Shown here: positions 1-63,987 of the stretch, one piece after another
How positions within the stretch are numbered: the first letter of the stretch is position 1
Layout of the letters: the number at the start of each line of letters is the position of its first letter
NCBI GenBank assembly: GCA_964646465.1
Contig: CAZYEN010000015.1
Coordinates: 1 to 63,987 of the forward strand
Direction of reading: 5' to 3'
Length of the DNA stretch: 63,987 bases
Source of the DNA: an uncultured Candidatus Saccharibacteria bacterium
Lineage (GTDB): Bacteria > Patescibacteriota > Minisyncoccia > SW-4-49-11
Translations under genes and position numbers: made by a program
The notes under the pieces: model-generated
What the model was told of the DNA's origin: nothing
The model's input: only the letters and a program-made list of their open reading frames with translations
Databases searched by the model: none

Positions 1-135
1 ATCCTGTTTTACAACATTGTCATCTTGATTTTCAAACGCTCTTGATTGAACTCCATTATACAGAATAGCTGCTGCAATCATCATACCTGATAAAAGGATT
101 GAGGAGACTACTAATAGAATTGATTTATTTTCCAT
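1..135 (-). CDS. N-terminal fragment of a membrane-anchored protein (continues beyond the left edge)
   Basis: Reverse-strand ATG at 133-135. Translation is MENKSILLVVSSILLSGMMIAAAILYNGVQSRAF..., a short tail plus one hydrophobic helix. This is the same layout as the DsbA-like protein at 2530-3183. It is absent from the ORF track because the window truncates it. Confidence 0.4.
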   Translation of the reverse strand, partial: MENKSILLVVSSILLSGMMIAAAILYNGVQSRAFENQDDNVVKQD

Positions 136-229
136 ATTATATTATGCTAGTTATATAGATACACTATATCATACATTTTTATCTATATCAAAATACTTTA
201 CAAACCTATAATTACATAACAATATTACT

Positions 230-1168
230 ATGATTTATGATACTATTATAATTGGAGGTGGACCAACAGGTACTTCAGCATCTATTTATGCAGCTAGAAA
301 GCAACTCAAAGCAATTTTGATCACCGATAGTTTTGGTGGGCAATCGGTGGTCTCTAATGATATAGACAATTGGATTGGAGATATTAGAATTTCTGGTTTT
401 GATTTAGCTCAAAAATTTGAAGCCCATATCAAAGCTCAACCTGGACTCGAGACTTTAGTAGATAGAGTTGCTAAAATTGACCAAGTCTCAGAGACACCTT
501 ATCCTATATATGAAGTAACTACCGAGGGTGGTAAAACTTTTCAAACTAAAACCTTAATTCTTGGAATGGGAGCTCATAGAAGAAAATTAGATATACCTGG
601 GGAAGCTGAGTTTAGTGCAAAAGGAGTAGCCTATTGTGCCACTTGTGACGCTCCGTTTTTTGAAGGACAAAAAGTAGCTGTTGTTGGAGGAGGAAATGCG
701 GGTCTTGAAAGCGCTCTAGATTTACTTGCCTATGCAAGTGAGGTCTATTTATTAAATCGTAGTGATGAACTCAAAGGAGACCCTCAGACAGCTGAGAAAA
801 TCCAAAAACATCCTAATTTCAAAGGAATACTCTATAATACGGTAGTCACAGATATATTTGGGGGAAAATTAATGACAGGAATACATTATCAAAATCTCAA
901 GACACAAGAGATTAATGAACTTGCCATTACAGGATTATTTATTGAAATTGGTTCTCTTCCTAATTCTGATATGGTAAAACATCTAGTTGATACCAATCAA
1001 ATTGGAGAGATTATTATTGATCACAAATACTCCACCACCTCCCGAGCAGGAATATTCGCTGCTGGAGATATCACCGATGAGGCCTATAAACAAAATAATA
1101 TCTCAGCGGGAGACGCCGTCAAAGCTGCTTTATCCGCCTACAATTACATTCATAAATTGGAGGGGTAG
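230..1168 (+). CDS. trxB: Thioredoxin-disulfide reductase
   Basis: GGGPTG FAD motif, redox-active CATC dithiol, GGGNAG NAD(P)H motif and a GD motif near the C-terminus. Length is 312 aa. Confidence 0.9.
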   Translation: MIYDTIIIGGGPTGTSASIYAARKQLKAILITDSFGGQSVVSNDIDNWIGDIRISGFDLAQKFEAHIKAQPGLETLVDRVAKIDQVSETPYPIYEVTTEGGKTFQTKTLILGMGAHRRKLDIPGEAEFSAKGVAYCATCDAPFFEGQKVAVVGGGNAGLESALDLLAYASEVYLLNRSDELKGDPQTAEKIQKHPNFKGILYNTVVTDIFGGKLMTGIHYQNLKTQEINELAITGLFIEIGSLPNSDMVKHLVDTNQIGEIIIDHKYSTTSRAGIFAAGDITDEAYKQNNISAGDAVKAALSAYNYIHKLEG

Positions 1169-1181
1169 TTTAATATTACAT

Positions 1182-1976
1182 ATGCCACTGAAAGAAGTGC
1201 TCAATAAAGCGAAGGTTATAAGTAAAGAAAAAAAGCTTGAAATAGAGAAAAATTTAGAGTATGCTAAAAATATTATAGATGGAACCAATAATGTATATAA
1301 GGTACAAGAAGACATCTTTACTAAATATGGCTATATTTTAGGTAAAAAAGAAACAAGCCTTATACTGATAAAATCTATTCTTAGATCCATTTCAATAGAA
1401 CAAGTTGATGAATTAATGTGGAATCACTATCAAGATATAGATTGGAAAATATTACCAAAATATAATGACTGGGATTCTATTCTAAGATTAAAAGATCGTA
1501 AAAAAATTATATCTGAATGTATAGATATTCTTAGAATTAGTAAAGGAAATATTTATAGACCTATAATCTATACCTTAATTTCTCACATAGAAGGTTTATG
1601 TAGAGATATTATACTCGAATTTTTTGAAGAAACATCAAAGAGTTACACATATCCAGAATTAAAAAATAATATTACAGAAATTTTGAAAGAAATCTCTTCC
1701 CAAAAACAATTATCTTATGATAGTAAATCTGATCCCATTATAATAGATCATATACTTTCTAAGTTAATTACTGAATATTTGTTTATGAATGCTGATCATA
1801 AAGAATCAACAGAGGATATTCGAACTAAAAACCCATTTTTACTCTCAAGACATAAAATAATACATGGAAATATTTTTACAAACGAAGCTCTATCAAAAAG
1901 TAATCTTATTCGTTTATTATTAATATTTGTATATCTTGGAGATATTTATTACTGGCTTAAAATTAAGAAACCATAA
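1182..1976 (+). CDS. Hypothetical protein with a C-terminal HEPN-like R-x4-H motif
   Basis: The track ORF 987-1976 overlaps trxB. The first ATG after the trxB stop is at 1182 (MPLKEVLNK...). The motif LLSRHKIIHGN is encoded at 1848-1868. Confidence 0.5.
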   Translation: MPLKEVLNKAKVISKEKKLEIEKNLEYAKNIIDGTNNVYKVQEDIFTKYGYILGKKETSLILIKSILRSISIEQVDELMWNHYQDIDWKILPKYNDWDSILRLKDRKKIISECIDILRISKGNIYRPIIYTLISHIEGLCRDIILEFFEETSKSYTYPELKNNITEILKEISSQKQLSYDSKSDPIIIDHILSKLITEYLFMNADHKESTEDIRTKNPFLLSRHKIIHGNIFTNEALSKSNLIRLLLIFVYLGDIYYWLKIKKP

Positions 1977-2520
1977 ACTCCTGAAACACCTTCGTTTTTT
2001 CCAACAACCTTAACTCCTCCTTACACCACTCCGAAAAAGTAATCTCATCTGCAAAGGCTCTGGCTACAAACTCATCCCAATCAAGCCATTCATAATTCTC
2101 TACTTCTTCTGGATGTGGGGTTACAATATCAGAGCTAATCCCAAAAAATATTGGGCAAATTTCATTTTCTACTACTCCATCTCGCTCAAAACGGTAGCGA
2201 TAAGGACTAGCCTCCACTAAAGCCTCAAAATACTCAATCCCTAATTCATATTTAGCTCTTCTCCTGACAGCATCTATAGTCTCCTCCTCTAGCTCAGGAT
2301 GTCCGCAACAACTATTAGACCATACTAATGGCCAAGTTTTTTTACCTCTCCACCTTTGCTGAATTAGAAATTTTTTATCCTCAGGACGAAATAAAAATAA
2401 AGAAAAAGCTCGATGAAGTGGTGTTTCAAGAGTATGCACCTCAGATTTAGGAGCGACTCCAATTACTTCATTTAGCTCTGTTACTAAAACAACATGTTCA
2501 AAATTTGGTTTTTGTAGCAT
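1963..2520 (-). CDS. idi: Isopentenyl-diphosphate delta-isomerase, type 1 (Nudix fold)
   Basis: HRAFSLFLF, WSNSCCGHP and ENEICPIF are characteristic IDI-1 active-site blocks. Length is 185 aa. Confidence 0.85.
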   Translation of the reverse strand: MLQKPNFEHVVLVTELNEVIGVAPKSEVHTLETPLHRAFSLFLFRPEDKKFLIQQRWRGKKTWPLVWSNSCCGHPELEEETIDAVRRRAKYELGIEYFEALVEASPYRYRFERDGVVENEICPIFFGISSDIVTPHPEEVENYEWLDWDEFVARAFADEITFSEWCKEELRLLEKTKVFQEFMVS

Positions 2521-2529
2521 TTTTAACGT

Positions 2530-3183
2530 TTATTTTTTTAATTCAGCATCGATTAGAGCTTTGAATTCATCTACTGTTTGAGGGTTTTTGATAACAACTC
2601 CATTTAAGATAAAGGTCGGAGTTGAATTAATCCCTAGAGCTACTCCGGATTGATAATCTTTCTCTACTCGCTCTTTAGCATCATCCTCAGGTAATAGATC
2701 TTCATCAAATTCAGCCACATCAAGACCAATAGCTTTAGCATAAGCACCAAATAATCCTCTTGGGTCTTTCTCTTTAGACCATTCTGCTTGATTTTTGAAA
2801 AGCTCATCTTTCATTTCCCAGAATTTACCTTCCTCTCCTGCAGCTTCTGCAGCTTGAGCAGCTAAGTCAGCATTAGGATGAATGCTTCTTAGAGGGAAGT
2901 GTCTATACACTATTCTCAAGTCCTCACCACTATACGCGTCTCTCACTTGCTTTACAATATCCTCAAAAGCCCTACAAGCTGGACATTGAAAGTCTGAATA
3001 CTCTACCAAGGTTACTTTAGCATCTTTATTACCTAAATAGGTATCCTCATCTGTCACCTCTACATTTACATTCCTTGAGCCAGAGTCTTGAGTTCTAAGC
3101 CCCCAAAATATAGCTCCTGCTACTACTAAAATCGTAATTATAACTATTACTTTTCCGATTAAATTATTCTCTGTTGCTTCCAT
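2530..3183 (-). CDS. DsbA-family thiol:disulfide oxidoreductase, N-terminally membrane anchored
   Basis: N-terminal TM helix, CPAC redox motif, and a thioredoxin-fold C-terminal block (GINSTPTFILNG). Confidence 0.8.
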   Translation of the reverse strand: MEATENNLIGKVIVIITILVVAGAIFWGLRTQDSGSRNVNVEVTDEDTYLGNKDAKVTLVEYSDFQCPACRAFEDIVKQVRDAYSGEDLRIVYRHFPLRSIHPNADLAAQAAEAAGEEGKFWEMKDELFKNQAEWSKEKDPRGLFGAYAKAIGLDVAEFDEDLLPEDDAKERVEKDYQSGVALGINSTPTFILNGVVIKNPQTVDEFKALIDAELKK

Positions 3184-3262
3184 ATATATCTGTTAATCAT
3201 TAATTTATAATTCTCTATTATTATATCATATATTTAACCTAGCTTCAAAATCAAACAAATTA

Positions 3263-4495
3263 TTAATGACTATGCCCATGATGATGTGTTTTCTCTTTTT
3301 CAGTTCTTGGTTTATGAACATATTTATCAAAAACTTTAGCTGCAATAAAGCTAGTGATTGGTACGGCTAGAATAATAGCAATGCTTCCTGAAAGAGTTCT
3401 CACTAATTCTTGTCCTATAAATTCAGAGTTGAGAGTCACCCAAATTGGGACATTAGCACTATTGATATATAATAACAAGAATAGAGGTAAGCTAGACCCG
3501 ACATAAGCCAAAGCTAGGGTATTGACTAAAGAAGCTATATGATCTCTTCCGACTGACATACCAGCTTTATATAGTTGCTTGAATTTGGTATTCAGATTTG
3601 CTCTTTTAATCTCATCAATTGTAGCTGCTTGAGCCACGGTAACATCATCCAGAACCCCAAGCATACCGACAATTACTCCTGCTAACAAAATACCTCTCAG
3701 GTCTAAATCAGCATTCACAATTGAGGCTAAATAAAAGGTATCCTCACTACCAACTCCAAACATCTGAGCTAAATAGACAAAAATAGCCGAAATTCCATAC
3801 GCTAGTATTAAGGTTAGGTTCATACTTATAAAAGCAATAAAAGTACGAGTCCTAAATCCATGAGAGATAAATATAGTCAAAGTTATAATACTAAAACTAG
3901 CTATAAAGGTTATCAGCACTGGATTTTGTCCATTCAATAAAGATGGAACCAAATATCCTACCAAAACTCCCACACTAGCAATTAAGCCTAATATGGAGCC
4001 CATTCCTTGTTTACCTGTAAATATTACAGTCAAAATCAAGAAAAATATCACCATACCCAATAAACCCGGTAATCTATATCTATCTTGAATATAATACTGC
4101 TCTTTATCACCTACCATTGTCCTTACCACTACTAAAACATCTCCCTTTTTATAAATTTGGCTTTCTTGTAAATCCGTCCCTCCCCCATTTTCAACTACTA
4201 TAATTGCATTTTTCTTATCTTTATTTAAAATTTTTAGAGTCAAATTTTGAGTTATAAGTTTACGACCTAATAATTCACCTTCTTTGGTATCTACAGCTTG
4301 TACCTCCGCTCTATAAAATCCATCTGGCTCAGTATATTGATCATTTTGCAAATTATCATTCTCTAGTGAATTATATTCTACAATTTTTGTAGTCTCTAAC
4401 TCATCAACCAATTCACTTTCCTGATCCTGAGCAAAAGTGTATGTTGGTAAAAAACTTAAAACTATAAGTCCAATAGTATAGATAAATTTTTGCAT
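3263..4495 (-). CDS. YibE/F-like polytopic membrane protein with a His-rich C-terminus
   Basis: Signal/anchor, a soluble N-domain, then about 7 TM helices. The C-terminal tail is KTHHHGHSH. The family call is by overall architecture only. Confidence 0.5.
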   Translation of the reverse strand: MQKFIYTIGLIVLSFLPTYTFAQDQESELVDELETTKIVEYNSLENDNLQNDQYTEPDGFYRAEVQAVDTKEGELLGRKLITQNLTLKILNKDKKNAIIVVENGGGTDLQESQIYKKGDVLVVVRTMVGDKEQYYIQDRYRLPGLLGMVIFFLILTVIFTGKQGMGSILGLIASVGVLVGYLVPSLLNGQNPVLITFIASFSIITLTIFISHGFRTRTFIAFISMNLTLILAYGISAIFVYLAQMFGVGSEDTFYLASIVNADLDLRGILLAGVIVGMLGVLDDVTVAQAATIDEIKRANLNTKFKQLYKAGMSVGRDHIASLVNTLALAYVGSSLPLFLLLYINSANVPIWVTLNSEFIGQELVRTLSGSIAIILAVPITSFIAAKVFDKYVHKPRTEKEKTHHHGHSH

Positions 4496-4511
4496 ATTTT
4501 ATAGTTATAGA

Positions 4512-5837
4512 TTATTTACTTTTTGAAATAATTTCTTTAGCAAGATATGATCTTAATACTTTAGGAATTACAATACTTCCATCAGCTTGCTGATAATTCT
4601 CCATAATTGCAATAATAATTCTACCAATAGCAAAGACAGTAGCATCATTCATATGCACAAAGTGTTTTTTACCCTCAATATCTTTGTATCTTGTCTGTAG
4701 TCTTCTTGACTGAAAATCTCCCATATAGTCTGAGGTATGTGTCTCGCGGTATTGATTTTGTCCTGGAAGCCAAGTCTCTATATCATAGGCTCTAATATCT
4801 GGAGTTCCCATATCGGCGGTACATTTGAGCACAACCTGATAAGGTAGTTCTAATTGTTGCATAAAATACTCTTGAATAGCTACAATCAAATCCTGTTCTG
4901 CAAAACCAGAATCTTGATCACTAAAGACTTCAATTTCAATTTTATCAAATTGATGTAGTCTCAAGATTCCCTTCATATCCTTACCATAGGTTCCAGCTTC
5001 CCTTCTAAATGCAGTAGAATAGCCTACATATCTTAGAGGTAATTGTTTGTAATCTAAAATTTCATCTATATGAAGTGGCCCTAAGGTATGCTCAGCGCTT
5101 CCGACCAACATTAAGCCATCCTCAGTAGTTTGATATCTATCATCAATTGGATCTAGCCTACCCATTCTCTTCATCACTTCTGCTTTCATTAAAACTGGGG
5201 GAATAATTGGATTATAGGCTTTCTTAGATAAATTCCCCAGCCCTAATTTATGAATACTTTCTTGAATAATAGTACTGTTTTGCAATGTAGACAAGACCCA
5301 TTGAATAAGAGCAAATTGTAACAGTACTAAATCTCCTTTTAGATATGCAAATCTAGCTCCTGAAACTTCTGCTGACTTTTCAGTATCAATTAAATCTAAA
5401 TTTTTACCTAATTGCCAATGTTCCAGTGGAGTAAAATCAAAGACTGGCTTTTCCCCAACTTGCCTGAGTACAATATTCTCATCCTCAGTCAATCCAATTG
5501 GAGTATCATCTGAATAAATATTAGGAACTTTATACATTAAATCACTATAAATTTCACCAACTTTCACAAAATCTGAGTCTAGTTGAGATAATTTATCTTT
5601 AATATCTTTACCTTTTTGAATTAAAACATTTTTCTCCTCCTCCGACAAAGCAGACATTAATTTCATTTGTTCTGACACAATATTTTTATCTGCCCTTAAA
5701 GATTCTATCTCTTGCAATAAATTTTGCCTTTTCTCATATACCGACAATAAATAATCTATATCAAGCTCAATCTTTTTATTCTTGACAACTTCTATTATAA
5801 ATTTTCGATGCTCTTTAATATAGCTAATATCTAACAT
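4512..5837 (-). CDS. serS: Seryl-tRNA synthetase
   Basis: N-terminal coiled-coil arm plus class II core motifs (FRREAG, GSAEHTL, ATVFAIGR). Length is 441 aa. Confidence 0.9.
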   Translation of the reverse strand: MLDISYIKEHRKFIIEVVKNKKIELDIDYLLSVYEKRQNLLQEIESLRADKNIVSEQMKLMSALSEEEKNVLIQKGKDIKDKLSQLDSDFVKVGEIYSDLMYKVPNIYSDDTPIGLTEDENIVLRQVGEKPVFDFTPLEHWQLGKNLDLIDTEKSAEVSGARFAYLKGDLVLLQFALIQWVLSTLQNSTIIQESIHKLGLGNLSKKAYNPIIPPVLMKAEVMKRMGRLDPIDDRYQTTEDGLMLVGSAEHTLGPLHIDEILDYKQLPLRYVGYSTAFRREAGTYGKDMKGILRLHQFDKIEIEVFSDQDSGFAEQDLIVAIQEYFMQQLELPYQVVLKCTADMGTPDIRAYDIETWLPGQNQYRETHTSDYMGDFQSRRLQTRYKDIEGKKHFVHMNDATVFAIGRIIIAIMENYQQADGSIVIPKVLRSYLAKEIISKSK

Positions 5838-5937
5838 AATTATAAGTAATTTTATATAGTATTAAGTATATCACAGCTCTGCTATACACTCAATATAAAT
5901 TATATGATATAATAAAACATATAATTTAGTAATAAAA

Positions 5938-6411
5938 ATGAAAATACGAACTAATAAAGGATTTTCCCTTCTAGAAATACTCTTAGTGATAACTTTACTG
6001 TCTATATTACTTGCTATATTAGTGACAAGAGTTAATCCTAGAAATATCATTTATATATCAGAAGATAATAAAAGAGAAGCTGATGCTTTAACAATTTATC
6101 AAGCTCTAGAACAGTATTCTATCAAAAATAATGGATATCCTGAATCTATAAAAAATATGTCGATCAATACATCTGCTTATATATGTAAATCGACAGCCCC
6201 AAATTGCCAAGCCCCAAAAATAAATCTATCTTCCATACTAGTACCAACATATTTTTCTAAAATTCCAGAATACTCTAAAGATACTATTAATAGTGGTTTT
6301 TATGTTGTAAAAGACACTAATGGCAAAATTGGAATTGGAGGAATAAGAAGGTTAGATGACACAACATTTGTCAAAGGATTAGAGAGTCAAAATTTTATTA
6401 TCTCTCCTTAA
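5938..6411 (+). CDS. Type IV pilin-like / pseudopilin protein
   Basis: Prepilin N-terminal cleavage/methylation motif KGFSLLEILLVITLLSILLAI. Confidence 0.75.
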   Translation: MKIRTNKGFSLLEILLVITLLSILLAILVTRVNPRNIIYISEDNKREADALTIYQALEQYSIKNNGYPESIKNMSINTSAYICKSTAPNCQAPKINLSSILVPTYFSKIPEYSKDTINSGFYVVKDTNGKIGIGGIRRLDDTTFVKGLESQNFIISP

Positions 6412-6449
6412 ATAAACTTAGACTCCATTTTGGGGATTATTTATAATTG

Positions 6450-6532
6450 TGCTGGTGAACGGACTTGAACCGTTACGGAGTTACCTCCAAAGGATTTTGA
6501 GTCCTTCGTGTCTACCATTTCACCACACCAGC
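6450..6532 (-). tRNA. tRNA-Leu(CAA)
   Basis: Hand-folded 83-nt cloverleaf. Acceptor is GCTGGTG/CACCAGC, anticodon arm is AAGGA-CTCAAAA-TCCTT, there is a long variable arm (GGAG/CTCC), and the T-arm is AACGG-TTCAAGT-CCGTT. No CCA is encoded. Confidence 0.9.
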
Positions 6533-6654
6533 AATGGATTTTGATCACTGTAAATAACTATGTTAGTATACCTGTCTATAAACCCCTTGTCAACAATTTT
6601 AAAGTATGTTATAATAGAACAGTATTAGCGATATCAAAATAAAATATTAAAGAT

Positions 6655-7329
6655 ATGCATAACTCAGACGAAAAATCTCAGCAAATTGCTGAACTAGAAC
6701 AAATTGTAAAAGAAGCAGAAGCTAGGCTAAATCAAGCAAGAGCTATGTTAACTCAGGTAGCTGGAGCTAGTCAGCCATACGCAAGTGTAGCTGGACAAGC
6801 GGAGAAAATTGTATTAGGAGAATTTACCGGAGAATATATGGTAGATGAAAGTAAAAAACAATATCCTGTACCTGCCAACTATGCTAGTAAATCTAAATTG
6901 ATCGAGGGAGATCAGCTTAAACTTACAATTACTGCAGATGGTGCCTTTATATATAAGCAAATAGGTCCAGCTCCTCGTAGAAGAGCTATTGGAAATATAA
7001 CCTACCAAGACAATAGTTATTTTGCTAAAGTTGGAGATGAGCTTTATAGATTATTAACTGCCTCTGTAACATACTTTAGATTATCTCCTGGAGACGAAGT
7101 AACAATCTTAACTCCTTTAACCAAAAAAAGTGAATGGGCTGCTATTGAAAATGTAGTTAGCTCTCAAACACTTGGAATAGTTAATCCTAATGCCCCATCA
7201 CAATTAGTTAACACAGAAGTAGCTGATTATAAAACCCCTACCCCTAATAGTACTGAAGCTGCATCAATAGATGAGTCAGGATCTGAAGATAGCTCAGATG
7301 ATGAGGAATTAAAAATACAGCCTTGGTAG
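6655..7329 (+). CDS. Hypothetical protein (coiled-coil N-terminus, acidic Ser/Asp/Glu tail)
   Basis: Long ORF with normal composition. I recognise no motif. Confidence 0.55.
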   Translation: MHNSDEKSQQIAELEQIVKEAEARLNQARAMLTQVAGASQPYASVAGQAEKIVLGEFTGEYMVDESKKQYPVPANYASKSKLIEGDQLKLTITADGAFIYKQIGPAPRRRAIGNITYQDNSYFAKVGDELYRLLTASVTYFRLSPGDEVTILTPLTKKSEWAAIENVVSSQTLGIVNPNAPSQLVNTEVADYKTPTPNSTEAASIDESGSEDSSDDEELKIQPW

Positions 7330-7754
7330 GTGTCCGAGAAATTATAGTATTTGGGATAATTGGAGTTTTAAATACCTCGATTGATATCGGGGTATTTATG
7401 TCTTTAAAATATATATTTCAGATTAACAACCAATCTAACTGGATAGTTATAATAAATTTAATTGCTATTGTATTGGCAATTATCTTTAGTTACTTTGCCA
7501 ATAAATACTTTACTTTTCAACATAAGTCTAAGACTGATGCTAAAGAGATAACTAGTTTTTTAATTGTAAATTTATTTGGATTTTTAATTAATACTAATAT
7601 TTTGAGACTTGCTATTTCTCTATTACCTAGTGAAATCAGTTTCTCCTTGATTCCTTTCTTGATAGATCCTGCACTTATTGGTAAAATATTAGGGACAGCA
7701 GGATCGATGATAGTAAGCTTTATTGGATATAAATTCTTTGTTTTTAATAAATAG
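7323..7754 (+). CDS. GtrA-family membrane protein
   Basis: Four TM helices, FGIIGVLNTSIDIG at the N-terminus and a NKYFTFQ block. The start at 7323 is TTG and overlaps the upstream stop, so it is uncertain. Confidence 0.7.
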   Translation: MVGVREIIVFGIIGVLNTSIDIGVFMSLKYIFQINNQSNWIVIINLIAIVLAIIFSYFANKYFTFQHKSKTDAKEITSFLIVNLFGFLINTNILRLAISLLPSEISFSLIPFLIDPALIGKILGTAGSMIVSFIGYKFFVFNK

Positions 7755-7766
7755 AATAATACTTTT

Positions 7767-9401
7767 ATGCCTGCTTTATATCGTACTTATAGACCTCAAA
7801 ACTTTCAACAGGTTATAGGGCAAGAGATAATAAAAACAACTCTACAAAATGCGATTATTAATAATCGAACCGTGCACTCATATCTATTCAGTGGACCTCG
7901 TGGAACTGGTAAAACAACAATGGCTAGAATTTTTTCTAAAGCCTTAAATTGTATTAATCGTCAACCTAATTTAGCAGAACCTTGTAATACTTGTATTAAT
8001 TGTAAATCTATTAACGATAATGCTTTTATTGATTTAATTGAAATTGATGCTGCATCTAATCGTGGAATTGATGAAATTCGCAACTTAAAAGAAGCTATCA
8101 GATTTGCTCCGTCTCAAAAAAATGGTTATAAAATATATATTATTGATGAAGCACATATGTTGACTAAGGATGCCTCCAACGCTCTTCTGAAAACATTAGA
8201 GGAACCTCCCTCTAACACTATTTTTATTTTAGCTACAACTGATGCCCACAAAATGATACCTACAATTCTATCCAGAGTACAAAAATTTGATTTCAAACCA
8301 TTAGCTCATTCTGAGTTAAAACAAAAAATTTTATTCATTGCCAAAGAAGAGAAAGTAAAAATTGACGAGCAAGTAGTGAATCAAATTATCCTGCAAGCAA
8401 TGGGAGGTGCAAGAGATGCTGAGAGCATTCTAGGTAAACTAATTTCAGCCGGGACAGAAGATATTACAATAGACTTTGCCTCTGCTATTCTAGGTAAAAA
8501 CTCTTATTTTGAAGCTTATACTTTATTGGAATTTTTATCACAAAACCAGATATATTTAGCAATTCGACATATACATAAGCTATATGCTAGTGGCTATGGA
8601 ATTGAGCAATTAATTGTAAACTTACTCACTATTAGCCATAATATATTTCTATTACAAATTGAAAACAGTTTGATCCAAAAAGAATCCTTATTGGATGATG
8701 AATATTCCAAATTAGAAAGCCTGGCGCTTACAATATCTAAGGTGAAAATAAGAAATTTTATTCAGTCTCTTGAGATAATAAAATCACAGACACACACAGC
8801 CTATCTACCATATTTACCCTTGGAGTTAGTCATAGCTCAAATTTGGGAGATAGATAATATGAATAACAATGAAAAGAATATTATCTCCGACAATATAGAT
8901 AATACAATAATTACAAAGTCTGATATAAAATTAGCCCCTAAGACTAAGCCTGTAGAGAATACTCCTCCCCTGAATACACCCCCAGCTCCTACAATAACCC
9001 AACCTAAAGATAGCCCCGTAGTCAAAGAAACGTCTGGCTCTGCAGATGTTTATAGTGTGTACAAAATATATCCTGCTATTAATAAGGCATTAACTAAAAC
9101 CAATAAAAGTTTAGCGATCATCTTTGCGCAAACTCAACCTGTTGATATTATAGATAACACTATTGTAATAGCCGTAGAATCTGATTTTTATAGATCTAGA
9201 TTGGATAAAAATACCAAGCTTATCTTGGAATATATAACAGAACATTACCCTTCTATACTAGGTATAAATTTTGTCACTAAAAAAGTTAGCTCCATTAATA
9301 CAATGAATATAGAACCTAATAATGACTTTAACGCCGAGGACGACGAAAAGCCTAAAGATATTAACGATACTATAGCTGATATTTTCAAAGATAGCTTATA
9401 A
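7767..9401 (+). CDS. dnaX: DNA polymerase III subunit gamma/tau
   Basis: Walker A GPRGTGKTT, a Zn module (CxxCxxC), a DEAHML Walker B and SRVQKF sensor. Confidence 0.9.
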   Translation: MPALYRTYRPQNFQQVIGQEIIKTTLQNAIINNRTVHSYLFSGPRGTGKTTMARIFSKALNCINRQPNLAEPCNTCINCKSINDNAFIDLIEIDAASNRGIDEIRNLKEAIRFAPSQKNGYKIYIIDEAHMLTKDASNALLKTLEEPPSNTIFILATTDAHKMIPTILSRVQKFDFKPLAHSELKQKILFIAKEEKVKIDEQVVNQIILQAMGGARDAESILGKLISAGTEDITIDFASAILGKNSYFEAYTLLEFLSQNQIYLAIRHIHKLYASGYGIEQLIVNLLTISHNIFLLQIENSLIQKESLLDDEYSKLESLALTISKVKIRNFIQSLEIIKSQTHTAYLPYLPLELVIAQIWEIDNMNNNEKNIISDNIDNTIITKSDIKLAPKTKPVENTPPLNTPPAPTITQPKDSPVVKETSGSADVYSVYKIYPAINKALTKTNKSLAIIFAQTQPVDIIDNTIVIAVESDFYRSRLDKNTKLILEYITEHYPSILGINFVTKKVSSINTMNIEPNNDFNAEDDEKPKDINDTIADIFKDSL

Positions 9402-10493
9402 TAAACTTTCTCGCTCTTTTAATAAAATTTCTAATTGGATATTGGTATTCTGAATATGAATAAAGGCCTCATAAGGTGAAGTAAGTGGAATAATTTGCTT
9501 TTTATTATACTTATTATAGTTAAGATAATAGAAAAAATCTCTATTCATACTATAGAATAAATTTCGCATCAAAGGATCATCATCCACCGTATCTACTTCC
9601 GCATGCTCTTTGCCTAACATATAGGTAGCATACTCCCATAGTCGGAATATCGCTTTTTCAAGATTAGAATATCTTGACCAATTTCGCTCCTCTTGAATTC
9701 TAAGTGTAGCTGATTTATTAGATTTACTATGTGTAATCTGAGCTTTAGTAGCAGTCAGTGCAATTTCCAAAGTAGTAGATTTAGCCATAAGATCAATATC
9801 TTTATGATTTTTGACCTCCATCAAATCAAAATAATGACTATAAGCATACCAATGCACCCCAATATCCTGATGCTCCACCTCCCGAATCCATGTCACTCGT
9901 CCACCTCGGAATCGACGAAAAGATTTTAGTGTCATATTCATAGTTCCACCTTTTCTCTCATTCACAATAGTAATGAAATTCTTAATTCCAAGTCCAGTTA
10001 AGAGTTTTTCTAATGGTAATTGCCTATATATAATCGGCAAATATACTGAAGTCGGAATAAATTCAAGGTGAGTTTTCAATCTATCTACTGTACCTGCAAT
10101 TTCATCCTTCCACCAGTCAAAATAATACATACTAAGATGGCTACTGCCCCAATAAGCATCTGGGATTATATATAGCAAGTCTTTTTGTAGCATTTTTTGA
10201 ATAATTTCTATAAATTCTGGATACTTTTTGGCTGCCACATCCAAGAAATGCCCTGTAATAATCACCGATACTTTAATATTTTGCTTATATAAAAACTGAA
10301 ATAATGGAATATAAATTTGGGTAAATTCCCTGTCCCAGACAGTGTCACTTGTCTTTTTGTCTACAAAGGGTAATTTCGGGTTTTTGAGAATATCTACTAG
10401 AGATTTAGAAGTATAACTAAAAATCAGAGACAGAGATATTAGCACTGGATATTCTTGGGGAATAGAAATAAAATTTAGGTTTTTCTTACTCAT
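9396..10493 (-). CDS. GH57-like / polysaccharide-deacetylase-like fold protein (function uncertain)
   Basis: The block YIPLFQFLYKQNIKVSVIITGHFLDVAAKKYPEFIEIIQKML...DAYW resembles the GH57 N-terminal barrel. I do not see the usual N-terminal HQP catalytic block. It is operonic with GT and GH13 genes. Confidence 0.4.
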   Translation of the reverse strand: MSKKNLNFISIPQEYPVLISLSLIFSYTSKSLVDILKNPKLPFVDKKTSDTVWDREFTQIYIPLFQFLYKQNIKVSVIITGHFLDVAAKKYPEFIEIIQKMLQKDLLYIIPDAYWGSSHLSMYYFDWWKDEIAGTVDRLKTHLEFIPTSVYLPIIYRQLPLEKLLTGLGIKNFITIVNERKGGTMNMTLKSFRRFRGGRVTWIREVEHQDIGVHWYAYSHYFDLMEVKNHKDIDLMAKSTTLEIALTATKAQITHSKSNKSATLRIQEERNWSRYSNLEKAIFRLWEYATYMLGKEHAEVDTVDDDPLMRNLFYSMNRDFFYYLNYNKYNKKQIIPLTSPYEAFIHIQNTNIQLEILLKERESLL

Positions 10494-11764
10494 ATTTTAT
10501 CAATTAAGCCCAATAACTTAGCGACCTCTTTTGGCCAATTATGCTGAGATAGATCCTCTTGTTGCCTTTTTAGTAAATCTACTCTAGCCTCTTTATTCTG
10601 AATAAAGTGAAGAATACTATTGGCAAAAGCCTCAATATCATAATAGGCAAAAGTCGGAGTAGATGGCACCACCGCAATAAAACCACTAGTCTCGGAGGCT
10701 ATAGTAGGTACTCCAGAACGAATCGCCTCTAATGCGGTTAAGCCAAATGGCTCATTTGGAGAAGGCATCACGAATAACTGACTAGTTTTATATAATTGCT
10801 TTTTCGCCTCTCCATTCACCCAACCTGTAAATAAAATATTTCTCTCTAACTTTCTTTTCGCCACATGCTCCACAATTTCAGGCAATAAATTACCCTCTGG
10901 AGAACCATCTCCTGCGATAATAAAAGTTACCTGTGGGTCAATTTGCAAAACCCTAACCGCCGTTTCCAGTAAGAAAAACAAGCCCTTTTGTCCAACTACC
11001 CTACCCACAAAAAGCACATTCTTACCCTTATCTAAATGCTCAAAACCAATTTTTTCCGGCTCAAAACTAATATCATTATAAATGGGTTGGATTTTCTCAG
11101 CCGGGATATTATAATCCTCCACCAGGACTTGTTTGGAAATATCTGAGACCACGGCAAGTTTTTCAGCTTGATAAAAACCTTTTTTCTCCAGCTCATATAG
11201 AGCTTTAGCGGTGTGATCATTATTCTGTATATACCCACCCGATCTATCTACCTCACTGGAATTAATATGATAATAAAAAGGTGTCTCAATCTTATGATGC
11301 AAAAGCAAAAAATGAGCAGGGATAGCCAGCCAATCCATACCATAAATCACATCAAATTTCTGCTTGTTTTTGGTAAGCCAATCATACACAGCATAGGCAT
11401 AAGCTCTGGTCAACACGGGAGCATTATTGGGGTATAAAGTTTCTTTTTTATTCTCACCCTTGCTATACAATAAAGGCCATTTGATATTGTTTTGCTTCTT
11501 TTTACCTTTTGGGACAAATTCAGTTAAAGTAAAGTCTTCTAAACCAGGAATTAGCTTGTCTTGTTTAGCATACTTTTTGATTTCTTTTTCAAGTGAAATA
11601 ATATCTGGGATATTATCAGCATTATGAGGCACCAAAACTGTAACTTCAGCTGCTTGACTCCTAAGTTCATCCACTAAGCTTCTTACCAAAACTCCCAATC
11701 CACCTTCCATCAAGGGTAGTATTTCCCAAGACAAAATTAGAATTTTTGTGGAAGCTTTAGCCAT
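10490..11764 (-). CDS. GT-B glycosyltransferase (GT4/GT5, glycogen-synthase-like)
   Basis: C-terminal E-x7-E region PSPNEPFGLTALEAIRSGVP. N-terminal GGLG motif. Confidence 0.75.
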   Translation of the reverse strand: MAKASTKILILSWEILPLMEGGLGVLVRSLVDELRSQAAEVTVLVPHNADNIPDIISLEKEIKKYAKQDKLIPGLEDFTLTEFVPKGKKKQNNIKWPLLYSKGENKKETLYPNNAPVLTRAYAYAVYDWLTKNKQKFDVIYGMDWLAIPAHFLLLHHKIETPFYYHINSSEVDRSGGYIQNNDHTAKALYELEKKGFYQAEKLAVVSDISKQVLVEDYNIPAEKIQPIYNDISFEPEKIGFEHLDKGKNVLFVGRVVGQKGLFFLLETAVRVLQIDPQVTFIIAGDGSPEGNLLPEIVEHVAKRKLERNILFTGWVNGEAKKQLYKTSQLFVMPSPNEPFGLTALEAIRSGVPTIASETSGFIAVVPSTPTFAYYDIEAFANSILHFIQNKEARVDLLKRQQEDLSQHNWPKEVAKLLGLIDKI

Positions 11765-11841
11765 ATTTATAATAATATTATATTTGTTATATTATACCAT
11801 AAATTTAAGGGAAAAGCGAATTTTGGGAGGGGATTATAATC

Positions 11842-13389
11842 CTAGACCACCCTTTTATATAGAGAATACCCCTCTTTAGAATCAATATCTGGAGCTAGGG
11901 CTCTTATACTATTCGGAGGCATAGTAATCTCCAATAAACCAGCATAACCTCCTAGGGGTTCTAATGCCTCACCAGCTATTGGCTGCAATAAATCTTTGAG
12001 TACAGCCACCTCAGTAATAGAACCATTGCGCCACTGTATATGCTCGGTTATGGTCTCATTACTTGGATTCACAATTACCAAAACCGTATCCGCCACTTGA
12101 TTGGTATATCTCTCAAAAGCCAATAATCGATGAGCTGGAGCTATTCTAAAATCCCCCACTCGCAAAGCTCGATGCTTTTTTCTAAAATTGACTAATTCTT
12201 TAACCCAAATTAAATCTGCATTATTATCATTAACTTGACTCCAGTCCATAGCAGCTCTTTGCTCCGGATCCCAACCACCAGTCATCCCGACTTCACTGCC
12301 ATAATACAGATTAGGAGACCCCGGAAGAGTAAATTGTAAAACTTGAGCTAATTTTCTTTTGATAGGATTTTCGACTCTAGTAGCTAATCTTTGTAAGTCA
12401 TGATTATCCAGGAAGGTCCAACTTTTTAAGAGTGGTTCTATACCAATATCCAAAATTGTATGGCTAAGCATAGAAGCCACAGTCTCCACTTTAATCTGCT
12501 CTTCTACAAGCAAAATAATCAGACTCCTAAAATGATAATTCACCACTCCATCCATAGCTGGCATCCAACCCGCTGGATAATTTATAATCTCCCCCACCAC
12601 CAGAGAATTTGGCTTCTCTTGATGAGTAGCTTGAGTTAATTCAGACAGAAAATAATGACCCAAATCATAAGCCGTGTCTAGTCTCCAACCATCCACACCA
12701 TCTTGCAAATAAGTTTTGACCACTGAATTTTTAGCCTGCCATAAATATTCCTGCACTGCGGGGTTTTCCAAATTTAATTCTGGCAAATTGATCTGCCCTC
12801 GCCAGGTACAAGCTCCTCCGGGTAAACTTGTATCAAAAAAGAACCAATCCCTCCAAGGACTATTAGGATTATGCATTGCATCTTGGAATTGAGTAGAATT
12901 ACGCCCTATATGATTAAAAACCCCATCCAAAACTAATTTCATACCACGGCTATGCAAATTATCAGCTAAAGCCCTCAAATCCTCTGCCGTCCCTAATTCT
13001 GGGGAAATTTGCTTAAAGTCTAGACAATCATATTTATGATTCGTAAAACCTAGCTGAATCGGGCTTAAATACAAAACCTCAATTCCCAAACTCTGTATAT
13101 AATCTAATTTACTAATTAAACTTTGCAAATCCCCGCCCCAAAAATCTAATTCCTGGGCATAAACATTCAGCTCTGAGTTATACTCTCCAGCCTGAGGCTT
13201 ATCTGACCAATCTCTTAAATTTCGTGGAGCTGAATACAAATCTTTTTTAGCCTCCAAATCCAAACTAGGAGCAAATCTATCGACAATAACTTGATATACA
13301 ATAGCCCCATTGCGCCAATCTAATTCTCTCTTGGTATAAATGTCTATCTCTATCTGAGTGCCTATGTCGTTTGTATCTTGCTGTGGCAT
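11842..13389 (-). CDS. GH13 alpha-amylase family enzyme (neopullulanase/cyclomaltodextrinase-like)
   Basis: GH13 conserved regions DGVFNHIG, DGWRLDTAYD, VGEI and FLDNHDL. Confidence 0.85.
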   Translation of the reverse strand: MPQQDTNDIGTQIEIDIYTKRELDWRNGAIVYQVIVDRFAPSLDLEAKKDLYSAPRNLRDWSDKPQAGEYNSELNVYAQELDFWGGDLQSLISKLDYIQSLGIEVLYLSPIQLGFTNHKYDCLDFKQISPELGTAEDLRALADNLHSRGMKLVLDGVFNHIGRNSTQFQDAMHNPNSPWRDWFFFDTSLPGGACTWRGQINLPELNLENPAVQEYLWQAKNSVVKTYLQDGVDGWRLDTAYDLGHYFLSELTQATHQEKPNSLVVGEIINYPAGWMPAMDGVVNYHFRSLIILLVEEQIKVETVASMLSHTILDIGIEPLLKSWTFLDNHDLQRLATRVENPIKRKLAQVLQFTLPGSPNLYYGSEVGMTGGWDPEQRAAMDWSQVNDNNADLIWVKELVNFRKKHRALRVGDFRIAPAHRLLAFERYTNQVADTVLVIVNPSNETITEHIQWRNGSITEVAVLKDLLQPIAGEALEPLGGYAGLLEITMPPNSIRALAPDIDSKEGYSLYKRVV

Positions 13390-13408
13390 TCTGGTAATTT
13401 ATATATCT

Positions 13409-13437
13409 TACCCCGCAATCTCAATTGAGACAGTGAT
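13409..13437. repeat. Left copy of the 29-bp direct repeat (orphan duplicate of the ileS 3' end); putative att site
   Basis: TACCCCGCAATCTCAATTGAGACAGTGAT matches 22245-22273 at 28 of 29 positions in the same orientation. It contains the palindrome TCTCAATTGAGA. Confidence 0.85.
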
Positions 13438-13562
13438 AAAATTTTGAGAAGTATTATATTTATTATATTATAACATAATAATCACGCAATTGATAATACA
13501 AATTTGGAGTGGAGGATTTTGTAATTCTGTCCTTTGAGCTTTTGCCTTTTATAGTGAAGAGC

Positions 13563-16500
13563 TTATCTCTCCTCAAATTCTCTACGAGAAATATTAAAGA
13601 ACTTCTCAAAAAATCGAGTCAGTTTTTGTAAAATACTTTCACGCTTTTTGGTATAGGCTCCATCAGGAGAGAATCGTGAGGGTTTAGTTTCCATAATCTG
13701 AGCAACTCCTGTCCCAGTACCCGCAATAGCACCATCTCGAAAAGCATTTTGTACAAAAGCATAAGTTGCTTCTCGATTCAATTCTTCACTCTCAATAATA
13801 GCCTCAAGCTCTTCAACCTTTTTCTCCTCCACAAATCTATGCCAATCATCATCCACATTCGATTGAATATCTAGCGAAGTAATAAATTGATTAATCAAAT
13901 CTTTCTTGTTACGAAGTTCGATACTCGAATCAATCGCCTTATTAATATCCACCAAAATCTCTTTATCTTGAGTATTATCCTCATGATATTTTTTAATCAA
14001 AGTCAAAATATAATCAATATTAATCTCAATTTGCTTGATAAGCTCCATCTCAAACACAAGATCCTCATTAATATTTTCTTTATCCTCATCTATTGTTTTA
14101 CGGAACTCATGATATAAATCAATATATTTACTATGATAATCTTGAATATCACGATCAGATAACATCTCATTCCCCGCAAACTCATCAAAAGTAGTCAAGA
14201 TATTCCTCAACCGCAAAATTGAACCATATAATTTGATAAACTCTTTTTTACCCGACTCACTAATAATCTCTTCATTCACGGGAAACTCTTGCAACAATTC
14301 ATCAATAGAGCTTTTATACCCTTTTATCTCCTTATCCCCATCCCGATAACCATGATAATAATCTCCATAAGCCTTCAGTAACACAATACCACTCGCCTCT
14401 TTATCACCAAATAATGCAATTGATTCATTCGTCACCCTCTCAAGATTTCGGAAACACACAATATTCCCAAAAGTCTTCACACTATTCAAGATACGATTTG
14501 TTCGCGAATAAGCCTGAAGCAATCCATGTAAACGCAAATTTTTATCCACCCAGAGAGTATTCAACGTTGTCGCATCAAATCCAGTCAAAAACATATTCAC
14601 CACAATCAAGATATCAATTTCGCGATTCTTTACCCTTTCACTCACATCCTTATAATAACTTTGGAATTTATCCGAAGAAGTATCCCAAGAAGTCCCAAAC
14701 ATTCCATTATAATCCTTGATAGCATTCTCAAGGAAATCTCGAGAGCTCATATCAAGTCCACTCGTATCCTCAGAATTTTCATCAATCAATCCATCAGCAT
14801 CCTCATCATTTGCCCCAAAGCTAAAAATAGTCGCAATTTTTAACTGCTTATCACTTGGCAAATCAGCTAACTGTTTTTTGAACTCAAGATAATATTGTTT
14901 TGCCATCGGGATAGAAGCCACCGCAAAAATAGAATTAAACCCAGCCAATCGACGGTCTTTAAGACGATAAAAACTATTTCGCTTTGTCTTTTGATCAAAA
15001 TGCTCCCGAATATACCCCACAATATTCTCAAGCCTCTCAGGAGATGCCAATACCTTCTCACGATCAATATCATTCACCTTTTTATCTTCAATATTCTCCG
15101 CCTCCCTCACCGTCGAAACATAATCCACCTTAAAGGGGAGTACATTCTTATCCGCAATCGCATTTACAATCGTATAGGTATGTAATTTATCCCCAAAAGC
15201 CTGCTCAGTCGTCTTGAGATCAGGACGCCCACCACCAGAAGCATTAATTGCAAAAATTGGCGTACCCGTAAATCCAAAAATATGATAATTCTTAAATGTC
15301 TTCGTAATAGCAGAATGCATATTCCCAAATTGAGACCGATGACATTCATCAAAAATCAGCACAATATGCCCATCAAAAATAATATGTCCATCATTACGCC
15401 CAATAAACCGATCCAGCTTCTGAATAGTCGTAATAATAATGCGAGATTCAGGATTTTCTAATTGCTGTTTGAGAATAGCCGTACTCGTATTACTATCCGC
15501 CGCCCCCTTTTGGAACTTATCATATTCCTTCATCGTCTGATAATCCAAATCCTTACGATCAACCACAAAAATAACCTTATCAATATAATCAAGTTTGCTC
15601 ACCAATTGAGACGTCTTAAAACTCGTCAAAGTCTTCCCCGAACCCGTCGTATGCCAAATATATCCACCAGCCTCAACAGTACCCAGCTTTTTATAATTCG
15701 TACTCACTTCAATACGATTCATAATACGCTCAGTCGCCACAATTTGATATGGTCTCATCACCAATAATTGCTTATCCGAAGTAAAGACACAATACTTCGT
15801 CAAAATATTCAGAATTGCATGCTTAGCAAAAAATGTCTTCGTAAAATCCATCAAATCCGTAATAGGTCTATTGGTAGCATCAGCCCACCAACTCGTAAAT
15901 TCATAACTATTACTACTACGCTTCCCCTTTTTAGCAGAATTTTGATTCGCCTCCTTGATATGTTGATTACGCGTAGTATTACTATAATATTTAGTATGAG
16001 TACCATTCGAGATTACAAATAATTGCACATACTCGAATAGTCCAGAATCAGCCCAAAAGCTTTCCCGCTGATAGCGATTAATCTGATTAAAAGCCTCTTG
16101 AATAGCAACGCCTCGACGCTTCAATTCAATATGTACCATAGGTAAACCATTTACCAAAATAGTTACATCATAGCGATTAGCCCTTTGCCCCTCCTCAGGA
16201 GTATATTGATTCAAAACCTGCAGACTATTATTATGAATAGATTTTTTATCTATCAAATCAATATTTTTAATAGAACCATCATCACGATACAATAATTTTC
16301 TACTATCCTCCTGAATAGTAGTTGTCTTCTCCTCAATACTTTGATTGGGATTAGCAATTGCAGTCTTAAAAAACTTCTCCCATTCCGTATCACTAAATTG
16401 TATATTATTTAATTTCTCCAATTGATGACGCAAATTCAAAACCAAATCAGTCTCAGAAGTAATACTCAAATATTCATAAGCCTGACTTTCTAATTGCTTG

Positions 16501-16631
16501 ATAAAAGCTCGCTCCAATTCCGCCTCACTCTGATAGCTCTCCTCTCTTACAGATGAAAGTATATATTCACCCACAACCGTACTTTGATTCTGTTGAGCGA
16601 CAAGATTATATTGAGATGTTTTATCTGACAT
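13563..16631 (-). CDS. hsdR: Type I restriction endonuclease subunit R
   Basis: SF2 helicase motifs TGSGKT and DECHRSQ, 1022 aa, with hsdS and hsdM on the same strand. Confidence 0.95.
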   Translation of the reverse strand: MSDKTSQYNLVAQQNQSTVVGEYILSSVREESYQSEAELERAFIKQLESQAYEYLSITSETDLVLNLRHQLEKLNNIQFSDTEWEKFFKTAIANPNQSIEEKTTTIQEDSRKLLYRDDGSIKNIDLIDKKSIHNNSLQVLNQYTPEEGQRANRYDVTILVNGLPMVHIELKRRGVAIQEAFNQINRYQRESFWADSGLFEYVQLFVISNGTHTKYYSNTTRNQHIKEANQNSAKKGKRSSNSYEFTSWWADATNRPITDLMDFTKTFFAKHAILNILTKYCVFTSDKQLLVMRPYQIVATERIMNRIEVSTNYKKLGTVEAGGYIWHTTGSGKTLTSFKTSQLVSKLDYIDKVIFVVDRKDLDYQTMKEYDKFQKGAADSNTSTAILKQQLENPESRIIITTIQKLDRFIGRNDGHIIFDGHIVLIFDECHRSQFGNMHSAITKTFKNYHIFGFTGTPIFAINASGGGRPDLKTTEQAFGDKLHTYTIVNAIADKNVLPFKVDYVSTVREAENIEDKKVNDIDREKVLASPERLENIVGYIREHFDQKTKRNSFYRLKDRRLAGFNSIFAVASIPMAKQYYLEFKKQLADLPSDKQLKIATIFSFGANDEDADGLIDENSEDTSGLDMSSRDFLENAIKDYNGMFGTSWDTSSDKFQSYYKDVSERVKNREIDILIVVNMFLTGFDATTLNTLWVDKNLRLHGLLQAYSRTNRILNSVKTFGNIVCFRNLERVTNESIALFGDKEASGIVLLKAYGDYYHGYRDGDKEIKGYKSSIDELLQEFPVNEEIISESGKKEFIKLYGSILRLRNILTTFDEFAGNEMLSDRDIQDYHSKYIDLYHEFRKTIDEDKENINEDLVFEMELIKQIEINIDYILTLIKKYHEDNTQDKEILVDINKAIDSSIELRNKKDLINQFITSLDIQSNVDDDWHRFVEEKKVEELEAIIESEELNREATYAFVQNAFRDGAIAGTGTGVAQIMETKPSRFSPDGAYTKKRESILQKLTRFFEKFFNISRREFEER

Positions 16632-16752
16632 AAGGATACAATTATCAATTAATAATGAAGGATCAAGAATTATGTATTTTCTGCTTCATTGAAATCTTTA
16701 TCTTACCCATAATTTTACACAATTTTTTTACTTATGTATATACTATCATATT

Positions 16753-17382
16753 TTATTTATTAAAATTATTCGGATGAAGAGAATCTAGTTCCCAATTTAT
16801 AGGGTTATTGATTATATATTCCTGTATACGAAATAAATCTTTATCATTTCTAATAATATGATCATAAAAAGATTTTTGCCAAAAAGTTCCATGTTTATTC
16901 AAAGTAGACTTCGTAGAGTCGGCGCCCTTAAACTTCGTAGAGTCGGCGCCCTCGCCGACACTTTCCCTCACACACCCACCGACACTCTCCTTAAACTCTC
17001 TCAAAGAAACCCTTTTAAACGAACTGACCACATCCCCCAAACTGACCTTTTTTCCCGTTACCAAAGAACAAGAATTCTCATCAAGTCCAATGATACCATG
17101 AAAATGATTCGGCATAATCACATATTCATCAAGAATAACATCCGAATAACATTGAGTTGTATTCAACCACACTTTTTCAATAATTTTTCCCAAGAGGTTA
17201 AGTTTGTATTTTGGACTTGATTGTATCGGCGAGGGTACCAATATAAACTCTGTGGTATTCTGTGTCGGCGAGGGCGCCGACTCTACGAAAATACATTGCA
17301 TATTGTAAGTGCATAAGGTGATAAAATACCAATATCCGCCTTGATATAAATTTTTGGATAAACGATTATTTTGTCGTTTCAT
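16753..17382 (-). CDS. RAYT / IS200-like HUH (Y1) transposase-family protein
   Basis: HUH motif MPNHFHGII. C-terminal block FWQKSFYDHIIRNDKDLFRIQEYIINNP, typical of REP-associated tyrosine transposases. Two loop regions are encoded by GC-rich hairpin repeats. Confidence 0.75.
   Translation of the reverse strand: MKRQNNRLSKNLYQGGYWYFITLCTYNMQCIFVESAPSPTQNTTEFILVPSPIQSSPKYKLNLLGKIIEKVWLNTTQCYSDVILDEYVIMPNHFHGIIGLDENSCSLVTGKKVSLGDVVSSFKRVSLREFKESVGGCVRESVGEGADSTKFKGADSTKSTLNKHGTFWQKSFYDHIIRNDKDLFRIQEYIINNPINWELDSLHPNNFNK
16907..16960 (+). repeat. Tandem GTAG-hairpin (REP-like) units inside the RAYT-like CDS
   Basis: ACTTCGTAGAGTCGGCGCCCT occurs twice with a 24-nt period. The second unit has the full hairpin GTCGGCG-CCCT-CGCCGAC (16942-16959), preceded by GTAG (16937-16940). 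Confidence 0.85.
17222..17289 (-). repeat. Inverted GTAG-hairpin (REP-like) units inside the RAYT-like CDS
   Basis: 17263-17289 is the exact 27-nt reverse complement of 16934-16960 (TTCGTAGAGTCGGCGCCCTCGCCGACA). A degenerate copy lies at 17222-17238. Confidence 0.85.
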
Positions 17383-17423
17383 ATTTTATATTTTCCCAAT
17401 TTGGGATTTTTTGTAAAATTTCC

Positions 17424-18608
17424 TTAATTCTGAATTTCCTGAAAGGTAAGAAGTTTATTGCGATAATATTTATATTGCTGACGACGAGCCTTAAGCTCAG
17501 CAGGTAGCCCAATAGAGATATTATTCACTAAATCATCGAATTTATCAAGTATAGAGACAATTCGCTCTTGTTCAGCAAGAGGTGGGACGGGGATTTTGAT
17601 TTTTGACATTACATTACTCATAATTTTGGGGTTTCCCATTCCAGAGCTAACATACTTTTTTGAAACAGTAGCTAGGATATATGATAAAAATTTTATATTA
17701 ACATTATCATCCTTCACTTTTAAAAGCCCACAAACATTAGTAATACTAAACTTTCCCTTACGATAAAAAATTGAACCAGCATGTGCACCATCTGTCGTCC
17801 AAGTTATATACTCCCCATCATAATCATATGTATCTATATTGCCAAAGATACCGTAATTTACCGTTTGAGAAGAATATACAGGATATTTCCCAGCATTATC
17901 TTTAAGATAATCTTTAGACATAACCCTACCACGACTAATTAAGCAAATTTCTTCAATTTTTTTCTGTTCCACATCATCACCAAAAGACAAAAGTCCATCT
18001 CGATAAAAATCATACTGTTTTTTACGAGCTTCTAGCTCTGCTTCTAGCTCTGCTTCTAGCTCGGTAAAATGATCCAAAATCCTCACAATCTCCTCCTGTA
18101 CTGAAAGTGGAGGGACGGGAATTTTGAATTTTGCTAACCAAGTTGTACTCATATTTTTCTGCCCTCCTCCCGTCGCATTACTCATTGCCTCTGTTTCAAA
18201 ACTATCTTGATCAAAAAAATGGAACAGATAGCGTGTTAAAACCAAGCTCTCATCAGCCCTAATACAAGCTACTCGTTGATTAAGCCCAGCTGGTAAATTT
18301 ACACTAGCTATCATAGCAACTCTACCAACATTCCCAGTTAAAGACATCACTAAATCATTTTCTTTTAATAAATATTTTTCAATCTCTTTTTTTGTATCTA
18401 GAGAATAAAATTTCAAATCTTTATCAGACATTTTACCTTTTTGAACATCAGAAATTCGAATAACACGAATCCCTTTTTCAGTATATTTACTGCTTTTAAA
18501 TGAATATCCATTCAAAATCTCTGCAATTTCTCTTACACTCTTAAACTCCACCCCATTGGGGCATAGTTCTTTAATTAGTGATTCAATTTTGGAATATTTT
18601 TCACTCAT
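17424..18608 (-). CDS. hsdS: Type I restriction-modification specificity subunit
   Basis: Two target-recognition domains separated by conserved helical spacers: ...EEIVRILDHF...(ELEA)3RKKQY... and ...QERIVSILDKF...LKARRQQY. Confidence 0.9.
   Translation of the reverse strand: MSEKYSKIESLIKELCPNGVEFKSVREIAEILNGYSFKSSKYTEKGIRVIRISDVQKGKMSDKDLKFYSLDTKKEIEKYLLKENDLVMSLTGNVGRVAMIASVNLPAGLNQRVACIRADESLVLTRYLFHFFDQDSFETEAMSNATGGGQKNMSTTWLAKFKIPVPPLSVQEEIVRILDHFTELEAELEAELEARKKQYDFYRDGLLSFGDDVEQKKIEEICLISRGRVMSKDYLKDNAGKYPVYSSQTVNYGIFGNIDTYDYDGEYITWTTDGAHAGSIFYRKGKFSITNVCGLLKVKDDNVNIKFLSYILATVSKKYVSSGMGNPKIMSNVMSKIKIPVPPLAEQERIVSILDKFDDLVNNISIGLPAELKARRQQYKYYRNKLLTFQEIQN
18028..18063. repeat. 3 x 12-bp tandem repeat in the central conserved region of hsdS
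   Basis: GCTTCTAGCTCT occurs three times (the last base of copy 3 differs). It encodes ELEA-ELEA-ELEA. Confidence 0.9.
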
Positions 18609-18609
18609 A

Positions 18610-18960
18610 TTATTTTTTAGTTAAATACACACAGATAATATACACTGTAATAGCCGGAATACCTATTGAGAAGGCAAGTATATAATTTCCTATTGGAAAA
18701 TAACTTAATGAAAAACCAAATAGTACAGAAGATATAAATTCAAAAACAGTTATTAGGCTATAGTTTTTTAGTTTTGCATCTAATAAAATATAACTCTTTT
18801 CAATTTCATGATTTTTCAATCGAAATTTTTCACATTCGTCTTGTGTTTTTTTAAGAGATGCTTCAAGATTATTTACTTTTTCTAACATCATCTTATATGC
18901 AACTGTGGTAGATTGTTCTTTCTTAGTTAGATTATTTTTCTGCTTTCTTCCAGACCTCAT
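18610..18960 (-). CDS. Small coiled-coil protein with two C-terminal TM helices
   Basis: 116 aa. It lies 1 nt from both the upstream stop and the hsdS start, suggesting translational coupling. It has a basic N-terminus, a heptad-like middle and hydrophobic segments VFEFISSVLFGFSL and ILAFSIGIPAITVYIICVYL. Confidence 0.6.
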   Translation of the reverse strand: MRSGRKQKNNLTKKEQSTTVAYKMMLEKVNNLEASLKKTQDECEKFRLKNHEIEKSYILLDAKLKNYSLITVFEFISSVLFGFSLSYFPIGNYILAFSIGIPAITVYIICVYLTKK

Positions 18961-18961
18961 A

Positions 18962-19303
18962 CTATTTAAAAAGTTGGATTAAACCAAAAGATGACCAGCT
19001 AAATTGTTTTGTTGGCTTTCTATGAGGTATTTGTGGAATAGCTGGAATGGGGGGTATTTGTGGAATAGGAAATATTGGAGATGGATAGTCATTAGATAAT
19101 TCTGAAAAACCAACAACAAAACCATATAAATCTCTTATAACATATCCCTCTAGCCAACCCAGATGTTTACCTTTATATGAATAAATAATATTATCCTTCT
19201 CATAACCTAGGTTATATCCATGTTTATCACAAAAAGTACCTTCTGTTGAAAATATTACTTGAGGAGTACCATACCTATCATAGAACCAAATATTATTACT
19301 CAT
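18962..19303 (-). CDS. Small beta-hairpin-repeat protein (4-fold beta-flower-like) with a Pro-rich repeat tail
   Basis: 113 aa with repeated G/aromatic hairpin units (YGTPQVIF, HGYNLGY, KGKHLGWLEGY, LYGFVVGF). The tail is PIFPIPQIPPIPAIPQIP. The family assignment is by pattern only. Confidence 0.55.
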   Translation of the reverse strand: MSNNIWFYDRYGTPQVIFSTEGTFCDKHGYNLGYEKDNIIYSYKGKHLGWLEGYVIRDLYGFVVGFSELSNDYPSPIFPIPQIPPIPAIPQIPHRKPTKQFSWSSFGLIQLFK

Positions 19304-19468
19304 AAAAATTATTATTGTTTTCTATATCCACTACTATATTATCAATCTTTTCTTGTATGAACTTTATTGCTTGCTCTTTGTCCATGTATTATTGAAATAT
19401 TTATATCTCTATTATAGCATAATTATATTAATATGAGAGTAGTTTTCAAAAATCCAATTCTTCTTGTG

Positions 19469-19519
19469 GACTGAGCCTGTCGAAGCCCTAGATCCCATCG
19501 CCTTCGATAAACTCAGGCT
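19469..19519. repeat. GC-rich imperfect palindrome (REP-like element)
   Basis: In GACTGAGCCTGTCGAAGCCCTAGATCCCATCGCCTTCGATAAACTCAGGCT the arms CTGAG/CTCAG and TCGAAG/CTTCGA pair. It sits between two divergent promoters. Confidence 0.6.
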
Positions 19520-19551
19520 ACTTCTGTTTTATCCATTACTACTCATTGCTA

Positions 19552-19580
19552 TTGAAAACATAAAAGGATTATGGTATAAT
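19552..19580 (+). promoter_or_regulatory. Near-consensus sigma70-type promoter with extended -10
   Basis: TTGAAA (19552-19557), a 17-nt spacer, then TGgTATAAT (19572-19580). Confidence 0.6.
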
Positions 19581-19586
19581 GTATTT

Positions 19587-27861: not shown

Positions 27862-28761
27862 ATGAACATTGGAATTATAGGACTAGGAAGAATGGGAATG
27901 GCAATTGCAAAAAGAGCCATCAAACATAATCATAATGTGGCTGGATTTGCTCCTTCAATAGAAACTAGAGAATTAGCAGCTGCTTTTGGAGTTTCTCCTT
28001 ATGAATCTATTCCTGATTTAGTAGCTAGCCTACCCACACCACGAACAGTTTGGTTAATGGTGCCAGCTGGAGAAATAACTAGATCTACAATTACCATTTT
28101 AGCTGAAATTTTAGAAGCTGGAGACACCGTGATTGATGGAGGTAATAGTTATTTCAAAGATTCTCAAGCTCAAGCTGAATTATTAGAATCAAAATCAATT
28201 AATTTTATTGATGTTGGAACTAGTGGCGGACTTAAAGGAGAGCAAATTGGATTTTCTCTAATGATAGGAGGACAAAGGGAATTAGTTAATTCATACAATC
28301 TACTTTGGGAAGCACTTGCAGCTCCTGAGGCTTACGCCTATATTGGAGCAGCTGGGTCTGGGCATTTTGTCAAAATGGTACACAATGGAGTAGAATATGG
28401 AATTATGCAAGCAATGGCTGAAGGTTTTGAATTAGTCAAAAATGGGCCCTACCCAAATCTAGATTTACAACAAGTATCCAAAGTTTGGAAAAATGGCTCT
28501 ATTATTCGATCTTTCCTGATGGACTTAGCTTATGAGGCCTTCCAAAAAGATGCTAATCTAGATTCTCTAACCGATTATGTAGATGATAATGGTATGGGAC
28601 GATGGACTGTAGACACTGCTATTGAACACGCTGTGCCAGCTCCAGTTATTACCGATGCTGTTTTTGCAAGATTTAGGTCAAGACAAAATGAATCTTTTGC
28701 TGGTAAAACTCTAGCCGCTCTGAGAAATGAATTCGGCGGACATGAAGTGAAGAAGAAATAG
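27862..28761 (+). CDS. gnd: 6-phosphogluconate dehydrogenase (decarboxylating), short form
   Basis: IGIIGLGRMG Rossmann motif, GGNSYFKDS and HFVKMVHNGVEYG blocks. Length is 299 aa. Confidence 0.85.
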   Translation: MNIGIIGLGRMGMAIAKRAIKHNHNVAGFAPSIETRELAAAFGVSPYESIPDLVASLPTPRTVWLMVPAGEITRSTITILAEILEAGDTVIDGGNSYFKDSQAQAELLESKSINFIDVGTSGGLKGEQIGFSLMIGGQRELVNSYNLLWEALAAPEAYAYIGAAGSGHFVKMVHNGVEYGIMQAMAEGFELVKNGPYPNLDLQQVSKVWKNGSIIRSFLMDLAYEAFQKDANLDSLTDYVDDNGMGRWTVDTAIEHAVPAPVITDAVFARFRSRQNESFAGKTLAALRNEFGGHEVKKK

Positions 28762-28768
28762 CTTCTAA

Positions 28769-29311
28769 TTAAAGACTATAATCTTTAATTAGAATATTAT
28801 ACTTTTTATTCTGCTCAGCTATATCTTTTAACTGCTCTTCACTCACAGGAAAGTCAAAACAATCTTGAGTATAAGTGTCTTTATTTTTACAATTATCTTT
28901 AACTTCGGTATAAAAAGCAGCTTGAGTTTCTGTTTTAGTGAAATCCTGAGTATCAACAGTTAGAACTTCAACAGATTTACCAAAAGCCTCTGACAACACC
29001 ACAATATATTGCTTATTATCCTTTTTCTTACCTAATTGATACTCAGACTGATTACAAGGCAATTCATTTGAGCACTCTCTTAAAGTTAGTTTTTTATCCC
29101 CTTGAGTTAATTCACAACTTACCCCAGTTAAGTCTGTTTTGGCACAACCCTCTCCAGTTAAATTAATCTTAATGATTTCTGTACGAGGACTAAAAGCAGC
29201 AAATATAGCAGTAAAGACAGCTACTATAATAACAGCAATGATATTCCTAATCCACCTTTGATTACTGTTATTGGGAGTAGGCTCTAAAGCTAAATCTAGT
29301 CGATTGGGCAT
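28769..29311 (-). CDS. Hypothetical membrane-anchored Cys-rich protein
   Basis: One TM helix followed by a soluble domain with paired Cys residues. It overlaps the upstream glutaredoxin-like gene by 16 nt. Confidence 0.5.
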   Translation of the reverse strand: MPNRLDLALEPTPNNSNQRWIRNIIAVIIVAVFTAIFAAFSPRTEIIKINLTGEGCAKTDLTGVSCELTQGDKKLTLRECSNELPCNQSEYQLGKKKDNKQYIVVLSEAFGKSVEVLTVDTQDFTKTETQAAFYTEVKDNCKNKDTYTQDCFDFPVSEEQLKDIAEQNKKYNILIKDYSL

Positions 29312-29583
29312 ACTTTTTGAGTACTATCTTTGGTAACTTGCTCTGTTTTAGAGTAATTAGCATATAGATATTCAACAATAGCATCAGACTCATATAACAT
29401 AACTCCCTTCTCTTGGTCTACCAAAAATGGTACTTGCGGTTTATCTCCTAACTTCATCATCACCTCTCTTTGAGCTGAGCCGGTCTTTGAAATACGACAA
29501 ATAAAGTCTAGCTCTAAATCATTCAAAGCTACTCTTACTTTATGACAAAACGGACATTCTTCTCTTTGATATAGTTCTAACAT
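29296..29583 (-). CDS. Glutaredoxin-like protein
   Basis: CPFC redox motif at the N-terminus and a 95-aa thioredoxin fold pattern (VPFLVD...ESDAIVEYL). Confidence 0.75.
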   Translation of the reverse strand: MLELYQREECPFCHKVRVALNDLELDFICRISKTGSAQREVMMKLGDKPQVPFLVDQEKGVMLYESDAIVEYLYANYSKTEQVTKDSTQKVCPID

Positions 29584-29743
29584 ATATTTTTGATTAGCTT
29601 AATAATATAATTATAGTATAACATAAAAAAGCCCGTGATGAAATAGAAAAAGAGACTTGCATAAGCACGAGTCTCCTGTAAATTGTCACCGACGAACCCA
29701 TTCACCAAAAATTTTGGTAGGTTTCCGATAATAATTCTTTGAT

Positions 29744-29998
29744 TTATATTGTTTTTTTCTCCTTAGGAGGGGTTGGATTTACCAAATCATGATAAGCTTG
29801 AAGCTCCTGCTCACGGACCATAATCCAATAATTCACATCAATAGGATATATGTTTTGATGTCCAGCAACTTCATTCATCCTATCAAAAGGAAGAATATGT
29901 CCTGGACATGTCCGAGCGCATTGGACTTTTCTCCAGTAAGATTCTCTCCTCCAACTTTCTGCCCAAATAGGTCTAGGATTTAATTCAGTTAAAGTCAT
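29744..29998 (-). CDS. Hypothetical protein
   Basis: 84-aa ORF downstream of crtE on the same strand. A terminator hairpin GAGACT...AGTCTC plus a T-run follows it at about 29661-29690. I recognise no motif. Confidence 0.4.
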   Translation of the reverse strand: MTLTELNPRPIWAESWRRESYWRKVQCARTCPGHILPFDRMNEVAGHQNIYPIDVNYWIMVREQELQAYHDLVNPTPPKEKKTI

Positions 29999-30115
29999 TT
30001 TCTTAAAGTAGAATCATTTATTTATATATCACATTCTATAACATTTGTCAATAATTAACTACAAAATATAATTTTAAAAGAAAAAAGCTCCCGCCAAAAG
30101 CAAGAGCTTGTACAA

Positions 30116-31027
30116 TCATTCTGTACGGTTGACTATATAGTCAATTAGAGCTAATAGCGGCTCTGCTAGACCATTTTGGTTATATGGTTCCAGAGCCTGT
30201 TTAGACTCGGTCACTAGAGATTTAACACGCCTCCTACACCTCGCTAAACCCAATAACTTTAGATAAGCGGATTTATCAGCGATCAGATCCCTACCATCAG
30301 TCTTACCTAACACTTCAGCGTTAGCGGTGAAATCAAGTATATCATCACTTATCTGAAAGGCCAGACAAATACACTTGGCATAGACTCGCAGAGCCTCTAT
30401 CAAATTTTCATCTGCTCCACCGATTATAGCTCCACTGACTACAGAGGCGCGTAATAAAGAGCCTGTCTTATGGAGATGTATGTATTCAAGGGTTTCGAGA
30501 TTCACCTCCTTACCTTCACATTCTAGATCCACTACTTGGCCACCCATTAAACCAGGAGCACCCGAGGCAAGCGAAATCTCGCCTACAACCGCTAGCAAAC
30601 GCTCAGCCGGCACACCAGGACTACGCGAGATCATCTCAAAAGCACGGACTAGCAAGGAGTTCCCTGCTAAGATAGCCATTGCCTCCCCATAAACCTTATG
30701 ATTCGTTGGCCGACCTTGTCGTAAATCATAATTATTCATGGGTGGGAGGTCGTCATGTATTAGAGCTGAAGTATGAATCATTTCTAATGCTACCGCTGTA
30801 AGCATGGCTTGGTCTACTGCACCTCCAGCCAGCTCGCAAGCAGCTAGACATAATATCGGCCTTAACCGCTTACCATCATTCAGAAGGGAATACCTCATTG
30901 ACTCCCTAAGGGTATTTGGCATATCAATATCCAGACTCAATGCTTGATCAAGAGCCTCCTCAATCTGTACACGTCTATCCCCAATATATTTAGTAAATTC
31001 AAACTTATCAGAATTTTTACTAGCCAT
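30116..31027 (-). CDS. crtE: Polyprenyl (geranylgeranyl) diphosphate synthase, cyanobacterial CrtE-like
   Basis: Blocks GKRLRPILCLAACEL, LIHDDLPPMNNYDLRQGRPTNHKVYGE, HKTGSLL and FQISDDILD. I chose the start at 31027 (MASKNS...) because AAGGAG lies 9 nt upstream; the track ORF extends to 31087. G+C is far above its neighbours. Confidence 0.8.
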   Translation of the reverse strand: MASKNSDKFEFTKYIGDRRVQIEEALDQALSLDIDMPNTLRESMRYSLLNDGKRLRPILCLAACELAGGAVDQAMLTAVALEMIHTSALIHDDLPPMNNYDLRQGRPTNHKVYGEAMAILAGNSLLVRAFEMISRSPGVPAERLLAVVGEISLASGAPGLMGGQVVDLECEGKEVNLETLEYIHLHKTGSLLRASVVSGAIIGGADENLIEALRVYAKCICLAFQISDDILDFTANAEVLGKTDGRDLIADKSAYLKLLGLARCRRRVKSLVTESKQALEPYNQNGLAEPLLALIDYIVNRTE

Positions 31028-31209
31028 TTTAAAGAACTCCTTCTCGCTGAAGCGAGAATAGATTAACCCTACACTTATATCATACACTGCTCTCTTTGTC
31101 TATGTCTACGATGTTTCTCATCTTGTTGTATTGATATTGTATAGTATAATTGAATAAAATCTTTAGATTTGCTATAATTAAACTTAAATATAGCTTAATA
31201 TAATAAATT

Positions 31210-33573
31210 ATGCCACTTACATCAAAATATGAGATTACCGAACGCGAAGCCTATTGGCGTGAATTTTGGGCTAAACAGAATATCTATGCCTTTGATGAGA
31301 ATTCAGACAAACCAATTTTCTCCGTAGATACTCCTCCACCCTATGTCTCAGCGGATCACTTACATCCAGGACATATTATGAGCTATTCTCAAGCTGAATT
31401 CGTGGTACGATTCAAGCGAATGCAAGGGTATAATGTCTTTTACCCCATGGGATTTGATAATAATGGACTACCAACTGAGAGACATGTAGAAAAGAAATAT
31501 AAAATCAAGAATAAAGATGCTATTAGTAGGTCTGAATTTGTAAAATTATGTCTGGAGGAAACTCAAAAAGGGATACAAACATATCGTAATCTCTGGTCAC
31601 TTTTGGGTATATCCGTAGATTGGTCTAAGACTTATTCCTCTATCAATCCCCACTCTCAGAAAATCGCTCAGTGGTCATTTTTAGATTTATATAAAAAAGG
31701 CTTATTGACCCAAAGAGAAGAGCCTATAATGTGGGATATTAGCTTTCAGTCGGCTCTTGCTCAGACTGACCTAGAAGATTCAGAGCAGGACTCGAACCTA
31801 AATGATATAATCTTTAAATCCGAACAATCAGGAGAAGACCTAGTTATAGCAACGACAAGACCCGAGTTAATCCCAGCCGCAGTCGCTCTATTCTTCCATC
31901 CTGAAGATAGTCGTTATCAACATCTAATCGGGACTAAGGCTATTACTCCAATTTCAGGACATACTGTGCCAATTTTGACAGACGAGACCGTAGACAAAGA
32001 TTTTGGAACTGGTTTAATGATGGTTTGTACTTGGGGAGATAATGAGGACATAGCCAAATGGAAAAAATATAATCTTGAGACTAGACTCATATTCAATCAA
32101 AAAGGAATTCTAAATGATCTAGCTGGAGCTTATGCTGGAGGACATATTAGCAAATTAAGAAAGACTATAATAGAAGACTTGCAAAATCAAAACTTATTAG
32201 TCAAACAAACCCCTATCACCCACACCATCCAAGTCTCAGAAAGGTCAAGCACCCCAATAGAATTCATACTAACCAAACAGTGGTTTATCAATGTAGTAGA
32301 GCATAAAGAATGCCTATTAGAGCAAGGTAAAAAACTAAATTGGTATCCAAAAAGGATGTTCTCCATCTACTCTGACTGGGTTAGCTCACTCAAATGGGAT
32401 TGGTGTATTTCAAGACAAAGATACTATGGAGTCCCAATTCCAGTGTGGTATCATAAACAAACTGGAGAGGTGATTTTACCTCAAGAAGATGAATTACCCG
32501 TTGATCCAACCGAATATACTCCACGAGGTTATAAAGCTGAAGATTTAATCCCTGAACATGATGTACTAGACACCTGGATGACTTCCTCTATGTCTCCTGA
32601 AATTGGAGCTAAATTAGTATCTAATCCTGAGATTAGTGCTAAATTATTCCCATCTAGCCTACGACCCCAGGCCTTCGAGATCATCCGAACATGGCTATTC
32701 TATACAGTCACTAAAGCTTATTTTCATCATAATACTCTACCCTTTAGCGATGTGATGATATCGGGGCATGGTCTAGACAATCAAGGAAGAAAAATTAGTA
32801 AAAGATTAGGTAATTTTACCCCACCAGAGCAAACCATAGCCACTTATGGAGCTGATGCTATGAGATATTGGGCTACTGGTACAACTTTGGGAGAGAATAT
32901 CCGATATAATGAAGATGAAATAAAAAAAGGTAAGAAAACCGTCAATAAACTATTCAATGTTGGTAAATTTGCTGAATTACATTTACAAAATTTCAAGCTA
33001 CCAGAGCAAAAACCTGAACTAGAATTAATCGACAAATGGATTTTAGCTGAGTTAAATCAAACTATCCAAATAGCTACCGATAGCTTCGATCAATATGAAT
33101 ATTATAAGGCTAGAACCGCTGTAGATAGCTTATTCTGGAATAAACTTACTGATTATTATCTGGAGTTAATCAAATACAGACTATATGATGAGAATCCAGA
33201 AGGTCAAAAATCTCGTCTGGCAGCTCAGTATACTCTATATACAGTATTGGAACAGATACTAAAATTATATGCCCCAATATTGCCATTTATCACTGAAGAG
33301 ATATATCACGGACTATACACTAAGACTGATACTGAGAGCATCCATACATCCAACTGGCCAATCACCAATTCCAACTGGCAACTCTCTAGTGATGAACACA
33401 ATCTAATTACAGATATACTAGCAGTCATCGAAGCCGTACGGGCTTATAAGTCCCAGAATAGTATTTCTCTAGGAAAGGAAATCACGACTTATACCTATAC
33501 CTCTACCCAAGATTTAAGCCCATACGAAGACTTCCTAGCCAAAGCCCTCAGAGTTGGTAAATTGGTGAAGTAA
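31210..33573 (+). CDS. valS: Valyl-tRNA synthetase (archaeal-like short form)
   Basis: Class I aaRS with DTPPPYVSADHLHPGH (HIGH), KISKRLGN (KMSKS), an editing insertion and a GFDNNGLPTE block. The Val assignment rests on the N-terminal pattern and is not verified. Confidence 0.7.
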   Translation: MPLTSKYEITEREAYWREFWAKQNIYAFDENSDKPIFSVDTPPPYVSADHLHPGHIMSYSQAEFVVRFKRMQGYNVFYPMGFDNNGLPTERHVEKKYKIKNKDAISRSEFVKLCLEETQKGIQTYRNLWSLLGISVDWSKTYSSINPHSQKIAQWSFLDLYKKGLLTQREEPIMWDISFQSALAQTDLEDSEQDSNLNDIIFKSEQSGEDLVIATTRPELIPAAVALFFHPEDSRYQHLIGTKAITPISGHTVPILTDETVDKDFGTGLMMVCTWGDNEDIAKWKKYNLETRLIFNQKGILNDLAGAYAGGHISKLRKTIIEDLQNQNLLVKQTPITHTIQVSERSSTPIEFILTKQWFINVVEHKECLLEQGKKLNWYPKRMFSIYSDWVSSLKWDWCISRQRYYGVPIPVWYHKQTGEVILPQEDELPVDPTEYTPRGYKAEDLIPEHDVLDTWMTSSMSPEIGAKLVSNPEISAKLFPSSLRPQAFEIIRTWLFYTVTKAYFHHNTLPFSDVMISGHGLDNQGRKISKRLGNFTPPEQTIATYGADAMRYWATGTTLGENIRYNEDEIKKGKKTVNKLFNVGKFAELHLQNFKLPEQKPELELIDKWILAELNQTIQIATDSFDQYEYYKARTAVDSLFWNKLTDYYLELIKYRLYDENPEGQKSRLAAQYTLYTVLEQILKLYAPILPFITEEIYHGLYTKTDTESIHTSNWPITNSNWQLSSDEHNLITDILAVIEAVRAYKSQNSISLGKEITTYTYTSTQDLSPYEDFLAKALRVGKLVK

Positions 33574-33660
33574 AAGTTTATATTCAAAATAAAAAAGAAA
33601 AAAGCACCCAGTCATTGACTAGATGCTAAAAGATTGAACTCAGGAGGGTAACCCTCAAAA

Positions 33661-33808
33661 TGGGAGTGGCTGGATTTGAACCAACTCTTTTGGATTAAAT
33701 TCAAGATATTTGTGTGGGTGCCAAATATCCCGAAAGTGATTAGAGTTTCCAAGAGGCGCCTCTCTAATCCCAAAAGCTCCTTGAGATACATAAAGCATCT
33801 CCACCCCC
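33661..33808 (-). ncRNA. 148-nt tRNA-like RNA of unknown class
   Basis: A 7-bp acceptor GGGGGUG/CACUCCC with discriminator A. A canonical T-arm GUUGG-UUCAAAU-CCAGC. In place of the anticodon arm there is a long helix CUUUUGG(G)AUU/AAUCCAAAAG enclosing two perfect 8-bp hairpins (GAUUAGAG/CUCUAAUC and GAUAUUUG/CAAAUAUC). It is co-transcribed with the tRNA-Val. Confidence 0.5.
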
Positions 33809-33817
33809 GAGGGGAAA

Positions 33818-33889
33818 CGGCGGATGGTGGATTCGAACCCCCGACTTCCTGATTGTAATGCAGTCACTCTAACTCTGAGTTAATCCGCC
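33818..33889 (-). tRNA. tRNA-Val(UAC), degenerate
   Basis: Acceptor GGCGGAT/ATCCGCC, T-loop TTCGAAT and anticodon loop ATTACAA. The anticodon stem has only 3 Watson-Crick pairs (ACTGC/TCAGG), the T-stem has a G-A mismatch, and the D-loop lacks GG. Confidence 0.6.
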
Positions 33890-33903
33890 GTGAACCGTAT
33901 ATT

Positions 33904-33932
33904 ATTATAAGCATATTTTATTAATTGTCAAG
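33904..33932 (-). promoter_or_regulatory. Consensus sigma70 promoter of the tRNA-Val / tRNA-like RNA operon
   Basis: On the reverse strand: TTGACA (33927-33932), a 17-nt spacer, TATAAT (33904-33909). The tRNA 5' end lies about 15 nt downstream of the -10. Confidence 0.7.
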
Positions 33933-34051
33933 AGATTGTATTTTTGTAACCCTATGCTCTCGAGGAGGTAAATATAAAATCTAAAGACACGTCAAATAAA
34001 AAACCCTCCAGCCAGTCGGCGAAGAGGGTAAGTAAAGTGTGTATGGAGAGA

Positions 34052-34321
34052 CTACGAAGGAGTCGGCCTAGAAACAAGGAACATTGCGTTCCGAGTGTCC
34101 TGTTGAGTGTCAGTGGGAATACCCAAGACACTACAGGCAGATCCCAAGAAAGAGTAATTCTGAAAAAATGCACAAAATAAATCAACTGAGATTTTGCTTT
34201 CAGCAGCATTCCTGTAAAACCAATACACCGAATCTCGCAATTCATCAAAACACTCTCTGGAGCGATTCAGACTATACTGATTGTAGCTCTCACCGATAAC
34301 TTGAATGAAAGGTTCCATCAT
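34052..34321 (-). CDS. Hypothetical protein (about 89 aa)
   Basis: GGAGG precedes the ATGATG at 34316-34321. A terminator CCCTC...GAGGG plus T-run lies at about 33985-34015 on the reverse strand. No motif is recognised, and the region is GC-elevated. Confidence 0.35.
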   Translation of the reverse strand: MMEPFIQVIGESYNQYSLNRSRECFDELRDSVYWFYRNAAESKISVDLFCAFFQNYSFLGSACSVLGIPTDTQQDTRNAMFLVSRPTPS

Positions 34322-34742
34322 TAAACCTCCACTGAAAAGGGACATTATTTTTATAGCATATAATGTTTTATTCTGCAAGAAAAAATCCCCCCAAACCATA
34401 ACCGGTAGGGAGGAGATAAGGATGGGTGTGAGTTATTGTGGCAGCAACTTATTTAAGGCCTCAGTAATGTCAATAGGAAAACTTATTCTATAGTACGGAC
34501 ATTGAGGATGAGCTCCTGTACGACAATCTATCAAAATCTTATCTAGCATTGTCTTATTAGCAATGATTTCATTATATATTGTTTACCAAACTTCAGCTTC
34601 ATTTTCTTCAGATATTGCTTGCCTAGCTTGTGCTTCTGTCAGTACTACATCCCAATGTTCAGCCGAGATGTAAAAGTCTATAAGTTGTGGTGTTGCCATA
34701 CACAGCCACCTTAATCAGGACACATAATTTATACCCTAAAAT

Positions 34743-35522
34743 CTAATTTTTTGCAAATATAGAATGAATATTTAGCCTTTTATTTACCCAAGCCCAATAC
34801 CCTACTCCAGCCACCACCAACCACCAGAATCCAAGCCAGCCTGCAATTCCAATCCAAAAGACCAAACTCCAGAGTCCAGATAAACTGAGCCAATAGGCAA
34901 TATTATTATCCAGACTTTTGCGTTTTGGAAATAATAGATAGAATCCCCAAAAAGCTAATAAACTAGTCACCATCCAACCAAAGAAATTCATCAAAGGTAC
35001 TCCATAATACCAGCCTTGAATTTCCCAAACCCAAAAACCTAAAGCCGTCGCTCCTGGGTCAAGAATCAAATCAAAAGTCGTCATCAAAATAGCTCCAACT
35101 AGAATCTTGAGCCACATTCTCTTGATGCCAAGCCTACTTACCAATATCAAACTAAAGAAAAAAATTGGCACCCAAGATAAACTCACCGTCCAAGGTACTA
35201 ACCCGAAGACTTTGAGATTCCCCAACACCTCCCCATATACAAAATTACTATATGGCCATCCCGTAACAATTGCAAAAGACTCTATCAAGAGTGGATAGAT
35301 GAATATTATTAATATTTTCCACCAATCTTGTCTCCAATTACACCATTTTGAGAGTCCATATAATATAGGCAGCGCAATCAAAACATTGGTCAACTGCGAG
35401 ATTACTTGGAATATCCAAAAGGGAAAAGGTAATGCTTCTGGCCTCAGACTAAAATAGACCACAAAGAATCCACTTAAAACCAAGATAATGGTTGGGATAA
35501 TTAGTAATAATTTTTTCTGCAT
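34743..35522 (-). CDS. Carotenoid biosynthesis membrane protein (DUF422 / CruF-like hydratase family)
   Basis: A 259-aa polytopic, Trp-rich membrane protein, divergent from a UbiA prenyltransferase and next to a CrtI-family desaturase. The family call is by architecture and context. Confidence 0.55.
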   Translation of the reverse strand: MQKKLLLIIPTIILVLSGFFVVYFSLRPEALPFPFWIFQVISQLTNVLIALPILYGLSKWCNWRQDWWKILIIFIYPLLIESFAIVTGWPYSNFVYGEVLGNLKVFGLVPWTVSLSWVPIFFFSLILVSRLGIKRMWLKILVGAILMTTFDLILDPGATALGFWVWEIQGWYYGVPLMNFFGWMVTSLLAFWGFYLLFPKRKSLDNNIAYWLSLSGLWSLVFWIGIAGWLGFWWLVVAGVGYWAWVNKRLNIHSIFAKN

Positions 35523-35557
35523 ATATGATATACTTATTATTATATAATTATATCATA

Positions 35558-36397
35558 ATGAGTATTACTAAACTATTACAAATTTCCAGACCCAGATTTT
35601 GGATTTATCTATTAGGACCCTATTTAATTGGGAGTATTCTTGCCTTTGATCCAATGCAGATTATCTGGCAATGGCAGTTTTGGCTAGGGTTTATCTATTT
35701 TACCCTACCTGCTAACCTTTTGATTTATGGGATCAATGATATTTTTGATTATGAGACTGATAAACTCAATCCCAAAAAACAAAATTATGAGGCTCTAGTC
35801 ACTCCTGCTGAGCATATTTCGGTTTGGACTGTAATTTTGCTAACTAATATACCTTTTATTCTAGCTATATATTGGCTGAACCCTTTGACTTTATTTGGCT
35901 GGCTGGGGTTTATTATCTTGGGAGTGCAATATTCAGCTTGGCCAATTCGAGCTAAAGCTAAGCCTTTTTTAGACTCTATTTTTAATATACTATATGTTTT
36001 CCCTGGAGTAATTGGCTATACTTTATTCGCTCAGAGCCTGAATTTAGATTGGCGATTATTATTGAGTGCTGGACTTTGGACTATGGCTATGCATACTTAC
36101 TCAGCAATTCCCGATATTGACACTGATAGACAGAGCAAAACTAATACTATTGCAACAATGTTAGGCTCAAAATCAACCCTCATTTATTGTTTTATCTGCT
36201 ATACCCTATCAGGAATATTTTTAGCTCAGTTTAGCACAACTCTTGGGGTTTTGATTGCCATTGTATATGGATTTATGATTGGCTTTAGCTGGTCTACTAA
36301 TACGGCTAAAATTTTCAAATTATATACTTATTTCCCCTTACTTAATACTGTTATTGGGTTTATTTTATTCTGGAGTATTATGATTTGGTATAGGTAA
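35558..36397 (+). CDS. UbiA-family prenyltransferase (lycopene-elongase LyeJ-like)
   Basis: Asp-rich motifs NDIFDYETD and IPDIDTDRQ, with about 8 TM helices. The start at 35558 (MSITKLLQISRPRFW) is preferred over the track start 35525. Confidence 0.7.
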   Translation: MSITKLLQISRPRFWIYLLGPYLIGSILAFDPMQIIWQWQFWLGFIYFTLPANLLIYGINDIFDYETDKLNPKKQNYEALVTPAEHISVWTVILLTNIPFILAIYWLNPLTLFGWLGFIILGVQYSAWPIRAKAKPFLDSIFNILYVFPGVIGYTLFAQSLNLDWRLLLSAGLWTMAMHTYSAIPDIDTDRQSKTNTIATMLGSKSTLIYCFICYTLSGIFLAQFSTTLGVLIAIVYGFMIGFSWSTNTAKIFKLYTYFPLLNTVIGFILFWSIMIWYR

Positions 36398-36426
36398 ACT
36401 GTTTGATGAGGTGATTATGAATTTAT

Positions 36427-36481
36427 GTAGGGGCGGTTATTTTGTCCTCCTTTGAAGGAGGTGGCCATAGGCCGGAGGTGG
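36427..36481 (+). repeat. GC-rich GTAG-hairpin repeat (family with TATTTTGTCCTCC core)
   Basis: In GTAGGGGCGGTTATTTTGTCCTCCTTTGAAGGAGGTGGCCATAGGCCGGAGGTGG the hairpin is CCTCC-TTTGAA-GGAGG. The 13-nt core recurs at 40784-40796. A second hairpin CCCCC-TCCAAA-GGGGG lies around 36567-36590. Confidence 0.6.
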
Positions 36482-36612
36482 ATAAATACTAATTATCAGT
36501 ATAAGTTAAATATGAGAGTAAATTATATTTATGATTATAACTATATCCATACCCTCCCCCTTCGGGTACCCCCTCCAAAGGGGGGCAAATAAAGAGAGGA
36601 TGAAATACTTCC

Positions 36613-38115
36613 CTACCCCTCACCTCCTAATGGGCTGTCTTGTTTGATTTTAGCGATTCTTTTATAGACCATTTCGGCACTAATTAACTGGATTGGGACT
36701 CCAATTCCTGGATTGGTACCGGCTCCGACATAATATAAGTTTTTGACTTTTTTGGAATAATTATTTGGTCTGAAGATAGCTGTTTGATTAATAGTATGGG
36801 CAAGTCCGAGAGCGGTTCCTTTATAAGCATTATAATCTTGCTGGAAGTCTTTGACACTATATAGTCTTTTATAGATAATCCTGTCTTTCAGGTCTGTAAT
36901 ATCCATCTCTTCCTGCATAATAGTTAGGATTTTATCGGCATAAGCTTCAAGATGCTCTTCAGTATATTCCAATCCTGCTGCAATAGGTACTAGTACGAAT
37001 AAATTTTCATCTCCTTCTGGAGCTACGCTAGGGTCGGTTTTAGATGGAGCACAGACATATAGAGATGGATCTTCCGGCCACATTGGATCATCGAATATTT
37101 GTTTGAAGTTAGTTTTCCAATCTTTTGAGAATAGTAGATTATGATGTACTAAACTGTCTACCTTACCTTTTATTCCTAGATACATAATCAAGGCTGATGG
37201 CGCTAGGACTTTTTTATCCCAATATTTTTCATCATATTGTCTATTTTCGGCTGGTAATAAATTCATCTCCGTATGAGTCATATCGGCATTAGAGACAACT
37301 ATATCGGCTTTGACTATTTCTCTTGATTCTAATTCTACTCCTACGGCTTTGCCTTGCTCAACTATAATTTGCTTTACACCATTTCCGCTGACTAGGTTAA
37401 CCCCGTTCTTCTTAGCTATATTAACTAAAGCTTCGGTAATTTTATACATACCTCCTTGTGGGTAAAATACTCCCATATTAAAGTCAATATGATTCATTAT
37501 ACTGTATAGAGCTGGGGTATTATATGGGGAGCTTCCGAGGAACACGAGTGGATATTGTAGTACTTTTTTTACTAAATCATGCTTAAAATATTTACTGACA
37601 TAGGCATCCATATCACTGAATACTGATAATTTGGAGCCTTCTATCATTGTCCTGAAGTTGATAAAATCAAAAATAGAATCATAATTCTTATACATAAAAC
37701 CTTCTTTGGCAATTTCATATTGCTGGCGGGCCTTATCTAAATATTCTTTTAGTTTATCCCCTGCCCCCGGTTCTAATTCTTCCAAAACAGGAATATCCCG
37801 CTCCAAATCAGAGAACATATCGATGACTTTATTATCATCTTTGAAAAATATTCTATACGATGGTTCCAGTCTAATTAACTCTAGATGATCTTCCACCTTC
37901 TCTCCCATAAATTCAAAAAAGTTCTCAAATACATCGGGCATCAGATACCAAGATGGGCCCATATCAAACCTAAACCTTTCAGCTTCAAAAATATTAGCTC
38001 TACCTCCTAGATTTTGGTTTTTCTCGTATAGACTGACTTCATAACCTTTACGGGCTAGAATACAAGCGGTAGCTAATCCCCCTATTCCCCCACCTATAAT
38101 GATGACTTTTTGCAT
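36613..38115 (-). CDS. Phytoene desaturase-family carotenoid desaturase (CrtI/CrtD-like)
   Basis: N-terminal IIIGGGIGGLATA FAD motif, the C-terminal YYVGAGTNPGIGVP CrtI signature, 500 aa. Confidence 0.85.
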   Translation of the reverse strand: MQKVIIIGGGIGGLATACILARKGYEVSLYEKNQNLGGRANIFEAERFRFDMGPSWYLMPDVFENFFEFMGEKVEDHLELIRLEPSYRIFFKDDNKVIDMFSDLERDIPVLEELEPGAGDKLKEYLDKARQQYEIAKEGFMYKNYDSIFDFINFRTMIEGSKLSVFSDMDAYVSKYFKHDLVKKVLQYPLVFLGSSPYNTPALYSIMNHIDFNMGVFYPQGGMYKITEALVNIAKKNGVNLVSGNGVKQIIVEQGKAVGVELESREIVKADIVVSNADMTHTEMNLLPAENRQYDEKYWDKKVLAPSALIMYLGIKGKVDSLVHHNLLFSKDWKTNFKQIFDDPMWPEDPSLYVCAPSKTDPSVAPEGDENLFVLVPIAAGLEYTEEHLEAYADKILTIMQEEMDITDLKDRIIYKRLYSVKDFQQDYNAYKGTALGLAHTINQTAIFRPNNYSKKVKNLYYVGAGTNPGIGVPIQLISAEMVYKRIAKIKQDSPLGGEG

Positions 38116-38196
38116 ATTATTACTGATTTAACTTTATATTTTTATTATAGCATAAATTAAGATATAAAAGTATGTTATAATATGACTTAGTTTACT

Positions 38197-38400
38197 ATGC
38201 ACATTAACATGGCTAACTGGCAACTTTTACTTGTTTTTTCGTGCATAATATTTCTAGTATCTTTAGTTAGTTTAATATTTCACCTCAAAACTCCTAAAAA
38301 TATTAGGGAAAATAGTAAAATTCAACCGTTTATTTTTATGTTTGCAGTATCTATTGGCAGCTTACTGATGTCAATCTTGTTCCTTTATCTTGATAGATAA
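38197..38400 (+). CDS. Small two-TM membrane protein
   Basis: 67 aa with two hydrophobic helices. Confidence 0.4.
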   Translation: MHINMANWQLLLVFSCIIFLVSLVSLIFHLKTPKNIRENSKIQPFIFMFAVSIGSLLMSILFLYLDR

Positions 38401-38608
38401 AGATATGTATTAATTTAACAAATGCCTCGCATTACTTTATTGCGGTGCTTATTTTAAACTATAAAACTCTGATTTTATGCAGACTCATAGCTTTGAATAG
38501 TAATTATATGTTGTAATGTCAAATTATTGAGGAGATATTGGTTAATAAAAGTAATTTATTAACCAATATAACTCTTATTTTAGTTGATGTTAGTTTGCAG
38601 CTACACCT

Positions 38609-38929
38609 TTATTCAATTGAGTTTGTAGATGGGATCATATCTGAAGAAGGTATTGTATTTTCTGGGGATAATATAGTATCACTAACTTCAGACTCTAAAA
38701 TAGGAGATTCGTCACTTGACTTAATAGTAGAATCATTTAATGTATCATCTAATTCAAAAGTATTGTCCTCAGGAGATACTCCTATAATAATATCATCAGT
38801 AGTATTATTGATAGCTTCAAACTCTAAATTAGAAAATTGTCCGTATAAAATTAATGCTGATGAGATAATAGCAAATACTAACAAAAGATATGCCATTGGA
38901 TTACTGAGTTTTGTCTTCAAGATTTTCAT
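38609..38929 (-). CDS. Membrane-anchored acidic Ser/Thr/Glu-rich protein
   Basis: An N-terminal TM helix (AYLLLVFAIISSALILYG) is followed by a low-complexity acidic ectodomain whose composition matches the protein at 59339-59770. I prefer it to the fully overlapping plus-strand ORF 38538-38933. Confidence 0.5.
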   Translation of the reverse strand: MKILKTKLSNPMAYLLLVFAIISSALILYGQFSNLEFEAINNTTDDIIIGVSPEDNTFELDDTLNDSTIKSSDESPILESEVSDTILSPENTIPSSDMIPSTNSIE

Positions 38930-39056
38930 ATAATTTATATTTATTAATAATTACATATTAATTATAATATATATTGTTTTTTTATTCAAGTAAATATATA
39001 CCCTATGTGGTAAAACCCTAATAATTATGGTATAATTTTAGAAATTGTTATATTAT

Positions 39057-40367
39057 ATGGTGAGAAAATTTATAAAAAAACAATATAATAGCTCTCTTTT
39101 CAGAGGAGGTATGATTATGTTTGTGAGCTCTTTTGGAGTGGGAGCTTTGAATTATATTTTTAATATTGTAGTAGCTAGAATTTTGGACAAGGAACAATTT
39201 GGAGCCTTTTCTAGTCTTTTTTCTCTTTTGACTATTTTATTAATTCTAGGCGGAGGTATTAGTTTGGTGTTAATAAAATTCTCAGCTGTATTATATGCTA
39301 AACAAGATGATGCTGCTTTAGCTAACTTTATTAGACTTGCTTTCTACTATTTGGGGCTTTCTTCGATTGTGCTAATGATTATATTTGGAGTGGCGAGTCC
39401 ATTTATATATGATTTCTTGAAATTAGAATCTTTTGGACCTCTGATTATATTGGCATTATCCATTGGACTAGCTCTAACTGGTTCAGTAGGTGGAAGTGTT
39501 CTTAAAGGAATACAACATTTTGCTCAATCTTCTGGCTCAAGTATTGTTGGAGCTATCGCAAAAATACTAGCTTTAATATTATTTACACTACCATTTTGGC
39601 CTATGTCTTCTGTGACTGGCGCCATGCTATCTGTCCCAGCCTCAGCTGTGATTATGATTGGGTTAGATATGTTTTTCTTAAAAGATATTTTGGCTAAATA
39701 TAATCCTAATAAACCGAAATTGCCTCATTTTGCTTGGAAGGATATGTTAGTCTACAGTATCCCTGCTACTATAGCTGTATTAGGAATTACTATGCTCAAT
39801 TCTATTGATGTAATACTTGCCAGAAACTATCTGACCGCCGAGGCTTCTGGAGATTATGCTGCTCTAGCGACTTTAGGTAAAATTATATTCTTTGCAACTT
39901 CTGCCATACCAATGGCTATGTTCCCAATAGTTTCCGCTCGACATGCGGTTAATGAACCTCATCGAAAAATGCTTTTTGCTTCTTTGGGAGTGGTAAGTTT
40001 GATGAGTTTAGGAGCTTTCGGAGTATATCAGTTTTTTTCTGAATTTATTGTAAATCTTTTAATAGGTGAAAAGTTTTTACCTATTGCACCTCTATTAGGT
40101 AAATTTGCTCTCATTATGGGTATGTATTCTTTGATTAATGTGTTAGTTAATTATTATTTGTCTATTCAAAAATATACTTTGAGCATCTTGCCAATTTTGG
40201 CTAGCTTTGCTTTGGTATTTATGCTAAGATACAACCCTAACTCTATAGAACAAGTTGTCAATACTGTGTTTTGGAATATGACTGGGCTATTCGTAGTCAC
40301 TATAATCCTGAGTATTTATCAGAGTTGTAGTAAAAAAACAAAAGTTGAAAAGTTAGATTTTTTGTGA
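39057..40367 (+). CDS. Oligosaccharide/polysaccharide flippase (Wzx/MOP superfamily)
   Basis: About 12-14 TM helices with a polysaccharide-biosynthesis-protein layout. ATG 39057 is preferred because TGGTATAAT (39027-39035) is too close to the TTG at 39045. Confidence 0.65.
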   Translation: MVRKFIKKQYNSSLFRGGMIMFVSSFGVGALNYIFNIVVARILDKEQFGAFSSLFSLLTILLILGGGISLVLIKFSAVLYAKQDDAALANFIRLAFYYLGLSSIVLMIIFGVASPFIYDFLKLESFGPLIILALSIGLALTGSVGGSVLKGIQHFAQSSGSSIVGAIAKILALILFTLPFWPMSSVTGAMLSVPASAVIMIGLDMFFLKDILAKYNPNKPKLPHFAWKDMLVYSIPATIAVLGITMLNSIDVILARNYLTAEASGDYAALATLGKIIFFATSAIPMAMFPIVSARHAVNEPHRKMLFASLGVVSLMSLGAFGVYQFFSEFIVNLLIGEKFLPIAPLLGKFALIMGMYSLINVLVNYYLSIQKYTLSILPILASFALVFMLRYNPNSIEQVVNTVFWNMTGLFVVTIILSIYQSCSKKTKVEKLDFL

Positions 40368-40407
40368 TATATTGAGTTTACATTTTATGTTCTTTTTGGA
40401 GAATTTT

Positions 40408-40689
40408 ATGCAATTAAGACAATGGTTTTCTGATCGACTACCAAACCCTAGAAGCTCAATAGAAGAAGATGTTAGGAATTTACTAATCAGCTTTATATAC
40501 GAATATTATATTAAATATAATAGATTTGTTACAGTAGTTGAAATTTGGGATATGTTTCAAAAGCATCCTAGCATTAGGAATCATAATGATTATAAAATAT
40601 ATCTTCTAGTTATCTTAGGTAACTGCAAAGCTAATGATAAACTGTATTTAGATGCGTCCCATAATATAATTCAAATTGAACCCGGGTGA
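40408..40689 (+). CDS. Hypothetical protein
   Basis: GGAG lies 8 nt upstream of ATG 40408. A strong terminator directly overlaps the stop. Confidence 0.45.
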   Translation: MQLRQWFSDRLPNPRSSIEEDVRNLLISFIYEYYIKYNRFVTVVEIWDMFQKHPSIRNHNDYKIYLLVILGNCKANDKLYLDASHNIIQIEPG

Positions 40690-40709
40690 CACTTATGCAC
40701 TCGGGTTTT
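40681..40709 (+). terminator. Rho-independent terminator
   Basis: CCCGGGTG (40681-40688) pairs with CACTCGGG (40698-40705, one G-U pair), followed by TTTT. Confidence 0.65.
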
Positions 40710-41286
40710 AAACTTATAAGAAAAACACCAGCTTAAGAAGGAATGGGTATGTGGTTATTTGGACTCCCTTTGGAGAAGTGCTCTATTTTGTCCTCCCTTG
40801 GGGTAGGTAGTCTCTCCTATATTATATTTAGGAGAGACCGGAATAGGACTAAGCTATAAAAAGTGAACCTTATAATTTATTTGTTTTACTAAATTTTAGA
40901 TAGAAAAAATCTGGCCACGAGGTGGTCAGATTAGAGAAAGGGTAAACCTAGATTTTGAAGTCTTATAAGCTTCTTCTTACAATGAGCTAGAGTTCTTTGC
41001 TCACACAAAGATATATTTTTTTATCCTCTATGGCCTCTATTATATACCGTACTCTGATTATTTCAGACTTAATGTTTCTTTTTGAGTTTGGAATAGTAAA
41101 CCCAGTTGCTTCCATTTTTTTAGGGCACACCAAAAATTATTCTATCACAACTATCTTTTTTGTCAATAGTATATATTGAATTAATAAAAACTCTCCTTAG
41201 TTTACCCAAGGAGAGTTATACAATTATTTTTTCAACACAAACACAATATATTGCTGGAATTTATCTATAATATAGAATTTTTTGAT

Positions 41287-41490
41287 CTAATAAAGTGCTT
41301 TTAAGGTGCTTTTATTTATAAAATTTTGACCTATTTTTTGCAGCTGTTTAGCAACAAATTGCATTTCTAGATTAGGAATTCTATAATGATGCAATACTCC
41401 TAGACCTAGTAAGAGTAGAAGTAAAGAAAATACATCTCTTTTTTTTAGATCTTGATGAGATAAATTGTTGTTGGACATTGATTTCGACAA
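41287..41490 (-). CDS. Small membrane protein (67 aa)
   Basis: One TM helix (VFSLLLLLLGLGVL). It is followed by a perfect 10-bp hairpin AACTCTCCTT/AAGGAGAGTT (41189-41217) plus a T-run. Confidence 0.35.
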   Translation of the reverse strand: MSKSMSNNNLSHQDLKKRDVFSLLLLLLGLGVLHHYRIPNLEMQFVAKQLQKIGQNFINKSTLKALY

Positions 41491-41594
41491 TGATAGCCGA
41501 CATATTTATAACATAAATACTCCAGTTTGTAAAGTTTAATTTGACAAAAAGATAAGTTTTATGTATTGTATATAGGCATTTTGCAATAAGTATA

Positions 41595-41810
41595 ATGTCA
41601 GTTCTAACCTGTGAAATAAATATAATTTTAAAAAACATAGACAATATTTTAAGAGATCAACATACTTTAAATAGTAACGAATTAGACAACACAATACAAA
41701 GTATCCAAGATAGAATTCTTATTTTAAGAAAAAGGTATAAAGATAATAAAAATGAAATAAATTTATTAGATGAAAGATTAGATAGCACATTAAGTGTTTT
41801 AAGTCTTTAG
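41595..41810 (+). CDS. Small coiled-coil protein (71 aa)
   Basis: Heptad-like sequence. It is followed by a perfect 10-bp hairpin AAACCCACCT/AGGTGGGTTT (41813-41841), shared with the convergent murI. Confidence 0.35.
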   Translation: MSVLTCEINIILKNIDNILRDQHTLNSNELDNTIQSIQDRILILRKRYKDNKNEINLLDERLDSTLSVLSL

Positions 41811-41839
41811 ATAAACCCACCTGAAAATTATAGGTGGGT

Positions 41840-42523
41840 TTAGGTTTTATGTCTCTCTACATAATCCAATACTCTATTGGCTATATACTGACTAGGATCT
41901 AGGATCTGAGATACTTTTAAAATATTTTGAATTTGTGTTGCTATATAGCCATAATGAGTGCAGGCAAGTATTATATAATTTAATTTATTTGTAATATTTT
42001 TTGATAAATTTTGTAATATTCTGAGAGATTCAGTATATTCTATGTCTTGATTAGCTATGTCTTGCTCTATTGCATCTGCTAAATTTGGGCAAGATAAATA
42101 ATCTAATCTATATCCTGCCTTTGCTAAATATTCTTGATAAAAGCCAGTTTTAATAGTTGCTTGTGTGGCTAATAAAAGACCTTTTTGAATTTTAAGTTCT
42201 GGCAATATATCCAAATACTCTCTTAATGGGACTGTCACTCCTAATACTTGTTTACTTGGATAGTTTTGTGGGAGCCAAGTAGATTGTATATATCTGATTG
42301 TAGTGACTGAAGCGGTATTACAAGCTAGAATAACTAGATTACAATCTTGATTAAATAATTTTTCTATTCCAGCTATGACTATGTTTATAATCTGTTCTGC
42401 GGTTTTATCTCCTAATGGCAAAGATTCTCGGTCTTGATAGCAAATATAAGGAATATCTGAGGCTTCCCCAAACATATCAGCTATTCTCTGCCCACCCATA
42501 CCGCTATCATAAAAGCCTATCAT
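41840..42523 (-). CDS. murI: Glutamate racemase (short form)
   Basis: DSGMGG, LACNTAS and ILACTHY catalytic-Cys blocks. Length is 227 aa. Confidence 0.8.
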   Translation of the reverse strand: MIGFYDSGMGGQRIADMFGEASDIPYICYQDRESLPLGDKTAEQIINIVIAGIEKLFNQDCNLVILACNTASVTTIRYIQSTWLPQNYPSKQVLGVTVPLREYLDILPELKIQKGLLLATQATIKTGFYQEYLAKAGYRLDYLSCPNLADAIEQDIANQDIEYTESLRILQNLSKNITNKLNYIILACTHYGYIATQIQNILKVSQILDPSQYIANRVLDYVERHKT

Positions 42524-43407
42524 AAATTTTTTAATACTTGATGCATTATCTTTTCTGACTTGGTACTGTTGGGCTCAGGGTGAAATTCTAATTCTCTATC
42601 ATCTACTTGGATTCTATTATGTAAATTAGATTGAATAGGGTTTGATTTGATTTTTTGTCTTTGTATAAGTTTAGCAATATAATTCCAAAAATCTACTGAA
42701 AAATGATTAAAAATATTTTCTAACCAGTATTTGATTGGATATGGTTTGATCTGGCTTAAAATTGGATACTCTCTCGACACTGCCTGTCTGAGATAATCTT
42801 GTCTCCAAGTATTAGCTTGCCAAAATTTTTGTAATAATACTTGAGAATCAAGGCCTATAGCAATGTAATCTGAGTATAATTGAGCTGCATATAGAGTATA
42901 GTCTAAGCGTTCAAGGTTATTGTCGGTAATATAATGATTCAAACAAAATCTATTTTCTTCTAATTCCCCTGCCCGCCTAATACCTAAAGCTTGAGTAATT
43001 ATGGTTAAAAAAAATCTAGCAAACCACATTCGCTTAGGGTTAGTAACTATAAATATATCTATATCACTACTCTTCTTGGCATTGCCAGTACTAAAGCTAG
43101 ATGAACCGGCTAAAAATATACCTTTAATATACGGGATACTAATCAAAATTTTGGCATACTTGATAACTCGTCTATATCGTCTGATACTTTCGCGTCCTTT
43201 TTCTTGCCTTAAATTTAACAATTCTTCAAAATCTATATAAAGTCCATATAATCCATTTTCTGTTCTGATTTGGGGAATTTTAGCTATCTCTAAAACTAAT
43301 TCTGATAGTGAATACTTACTTCCAATTTGATATCTATATATTTCCTCTAAGGTAAATAATCTTTTCTGAGAGTTTGCATAAGCCAAAGTGCAAAGTAATG
43401 GATGCAT
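42520..43407 (-). CDS. Nucleotidyltransferase-domain protein (Pol-beta superfamily)
   Basis: GSSSFSTGNAKKSSDIDIFIVT fits the G[SG]-x(n)-D-x-D NTase motif. There is a 4-nt overlap with murI. Confidence 0.55.
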   Translation of the reverse strand: MHPLLCTLAYANSQKRLFTLEEIYRYQIGSKYSLSELVLEIAKIPQIRTENGLYGLYIDFEELLNLRQEKGRESIRRYRRVIKYAKILISIPYIKGIFLAGSSSFSTGNAKKSSDIDIFIVTNPKRMWFARFFLTIITQALGIRRAGELEENRFCLNHYITDNNLERLDYTLYAAQLYSDYIAIGLDSQVLLQKFWQANTWRQDYLRQAVSREYPILSQIKPYPIKYWLENIFNHFSVDFWNYIAKLIQRQKIKSNPIQSNLHNRIQVDDRELEFHPEPNSTKSEKIMHQVLKNL

Positions 43408-43443
43408 ACTTTAGTGATTTTAATTATCTTTATTATATCACAC

Positions 43444-46287
43444 TTATAAAAGTGGCTTGAGGTATTTACCTGTATGACTGTTTGCATTCTTGGCGATTTG
43501 CTTTGGAGTACCTTCTGCAACTACCATTCCTCCTTTAGCTCCTCCTTCCGGTCCAATATCTATTATATGATCGGAGCTCTTTATAATATCCAAATTATGC
43601 TCAATGATTAAAATGGTATTACCTTTATCTGCTAGCTGATTCAAAACTCTTAATAATTTGGCGACATCCTCAAAGTGTAGTCCCGTGGTTGGCTCATCTA
43701 AAATATACAAAGTCTTACCAGTTGCTCGTTTGGATAACTCAGTGGCTAATTTAATTCTCTGGGCTTCTCCTCCAGATAAATGTGGGGCTGGCTGTCCTAA
43801 TTTCATATAACCGAGTCCAACATCATAAAGTGTAGCTAATTTGTCTTTTAAGCTTGGAATAGATTTAAAGAACTCTAAGGCTGTCTCGACATCCATATCT
43901 AGAACATCAGCTATACTCTTATCTTTATATAGTATTTGCAAGACTTCTTTATTATATCTTTTACCATGACAATCTTCACAGTCTACATAAATATCTGGCA
44001 AGAAATTCATCTCAATCTTGAGTACTCCGTCTCCTTTACAAGTCTCACATCTTCCCCCTTTGACATTAAAACTAAATCTCCCTGTCTGATATCCTTTCAG
44101 CTGAGCTTCTGGAGTTTTAGCAAATAAATCTCTTACTATAGTAAATAGTCCAGTATAAGTTGCAGGGTTTGACCTTGGAGTTCTACCAATTGGTGATTGG
44201 TCAATATTAACCATTTTATCTATATTCTCAAGCCCAGTAATGTCTTTGAATTTACCTGGTAAATCTTTAGCTCCATATCGAATATGGGCAATATGTTTAT
44301 ATAGAATATCTTGTATCAAGGTACTTTTACCCGATCCTGAAACTCCAGTCACACAAACCATCTGCCCCAATGGAATCGTTACATCTATATTTTTAAGATT
44401 ATTCTCGGCGGCACCTTTAATAATAATAGATTGTCCATTGTTTTCACGATATTTTTTAGGTGGGGCAATTACTCGTCTACCGGATAAATATTCTGCTGTT
44501 ATACCTTCTTGATTTATAAAATCATCTGGATGACCCTGAGCAATAATTCTTCCTCCGGCTGCTCCAGCTCCTGGACCGACATCTATAACATAATCTGAAG
44601 CTCTAATAGTGTCTTCGTCATGCTCTACTACAATCACTGTATTACCTAAGTCTCTCAAGTTTTGTAAGGTTTGAATCAAACGGTTATTATCGCGCTGATG
44701 TAGACCAATAGATGGCTCATCTAGGATATATAGAACTCCCATTAACCCTGAACCAATTTGAGTAGCTAAACGAATTCGCTGGGCTTCTCCTCCGGAAAGT
44801 GTATTACTAGACCTATCTAGGGTGAGATAATCTAATCCTACATTGAGTAAAAACTTTAATCTTGATTGAATTTCTTTAAAAATTGGGGTGCTAATGGCAA
44901 TATCTCTTTCATTAAAATACTCTCTATTATTTTGCACTTTATCAACATAAGCAGATAATTCATCGATACTCATATTGACTATCTGGTCAATAGTTTTATG
45001 AGCTACTTGTACAGCTAAAAATTGTTTTTTTAACCTTTTTCCATTACAGGTAGGACAAATTGTGTTGAGCATATATTTTTCAATCTCAGATCGAATGAAT
45101 TCTGAATCTGTTTCTTGATATCTTCTCAATAAATTAGGAATTACTCCTTCATAAGTAGCTTCTACGGTGTGAGAACCTGAACGAATAGGGACTTTAATTG
45201 GAGTTTCAGATCCATATAAAACAAAATTTAAATCTTCTGGCTTAAGTTCTTGTACTGGTATTGTCAAACTAATACCTTTCATTTCTGCCACAGTTTCCAA
45301 AACTTTCATATACCAACCAAAAGCCCCTTTTTGTTTCCCTACTCCCCATGGTTTGATAGCTCCTTGATTAATAGTTAGTCTAGGATTTGGGATCACTAAA
45401 TCTGGTGAGATTTCTGGAGTATATCCAAGACCATCACAAGTATTACACGCTCCATGTGGACTATTAAATGAAAAGTTTCTAGTCTCTAATTCTCCAAAAC
45501 TCTCACCTGAGTCCATAATATATTTCTCACTCATTAATTCATCGTGATAAATATTTTTATTTCTATCCAAAATTTCTGAGACTATCAGCATTCCCTCCCC
45601 TAATCTAAGGGCTATTTCTACTGAGTCTAAAACTCTAGCACCTTCAAATCCAGATGATTCTAGAAGTCTATCTATCACTAATTCAATAGAATGTTTCTTT
45701 TGTTTATCTAAATTCAATTCCAAAGCTTCTTCAGTCAAATAAATAATTCCATCTACTCTCACTCTCATAAAGCCATCTTGAAATGCTTTTTGAATTATCC
45801 CTTTATGTTCTCCTTTTTTATCTCTAATTACTGGAGCTAAAATTATTATTTGTTTGTCTTTAAATCTAGAAATATTATCTGCCATTTGTTTGGCGTCTTG
45901 CATTCGGATTAATTCACCTGTTTCTGGATTAAATGGTATACCTACTCTGGCATATAACAATCTCAAGTAATCATAAATTTCGGTCACCGTACCTACAGTA
46001 GATCTTGGGTTTCTAGAAACACTTTTCTGATCAATAGAAATGGCTGGAGACAAACCTTCTATTACATCCACGTCTGGCTTATCCATAATACCTAAAAACT
46101 GCCTCGCATAAGCAGATAGACTTTCTACATAACGTCTCTGACCCTCTGCATAAATTGTGTCAAATGCAAGCGAGGATTTACCAGAACCAGACAAACCTGT
46201 GATAACCACAAGCTTATCTCTTGGAATAGTAATGTCTATATTCTTTAGATTATGTACTCTAGCTCCTTTGATCCGAATTTCATTCAT
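43444..46287 (-). CDS. uvrA: Excinuclease ABC subunit A
   Basis: Two ABC modules ([23 protein letters not shown] twice) and Zn-finger CxxC pairs. Length is 947 aa. Confidence 0.95.
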
Positions 46288-46290
46288 AAA

Positions 46291-47820
46291 CTATTTTTTA
46301 GACTTAGTATTAGTGCGTACTTTTGGAGTCACCCAAAATCCTAAATATTTACCAAATAACAATCTTGTTTGAGCTTCTATGGCTGGTAAAGCTCCTAATA
46401 ATATTGCCACAAATGGAATAAAAATCCATTGTAAGTACATCATAGCGGCCCTCCATTTAGAATATCTTTTTGGTCTTGGAGGAAGTAATAAGATATTAAT
46501 ATAAGCAGTAATTATTAATCCTAATAATGTTATATTCATAATGATACTAGCATATTGAGGCAAGTTATTAGAAAAGACTGTGGCTTTAAAAGCATCCCCC
46601 CCAAACCAAATTGGGAACCAAATAAATATAGCTAGGATAAAAGCTGATGTAGCCCAAGTATAGTGCCCTTCAATCATATTCCCAATTCTACGAATTCTAT
46701 CTCCCAGAGGGGCCTTAGAGTTAATGGCATATGAACGCATTGTAGTAGCTAAATTTTCTATTCCATAAGCCCATCTACGCATTTGAAAATATTGATTTTT
46801 GAAAGCTTGTACTGGATTATGTGCCTGTACTGCATCCAGTGATACCGGAATATGAATTGGAATCACACTATAATCTCCATCATAATAATTTACACATTTC
46901 CAATAAATCACTGAGTCATCTGACACCATATTAACAGGCCAATAATTAACCTCTATTAGAGTTTTAAAACTCATAGAATGACTAGAAAAGGTAACCATAC
47001 GATCAAATCTAACAGACTCCATCATATGCCAAAAACTAGAACTAATAGCTACAACTCTAGTAAAAGCAGGTGCATCCCAAATATTATTATGATACATTGG
47101 CAAGGGCTGATAGCTATGATTGTGGGGATTTTCTGCATTCAAAAACTCATAAGTCAAAGCAGAAAAATATTTTGAATGACAGACAGTATCACTATCAAAT
47201 ACAGATATAATAGTTTGGTCTATAGCTATATTTTTTTGTTCTAAATACTCTTTCATCTGCTTGGCAGCATAGGTGGCATTAGCACCCTTAGCTTTCATCT
47301 CTCCTTCTATACCATCTGGATGAGTAGTTACAACAAACTCTCTGAATACTCCTTGGAACTTTTTAATTAAATATTTTTCTTTTTTCTCTCTAGCCTTACC
47401 TTCGCGCTCTTCAGTAGCTACCACAACAAACACCTTGTCTAGAGGATATTCCATTTTAGCTAGAGATTCAATACTTTGAGCCAATACTTCTGGAGACTCA
47501 TCATAAGTCAAGAACATCACAATATGATTAATTTCATCAAAACCTTTTAAGGATTTAGCTTGATCTAGCCAATCAATCTGTATATCACTTTTCATTTGGC
47601 GATAAGCTACCATTAAATGCACACTCAAATATACAGCCTTAAACAGCCAATATAAATCAAAAATCAACACAAATAGAGCTACTTGAAAAGGCAAAACAAA
47701 AGACAATCCAATCAAAGCTATAAATGTTCCCCAAGCTAAAATAGCCGGTAACATCTCAAAAAATCTTTGCCAAAATCTTTGAGTTGGATCATTAGTTTTT
47801 GGGTCAGGATAAATATACAT
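46291..47820 (-). CDS. Processive family-2 glycosyltransferase (cellulose/chitin-synthase-like), membrane-embedded
   Basis: A GT2 core with D, DxD (FDSD) and Q-x-x-RW (QMRRW) motifs, flanked by TM helices. Confidence 0.7.
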
Positions 47821-47822
47821 AA

Positions 47823-48206
47823 TTAACTAACAATATTATTTATATCCAAAACTAAAAGTAAATAATAGCCTAATAAACTTAAAGTTAAAGCACTAGAACC
47901 AAATATCCAGTAAACTATTATATCTTGAATTTCAGGTTTAGTAAACCTTTTTTTAATATACCAAATTGCAATTCCATTCATTACACTGAACACAATAGCA
48001 TAAATCAAATATTGCCAAACATTATTAGGAGAACCTATGACAGTCACTCCATCATAAAAAGTAGCTCTCAAATTAATCAAAGATCCTGTATATTTAGTCT
48101 GTATTCTCAATATAATTAATAAAATACCAATACAAAGAATGCTCATCAAGCCCAAATAAGCACTTGGTAGAATAAAATTTTCTTTCAATTTAATTAATTG
48201 TTTCAT
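47823..48206 (-). CDS. Hypothetical four-TM membrane protein
   Basis: 127 aa, hydrophobic, 2 nt downstream of the GT2 gene. Confidence 0.45.
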   Translation of the reverse strand: MKQLIKLKENFILPSAYLGLMSILCIGILLIILRIQTKYTGSLINLRATFYDGVTVIGSPNNVWQYLIYAIVFSVMNGIAIWYIKKRFTKPEIQDIIVYWIFGSSALTLSLLGYYLLLVLDINNIVS

Positions 48207-48496
48207 CTGATTCTAATTTGTAATCTATGTACTTGGAATTTCAAAGTATCAATCGCTTGATTTAAATTTTGAATAATATCAAATTCATATAGTTTTATTT
48301 TTTGAGCTTCATAGTTGGAATTAACCACTATTGCCAGAGAGCCATTTTGAATAGATACTGCCTCTGAGGCTTTTAAGTCTACAAAGGAAGTCTGTACCAA
48401 TTCATTATACAACATACAAACCTTAGTGCTTTCAACTTTATTATACATATCTGAACTAACCGGATATTTTTTTTGTAAAACTGTATTTATTCGCAT
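48203..48496 (-). CDS. DUF721 (DciA-like) protein
   Basis: 97 aa. The pattern ...VSIQNGSLAIVVNSNYEAQKIKLYEFDIIQNLN resembles DUF721. It overlaps xseA by 10 nt. Confidence 0.4.
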   Translation of the reverse strand: MRINTVLQKKYPVSSDMYNKVESTKVCMLYNELVQTSFVDLKASEAVSIQNGSLAIVVNSNYEAQKIKLYEFDIIQNLNQAIDTLKFQVHRLQIRIR

Positions 48497-50079
48497 ATTA
48501 TTTTTTTGGTGACTATGCTATTGGTTGTGCCATTATGAAATTGAGTTGTAAGCACATCTCCTTCCTTGAGCTGCTTACTGTCTTTTATAATTTTATCATA
48601 AATTTTAGTAATACTATATCCTTTTTGTAAAATGGCTTGAGGATCAAAAGCAGTCAATTGAGATTGCAATAAAGCCAACTTATTTTGAAATTGAGATAAA
48701 TTATTCAAGATTGAAGTTTCTAATTTATTTATATTATTCCCAACTTGATATTGATATTGTTGAATTTTACTTAATTTCTGAAAAGTCAAGTATTCTAATT
48801 TTTGAATACCAAGTCTCACTTGGTCTGAAATATGGCGAATATATCTCTCTAATGTATGTAAGTTTTGTTCTATAGTACTCTTTAAAGTTTGTACCTGATA
48901 CTGTATGGTATTTTGTAGAATTCGCTCCTTTTGAGTAACACTAGCCAATAACTCATCTCGATGTGGAGTTAATAACTCAGCCGCATTAGAAGGAGTAGAA
49001 GCTCTCATATCAGCCACAAAATCTATAATTGTAAAATCTCGCTCATGACCTATAGCCGAAATAATAGGTTTAGCAGAAGTATAAATCGCTCTAGCCACAC
49101 TCTCATCATTAAATGCATGCAGATCATCCATAGCTCCCCCACCTCTAGTCAGAACAATAACCTCCACCTCCGGATAAGTATTCAGATTGTTAATTGCAGT
49201 AATAATACTATCCACCGCTCGCTCACCTTGTACCTGAGCATGGTGAAAATATAACTCTAAACCCCCTATCCTAGCTCCTAAAACTTTCATAAAATCTTTA
49301 TAAGCTGCTGCATCCTGAGAAGTAATTACCCCAATCTTTTGAGGCATATCAGGAATAACTCTCTTACGATTGTCACTAAATAAACCTTCTGACTCTAATT
49401 TTTGTCTTAGAAGTTCAAAAGCTTTAGCAAGCTCACCTTCTCCGGACACAGCCATAGTATCCACCATCACACTAAAAATACCAGATTTAGGAGATAGCCT
49501 AGATTTACCAGACACAATAACTCTCATACCATCAACTGGAGAAATTCTAGATTTTCTCAAATTAGCAACTGTAGTGAAACATCTAATCTTTGCTTCTTTT
49601 TGCTCGTCTTTTAAGTCGAAAAACACCCATTGATTATTCGCAAAGCTTGACATTTGAAAGGCTGACACCTCTCCCTCAATCTGTACAGTCTGTTCTCCAA
49701 TAATTGAGTTGATTTGTTGAATAAAAGCTGAAACACTCAAAACCTCAGATGCAATAGCTGGAGTTTTTATCTTAATATCAGCATATTTAGCTAAAGATTC
49801 AGGAATAATGTTTTTGTTTTTCTCTAAATACTCCCTACCTTCCGGGAAATGAGATAAAGTTCTAATAGCTTCTTTTTTCACCAATAAGGACGAATCCTGT
49901 AATAAGGGTATAATCAAATCCCCCACTCGAGCCCATTCAAAATTGATTAAAGCCCGCAGAGAAGCCTGTCGATACGAAGGTTTAGTATGAGCCAAGAAAA
50001 CCTGAATACTATACAAAGCCCGCTCCCCACGCTCTCTAATAATATCTTGAAAGTAAGTATCTAATTGCTTGCCTGTCAC
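48487..50079 (-). CDS. xseA: Exodeoxyribonuclease VII large subunit with an N-terminal HEAT-like extension
   Basis: OB-fold block IEGEVSAF...FFDLKD, catalytic core IGVITSQDAAAYKDF...VQGERA and a C-terminal helical stalk. About 110 extra N-terminal residues carry an LLQDSSLLVKKEAIRTL HEAT-like repeat. Confidence 0.8.
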   Translation of the reverse strand: MTGKQLDTYFQDIIRERGERALYSIQVFLAHTKPSYRQASLRALINFEWARVGDLIIPLLQDSSLLVKKEAIRTLSHFPEGREYLEKNKNIIPESLAKYADIKIKTPAIASEVLSVSAFIQQINSIIGEQTVQIEGEVSAFQMSSFANNQWVFFDLKDEQKEAKIRCFTTVANLRKSRISPVDGMRVIVSGKSRLSPKSGIFSVMVDTMAVSGEGELAKAFELLRQKLESEGLFSDNRKRVIPDMPQKIGVITSQDAAAYKDFMKVLGARIGGLELYFHHAQVQGERAVDSIITAINNLNTYPEVEVIVLTRGGGAMDDLHAFNDESVARAIYTSAKPIISAIGHERDFTIIDFVADMRASTPSNAAELLTPHRDELLASVTQKERILQNTIQYQVQTLKSTIEQNLHTLERYIRHISDQVRLGIQKLEYLTFQKLSKIQQYQYQVGNNINKLETSILNNLSQFQNKLALLQSQLTAFDPQAILQKGYSITKIYDKIIKDSKQLKEGDVLTTQFHNGTTNSIVTKKIICE

Positions 50080-50120
50080 AGAGTTTATAATTTATTAAAT
50101 TTATATATTTATTATATCAT

Positions 50121-50418
50121 AAAAAAGAAAGCGACTGTATAGTCGCTTCTTGTTTGATTGAATTTGATGAAATTCCCAAATTTGGGAGTTAAAAAATGGT
50201 GGTGGGGGTATTTAGTTGTTGGTCTGAGCTAGGTGCTCAGAGTGTGACATCGGACGATGGTCCGACTGGAATGGTCAGGCAATCATGTCTCCCTCTCATC
50301 CAAGGAAAGAAGGGTTTCGTTGAATTAGAAACTCTTTTGCCTTTCGACCCTTTCCTGGGATGGAATGAGGGATCGGTATGACGCTTGCCATGTGCCATGG
50401 ATGCCACAAAGTAGAGGC
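50121..50418 (-). ncRNA. Candidate structured RNA of unknown class
   Basis: Reverse-strand promoter TTGACA (50448-50453), a 17-nt spacer, TAGATT (50425-50430). Terminator GAAAGCGACT-GTAT-AGTCGCTTC (50127-50149) plus a U-run. A long irregular helix forms between UCCCUCAUUCCAUCCCAGGAAAGGGU and ACCCUUCUUUCCUUGGAUGAGAGGGA. I counted 35 G+C in 50221-50280. Confidence 0.4.
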
Positions 50419-50492
50419 AAATTTAATCTATACCTTTTCAATAATTTTGTCAAGCTTTATTAACTTTTGTTAAAAATTAATAAAAGTTATAT

Positions 50493-51677
50493 CTATTTTA
50501 TAATATCTTCTAGTTTTAATTTATCCACTATCCATTTCCTAACAGTAGACATATAAGCCGAGTCTCTAATAACAACTCCACCTATAATTTCTCTATTAGA
50601 ATTAGTATTGACTTGCACATATCGCTCTCCTTGTTCTATTACTACTGACTGCATCGTCTCAGAATTAAGTCTACATTGTCCTACAAAAGCAATAGCTAAG
50701 CTAGTCTTGGGGCAATAAGCTGGAATCAGACTAAACTCTTTCATAGCCTCAGGATACACCATATTATATCCCGCTATCATACCTTGTAATGAAGCCTGTG
50801 CCCAAGTTCCAGAACCAGAATATTGTTCTTGTAAGATATCATAGTATTCCACAATATCACCAGCCCCAAAAACATTTTCATCCTCACTTTGTAAATACTG
50901 ATTAACCTTCAACCCACGATTACAGAGCTCCGCGGGCAAAAAGTCTTTATTTAATTCCAAACCAATACCTACACACATAGCCTCAGTTGGAATAATCTCA
51001 CCGGAAGTTAGCTCAACCTCAGCAATCTGCCCCATATTATTGCCTCGAATCTCTGCGATCTCACTAACATAATAAATTTTGGCTCTTTTGGATAAATATT
51101 CATTCAAGATATTACCCCCAATCTGATCAATCATACCCTGCCAATACCATTTATCACGAAGAATTAGAGTAACCTGCTTACCAAGATTAGATAATAACTC
51201 TACAAATTCAATACCAATAAAGCCTCCCCCAACAATAGTAATGTTCTCCTTGTCTTGAATATAATCCCTCACTCCAATCGCATTATCCAAAGTCTGAAAA
51301 GCAAAAACTCCCTTCAAATCCGCTCCTGCTTGCGATAACCGTCTAGCTCTACCACCTGTTGCGATTAAAACTTTGTCATAAGTAAGTATTTCTCCATTAT
51401 CTAGAGTAATGCTTTTTTCTTTAGCATCCAAACTTTGCACCTTAGCAATCATTCTCTCAATATTTTGTGCCTGAAACTGCTCCTCAGTTTTTAATAACAA
51501 CTGCTCCGGAGACTTAATATCAGCCGCCACCTTGCCAATGTTAACCCGAGAATACACAGGATAATTTTCCTCCCCAATCAAGACAATACTAGTATCGGGA
51601 GATTCTTTACGAATAGTCATTGCCCCATTAGTACCCGCAATACCCGCTCCAATAATAATATAATTATAATGCTTCAT
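50493..51677 (-). CDS. FAD-dependent pyridine nucleotide-disulfide oxidoreductase family protein
   Basis: IIIGAGIAGT FAD motif, a second Rossmann motif IVGGGFIGIEF, and a GAGD motif. Confidence 0.75.
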   Translation of the reverse strand: MKHYNYIIIGAGIAGTNGAMTIRKESPDTSIVLIGEENYPVYSRVNIGKVAADIKSPEQLLLKTEEQFQAQNIERMIAKVQSLDAKEKSITLDNGEILTYDKVLIATGGRARRLSQAGADLKGVFAFQTLDNAIGVRDYIQDKENITIVGGGFIGIEFVELLSNLGKQVTLILRDKWYWQGMIDQIGGNILNEYLSKRAKIYYVSEIAEIRGNNMGQIAEVELTSGEIIPTEAMCVGIGLELNKDFLPAELCNRGLKVNQYLQSEDENVFGAGDIVEYYDILQEQYSGSGTWAQASLQGMIAGYNMVYPEAMKEFSLIPAYCPKTSLAIAFVGQCRLNSETMQSVVIEQGERYVQVNTNSNREIIGGVVIRDSAYMSTVRKWIVDKLKLEDIIK

Positions 51678-51774
51678 TACTCTATAAATTAATTTCTAAG
51701 ATATTTTTATTATAACATATTGATTGAGATTTAGAATTATGATAATATTTTAAAGTTGTTTTTTGGAGGAAAAA

Positions 51775-51957
51775 ATGGCAGAAGATAATCTTTTAGAGAC
51801 ACTATCTGGAAGGGCTACAAGAGGGAGAAAATCCACTTTATGTCCCAGTCCCACATACAATTTAAAAAGCCCCTTGCCGGACACCCTCCGGACAAGAAGC
51901 AATCCTTTCATGCAACAGCTCAAAACATTTGAGCAAGGTCGTTCCGATGAGGGATAA
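51775..51957 (+). CDS. Small basic protein (60 aa) or unclassified RNA
   Basis: GGAGGA lies 5 nt upstream of the ATG. Candidate promoter is TTGATT-17-TAATAT. Terminator AGACCGCCTCACCTTGAGGATGGTCT plus T6 ends at about 52005. The locus is GC-elevated and I recognise no motif. Confidence 0.35.
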   Translation: MAEDNLLETLSGRATRGRKSTLCPSPTYNLKSPLPDTLRTRSNPFMQQLKTFEQGRSDEG

Positions 51958-52042
51958 AAACATATAAGAAACCAGACCGCCTCACCTTGAGGATGGTCTT
52001 TTTTCTTTATACTAGTACCTTTAGCACCTAACATTAGCTCTT

Positions 52043-52071
52043 TGTAGGGGCGACCTTCCAGTCGCCTGTAC
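52043..52071 (+). repeat. GTAG-hairpin REP-like element
   Basis: In TGTAGGGGCGACCTTCCAGTCGCCTGTAC the hairpin is GGCGAC-CTTCCA-GTCGCC. A related copy lies at 22206-22232 on the reverse strand. A further hairpin CCCCTC-AAGA-GGGG lies at about 52141-52156. Confidence 0.6.
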
Positions 52072-52264
52072 TTAAGCTGAACTTGCTGAGGTACAATTCA
52101 TAGCTTAAAATTTATTATACCCCGTCAGGCTTAGACTGCCACCCCTCAAGAGGGGAATTTAATTTATCATTCACCACTCATCATTTATAATTGTTTATAA
52201 ACTCTACAAAAATACCCCATAAACTGCTATAATACTAGTGTTTATAGTAGATTTTTAATATTTT

Positions 52265-52699
52265 ATGGATAGCCAAACGGCTCTACTGATTAATCAATGG
52301 ATAGATATAATTCATAATCCCAATTATTGGATTATATTTTGGTTTATAGCTTTGTATATACTACTCGAGAATAATCTATTTCCTAAAAGGGATATTATTC
52401 CTAAATTTAGGAATGGAAAAACTATTATATATAGCAAATTTTTAATTTTATTTTTTACTCTTAGTATAAGTATTTCTCAAAGCTTATTTGGTGGTTGCCT
52501 TGTAACTTCTATTCAAAACTATCTTGCCAGAACTTATCTGGGACGAGAATATTGGTATCCTTTTGGTTTGGTGTTTAGAGAAAACTTCTTTCCTGAATAT
52601 TGGATATATTTAAGACTATTATATATTGTCCTCACAATATTATATGGGATCTGGATATATAAATATTATAAATTTATAATAAGAAATTGGAGCGAATAA
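52265..52699 (+). CDS. Hypothetical four-TM membrane protein (possibly DUF2784-like)
   Basis: 144 aa, hydrophobic. GGCLVTSIQNYLAR is reminiscent of the DUF2784 CPLT..E..LR block, but the evidence is weak. Confidence 0.4.
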   Translation: MDSQTALLINQWIDIIHNPNYWIIFWFIALYILLENNLFPKRDIIPKFRNGKTIIYSKFLILFFTLSISISQSLFGGCLVTSIQNYLARTYLGREYWYPFGLVFRENFFPEYWIYLRLLYIVLTILYGIWIYKYYKFIIRNWSE

Positions 52700-52824
52700 A
52701 CATACCCCATCACCTTATATAGCGCTGAGGATTTTGTGTTAAGATGAGTGGATAAAATAATTCTTTTCATTGCATTTTTGGCTCAAATAAAATATAATAT
52801 GTAGGTTATTTAACAAATTATACT

Positions 52825-53391
52825 ATGCTTTCAATTTCTGATATTAAAAAAGGTAAAATTATTGTAGTGGATGATAATCCATTTTTAGTTTTATTTAGTC
52901 AATTATCCAAAAAAGGCCGAGCTGGGTCAGTGCTAACCGTTAAGATGAAGAATCTAATTACTAATAATACTCAAGAGAGGAATTTTAAACAATCCGATAT
53001 GTTCCCTGAGGCAGATATTGCTGAGACTTATGCTGAGTATCTGTACAATGACGGGGAGCAATACCATTTTATGGATGAGCGAACTTTTGAGCAATATGCT
53101 TTTGACCTTGAGACTTTAGGTGAGAATACTGCTGGATATTTACAAGAAGGAGCTAAAGTCAAAATTGTCACTTATAATGGTGAGCCGATTACTATCAATT
53201 TACCGCCAAAAGTAGTCCTGGAAGTGACTGAGGCTGCCCCTACTATCAAAGGCAATACCGTCGATGCGGCGATGAAAACTGTAAAAGTTGAGACAGGACT
53301 TGAGGTTAAAGTCCCTATGTTCATCAATCAAGGTGATAAAATCCGTATCAATACCGAGACTGGTATTTATGAGGAAAAAGTCACTAATTAG
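52825..53391 (+). CDS. efp: Translation elongation factor P
   Basis: KOW-like N-domain (KKGRAGSVLTVKMKNL) and two OB domains. Length is 188 aa. Confidence 0.9.
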   Translation: MLSISDIKKGKIIVVDDNPFLVLFSQLSKKGRAGSVLTVKMKNLITNNTQERNFKQSDMFPEADIAETYAEYLYNDGEQYHFMDERTFEQYAFDLETLGENTAGYLQEGAKVKIVTYNGEPITINLPPKVVLEVTEAAPTIKGNTVDAAMKTVKVETGLEVKVPMFINQGDKIRINTETGIYEEKVTN

Positions 53392-53393
53392 CC

Positions 53394-55967
53394 CTAATAG
53401 TCTTTGATCGCTGCTTCTACCTTAATCGGGATGGTGGCTTTATAAACCGATTCCATAATTTCTAAAATTTTAGTTTTATATTGCTCAGCCTTGTCTGTTT
53501 TGACTTCGAAAACTAATTCATCGTGAACTTGTAAAATCATATAAATATCTTGTTTTTCTCCTAGATATTCATCGATTTTAATCATCGCTAATTTTATAAT
53601 ATCGGCTTGCAAGCCTTGAATTGGCATATTGACAGCTATTCTGTCCAAAAGAGCCTGGTTGCGAGGATTCCTAATATCTATATTAGACAAATCTCTAATT
53701 CGTCCATATTCTGTCTGAGCATAGCCATGCTTTCTTGCAAATTGTTTTAGCGATTCCATATATTGATGCAATTCTGGATAGGCTTGGCGATATTTATCCA
53801 AAAATTCCTGGGCTTCGGTTCTTTTGATTTTCAAATTTTGAGCTAAGCTAGTGGCTCCCATACCATATAAAATTCCAAAATTAATAGTCTTAGCAAAACT
53901 TCGCATTTCCTTAGTCACTTCTTCTGGTTTTACTGCATATACTCGCTGAGCGGTGGCTGTATGAAAGTCTATACCCTGTCTAAAAATCTCTAACATTGCC
54001 TGATCTTGAGACAGATGAGCTGCTAATCTTAACTCAATTTGAGAATAATCGCAAATCAATAATGTCCAATCCTCAGGAGCTACAAAACAATTTTTAATTT
54101 GCCGACCAAGTTCACTTCTAGCTGGAATATTTTGTAAATTGGGGTCGACTGAAGATAATCTACCTGTAGCTGCGATATTTTGCTGATAGGTCGTGTGTAT
54201 TCTACCTCTATCATCCATAAGAGTTGGTAAGCTATCTATGTAAGTTGACTTTAATTTAGCCACTTCACGATATTGTAAAATCAAATCTACAATTTCAAAT
54301 TCACCCCGCATAGCTTCTAGTGCTTGAGCTGAGGTAGAGACTTGCCCACTATTTGTTTTTTTAACTCCTTTTACTGAAAGTTGTAATTTATTGAATAAAA
54401 TATCTGCTAATTGCTTTGGAGAATTAAGATTGAATTCCTTCCCAGACAGAGCATAAATATCTCTCGTCAAGGTAGCAATTTTACCCTCTACAAAGTTTTT
54501 GGTGGATTGCAGCTTAGAAGTATCGAACAATACCCCCTTAGCCTCCATTTTAGCCAATACAGTTAATAATGGCCTCTCAATCGTATTATAGACATCCTCA
54601 ATATGTAGTGTTTTCATCTTATCTATAATCACCTGATATATCTGATGTAGACATAATTCTGGTTGAATAGAGTTATATTTTACTCCATAAGCACTACATA
54701 CAGACTCCAGAGATAATTGTCTCTCTCCTGGATTAATTAAATAAGCCATAAGAACTACATCTTGTAGTTTAGCCTTTACATTTACTGGGCATAAGCTGCG
54801 AATAAGAGTCTTAATATCGGAACAAATTAAAATTTGGTCTGTCTGTAATAAATTTCTTAGTTCTGATTCTGTGATATTAGCTTTATCTAAATTGACATCT
54901 ATTGCAATATATTCATCTTGTCTTGTATAAATTGCCAATAGTGAAGTAGTTAATTGATTGAGTTGATGATACTTATTATTCTCAACACCCTCAGTAAACA
55001 CAAGTTCTTGATTTGACTGCCCCCAGAAACTAGCTTGAGTTTTGTGATTATCAGATTTTTCGAGTTGAGTATTAAGCTCTTTGACTAAAGAATAGAATTC
55101 AAAGTGTTTAAAAATTTCCTTTGCCTTCTCCACTGGAAAAGTATATGCAATAGAATCATGGACTACTTCTCCAATCGGAGCATCCAGGATAATAGTAGCT
55201 AATTCGCGACTAAAGAAAGCCTGCTCTTTATTCTGCTTAAGATTTTCAAAAATAGATTTAGTCAAAGCCTCTCTATTTTCCTTTTTAATATCATCGAACT
55301 TCTCATACTTATCTACAAAAGTATAAATATTCTCTAGAGTTTCAAATCTTTTTAATAAATTCACTGCTCGCATATCCCCAATTCCAGGAACTCCAGGAAT
55401 ATTATCCGAAGGGTCCCCTTTCAAACCCTTGAAATCACGAACTTGATTTGGATGAATTTGGTATTTTGCAATCACTGCTTCAGTATCAAAAATCACCGTA
55501 TCATTGATGCTCTTTTTAAGGGTATAAACTGAAATTCTTGGTTTTACTAATTGCATTGTATCCATATCTCCGGTTACAATAACTAGTTCATTATTAGTCT
55601 TATCTGTTTGCTTAGCAATAGTTCCAATAATATCATCTGCCTCATAACCACTCAATTCTAAAACTGGGATATCGATAGCTTGTAATAACTCTTTAACCAA
55701 TGGGATTTGGTCGTACAAATCTTGGTCAGCGGCTACTCGATTCGCCTTATATGCCTCAAATTGATTATGGCGAAAAGTATCCCCCGCCACATCGAAAGCC
55801 GCCAAGACAATATCCGGCTTAATATCCTTGATCACCTTCAGTAATAATTTGGCATACCCATACACAGCATTTACCATCACCCCATCAGCAGTACTAAAAG
55901 GAGGCAAAGCATGATAAGCCCTGTGAATCACCGCATTACTATCTAGAATTACAATTTTTTTACTCAT
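53394..55967 (-). CDS. polA: DNA polymerase I
   Basis: 5'-3' exonuclease domain (LDSNAVIHRAYHA, GDPSDNIPGVPGIG) and polymerase motifs A (DYSQIELR), B (RSFAKTINFGILYG) and C (QVHDE). Confidence 0.95.
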   Translation of the reverse strand: MSKKIVILDSNAVIHRAYHALPPFSTADGVMVNAVYGYAKLLLKVIKDIKPDIVLAAFDVAGDTFRHNQFEAYKANRVAADQDLYDQIPLVKELLQAIDIPVLELSGYEADDIIGTIAKQTDKTNNELVIVTGDMDTMQLVKPRISVYTLKKSINDTVIFDTEAVIAKYQIHPNQVRDFKGLKGDPSDNIPGVPGIGDMRAVNLLKRFETLENIYTFVDKYEKFDDIKKENREALTKSIFENLKQNKEQAFFSRELATIILDAPIGEVVHDSIAYTFPVEKAKEIFKHFEFYSLVKELNTQLEKSDNHKTQASFWGQSNQELVFTEGVENNKYHQLNQLTTSLLAIYTRQDEYIAIDVNLDKANITESELRNLLQTDQILICSDIKTLIRSLCPVNVKAKLQDVVLMAYLINPGERQLSLESVCSAYGVKYNSIQPELCLHQIYQVIIDKMKTLHIEDVYNTIERPLLTVLAKMEAKGVLFDTSKLQSTKNFVEGKIATLTRDIYALSGKEFNLNSPKQLADILFNKLQLSVKGVKKTNSGQVSTSAQALEAMRGEFEIVDLILQYREVAKLKSTYIDSLPTLMDDRGRIHTTYQQNIAATGRLSSVDPNLQNIPARSELGRQIKNCFVAPEDWTLLICDYSQIELRLAAHLSQDQAMLEIFRQGIDFHTATAQRVYAVKPEEVTKEMRSFAKTINFGILYGMGATSLAQNLKIKRTEAQEFLDKYRQAYPELHQYMESLKQFARKHGYAQTEYGRIRDLSNIDIRNPRNQALLDRIAVNMPIQGLQADIIKLAMIKIDEYLGEKQDIYMILQVHDELVFEVKTDKAEQYKTKILEIMESVYKATIPIKVEAAIKDY

Positions 55968-56044
55968 ATACGTTATTATAGCATAAATTAGATTAATGTA
56001 GGAAATTTCTAAAAAGAAAAAAGAGCTTCTGAACGAAACTCTTG

Positions 56045-56422
56045 TTATTGTTTTGGTATAAGCAATACTCCCTCATAGTGGCGATAATAATTAAAACAAT
56101 ATGAAGGTATCCCCATTTGCTCCTCTACTATTTGATCAATGTATAACGAATTCGAATTGACTAAATAATATTTATTAGGACAAGGATGTTTCCCATCTAA
56201 ATTATTACTTTTATCATAAATAAATGGTATTTTATCTCCTATTATATTTCCTTTTATAATCAACTCTTCTATTTCAACTCTCCTACTGAATTTATAATCA
56301 GGATTATCTTCCACTGGAATACTTACTACCGCTAAAGCTGTTGCAAGCACAAAATAAATAAGTAGCCATTTTATGATTTGTAAAAATGTACCCAGTCCTA
56401 CAGGGACAGCTTTTTCCATCAA
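56045..56422 (-). CDS. Hypothetical membrane-anchored protein
   Basis: 125 aa with one N-terminal TM helix. Confidence 0.45.
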   Translation of the reverse strand: MMEKAVPVGLGTFLQIIKWLLIYFVLATALAVVSIPVEDNPDYKFSRRVEIEELIIKGNIIGDKIPFIYDKSNNLDGKHPCPNKYYLVNSNSLYIDQIVEEQMGIPSYCFNYYRHYEGVLLIPKQ

Positions 56423-56673
56423 AAATCTCCGAGAACATATTTAAAAAATATCATATTCCCCAAACTTTTTCAATGTTAATAACTATACAAACTCAATACC
56501 CAGTAGATTAAAATATATATCCCATATATCTCTTTTTAAGAGCTCATAGGAGGGACGAAATCCCTACAATTCATAATTTATAATTCATCATTCATAATTA
56601 CAGCCTGCCCCCAATCTTTGAAAATAAGCTAATTTTATGGTATAATTATATTTAGTAAAATAATAATAACTCT

Positions 56674-57207
56674 ATGGCTGGGCATAATAAATTCTCTAAA
56701 ATTAAGCATAAGAAGGCAGCTACAGACAAGCTCAAGGCTCAAAATTTTTCTAAAGTAGTAAAACTTATTCAAATTGCAGCAAGAAAAGGCTCCACTGACC
56801 TCGCTATGAATCCTGAGCTAAGATTGGCTTTAGAAAAGGCTAAAGAAGTCAATATGCCTAAAGATAATATTAATCGAATTTTAGAAAAGGCTTCCAATAC
56901 TAGTGGACAAGTGATTATGTATGAGGGTTTTGGTCTGGAAGGAGTTGGGATTTTAATCAAAACTTATACTGATAATCCTAATCGGACTGTGGCTGATTTA
57001 AGACATTTATTGTCTAAGAATGGAGGCGCCTTGGGAGCTAATGGTTCTGTAATTTGGATGTTTGAAGAAATTATTAGAGAGCAAGAGTATAAAGTTAATA
57101 TTCCTACTACAATATCAGATGAAGCTCAAGAAAAATTAGATAATTTAGTAGGAACTCTAGAAGAACTAGATGACGTAGAGGAAATTTGGACTACAGCTTC
57201 AGTTTAG
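56674..57207 (+). CDS. yebC: YebC/PmpR-family regulator (shortened, 177 aa)
   Basis: The N-terminus MAGHNKFSKIKHKKAATD and the block YEGFGLEGVGILI are typical. The C-terminal domain is shorter than the usual length of about 240 aa. Confidence 0.8.
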   Translation: MAGHNKFSKIKHKKAATDKLKAQNFSKVVKLIQIAARKGSTDLAMNPELRLALEKAKEVNMPKDNINRILEKASNTSGQVIMYEGFGLEGVGILIKTYTDNPNRTVADLRHLLSKNGGALGANGSVIWMFEEIIREQEYKVNIPTTISDEAQEKLDNLVGTLEELDDVEEIWTTASV

Positions 57208-57210
57208 AGT

Positions 57211-57717
57211 ATGTCTAACTCCGCACCATATCGCATATTGGGTATAGATCCAGGTACAGCTACTACTGGCTTTGGGATTATTGATACTAGTATATCTAAA
57301 GTTTCTCAAGTGGTAGACTATGGTGTTATTACTACAGAAGCTAATTTATCAGATTCTAAGAGACTATCAATTATAGATTCTGGTCTTAAACAGCTTATAG
57401 TAACGCATAGACCCAATATAATAGCGGTTGAAAAACTATTTTTCTTTCGCAATACCACTACTGTCATTACCGTAGCCCAAGCTCGTGGAGTTATACTTCT
57501 CAATGCTGAATTACATAATCTGCAATTATTCGAATTCACCCCGCTTCAAATCAAGCAAGCAATAACCGGTTATGGTAAAGCTCCCAAAGCTCAAATGCAA
57601 CAAATGGTAGCGACCATATTGGGTCTCAAATCTATCCCCAAACCTGATGATGCTGCTGATGGACTCGCTGTGGCTCTGTGCTGTCAATCTAGTCTTGGAT
57701 ATTTACTCAAAACTTAA
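57211..57717 (+). CDS. ruvC: Holliday junction resolvase RuvC
   Basis: ILGIDPGTATTGFGII, VEKLFF and DDAADGLAVAL catalytic acidic blocks. Confidence 0.9.
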   Translation: MSNSAPYRILGIDPGTATTGFGIIDTSISKVSQVVDYGVITTEANLSDSKRLSIIDSGLKQLIVTHRPNIIAVEKLFFFRNTTTVITVAQARGVILLNAELHNLQLFEFTPLQIKQAITGYGKAPKAQMQQMVATILGLKSIPKPDDAADGLAVALCCQSSLGYLLKT

Positions 57718-57881
57718 AGATTTTAATATCCCATTTTATGGGATACCAAAGTCATAGAAGTGGTATGAGAAAAAACATAAATAAAAATAATTTCTATAAG
57801 ATTTAGTAACAATCTATAATATTTATATATCTTTTGTTGATTTTTATTTGGAATATATATTTATTAACTAATAACTCTAAT

Positions 57882-63987: not shown

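What the first reader, a model, noticed from the sequence alone, without database searches (positions are those of the whole stretch)
16753..17382. RAYT-like HUH gene wedged between hsdS and hsdR carries its own GTAG-hairpin (REP-like) units in frame, as a perfect 27-nt inverted pair
The ORF has the HUH motif (MPNHFHG) and the C-terminal FWQ..FYDHIIR......YI.NNP block of REP-associated tyrosine transposases. Inside the coding sequence lie GC-rich units of the form GTAG plus the hairpin GTCGGCG-CCCT-CGCCGAC.
- Two tandem copies sit at 16907-16960.
- On the opposite strand, an exact 27-nt reverse complement lies at 17263-17289 (TTCGTAGAGTCGGCGCCCTCGCCGACA), with a degenerate copy at 17222-17238.
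- The inverted pair is 302 bp apart and brackets the HUH-encoding segment.
- The units are translated as loop insertions (FVESAPSP..., ...VGEGADSTKFKGADSTK) without breaking the frame.

A GTAG tetranucleotide followed by an imperfect palindrome is the known architecture of REP substrates of RAYTs, which normally flank the gene rather than sit inside it. A related unit (CGGCGAGGGTGGCGAC) is present in the REP cluster at 22121-22154.
Basis: partly seen in the sequence, partly recalled or inferred. Interest (0 to 1): 0.7.

Follow-up and report, generated by a model that had tools for sequence, protein, structure and literature searches.

The report
Transposase gene carrying its own REP hairpins
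A small, intact transposase-like gene in an ultra-small (Paceibacteria/CPR) bacterium carries copies of its own DNA target hairpins inside its reading frame; this oddity is already described for its gene family, though here the two hairpins flank the catalytic core and that core is swapped between genomes.

Summary
ORF 16753-17382 (-) encodes an intact Y1 HUH protein. A perfect 28-nt inverted repeat of a GTAG-tagged hairpin (arms 16934-16961 and 17262-17289), plus partial tandem copies, is read in frame.

The motifs (PNHFH / WQ / YIINNP) match TnpA_REP subclass 2.4 (RAYT group 4). Quentin et al. 2018 already reported in-frame REP insertions as the hallmark of that subclass. I found such units in 82 of 88 relatives, so the core finding is a new member of a known kind.

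Further results:
- The same unit is dispersed between genes in related Paceibacteria MAGs, so it is a genuine REP-like repeat.
- The REP-encoded peptides are the only low-confidence loops in an otherwise confident model, whose best structural match is 4ER8.
- dN/dS of 0.11-0.16 indicates a functional gene.
- Close relatives have hsdS and hsdR only 2-5 nt apart, so the gene is a roughly 0.8-kb insertion.

What seems new:
- One unit lies before the HUH motif and one after it.
- Paralogues carry different hairpin types at the same two sites, always matched within a gene.
- The REP-bounded core has a separate ancestry from the gene ends (97% versus 81% identity, or 61% versus 90%).
- Two unrelated type I R-M operons each host a copy.

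The parts
16753..17382 (-). RAYT / TnpA_REP subclass 2.4-like ORF, 209 aa. HUH codons H93/H95 lie at 17098-17106, W168-Q169 at 16876-16881, and the catalytic Tyr189 codon at 16816-16818.
   Evidence: Y189 aligns with Y115 of 4ER8, N193 with N119; dN/dS 0.11-0.16.
17262..17289 (-). Site-1 REP-like unit on the sense strand: TTCGTAGAGTCGGCGCCCTCGCCGACAC. It is read as F-VESAPSPT in the beta1-alphaA loop, before the HUH motif.
   Evidence: pLDDT below 50 for residues 37-56.
17222..17235 (-). Degenerate half-unit (CCCTCGCCGATACA on the sense strand). It is part of a 39-nt partial duplication that is absent from the paralogue L022.
   Evidence: D5, I6; alignment (39-nt gap in L022).
16934..16961 (+). 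Site-2 REP-like unit, with its GTAG on the strand antisense to the gene. It is the exact reverse complement of site 1 and is read as VGEGADST in the alphaC-beta4 loop.
   Evidence: pLDDT below 50 for residues 137-154.
16905..16928 (+). Truncated tandem copy of the site-2 unit (GTAG plus the 5' half of the stem). Copy number here differs between otherwise identical strains: L021 has one extra 48-nt repeat.
   Evidence: D1.
17383..17423 (-). 41-nt leader that belongs to the inserted segment. It contains the palindrome TCCCAAATTGGGA (17394-17406).
   Evidence: present in the occupied sites window, L139 and L135; absent from the empty sites L136 and L138.
16632..16752 (-). 121-nt trailer of the inserted segment, upstream of the hsdR start codon.
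   Evidence: Empty sites have only 2-5 nt between the hsdS stop and the hsdR ATG.
22132..22147 (-). Decayed relative of the unit core (CGGCGAGGGTGGCGAC) with no GTAG. It lies within the palindrome CCCTCGCCGGCGAGGG, between hsdM and ileS.
22208..22230 (-). Decayed GTAG-hairpin unit of a different type (GTAGGGGAGACCTTTCAGTCACC).
52044..52066 (+). Single intergenic GTAG-hairpin unit of another type (GTAGGGGCGACCTTCCAGTCGCC). The same type sits next to the type-A unit in arrays in related MAGs.

Best explanation
The ORF is an intact REP-associated tyrosine transposase (TnpA_REP / RAYT) under purifying selection. It belongs to subclass 2.4 (Bertels group 4) and sits in a Paceibacteria (CPR) genome. 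It arrived as a roughly 0.8-kb insertion at the hsdS|hsdR junction of a type I (EcoR124-type HsdR) R-M operon.

Its cognate GTAG-tagged REP hairpins lie inside its own reading frame rather than beside it. One sense copy (plus a half copy) is in the beta1-alphaA loop. One and a half antisense copies are in the alphaC-beta4 loop. They are translated into disordered surface loops that the HUH fold tolerates.

By analogy with E. coli TnpA_REP (4ER8), the protein should bind the hairpin plus the 5' GTAG on single-stranded DNA. The conserved WQKSFYDHIIR block corresponds to the residues that hold GTAG. Tyr189 should then cut at a nearby CT. This step is inferred and was not tested.

The same unit is scattered between genes in related genomes, so the enzyme and repeat form a REP/RAYT system. 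The internal copies keep enzyme and substrate physically linked. They also mark the limits of a central module, comprising the HUH core and the hairpins, that is exchanged between genomes.
For: - Identity: NCBIfam REP_Tyr_transpos E = 4e-17. A family profile hits 4ER8 at E = 2.3e-8, with the HUH, Y115 and N119 positions aligned. Foldseek's best hit is 4ER8, followed by the ISDra2 and IS608 TnpA structures.
- Subclass: the motifs PNHFH / WQ / YIINNP and the length fit Table 1 of PMC6006769, where in-ORF REPs are the stated hallmark.
- Family-wide pattern: 82 of 88 relatives carry GTAG hairpins in frame.
- REP status: the unit occurs in about 33 low-GC Patescibacteria loci, mostly intergenic and in arrays.
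- Loops: the only segments with pLDDT below 50 are residues 37-56 and 137-154.
- Function: dN/dS 0.11-0.16.
- Insertion: empty sites in L136 and L138 versus occupied sites in the window, L135 and L139.
- Matched pairs of four or more hairpin types at the same two sites.
- Separate ancestry of the module: 96.7-97.7% identity inside versus 81-83% outside (p about 1e-14), and 61% versus 82-90% for type A against type B.
Against: - The single sequence falls below the curated cut-offs: NCBIfam 62 against 80 bits, Pfam Y1_Tnp 16 against 23 bits.
- The 64-kb window holds no intact extragenic copy of this unit and no REP within 1 kb of the ORF. The REP population is therefore shown only in related MAGs.
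- Loop sequences of extragenic and intragenic copies within one MAG often differ.
- No biochemical evidence shows that this protein binds or cuts the unit.
- The module exchange could result from ordinary homologous recombination anchored in the conserved gene ends, with no role for the REPs.
Confidence: 0.8

Rival explanations
1. Passive hitchhiking. The units are selfish REP copies that landed in the only two loops of the protein that tolerate extra residues. They have no role for the gene. Matching types and inverted orientation would follow from cis-preferential insertion and from coding constraints: in the sense orientation one of the three frames gives a TAG stop.
For: - REPs insert in frame into unrelated genes (PMC3733652).
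- In L022 the same unit is read in frame in the N-terminal extension of hsdS and in a 294-aa ORF.
- The exact position and frame of site 2 differ between paralogues.
- Unit copy number varies between identical strains.
- The encoded peptides are disordered.
Against: - 82 of 88 family members have in-ORF units, far more than any other gene.
- The sense-plus-antisense pairing of one type is kept across four or more hairpin types.
- Hairpin stems are kept by compensatory changes in L131.
- The breakpoint of the exchanged module lies exactly at the GTAG.
Confidence: 0.3
2. RNA-level autoregulation. The two arms pair in the mRNA as a 28-bp long-range stem enclosing the HUH-coding segment. This would limit translation or invite RNase III cleavage, keeping transposase levels low.
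For: - Both the MFE and centroid folds of the 630-nt mRNA contain the full long-range stem (z = -3.5).
- No terminator on the gene strand separates the ORF from hsdS or hsdR, so it is probably co-transcribed.
Against: - A perfect inverted repeat will always dominate a thermodynamic fold.
- In homologues the arms carry 1-4 mismatches, mostly in hairpin loops, and each arm also folds locally.
- Most family members have adjacent or 'double-foot' units, which cannot enclose the core.
- No Rfam family matches the region.
Confidence: 0.1
3. Intragenic invertible switch. Recombination between the 28-bp arms flips the 300-bp core and turns the gene off.
For: The arms are perfect 28-bp inverted repeats 300 bp apart. 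The flipped state would truncate the protein after about 85 residues.
Against: The independent assemblies (window/L001, L021, L022, L135, L139) and the more distant loci checked at sequence level (L017, L019, L132, L129, L126, L131) show a full-length ORF in the native orientation. No recombinase gene is nearby.
Confidence: 0.03
4. Decaying pseudogene or assembly artefact.
For: The single sequence is below the curated family cut-offs.
Against: - The catalytic residues are intact.
- dN/dS is 0.11-0.16.
- The core is modelled with confidence.
- The same architecture appears in independent assemblies from JGI, NCBI, ENA and Logan.
Confidence: 0.02

Closest known systems
TnpA_REP subclass 2.4 (Quentin, Siguier, Chandler & Fichant 2018, BMC Genomics 19:475) = RAYT group 4 (Bertels et al. 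2017)
   Same: The signature motifs NH[IFV]H / WQ / YIxNNP and a length near 200 aa are shared. [quoted passage not shown]
   Different: [quoted passage not shown]
- Here one unit lies before the HUH motif (beta1:alphaA) and its inverted partner lies in alphaC:beta4, so the pair brackets the catalytic core.
- No REP flanks the gene in the window.
- The host is a CPR bacterium.
- The REP has a short 7-bp stem.
E. coli TnpA_REP (YafM) with REP/BIME; structure 4ER8 (Messing et al. 2012; Ton-Hoang et al. 2012)
   Same: The HUH/Y1 fold, the GTAG-binding WQ..F.[DE]H.IR block and the Tyr and Asn of alphaD are shared. The substrate in both cases is a 5'-GTAG-tagged hairpin.
   Different: The E. coli protein belongs to subclass 2.2 (DHLH, YIHYNP), has an auto-inhibitory C-terminal tail, and its REPs are strictly extragenic. 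Sequence identity is only about 18%.
REPIN (Bertels & Rainey 2011)
   Same: Two inverted copies of one REP, associated with a single RAYT.
   Different: REPIN arms are separated by a short non-coding spacer and are non-autonomous. Here the 300-nt 'spacer' encodes the HUH core of the enzyme itself.
In-frame palindromic insertions: Rickettsia RPEs and intragenic GTAG/CGTC REPs (Di Nocera et al. 2013)
   Same: Short palindromic repeats are translated as extra loop residues without breaking the frame.
   Different: Those hit unrelated housekeeping genes sporadically. Here the host gene is the cognate enzyme, and the arrangement is conserved across a clade.
IS200/IS605 insertion sequences (IS608, ISDra2)
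   Same: A Y1 HUH enzyme with hairpin-plus-guide-tetranucleotide recognition. The gene is present or absent as a discrete insertion.
   Different: IS ends carry two hairpins on the same strand, outside the gene. There is no tnpB here, and the hairpins are internal and inverted.

Membership tests
Y1 HUH transposase / RAYT (TnpA_REP) | HUH motif and a catalytic Tyr followed by Asn on helix alphaD | tested here: met
   H93-F-H95 is present. Y189 and N193 align with Y115 and N119 of 4ER8.
Y1 HUH transposase / RAYT (TnpA_REP) | Curated profile score (NCBIfam REP_Tyr_transpos, Pfam Y1_Tnp) | tested here: not met
   NCBIfam gives 62.4 bits against a cut-off of 80. Pfam gives 16.4 against 23. A 110-sequence family profile does hit 4ER8 at 2.3e-8.
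Y1 HUH transposase / RAYT (TnpA_REP) | HUH/Y1 fold | tested here: met
   The AF2 model has pLDDT 80.8. Its top Foldseek hit is 4ER8 (E = 4.6e-6), followed by the ISDra2 and IS608 TnpA structures.
Y1 HUH transposase / RAYT (TnpA_REP) | Binds and cleaves its REP on single-stranded DNA | not testable with these tools
   This needs biochemistry.
TnpA_REP subclass 2.4 / RAYT group 4 | Key motifs NH[IFV]H, WQ, YIxNNP; median length 194 aa | tested here: met
   The protein has PNHFH, WQ and YIINNP and is 209 aa long, matching Table 1 of PMC6006769. The authors' own HMM and tree were not available.
TnpA_REP subclass 2.4 / RAYT group 4 | REP sequences inserted in frame within the gene | tested here: met
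   The same holds in 82 of 88 relatives.
TnpA_REP subclass 2.4 / RAYT group 4 | [quoted passage not shown] | tested here: inconclusive
   Site 2 lies between HuH and Y, but in alphaC:beta4. Site 1 lies before HuH.
TnpA_REP subclass 2.4 / RAYT group 4 | Canonical REPs within +/-1 kb flanking the gene | tested here: not met
   There is none outside the ORF in 15753-18382. They are present around the paralogue in L022.
REP (repetitive extragenic palindrome) | 5' GTAG tag plus a palindromic hairpin | tested here: met
   The unit is GTAG-A-GTCGGCG-CCCT-CGCCGAC.
REP (repetitive extragenic palindrome) | Many dispersed extragenic copies in the same genome | tested here: inconclusive
   The 64-kb window has none. 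The conspecific MAG P_PACE2 has 10 exact-pattern copies, of which 5 are in RAYT ORFs, 2 in neighbouring ORFs and 3 intergenic. MAG JBIKVS01 has 11, of which 9 lie outside the RAYT gene. These MAGs are incomplete.
REPIN | Two inverted REPs separated by a short non-coding spacer that forms one long hairpin | tested here: not met
   The arms are 300 nt apart and the spacer is coding.
IS200/IS605 insertion sequence | Subterminal hairpins on one strand at both ends; several near-identical copies; often a tnpB gene | tested here: not met
   The leader and trailer lack GTAG hairpins. P_PACE2 holds two copies at about 93% identity. No tnpB is present.
Intragenic invertible element | Both orientations observed in a population | tested here: not met
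   Only the native orientation appears in the assemblies examined. Read-level data were not available.

The most novel reading that the evidence does not exclude
The inverted REP pair delimits a self-contained, horizontally exchanged 'specificity cassette': the hairpins plus the HUH core that reads them. This cassette is swapped between otherwise conserved RAYT scaffolds, which supply the N-terminal strand at one end and the GTAG-binding block and catalytic Tyr at the other.

The swap could be initiated by the enzyme itself cutting at the CT inside the CTAC that each arm presents on the opposite strand. That would be a REPIN whose cargo is the core of its own transposase. It would explain how RAYT and REP specificities co-diversify.

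Only the mosaic ancestry is shown here. Enzyme-driven exchange is inference.
Probability: 0.25. Interest if true: 0.75.

Novelty: new member of a known kind. Interest (0 to 1): 0.45.

Why it matters
The headline feature, a RAYT gene that carries its REPs in frame, is already in the literature for subclass 2.4. This window extends the phenomenon to CPR/Paceibacteria.

Three observations that I did not find reported in the papers consulted bear on an open question, namely how REPs and RAYTs stay matched and diversify:
- Different hairpin types sit at the same two loop positions, always as a matched inverted pair.
- The REP-bounded core has a different evolutionary history from the gene ends at one syntenic locus.
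- The gene is a discrete present-or-absent insertion at the hsdS|hsdR junction, and a second copy sits in an unrelated type I R-M operon of the same genome.

These give concrete, testable substrates: cassette swaps, and cleavage at the C|TAC edges.

Tried and rejected
- Chance. Rejected: the 27-mer and its core have 0 expected matches.
- Pseudogene. Rejected on intact motifs and dN/dS 0.11-0.16.
- Invertible switch. The flipped state gives stop codons, and only the native orientation appears in the assemblies examined. No support, though read-level data were not available.
- Known RNA family. None in 16000-23000 at E <= 1 except a chance Phe_leader hit.
- Internal promoter or terminator separating the ORF from the operon. 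Only weak consensus matches appear, with no terminator on the gene strand.
- 'Lineage-specific insertion'. Rejected in that form, because the same sites are occupied in homologues at 45-58% identity.
- Operon duplication as the reason for two R-M-embedded copies. Rejected: the HsdR proteins are 23% identical and carry different Pfam C-terminal domains (EcoR124_C versus T1RH-like_C), and DNA similarity stops at the RAYT start and stop codons.
- P0014 DNA, needed for a fourth flank/cassette combination, could not be fetched. That 2x2 argument therefore rests on protein sequence only.
- L040 and L028 'in-ORF' units turned out to lie upstream of the real gene or in spurious ORFs.
- A literature search linking RAYT/REP with Patescibacteria found nothing.

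Full report
**Observation**

The ORF 16753..17382 (-) encodes 209 aa with MPNHFHG and WQKSFYDHIIR...EYIINNP. A perfect 28-nt inverted repeat has arms at 16934-16961 and 17262-17289, with 300 nt between them. No match is expected in shuffles. Each arm is a GTAG-tagged hairpin, GTAG-A-GTCGGCG-CCCT-CGCCGAC.

A truncated tandem copy lies at 16905-16928 and a degenerate half-copy at 17222-17235. The window is 34% GC, and these are the most GC-rich spots near the gene. The repeat segments are 53-60% GC against 31% for the rest of the ORF. A two-mismatch relative of the core lies at 22132-22147, with 0 expected by chance.

**What the protein is**

- NCBIfam REP_Tyr_transpos matches at E = 4e-17 but below its cut-off. 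Pfam Y1_Tnp is weak.
- A profile of 110 homologues hits only E. coli TnpA_REP (4ER8) in the PDB, at E = 2.3e-8. It aligns the HUH motif, Y189 with catalytic Y115, and N193 with N119.
- The conserved WQKSFYDHIIR block corresponds to W94, Q95, W99, E100, H101 and R104. The 4ER8 work and Quentin et al. list these residues as holding the GTAG.
- An AlphaFold model has pLDDT 80.8 and pTM 0.77. It is confident everywhere except residues 37-56 and 137-154, which are exactly the two repeat-encoded segments.
- Its best structural match is 4ER8, followed by the ISDra2 and IS608 transposases.
- dN/dS against a paralogue and an orthologue is 0.11 and 0.16. The gene is functional and not decaying.

**What is already known**

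Quentin, Siguier, Chandler and Fichant (2018, PMC6006769) define TnpA_REP subclass 2.4, equal to Bertels RAYT group 4, by NH[IFV]H / WQ / YIxNNP and a median length of 194 aa. [quoted passage not shown] These insertions are in frame, generally lie between HuH and Y, and sit in a peripheral loop.

The window protein has these motifs. In my own census of 88 relatives from metagenomes and genomes, 82 carry at least one GTAG hairpin in the ORF. Most are a sense-plus-antisense pair or a 'double-foot' unit just after the HUH motif. The core of the finding is therefore a new member of a described kind, not a new phenomenon.

**The unit is a genuine REP-like repeat**

A scan of one genome per species for GTAGAGTCGGCG-N4-CGCCGAC returned 44 loci.
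- About 33 are in low-GC Patescibacteria MAGs.
- Most of these are intergenic, far from any RAYT gene.
- They typically sit in arrays with other 'TTCGTAG + hairpin' units about 32-35 nt apart.

The window is conspecific with MAG P_PACE2, at 100% DNA identity across hsdS-RAYT-hsdR apart from one repeat unit. That MAG has 10 exact-pattern copies: 5 in its two RAYT ORFs, 2 in frame in neighbouring ORFs and 3 intergenic. The window itself holds no intact extragenic copy of this type. It has only decayed or single units of other types, at 22208-22230, 52044-52066 and 56549-56567.

**Not simple lineage-specific insertions**

Distant homologues (for example P0041, P0052, P0054) lack both segments. 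Homologues at 45-58% identity have units at the same two protein positions, and their DNA shows matched inverted pairs of different hairpins.

| Locus | Site 1 | Site 2 |
|---|---|---|
| L129 | GTAGCGGAGGGTTTATCCCTCC | identical (perfect match) |
| L126 | GTAGCGGAACCCTTGCGGTTCC | one mismatch |
| L131 | related hairpin | stem kept by a compensatory change |

A further variant type is inferred from peptides in P0012 and P0017. Site 1 always follows the conserved Phe codon (TTY|GTAG). The frame and distance of site 2 from the Trp codon vary.

**The gene is an insertion**

Relatives whose HsdR is 96% and 93% identical have hsdS and hsdR separated by only 5 and 2 nt (L136/L137, L138). The window, L021, L135 and L139 instead have a 41-nt leader, the ORF and a 68-128-nt trailer at that junction.

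P_PACE2 has a second copy, about 93% identical in DNA, in a different type I operon. The HsdR proteins of the two operons are 23% identical (EcoR124_C versus T1RH-like_C). Similarity there starts within about 10-25 nt of the ATG and ends at the stop codon.

**Separate ancestry of the REP-bounded core**

At a syntenic locus (CCA-adding enzyme, RAYT, an 88-aa ORF, V-ATPase I), identities are as follows.

| Comparison | From first GTAG to last CTAC | Outside that segment | Fisher p |
|---|---|---|---|
| Three genomes with type A units | 96.7-97.7% | 81-83% | about 1e-14 |
| Type A versus type B | 61% | 82-90% | 1e-12 to 1e-26 |

The type B locus is the closest relative of one type A locus by its flanks. 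The 5' switch lies exactly at the GTAG. The 3' switch lies between +428 and +452, near the Trp codon at +432.

The core and its hairpins therefore move, or are replaced, as a module. The GTAG-binding block and the catalytic Tyr stay with the scaffold. Ordinary homologous recombination anchored in the conserved ends could produce this. So could cleavage by the enzyme at the CT within CTAC, since TnpA_REP cuts at CT as specified by A3 and G4 of GTAG (PMC3479197). I cannot distinguish these two routes.

**Other readings**

- The mRNA fold contains the 28-bp long-range stem, which is expected for any perfect inverted repeat.
- Flipping the core would truncate the protein, but only the native orientation appears in the assemblies examined.
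- No Rfam family matches, and there is no gene-strand terminator.

**Verdict**

The class is already described. The arrangement that brackets the HUH motif, the matched type-switching, the mosaic core and the repeated R-M junction location are additions worth following up. Interest is moderate.

Noticed in passing
window 17424-18608 (hsdS) compared with L021 3280-4476: The window and MAG P_PACE2 are 95-100% identical across the conserved parts of hsdS, the RAYT gene and hsdR. Both target-recognition domains of hsdS are only 35-65% identical. This is a clean swap of specificity domains between near-identical strains.
   Followed up: partly
window 18610-20467; L021 961-3283; L136 2274-4770; L138 3288-4718: The slot between hsdM and hsdS holds different cargo in close relatives. 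The window has DUF3800, a Bflower protein and a 116-aa ORF. Other relatives have an AAA_15/AAA_21 ATPase, a ClpP-like protein or a 292-aa protein.
   Followed up: no
L034, L036, L041, L043, L018, L028 (Paceibacteria MAGs): Intergenic arrays hold two or three different 'TTCGTAG + hairpin' units, all on the same strand and about 32-35 nt apart. A recurring example is GTAGGGCTTTAGTCCCTCC, then GTAGAGTCGGCG..CGCCGAC, then GTAGGGGCGACC..GTCGCC. These are composite, BIME-like modules, but in direct orientation.
   Followed up: partly
L022 1053-2393 and 2390-3274: In the second R-M operon of P_PACE2 the same unit is read in frame twice: in the N-terminal extension of hsdS (NPVESAPSPTYS, plus partial copies) and, in antisense orientation, in a 294-aa ORF with no Pfam match (NVGEGADSTKFKDAD).
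   Followed up: partly
window 16858-17220 (+); L021 4680-5090 (-); L022 3381-3815 (-): A 120-144-aa ORF antisense to the RAYT core stays open in all three copies, despite the AT-rich genome. Whether that is chance was not examined.
   Followed up: no
window 17394-17406: The palindrome TCCCAAATTGGGA lies in the 41-nt leader of the inserted segment. On the + strand it reads as a terminator-like hairpin followed by a T-run. The empty site L136 has ATCCC at the junction.
   Followed up: no
L019 2754-3281: This type A RAYT copy has a premature TGA shortly after the YI.NNP motif (175 aa against 186 aa in L017 and L132). It loses only the C-terminal tail.
   Followed up: no
window 40803-40838: An AT-rich 12-bp-stem hairpin preceded by GTAGGTAG. 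It is probably an ordinary terminator and not a REP.
   Followed up: no
L020 5247-6098: A DUF3800-like gene lies near the RAYT copy in a Saccharibacteria-labelled MAG, echoing the DUF3800 gene in the window's R-M operon.
   Followed up: no

Follow-up and report, generated by a model that had tools for sequence, protein, structure and literature searches.

What kind of RNA has the acceptor stem, the discriminator base and the T arm of a tRNA and carries, at the position of the anticodon, a structured insert of ~80 nt? This question is raised by two adjacent small RNA genes in the genome of an uncultured Candidatus Saccharibacteria bacterium, located on a stretch of DNA of 63,987 nt with a G+C content of ~35%, the whole of which was analysed and is called here the window. 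Both genes lie on the minus strand within a single promoter-to-terminator unit, as had been proposed in an initial annotation of this DNA, and all elements of the unit could be located. It starts with a sigma-70-type promoter (33904..33931) whose TTGACA and TATAAT hexamers match the consensus at 12/12 positions; the initial annotation was right to call both hexamers perfect, whereas the 17-nt distance that it gave between them has to be corrected to 16 nt, with the promoter spanning 33931-33904. Next comes a 14-nt leader and start region, AATATACGGTTCAC (33890..33903), within which transcription is predicted to start and whose TATACGG motif beside the -10 hexamer is kept in relatives. This region is followed by gene 1 (33818..33889), a 72-nt degenerate tRNA-Val(UAC)-like cloverleaf with discriminator G that is matched by the Rfam tRNA model, by a 9-nt spacer reading UUUCCCCUC (33809..33817), and by gene 2 (33661..33808), whose allele in the window measures 148 nt and has a branched insert replacing the anticodon loop, an architecture deduced from its fold and from homologues at two other loci, L030 and L114 (L numbers denote loci of relatives throughout). 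Downstream of gene 2 there is a trailer hairpin, GAGGG-UUAC-CCCUC (33643..33656), conserved in relatives, and then an intrinsic terminator (33593..33627) in which a terminator scan places an 11-bp stem at 33627-33603 followed by a T run, exactly where it had first been suspected. The neighbouring valS gene (31210..33573), which is part of the genomic context and not of the RNA unit, is on the plus strand, and the unit, being on the minus strand, is therefore convergent with it and lies downstream of it, as originally described. This gene encodes a class I ValRS-type synthetase of 787 aa (Pfam tRNA-synt_1 and Anticodon_1), the named homologues of which are valine--tRNA ligases, mostly from Patescibacteria, and an Rfam scan of the window found no T-box by which it might be controlled.

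Gene 1 had been interpreted as a degenerate tRNA-Val(UAC) at 33818-33889, and each of the defects on which that interpretation was based can be read in the sequence. The RNA reaches 49.8 bits with the Rfam tRNA model (gathering score 29), its acceptor stem is fully paired (7/7) and its anticodon loop, AUUACAA, has the usual 7 nt, although this loop sits on a stem (ACUGC/UCAGG) with only 3 Watson-Crick pairs. In addition, the T stem (GGGGG/CCACC) contains a G.A mismatch, which reduces its pairing to 4/5, the D loop (AGAGUUA) is devoid of G18G19, and the discriminator is G.

Gene 2 begins nine nucleotides after gene 1, occupying 33808-33661 after the spacer at 33817-33809, and its acceptor stem, discriminator A and canonical T arm, all noted at the outset, are present as described. 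The acceptor stem GGGGGUG/CACUCCC forms 7/7 pairs including a wobble G4.U69, and the T arm GUUGG-UUCAAAU-CCAGC (33669..33685, minus strand) forms 5/5 pairs that covary in L030 and L114. At the position of the D arm the predicted fold has a 7-bp hairpin, GAGAUGC-UUUAU-GUAUCUC (33783..33801, minus strand), which is specific to the window allele, since L030 and L114 carry an ordinary 4-bp D stem; a single-stranded AAGGAG is likewise peculiar to this allele, and the RNA of the window has neither a GG in the D loop nor an anticodon loop. The insert that takes the place of the latter comprises two hairpins on the minus strand, namely hairpin A (33738..33769), composed of GAUUAGAG...CUCUAAUC with a GGCGCC tip at 33755-33760, for which L030 provides a compensatory change and L114 a 12-bp stem, and hairpin B (33700..33734), with 13 pairs, a 9-nt loop and two pair changes relative to L030. 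The initial annotation had described two perfect 8-bp hairpins at the end of a 10-bp helix; the two hairpins are there, while the helix shares the nucleotides AUU with the first of them and cannot coexist with it, and homologues support at the base of the insert only a 4-bp stem (YUGG/CCAR) and the two hairpins. The 12-nt palindrome reported within this RNA, AGAGGCGCCUCU, is also present. The minimum-free-energy fold of gene 2 is -57.1 kcal/mol (z = -6.2), and 0/200 shuffled sequences are as stable. The impression that standard models do not recognize the 148-nt RNA is borne out, given that ARAGORN in its tRNA and tmRNA modes calls neither gene 1 nor gene 2 of the window and that gene 2 has no match to any Rfam family up to E = 10. 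Two open reading frames that run across the RNAs (33655-33867 and 33612-33791) were considered for coding potential and rejected, as they have no conserved start in L030.

In order to place these genes in an evolutionary context, contigs of relatives were gathered through relatives of the ValRS protein and through a metagenome scan for the string TTGACAA-N15-TATAAT-NN-TATACGG, the latter yielding 18 matches of which 3 were real operons. The operon was found in 15 further genomes or contigs, which together with the window make 16 distinct loci, and at all of them it lies between valS and a cruF-like carotenoid gene. Metagenome-assembled genomes with the operon include JBIKVS01, JBEDBC01, JBEAQD01 and CALRBF01, while JBIKWJ01 is one that lacks it. 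Its carriers form one freshwater Parcubacteria/Paceibacteria clade with ValRS at least 85% identical, in line with a scan of species-representative genomes in which the close relatives are freshwater Parcubacteria/Paceibacteria/Minisyncoccia metagenome-assembled genomes; the ValRS of the window, for which no exact protein record exists, is 85-94% identical to proteins of metagenome contigs and ~55-59% identical to those of named Patescibacteria. The motif TTGACAA-N15-TATAAT-NN-TAT(A/G)CGG is kept in almost all 15 other operons, the exceptions being L030, where the -35 hexamer is TTGATT, and L114, which is cut by the contig end, and this holds although the DNA upstream of the promoter cannot be aligned among relatives. 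The spacers between gene 1 and gene 2 are U-rich and 5-10 nt long in relatives, and the trailer GAGGG...CCCUC is kept in L007, L010, L015, L029, L030, L113 and L114 and has diverged to AGGG...CCCU in L037. In one relative (L001/L040) a type IIG restriction-modification gene occupies the locus and the operon is missing from the surrounding 4 kb, implying that the RNAs are dispensable. In more distant Patescibacteria, valS has ordinary tRNA genes as neighbours, for example a tRNA-Leu and tRNA-Val(UAC) pair convergent with valS in L075, an arrangement that plausibly represents the ancestral state of the locus.

The genes surrounding the operon in the window and in nine fetched relatives are valS, cruF, nadE, small open reading frames and restriction-modification genes, among which no conserved protein partner adjoining the operon was found. 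A 115-aa open reading frame upstream was discarded as an obligatory partner, because a search of 5.8 billion proteins returned a single homologue, whose contigs are without the operon. As regards the provenance of the unit, motif scans of viral contigs gave no matches or chance matches only and hence no sign of a phage origin, while a mobile-hairpin (MITE) origin of the inserts found no support in the 0.9 Mb compared, where no other insert copy occurs. An archaeal origin with an intron, prompted by the short ValRS and the C50-carotenoid-like genes, was rejected as well, the relatives of the ValRS being Patescibacteria and the insert-free alleles having no anticodon loop.

The comparison of loci reveals what gene 2 is derived from. 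At 11/16 loci it is a short RNA of 68-72 nt with C1-G72, A73 and canonical D and T arms, in which the anticodon stem is closed by a loop of 3-4 nt, either cUUCGg (3 loci), cUACGg (3), cUAUg (2), cUUAGg, cACAUg or cAAUg; ARAGORN misses these RNAs or labels them 'tRNA-???' with a two-base anticodon. A cloverleaf with a 4-nt-loop anticodon arm accommodates 10 of these sequences with 97.6% pairing and 9 pairs changed on both sides, a level of pairing that 0/500 shuffles equal and that exceeds all slid controls. A covariance model built from the short forms (R1) matches gene 2 RNAs only within the close clade, and beyond the family it scores highest (60.8 bits) on a genuine tRNA-Pro(GGG) with the same CGGGGCG acceptor stem. 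Two further loci keep the short body and bear a long anticodon-arm hairpin, which in L113 is a 16-bp hairpin without GGCGCC and in L032 a 9-bp stem whose 20-nt loop includes GGCGCC. Finally, the long form occurs in the window, in L030 (145 nt) and in L114 (115 nt), which have in common the acceptor GGGGGUG/CACUCCC-A and its G4.U69 wobble; L030 and L114 additionally show an ordinary U8-A9 alongside their 4-bp D stem. In the long forms the remnant of the anticodon stem, UUGG/CCAA or the compensatory CUGG/CCAG in L114, opens into the two hairpins. Between the window and L030 the lower stem of hairpin A differs by one A-U to G-C exchange and hairpin B by one G-C to A-U and one U-A to G.U, and over the whole long form 4 compensatory pairs distinguish the two; in L114, the stem of hairpin A runs through 12 bp without interruption up to a G[GCGC]C cap and hairpin B is cut down to 4-6 bp. 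Long and short forms are tied together by R1, which aligns end to end with the long form of L030 (38.7 bits). Since relatives hold a tRNA-Pro-derived gene at the same position, the 148-nt RNA is the largest-insert allele of a tRNA-derived gene. The RNA is conserved and its helices covary among homologues, whereas the tmRNA-like topology first attributed to it has to be abandoned in view of this tRNA-Pro-derived counterpart, of G4.U69 and of the lack of a conserved tag frame.

Gene 1 has retained the frame of a tRNA equally well. Its acceptor stem is paired 7/7 in all copies except L005 (6/7), its discriminator is G in nearly all of them, and when the alignable copies are combined with two genuine tRNA-Val, with which gene 1 aligns, the cloverleaf is 96.3% paired and has 16 pairs changed on both sides. 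The anticodon arms of the orthologues are, on the contrary, unrelated and differ in almost every strain. They present AUUACAA (UAC) in the window, AUGACUC (GAC) in L030, L010 and L114, AUCACAC (CAC) in L015, UUGGCAA (GGC) in L024 and UUUCUAA (UCU) in L113, an 8-nt loop in L009, a 3-bp CCA-GUU-UGG stub in L032 and L035, loops of 4-5 nt in L008 and L034, and longer inserts in L005, L007, L037 and L029. Judging from these alignments, the conserved part of gene 1 is the tRNA body and not codon specificity, and because its anticodon arm is as variable as that of gene 2, neither RNA is likely to decode. The labels that ARAGORN assigns to the operon genes in relatives are tRNA-Val, tRNA-Ala, tRNA-Ile or 'tRNA-???'.

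The distribution of alleles does not follow the relationships of the strains. The closest ValRS relative of the window (L037, 94%) has a gene 2 of 71 nt, and so does L029, unlike L030, to which its ValRS is 95% identical; the long form is thus found in genomes that are not sisters and whose sisters carry the 71-nt form. Types of gene 1 and gene 2 occur in differing combinations, which makes the locus a mosaic, and this mosaicism probably arose through recombination, with alleles of both genes appearing to reassort between strains.

Whether such RNAs are maintained or merely decaying can be judged against valS itself. Among eight genomes, mean identity at four-fold sites of valS is 0.50 (range 0.37-0.75), compared with 0.78 (range 0.60-0.96) for the short form of gene 2 in the same genomes; likewise, L009 and L037 are 0.90 identical in gene 2 and 0.38 at four-fold sites, and the 148-nt RNA of the window is 83% identical to that of L030, their four-fold sites being at 0.57. 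This difference, 0.78 versus 0.50, indicates that the RNAs are under selection as non-decoding tRNA mimics, although part of the high identity between distant strains could reflect recent recombination and not selection. More precisely, the comparisons show purifying selection on the consensus promoter and on the tRNA 'top half', that is, the 7-bp acceptor stem, the discriminator and the T arm with its UUCRAAU loop, and in most alleles also on the D arm. They equally show that no constraint bears on the anticodon arm, which in gene 2 either ends in a very stable loop of 3-4 nt or has hairpins inserted into it. On these grounds it seems probable, with a good deal of room for doubt, that the locus is an accessory operon, variable between strains, whose two RNAs derive from tRNAs and have ceased to decode, the ancestor of gene 1 being a Val-type tRNA and that of gene 2 a tRNA-Pro.

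Several other explanations have been weighed against this one. The RNAs might be relics without function, redundant tRNA-Val and tRNA-Pro genes that decay at a recombination hot spot, as would fit with anticodon arms wrecked in many ways, the missing operon of L001/L040, the mismatches in the anticodon and T stems of gene 1 of the window, and the ordinary tRNA genes beside valS in distant Patescibacteria, including the convergent tRNA-Val(UAC) of L075. Decay could indeed affect the window alleles, in view of those stem mismatches and of the missing D-loop GG of gene 2. As a general account it is nevertheless unlikely, because the excess identity over neutral sites, the compensatory changes that maintain the stems and the perfect promoter kept in almost every strain amid unalignable flanking DNA argue together against neutral pseudogenes, and because gene 2 repeatedly acquires hyperstable closing loops instead of random damage. 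It might also be argued that gene 1 of the window continues to function, however poorly, as a tRNA-Val(UAC) for which the operon exists, gene 2 being a passenger; the 7-nt loop of gene 1 does have U33 and A37, its Rfam score is that of a tRNA, and in L030, L010 and L015 the orthologues are reported by ARAGORN as tRNA-Val (GAC or CAC). This proposal is quite improbable, for the RNA has a discriminator G where the genuine tRNA-Val(UAC) of L075 has A73, and combines the absence of G18G19 with the T-stem G.A and the three Watson-Crick pairs of its anticodon stem, and, above all, orthologues with GGC, UCU, an 8-nt loop or a 3-bp stub imply that decoding is not the conserved trait. That the RNAs serve as aminoacylated carriers for non-ribosomal transfer, in cell-wall, lipid or peptide synthesis, and are kept off the ribosome by the missing anticodon, is in our judgement very unlikely. 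Non-proteinogenic tRNAs do exist as a precedent, and the elements on which CCA addition and acceptor-end recognition depend, namely the acceptor stem, the discriminator and the T arm, are intact. However, ValRS and ProRS depend strongly on the anticodon for tRNA identity, so that aminoacylation of RNAs in which it is missing seems unlikely; neither G3.U70, the identity element of tRNA-Ala, nor a long variable arm is present, and no transferase gene is linked to the operon.

The 148-nt allele lends itself to two more specific readings. One takes it for a miniature tmRNA or an intron-containing tRNA, for the sake of the acceptor stem, T arm and discriminator A that enclose a large insertion, and this is hardly credible: the tmRNA mode of ARAGORN and Rfam find nothing, the wobble is G4.U69 and not G3.U70, the only open reading frame through the RNA (59 aa) begins with an ATG that has no counterpart in L030, the ~80-nt insert matches no group I or other intron family in Rfam, and the 4-bp base stem opens directly into hairpins. 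Moreover, the insert-free alleles have loops of 3-4 nt, so that removal of an 'intron' would not restore a 7-nt anticodon loop. The other reading regards gene 2 as a natural tRNA scaffold, in which the tRNA body provides processing and stability and the inserted hairpins A and B are the working part, for instance by binding a protein or by pairing loop to loop through the self-complementary GCGC/GGCGCC tip. In its favour, the GGCGCC tip recurs in four insert alleles (window, L030, L114 and L032), its flanks stay self-complementary (AGAG..CUCU, AGAG..CUUU, AUAG..CUGU), hairpins A and B both covary, and the hexamer is rare in the genome, with 1.4 copies expected in the window and 6 observed. On the other hand, 11/16 loci have no payload at all beyond a 3-4-nt loop, the insert of L113 lacks GGCGCC, hairpin B has only 4-6 bp in L114 as against 13 in the window, and no insert has a second copy in the 0.9 Mb compared; a search of the window for antisense targets of the RNA loops returned only self-matches and chance short matches. 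A GGCGCC-hairpin payload is for these reasons a serious rival for the long alleles which cannot explain the 11 payload-free ones, and as an account of the family it appears rather unlikely.

If the operon does encode non-decoding tRNA derivatives, as we favour, a plausible course of events can be outlined. RNase P and RNase Z would cut the primary transcript and release the two RNAs, and CCA, which is encoded in neither gene of the window, would be added post-transcriptionally to both, just as the genuine tRNA-Leu(CAA) of the same genome, whose CCA is not encoded either, must receive it. The products would be abundant, stable, L-shaped mimics of tRNA that are unable to pair with codons, and some factor may bind them by the acceptor/T-arm half and not by the anticodon, for example in a competitor or decoy role. 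By elimination, the lack of an anticodon suggests that they act via partners, protein or RNA, that recognize the elbow or the acceptor/T-arm half. EF-P recognizes the stable D stem and 9-nt D loop of tRNA-Pro, and as the short form of gene 2 keeps both features, EF-P is one candidate partner. A more speculative extension, to which we would not give much weight, is that conflict maintains the diversity of the operon as a polymorphic 'tRNA-mimic cassette', in which the RNAs would act as decoy or antidote when phages, hosts or competitors deploy nucleases that target tRNA or other factors that bind it, and the anticodon arm would constitute the fast-changing interface; should it be correct, the cassette would represent a new class of bacterial RNA-based protection.

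In conclusion, the locus belongs to a real and conserved family of non-decoding tRNA-derived RNAs that is apparently undescribed, having no counterpart in Rfam or in the literature found, the 148-nt RNA being one of its alleles; a literature search on tRNA-like RNAs in Patescibacteria, Parcubacteria or CPR retrieved nothing relevant. To our knowledge, tRNA-shaped RNAs with non-decoding roles are known only as scattered cases; in the present one, two tRNA look-alikes are retained under a perfect promoter and purifying selection by an entire clade of ultra-small CPR bacteria. The operon therewith offers a natural system in which to ask what the tRNA 'top half' does outside translation. It also calls for caution in genome annotation, as the tRNA labels given by ARAGORN to its genes would skew both the tRNA inventories of CPR bacteria and the genetic codes inferred for them. 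Compared with canonical decoding tRNAs, the two RNAs of the window possess the acceptor and T arms and lack a 7-nt anticodon loop on a 5-bp stem, the D-loop GG and recognition by ARAGORN, the Rfam tRNA model recognizing gene 1 only.

Among known systems, YrlA, a bacterial Y RNA, ends in a Ro-binding stem and has its acceptor-like helix closed, whereas the CPR RNA ends at the acceptor stem. YrlA is non-coding and mimics the D/T elbow and the acceptor region of tRNA (bioRxiv 10.1101/312249; RF02553). Its Rfam model was tried and rejected, with no match in the window and one in L032 only, at 33.5 bits against a threshold of 69, and neither rsr (Ro60) nor rtc genes were found beside the operon at the locus in the window and the nine fetched relatives. 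Another analogue is tRNA-Other of Bacillus cereus, which is reported to be a pseudo-tRNA that is non-functional in translation and whose deletion has a phenotype (PMC3399842). It resembles the present case in being a chromosomal tRNA-derived gene beside a variable island, and both operon genes, to go by their sequences, are likewise tRNA-derived and unable to decode; it differs in being a single gene of a Firmicute, while the CPR unit is a two-gene operon with a conserved consensus promoter and many alleles, in which the anticodon loop is systematically closed or replaced. In mammals, mascRNA and the MEN-beta tRNA-like small RNA have the shape of a tRNA and no functional anticodon, and they mature through RNase P, RNase Z and the addition of CCA, which is the same route as that envisaged for the CPR RNAs; these RNAs are, however, eukaryotic, originate by cleavage at the 3' end of a long non-coding RNA and have no sequence relationship to the CPR RNAs. 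The tRNA-like domain of tmRNA shares with the 148-nt RNA an acceptor stem, a T arm, a discriminator A and the absence of an anticodon, but the 148-nt RNA has no G3.U70, tag open reading frame or pseudoknots, and its homologues in L030 and L114 have a real D stem. Lastly, in the engineered 'tRNA scaffold' used to express recombinant RNA, a tRNA body has its anticodon loop exchanged for a foreign hairpin, which is the same architecture as in the alleles of the window, L030, L114, L113 and L032. The scaffold is a laboratory construct, as opposed to natural alleles most of which are graft-free, and the insert alleles of this operon can be viewed as its natural counterpart.

The interval between valS and the carotenoid gene cruF, in which the RNA operon resides, is a variable island, because in a relative that lacks the operon (L001/L040, with a ValRS 87.5% identical to that of the window) its place directly after valS is taken by a 1136-aa type IIG restriction-modification gene with MmeI_Mtase, Eco57I and Type_ISP_C domains, and in other strains the same interval is occupied by nadE or by various small ORFs. 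The ValRS of the window itself, at 787 aa, is short as bacterial ValRS goes, and genes 50-52% identical to it occur in three MAGs/SAGs (L087, L093 and L100) whose source labels are Pacearchaeota, Woesearchaeota and Nanoarchaeota; this points either to gene sharing between CPR and DPANN or to mis-binning. Domain annotation of the surroundings of the operon also revealed a carotenoid-type gene set (30116-31087, 34743-35522, 35525-36397 and 36613-38115), comprising a polyprenyl synthase, a CruF-like 'carotenoid biosynthesis protein' (PF04240), a UbiA prenyltransferase and an FAD amine-oxidase/desaturase-type enzyme, which is also kept by the relatives. This set resembles a C50-carotenoid (bacterioruberin-type) cluster, which is surprising for a reduced CPR genome.

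The operon is further accompanied by small ORFs of approximately 90-115 aa, located in the window at 34052-34399 on the minus strand and in relatives at L030 6871-7146, L029 7414-7713 and 6274-6546, L032 6454-6717 and L007 6001-6282. These operon-side ORFs have in common the C-terminal motif (F/Y)L(V/S)(S/G)R(P/L)TP(S/D/Y); a Pfam search with the window copy returned no match, and a set of 5.8 billion proteins contained one homologue of it. GC-rich palindromic repeats represent another element found next to the operon, in this case in five relatives (L029, L034, L037, L111 and L113), where they give weak matches to the Rfam family 'whalefall-1'. Similar repeats are present in the window at 16900-16960 and 17255-17290 (e.g. 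TCGTAGAGTCGGCGCCCTCGCCGACA and CGTAGGGGCGACC...GGTCGCCCCTACG), within a 209-aa ORF (16753-17382) that is without a Pfam match and sits between hsdR and hsdS of a type I restriction system, and three of the six GGCGCC sites of the window belong to them. Elsewhere in the window, a genuine tRNA-Leu(CAA) gene (6450-6532, minus strand, 60.3 bits), in which CCA is not encoded, possesses a near-consensus promoter of its own (TTGACA-17-TATACT).

Within gene 2, the window allele carries a single-stranded, Shine-Dalgarno-like AAGGAG (33777-33782, minus strand) in the segment that links the D-position hairpin to the base stem, and a 59-aa ORF (33612-33791) starts with GGAG-N7-AUG, yet comparison with the two other carriers of the long form, L030 and L114, revealed that neither feature is kept in them. 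A leader hairpin, CUGAC-loop-GUCAG, which lies approximately 25 nt ahead of gene 1, is conserved in one sub-lineage (L005, L008/L031, L009, L024, L032, L034 and L035), being absent from the sub-lineage of the window. Between gene 2 and the terminator, a GAGGG-loop-CCCUC hairpin (33643-33656 in the window) recurs at the equivalent position in eight other loci (L007, L010, L015, L029, L030, L037, L113 and L114), a degree of conservation which is beyond the needs of a spacer. Processing of the 3' end of gene 2 would leave this hairpin on a trailer RNA of approximately 65 nt, and such a trailer could itself be an sRNA, by analogy with E. coli, in which 3' external transcribed spacers of tRNAs serve as sRNA.

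Follow-up and report, generated by a model that had tools for sequence, protein, structure and literature searches.

The window, by which we mean the whole 63,987-nucleotide stretch of DNA analyzed here, contains three adjacent genes at 34743-38115 that encode a CruF-like membrane protein, a UbiA-family prenyltransferase and a CrtI-family desaturase (Table 1). A sequence-only reading had proposed this trio, and all three ORFs were found intact where it placed them, with a small correction to the start of ubiA. Translation of this gene most likely begins at M12 of the longer ORF and the start at 35525 is probably spurious, because close homologues are all 279 aa, a separate gene prediction for this DNA arrives at that length, and in relatives the upstream ATG is either in another frame or followed by a stop. 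E-values for the family matches of the trio were far beyond chance. Its G+C content (34–38%, vs 34% for the whole window) is native-like, as had been remarked. The closest named homologues come from 'Candidatus Parcubacteria bacterium' and 'Candidatus Paceibacterota bacterium', which bears out the suspicion of a CPR-like organism; by these homologues, the host belongs to a freshwater Parcubacteria/Paceibacteria (CPR) lineage.

Table 1. Features of the carotenoid locus and of two peripheral isoprenoid genes in the window.
Feature	Position	Strand	Length, family or match
CruF-like integral membrane protein	34743-35522	-	259 aa; PF04240 Caroten_synth
Head-to-head spacer between cruF and ubiA start codons	35523-35557	.	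35 bp, AT-rich
UbiA-family prenyltransferase, LyeJ-like	35558-36397 (longer ORF from 35525, 290 aa)	+	279 aa; NF009516
CrtI-family FAD desaturase, CrtID type	36613-38115	-	500 aa; NF058655, TIGR02734
Cyanobacterial/plastid-type CrtE (GGPP synthase) homologue, peripheral	30116-31027	-	57% identity to PDB 7MY6
Type 1 isopentenyl-diphosphate isomerase idi, peripheral	1963-2520	-	NF002995, TIGR02150

The spacer between cruF and ubiA is conserved in the clade (alignment with three relatives) and holds a 14-nt inverted repeat, TATGATATACTTAT/ATAATTATATCATA. Promoter-like hexamers, which are consensus matches only, occur on both strands (35474-35501 on the plus strand, 35581-35552 on the minus strand). 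Presumably, the spacer is the site of overlapping divergent promoters or of an operator.

The assignment of the 500-aa protein to the CrtI family was borne out by 510.1 bits against TIGR02734 crtI_fam (cut-off 238.1). The protein also passed NF058655 CrtID, marginally (659.7 bits, only 20 over the cut-off of 640), and did not pass the CrtD-only models (283 bits vs 500 and 242 vs 580). It has the N-terminal FAD-binding GxGxxG motif (IIGGGIGG, residues 5-12), and its relatives in the PDB are 4REP and 4DGK. Experimental proof that one enzyme carries out both the CrtI and the CrtD reactions is limited to Haloarcula japonica C0507 and D1086 (PMC11946383). Because the window enzyme belongs to the CrtID model, and because this type is the sole desaturase of the five-gene clusters described below, we predict that it combines phytoene desaturase and carotenoid 3,4-desaturase in one enzyme. 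With the type bifunctional in Haloarcula japonica, no separate phytoene desaturase need be missing.

The prenyltransferase matched PF01040 UbiA (78.7 bits, E=5e-22) and scored 258.8 bits against NCBIfam NF009516 (cut-off 205), a model that the LyeJ of the Halarchaeum cluster passes at 397.5 bits and that is not LyeJ-specific, since it also accepts, at 222.7 bits, a Haloferax larsenii paralogue that lies in no carotenoid cluster. Models for MenA, UbiA, MqnP, ChlG, homogentisate and GGGP transferases gave at most 46 bits, with quinone, haem and chlorophyll models all that low, so assignment to a menaquinone, haem O or other non-carotenoid type, which had been named as one of two possible refutations, is not what we found. 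The protein also scored below the cut-offs of the actinobacterial-type models NF010119 and NF009608. Both Asp-rich motifs read from the sequence earlier are present (GINDIFDYETD and AIPDIDTDRQ) and align with those of Halarchaeum LyeJ. Along its full length the window protein shares 37% identity with that LyeJ, and NDxxDxxxD, YSAxPxRxK and PDIxxD are conserved. This identity equals the 36–37% reported for Lye of bacterioruberin-producing Arthrobacter (PMC9122864). Homologues carry the JGI name 'lycopene elongase/hydratase', and a LyeJ-like lycopene elongase/hydratase is our prediction for the window protein.

The membrane protein falls in the carotenoid-synthesis family to which it had been ascribed, with 125.6 bits against PF04240 Caroten_synth (cut-off 25; E=3.4e-36; profile positions 9-203 of 209). 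It scored under both equivalog cut-offs for bisanhydrobacterioruberin hydratase (TIGR03460, 97.6 bits vs 154.7; NF041333, 83.2 vs 300), which makes it a member of the family without the status of certified equivalog. The Arthrobacter homologue was likewise under these cut-offs (127.5 and 119.9 bits), whereas Halarchaeum CruF was above them (191.9 and 377.5 bits). All 16 family-invariant columns in a set of 28 sequences are kept, among them E81, Y96, D151, LDP154-156, W164, N179 and GW182-183, and these are also conserved in comparison with the Halarchaeum and Arthrobacter proteins. An AF2 model (pLDDT 92.5) is all-helical and polytopic, with about eight long helices; no solved structure was found for comparison with it. 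We predict a carotenoid hydratase of the bisanhydrobacterioruberin hydratase type.

The sub-threshold scores of the CruF-like protein would also suit a different end product, namely a hydroxylated C40 or C45 carotenoid. CruF would then hydrate lycopene-type ends at the 1,2 position, in the style of its Deinococcus and cyanobacterial counterparts, and UbiA would transfer either a single prenyl group or another kind. A weak match to the gamma-carotene 1'-hydroxylase model (NF045693, 58 bits vs a cut-off of 400), with the best match confined to residues 79-189, points the same way. So do several CPR clusters with UbiA and CrtI but no detectable CruF, which indicate that the two functions are separable, and the deep nodes of the UbiA tree, which are unresolved. 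However, the protein scores higher on the bacterioruberin-type models than on this cyanobacterial one. A homologue from Arthrobacter, a genus with known bacterioruberin producers, falls under the same cut-offs. Moreover, the defining bacterioruberin gene set, in haloarchaea as in Arthrobacter, is this combination of a LyeJ-type UbiA with a CrtID-type desaturase and a PF04240 protein. We consider a C40 or C45 product quite improbable.

Known bacterioruberin genes of haloarchaea include Haloarcula japonica c0507 (CrtD/CrtID)-c0506 (LyeJ)-c0505 (CruF) and Halobacterium salinarum Lye, and our reference locus was the crtB-crtI-prenyltransferase-cruF cluster on a plasmid of Halarchaeum sp. CBA1220. 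As in the window, the same three families are ordered crtI, ubiA, cruF, pass the same CrtID and NF009516 models, and share the Asp-rich motifs and the CruF invariant residues. Together with the family scores, this agreement sustains the earlier view of the trio as a modified, probably C50, carotenoid module of an AT-rich, CPR-like genome. The two systems differ in that identities are only 47% for CrtI (the Halarchaeum enzyme itself scores 754 bits on CrtID), 37% for UbiA and 32% for CruF, and in that the window CruF lies under the equivalog cut-offs. In addition, the haloarchaeal genes are all co-directional with crtB immediately upstream, whereas the window has ubiA in the opposite orientation and no linked crtB. 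The host also differs, being a CPR bacterium.

Bacterial Lye-CrtD-CruF genes for bacterioruberin are known from Arthrobacter agilis and A. bussei (PMC9122864), and we compared the corresponding locus of Arthrobacter sp. CAN_A6. Its UbiA is 37% and its CruF 40% identical to the window proteins, and both CruF proteins score below the haloarchaeal cut-offs. As in the window, no PF00494 gene lies within 10 kb of its Lye, CrtD-like and CruF genes, which provides a precedent for an unlinked crtB. In contrast to the window, its UbiA falls in a different NCBIfam model (NF010119), and its CrtD-like desaturase, at only 23% identity, fits neither CrtID nor crtI_fam, with a separate CrtI present.

The cyclic C50 pathways of Corynebacterium, Micrococcus and Dietzia combine the lycopene elongase CrtEb with heterodimeric C50 cyclases of the CrtYe/Yf type. 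There too a UbiA-family elongase adds C5 units to lycopene, as predicted for the window. These clusters are not known to contain a PF04240 hydratase, and small C50 cyclase genes of the CrtYe/Yf type were not seen adjoining the trio. The CruF of cyanobacteria and Deinococcus (carotenoid 1',2'-hydratase or gamma-carotene 1'-hydroxylase) shares PF04240 with the window protein but, unlike it, has no associated LyeJ-type UbiA.

When reverse-complemented, the trio reads crtI> <ubiA cruF>, matching the 3' portion of a cluster of five genes, crtE>crtB>crtI> <ubiA cruF>. This cluster is common among other CPR and was seen in MAGs of Uhrbacteria, Magasanikiibacteria (Magasanikiibacteriota), Saccharibacteria, Abditibacteriaceae and other uncultured lineages, and in metagenome contigs. 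At least 11 genome loci and many metagenome loci have crtE>crtB> followed by crtI> <ubiA cruF> in the same order and orientation, and at least 5 further genome loci have the cluster without a detectable cruF. Besides the window and six relatives, more than 25 other loci in different phyla have UbiA in the neighborhood of a carotenoid desaturase and a CruF gene. The five-gene clusters of the other CPR, Abditibacteriaceae and related MAGs share with the window the identical order and orientation of crtI> <ubiA cruF>, a short head-to-head ubiA/cruF spacer and a nearby glutaredoxin gene, at identities of 55–68% (CrtI), 40–47% (UbiA) and 34–48% (CruF). They differ in carrying a crtE-crtB pair upstream of crtI. 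In the clade of the window this pair is unlinked to the trio, and small unannotated ORFs occupy its place. These clusters, complete as crtE-crtB-crtI-ubiA(-cruF) in CPR MAGs, contradict the expectation that such a pathway would be surprising in CPR, and lyeJ, crtD and cruF were already reported in Lake Baikal Patescibacteria in 2023 (PMC9948471). Because of that report, the window trio is not the first of its kind but a further case of a gene set known in Patescibacteria.

Six relatives share the synteny of the trio, with amino acid identities of 71–92%, and the ORFs are intact in all of them and in the window, with synonymous sites saturated between their DNAs. Values of dN/dS span 0.06–0.14 (ubiA, 0.06–0.11; cruF, 0.12–0.14; crtI, 0.06, at 89–92% amino acid identity and saturated dS) and resemble those of valS, gnd and uvrA. 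The trio is under purifying selection as strong as that on housekeeping genes, and it has been retained vertically in the clade. Insertions between ubiA and crtI occur in relatives and carry an M23 peptidase or a PIN toxin-antitoxin pair. Contigs about 90% identical to crtI were present in a freshwater metatranscriptome, and crtI of a close relative is probably transcribed.

Loss or unlinking of the front-end genes, and the acceptance by NF009516 of a paralogue from a non-carotenoid context, might suggest a trio in decay, left over from a formerly complete cluster, or a UbiA that is non-carotenoid and there by chance. ORFs that stay intact through synonymous saturation, low dN/dS with intact catalytic motifs, transcript-derived contigs and an adjacency of ubiA, cruF and crtI conserved across phyla all argue against this reading, which we disfavor as very improbable.

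What sets the window trio apart is that it does not adjoin genes for the preceding steps. The presence of idi, as proposed, was confirmed (NF002995, 194.7 bits vs 127; TIGR02150, 121.9 vs 105.8), at a distance of 32 kb from the trio. The reported lack of crtB (PF00494) also held within the 64-kb window, in tblastn with three CrtB queries and in Pfam/NCBIfam searches of ORFs of at least 100 aa not inside larger genes; this absence applies to the locus only, about 64 kb of the genome. Nor was crtB found within 10 kb of the trio in the six relatives. Scans of two collections for conserved CrtB peptides recovered at least 69 crtB loci, and among the matches listed none was attributable to the clade of the window, although the peptide patterns are narrow and the collections may not include genomes of this clade.

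The GGPP synthase claimed for the window is only partly upheld. The gene does encode a polyprenyl synthase, the sole one in the window, and its product is 57% identical to a cyanobacterial CrtE (PDB 7MY6; PMC9796789). It scored 395 bits against NF045685 (cut-off 460) and 326 against the FPPsyn subfamily model (cut-off 275). Its first Asp-rich motif reads DDLPPMNNYDLRQG in place of DDLPxMD(N/D)DDxRRG, with AGN in place of AGD. Four near-invariant catalytic positions in and just after this motif are occupied by N, Y, Q and N, where 147 of 148 and 120 of 122 best homologues have the standard residues. The gene has a G+C content of 44% (vs about 35% for its neighbors) and is absent at the same site in the six relatives. 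It probably lies outside the carotenoid module. With the damaged motif and the absence at this site in relatives, the gene says little in favor of precursors being supplied natively.

These observations allow a reading, already raised from the sequence alone as scavenging from a host, in which the module is the same but the genome has no phytoene synthase or active GGPP synthase. The cell, as an episymbiont, would draw on the membrane of its host for phytoene, lycopene or another acyclic carotenoid from which to make its own C50 pigment. crtE-crtB are missing exactly where other CPR clusters have them, upstream of crtI. Similarly, a second CPR-like lineage, whose CrtI groups with that of the window clade (98% bootstrap), has glmS rather than crtB upstream. 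The two CrtB-peptide scans and the four substitutions in the local CrtE homologue fit such scavenging, and the strong purifying selection on the trio implies that it must have a substrate. Saccharibacteria rhodopsins that use host retinal, cited in PMC9948471, offer a precedent for reliance on a host-made isoprenoid pigment. Against this, the absence of crtB is established for about 64 kb only, and crtB is unlinked from lye, crtD and cruF in the free-living Arthrobacter sp. CAN_A6. A full CrtI/CrtID profile, at 89–92% identity within the clade, fits four-step phytoene desaturation better than a role limited to 3,4-desaturation, and bacteria are not known to take up carotenoid precursors from one another. 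The lack of crtB decides neither for nor against scavenging, which we rate as unlikely.

Based on the family assignments and conserved gene order of the trio, we favor, with a probability of roughly 70%, the reading that it is the tailoring half of a bacterioruberin-type (acyclic C50) pathway, encoded on the chromosome of a freshwater CPR bacterium. We infer the individual reactions and the end product by homology with the Haloarcula and Halobacterium pathway. The CrtI-type flavoenzyme would convert phytoene, presumably supplied by a crtB elsewhere in the genome, to lycopene and later add the 3,4 and 3',4' double bonds. At each end of lycopene, the UbiA-family enzyme would attach a C5 dimethylallyl group, at C-2 and C-2', while the 1,2-bond is hydrated. 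The red C50 pigment bacterioruberin would then result when the CruF-like protein hydrates the double bond in each of these two C5 additions. The product would be located in the cell membrane and may rigidify it, act as an antioxidant or protect against light.

A more specific history seems doubtful on present evidence: that this freshwater Parcubacteria clade discarded crtE and crtB, kept the desaturase-elongase-hydratase back end under selection, and finishes a C50 pigment from phytoene or lycopene of the host membrane. If true, an episymbiont would be metabolically completing a host-derived pigment precursor, and contact with a phototroph would have left its trace in the degenerate cyanobacterial/plastid-type crtE that neighbors valS.

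The three adjacent genes encode proteins whose family assignments, as given in the sequence-only reading, were confirmed by Pfam and NCBIfam profiles, and the curated NCBIfam models separated the alternatives well. The UbiA ORF contained both Asp-rich motifs quoted in that reading. Its start was better placed at the internal codon, since the protein is 279 aa long in all close homologues and was called at that length independently from the identical DNA. The upstream ATG (35525) falls within an inverted repeat and is out of frame in relatives.

Carotenoid genes and the CrtE homologue in the window
Feature	Position (nt)	Strand	Evidence
CruF-like protein, 259 aa	34743-35522	-	PF04240 Caroten_synth, E=3.4e-36
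UbiA-family protein	ORF 35525-36397, better start 35558 (279 aa)	+	both Asp-rich motifs
CrtI-family flavoenzyme, 500 aa	36613-38115	-	crtI_fam, NF058655
CrtE (GGPP synthase) homologue, cyanobacterial/plastid-type	30116-31027	-	57% identical to PDB 7MY6 (cyanobacterial CrtE)

Assignment of the UbiA protein relied on NF009516, the model matched by haloarchaeal LyeJ. The protein scored 258.8 bits (cut-off 205), and at most 46 bits on every NCBIfam model for quinone, chlorophyll, tocopherol, or archaeal-lipid prenyltransferases, which argues against a non-carotenoid prenyltransferase. We calibrated the meaning of NF009516 on the canonical bacterioruberin cluster of a Halarchaeum plasmid (annotated crtB-crtI-prenyltransferase-cruF), where the prenyltransferase reached 397.5 bits, the desaturase reached 754 bits on NF058655, and CruF passed both CruF models. 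The model is not specific for lycopene elongase, because a "prenyltransferase" of a Haloferax larsenii plasmid (NZ_CP078064.1; locus L013, 5965-6852) scored 222.7 bits outside any carotenoid cluster, with a geranylgeranyl reductase and further members of the UbiA family as neighbours.

The desaturase passed NF058655, the model for bifunctional phytoene/3,4-desaturases (CrtID; 659.7 bits against 640), as well as crtI_fam (510 against 238), and failed the CrtD-only models. NF058655 corresponds to C0507 and D1086 of Haloarcula japonica, each of which was shown, by gene disruption and complementation, to perform both phytoene desaturation and 3,4-desaturation (PMC11946383). As each of these enzymes performs both reactions, one desaturase would be sufficient. 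The membrane protein proved a clear member of the carotenoid-synthesis family PF04240, keeping every residue invariant across a 28-member alignment, also relative to the Halarchaeum and Arthrobacter proteins. It fell below the CruF equivalog cut-offs, as did the homologue from Arthrobacter, a genus with known bacterioruberin producers. Its AlphaFold model was polytopic and helical (pLDDT 92.5); solved relatives in the PDB were found neither by structure (best E 0.5, TM <0.3) nor by sequence.

The haloarchaeal and Arthrobacter loci matched the gene set that had been proposed from the window. Identity to the Halarchaeum enzymes was 47% for CrtI, 37% for UbiA, and 32% for CruF; the Lye of bacterioruberin-producing Arthrobacter is reported to be 36-37% identical to that of Halobacterium (PMC9122864). 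By homology to the Haloarcula/Halobacterium pathway (PMC9122864, PMC11946383), CrtI(D) would convert phytoene to lycopene, the UbiA enzyme would add C5 units at C-2 and C-2' with 1,2-hydration, CrtI(D) would introduce the 3,4 double bonds, and CruF would hydrate the C5 side chains, yielding bacterioruberin.

The trio genes are not relics. Comparison of the window with two relatives, in which synonymous sites were saturated or nearly so, gave dN/dS values of 0.12-0.14 for cruF, 0.06-0.11 for ubiA, and 0.06 for crtI, in the same range as valS (0.04-0.11), gnd (0.07-0.08), and uvrA (0.03). CrtI was 89-92% identical across the clade formed by the window and its close relatives, and as conserved as UvrA. 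Transcription is probable: a freshwater metatranscriptome, a type of library that can contain DNA, yielded contigs that match most of crtI, together with the 3' end of ubiA, at approximately 90% identity.

The closest named homologues came from MAGs labelled "Candidatus Parcubacteria bacterium" and "Candidatus Paceibacterota bacterium", and the gene repertoire (aminoacyl-tRNA synthetases, rmlCD, murI, G6PD, 6PGD, UvrA, PolA, SufS, NifU, type I R-M) is that of a small-genome bacterium. Sequencing runs holding the trio were freshwater sediment, freshwater, and plankton metagenomes. The low, native-like G+C content reported for the trio held at 34-38%. A horizontal-transfer signal was looked for in the trio, and its composition showed no clear anomaly; GC3 (0.31-0.39) was only slightly above that of housekeeping genes and equal to that of valS.

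Other features of the window were recorded in passing. A DUF3800 gene, a "Bflower" small protein, and two ORFs lacking annotation are interspersed among the restriction-modification genes (hsdR, hsdS, hsdM; 13563-22025, reverse strand). Just downstream of valS, Rfam called a tRNA-Val (anticodon UAC; 33818-33889, reverse strand) at 49.8 bits, with the first and last anticodon-stem pairs mismatched; ARAGORN called no tRNA at this position. Directly upstream of it is a perfect 12/12 sigma-70 consensus (TTGACA-16-TATAAT; 33931-33904, reverse strand). Promoter and terminator scans found 41 elements where 25 were expected, all consensus matches only, in very AT-rich DNA. At about 33660-33686 (reverse strand), GAGTTGGTTCAAATCCAGCCACTCCCA resembles a tRNA T-arm and 3' acceptor end, followed by a terminator-like hairpin (33627-33603); neither ARAGORN nor Rfam found a full tRNA there, and the element may be a tRNA fragment.

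Gene order was conserved in the six close relatives studied (among them 234-kb and 425-kb contigs from GCA_964585065.1 and GCA_943354045.1), as rmlCD-...-gnd-...-grx-valS-(variable)-cruF/ubiA-(variable)-crtI. Other MAGs in NCBI encode UbiA proteins at 75-87% identity. The ubiA-crtI intergenic region is an insertion hotspot in relatives, holding an M23 peptidase gene in one subgroup (L002/L003/L004; 11119-11727 in L002 coordinates) and a PIN-domain toxin-antitoxin pair in another (L005/L006; 11332-11995); the gap in the window is only 215 bp. The head-to-head start codons of cruF and ubiA are 33-35 bp apart (35523-35557 in the window, about 9968-10000 in L002/L003/L005), and a 14-nt inverted repeat spans this spacer, which is conserved across the clade. 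Other CPR clusters have similarly short spacing, such as the 23 bp of an Uhrbacteria locus (L010), and the spacer may act as an operator common to both genes or as a bidirectional promoter.

More distant CPR genomes, such as an Uhrbacteria MAG and a Patescibacteria MAG (982-kb contig), carry a five-gene cluster, crtE>crtB>crtI> <ubiA cruF>. A genome-collection scan using a CPR CrtB alignment and two short peptide patterns recovered at least 27 loci. Among those listed, 11 had all five genes and 5 more lacked only a detectable cruF; their titles named Magasanikiibacteriota, Saccharibacteria, Uhrbacteria, and Abditibacteriaceae, along with several MAGs labelled Gammaproteobacteria. A metagenome scan added many more loci. 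Read on the reverse strand, the window trio is crtI> <ubiA cruF>, exactly the 3' part of this cluster, with only small unannotated ORFs at the crtE-crtB position.

Variants of this cluster were also seen. CrtB-CrtI fusions of approximately 815 aa, with an N-terminal phytoene synthase and a C-terminal desaturase 64-65% identical to the window CrtI, occur in Abditibacteriales/Abditibacterium MAGs and metagenomes (loci L023, L036, L050, L052; proteins P0245, P0248, P0253, P0258, P0265, P0272). Several CPR clusters had crtE-crtB-crtI-ubiA with no detectable PF04240 gene (L008, L020, L025, L028, L035, L037, L084), one with an unannotated 158-aa ORF after ubiA (L008, 12352-12828). These lineages may end at bisanhydrobacterioruberin or use another hydratase. 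In one locus (L007) crtI appeared broken into two tblastn pieces, a reading rejected in favour of a continuous 538-aa ORF whose insert is in frame and resembles a duplication. Genes for redox and metal stress are found repeatedly beside the carotenoid clusters: glutaredoxin directly follows cruF in Uhrbacteria (L010, 13077-13385), in the window's clade it is 5 kb away from the trio (29296-29583 in the window), and FUR-family regulators flank clusters in L084 (2076-2486) and L085 (2374-2805). This neighbourhood suggests a link to oxidative stress.

Loss of linkage to crtE-crtB is a derived state within a subgroup. CrtI homologues at 67-68% identity still adjoin crtE-crtB, while a second CPR-like lineage (Logan SRR7943696 contig, L083; 4196-6520) has ubiA> <crtI, with glmS rather than crtB upstream of crtI. 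Its CrtI shares 68% identity with that of the window and joins the clade at 98% neighbor-joining bootstrap; two unannotated ORFs (151 and 156 aa) occupy the expected cruF position. In the UbiA and CrtI neighbor-joining trees the clade fell within a group of mixed CPR, Abditibacteria, and Acidobacteria membership, and because the deep nodes lacked support these trees point to no particular donor.

Where phytoene would come from depends on the front-end genes. The idi gene claimed for the window was recovered by its NCBIfam profile, and the absence of crtB from the window was upheld by tblastn (with the CrtB domain of the CrtB-CrtI fusion P0248 and two CPR CrtBs) and by Pfam/NCBIfam searches of ORFs of at least 100 aa outside larger genes. 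No PF00494 (phytoene synthase) gene was present in the 10-kb flanks of the trio in the six relatives, and exact-protein look-ups returned no longer contigs beyond the window ends. None of the at least 27 loci from the genome scan, limited to its two short peptide patterns, lay on the clade's known contigs. The at least 42 from the metagenome scan included none with a clade-like CrtI (all at most 66% identity) or with other tblastx similarity to clade DNA. Together these at least 69 crtB loci from two pattern-limited scans, none assignable to the clade, provide hints only. Host-derived precursors, as raised in the sequence-only reading, are a live but clearly less probable alternative. We consider an unlinked crtB the most likely source; a precedent is Arthrobacter sp. 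CAN_A6, where the same trio has no PF00494 gene within 10 kb.

The GGPP synthase was borne out as a homologue, though probably not as an intact supply gene. The first of its Asp-rich motifs is DDLPPMNNYDLRQG, and further downstream AGN replaces AGD, giving four substitutions at near-invariant positions where the best 150 homologues have D, D, RRG, and D almost throughout. In trans-prenyltransferases the final Asp of DDxxxxD is required for Mg2+/diphosphate binding, and its loss makes the copy probably impaired. The gene has 44% G+C against approximately 35% in its neighbours, is absent from this site in the six relatives, and recurs in two further assemblies of the organism, flanked by the same genes. 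Many of the proteins that it matches best among 1.84 billion representatives carry N-terminal extensions and were taken, by length only, as plastid-type GGPPS. This copy looks horizontally acquired and impaired or repurposed, a hint of contact with a phototroph, and is not to be taken as evidence of an intact local front end.

Such a pathway had been called unexpected in a CPR organism, a view that does not hold: a 2023 study reported lyeJ, crtD, and cruF from Patescibacteria of Lake Baikal and discussed them as a trait of cold adaptation (PMC9948471). Haloarchaea and Arthrobacter are known sources of this gene set and its chemistry. What is new is a well-conserved, pared-down member that has one CrtID-type desaturase and lacks linked crtE/crtB, which adds a lineage to the published Patescibacteria bacterioruberin genes. 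The common CPR layout is the five-gene cluster, which Abditibacteriota and related MAGs also have, and the window offers a concrete case of a back end retained with no linked front end. If crtB lies elsewhere in the genome, the locus is ordinary; if the front end is truly absent, it would cleanly exemplify a pathway completed from precursors that the host supplies. CPR bacteria are believed to synthesise only a few of their membrane components themselves. A C50 carotenoid that is self-made or self-finished would count among the few lipids that they control, and would bear on how ultrasmall cells meet oxygen, light, and cold in surface freshwaters.
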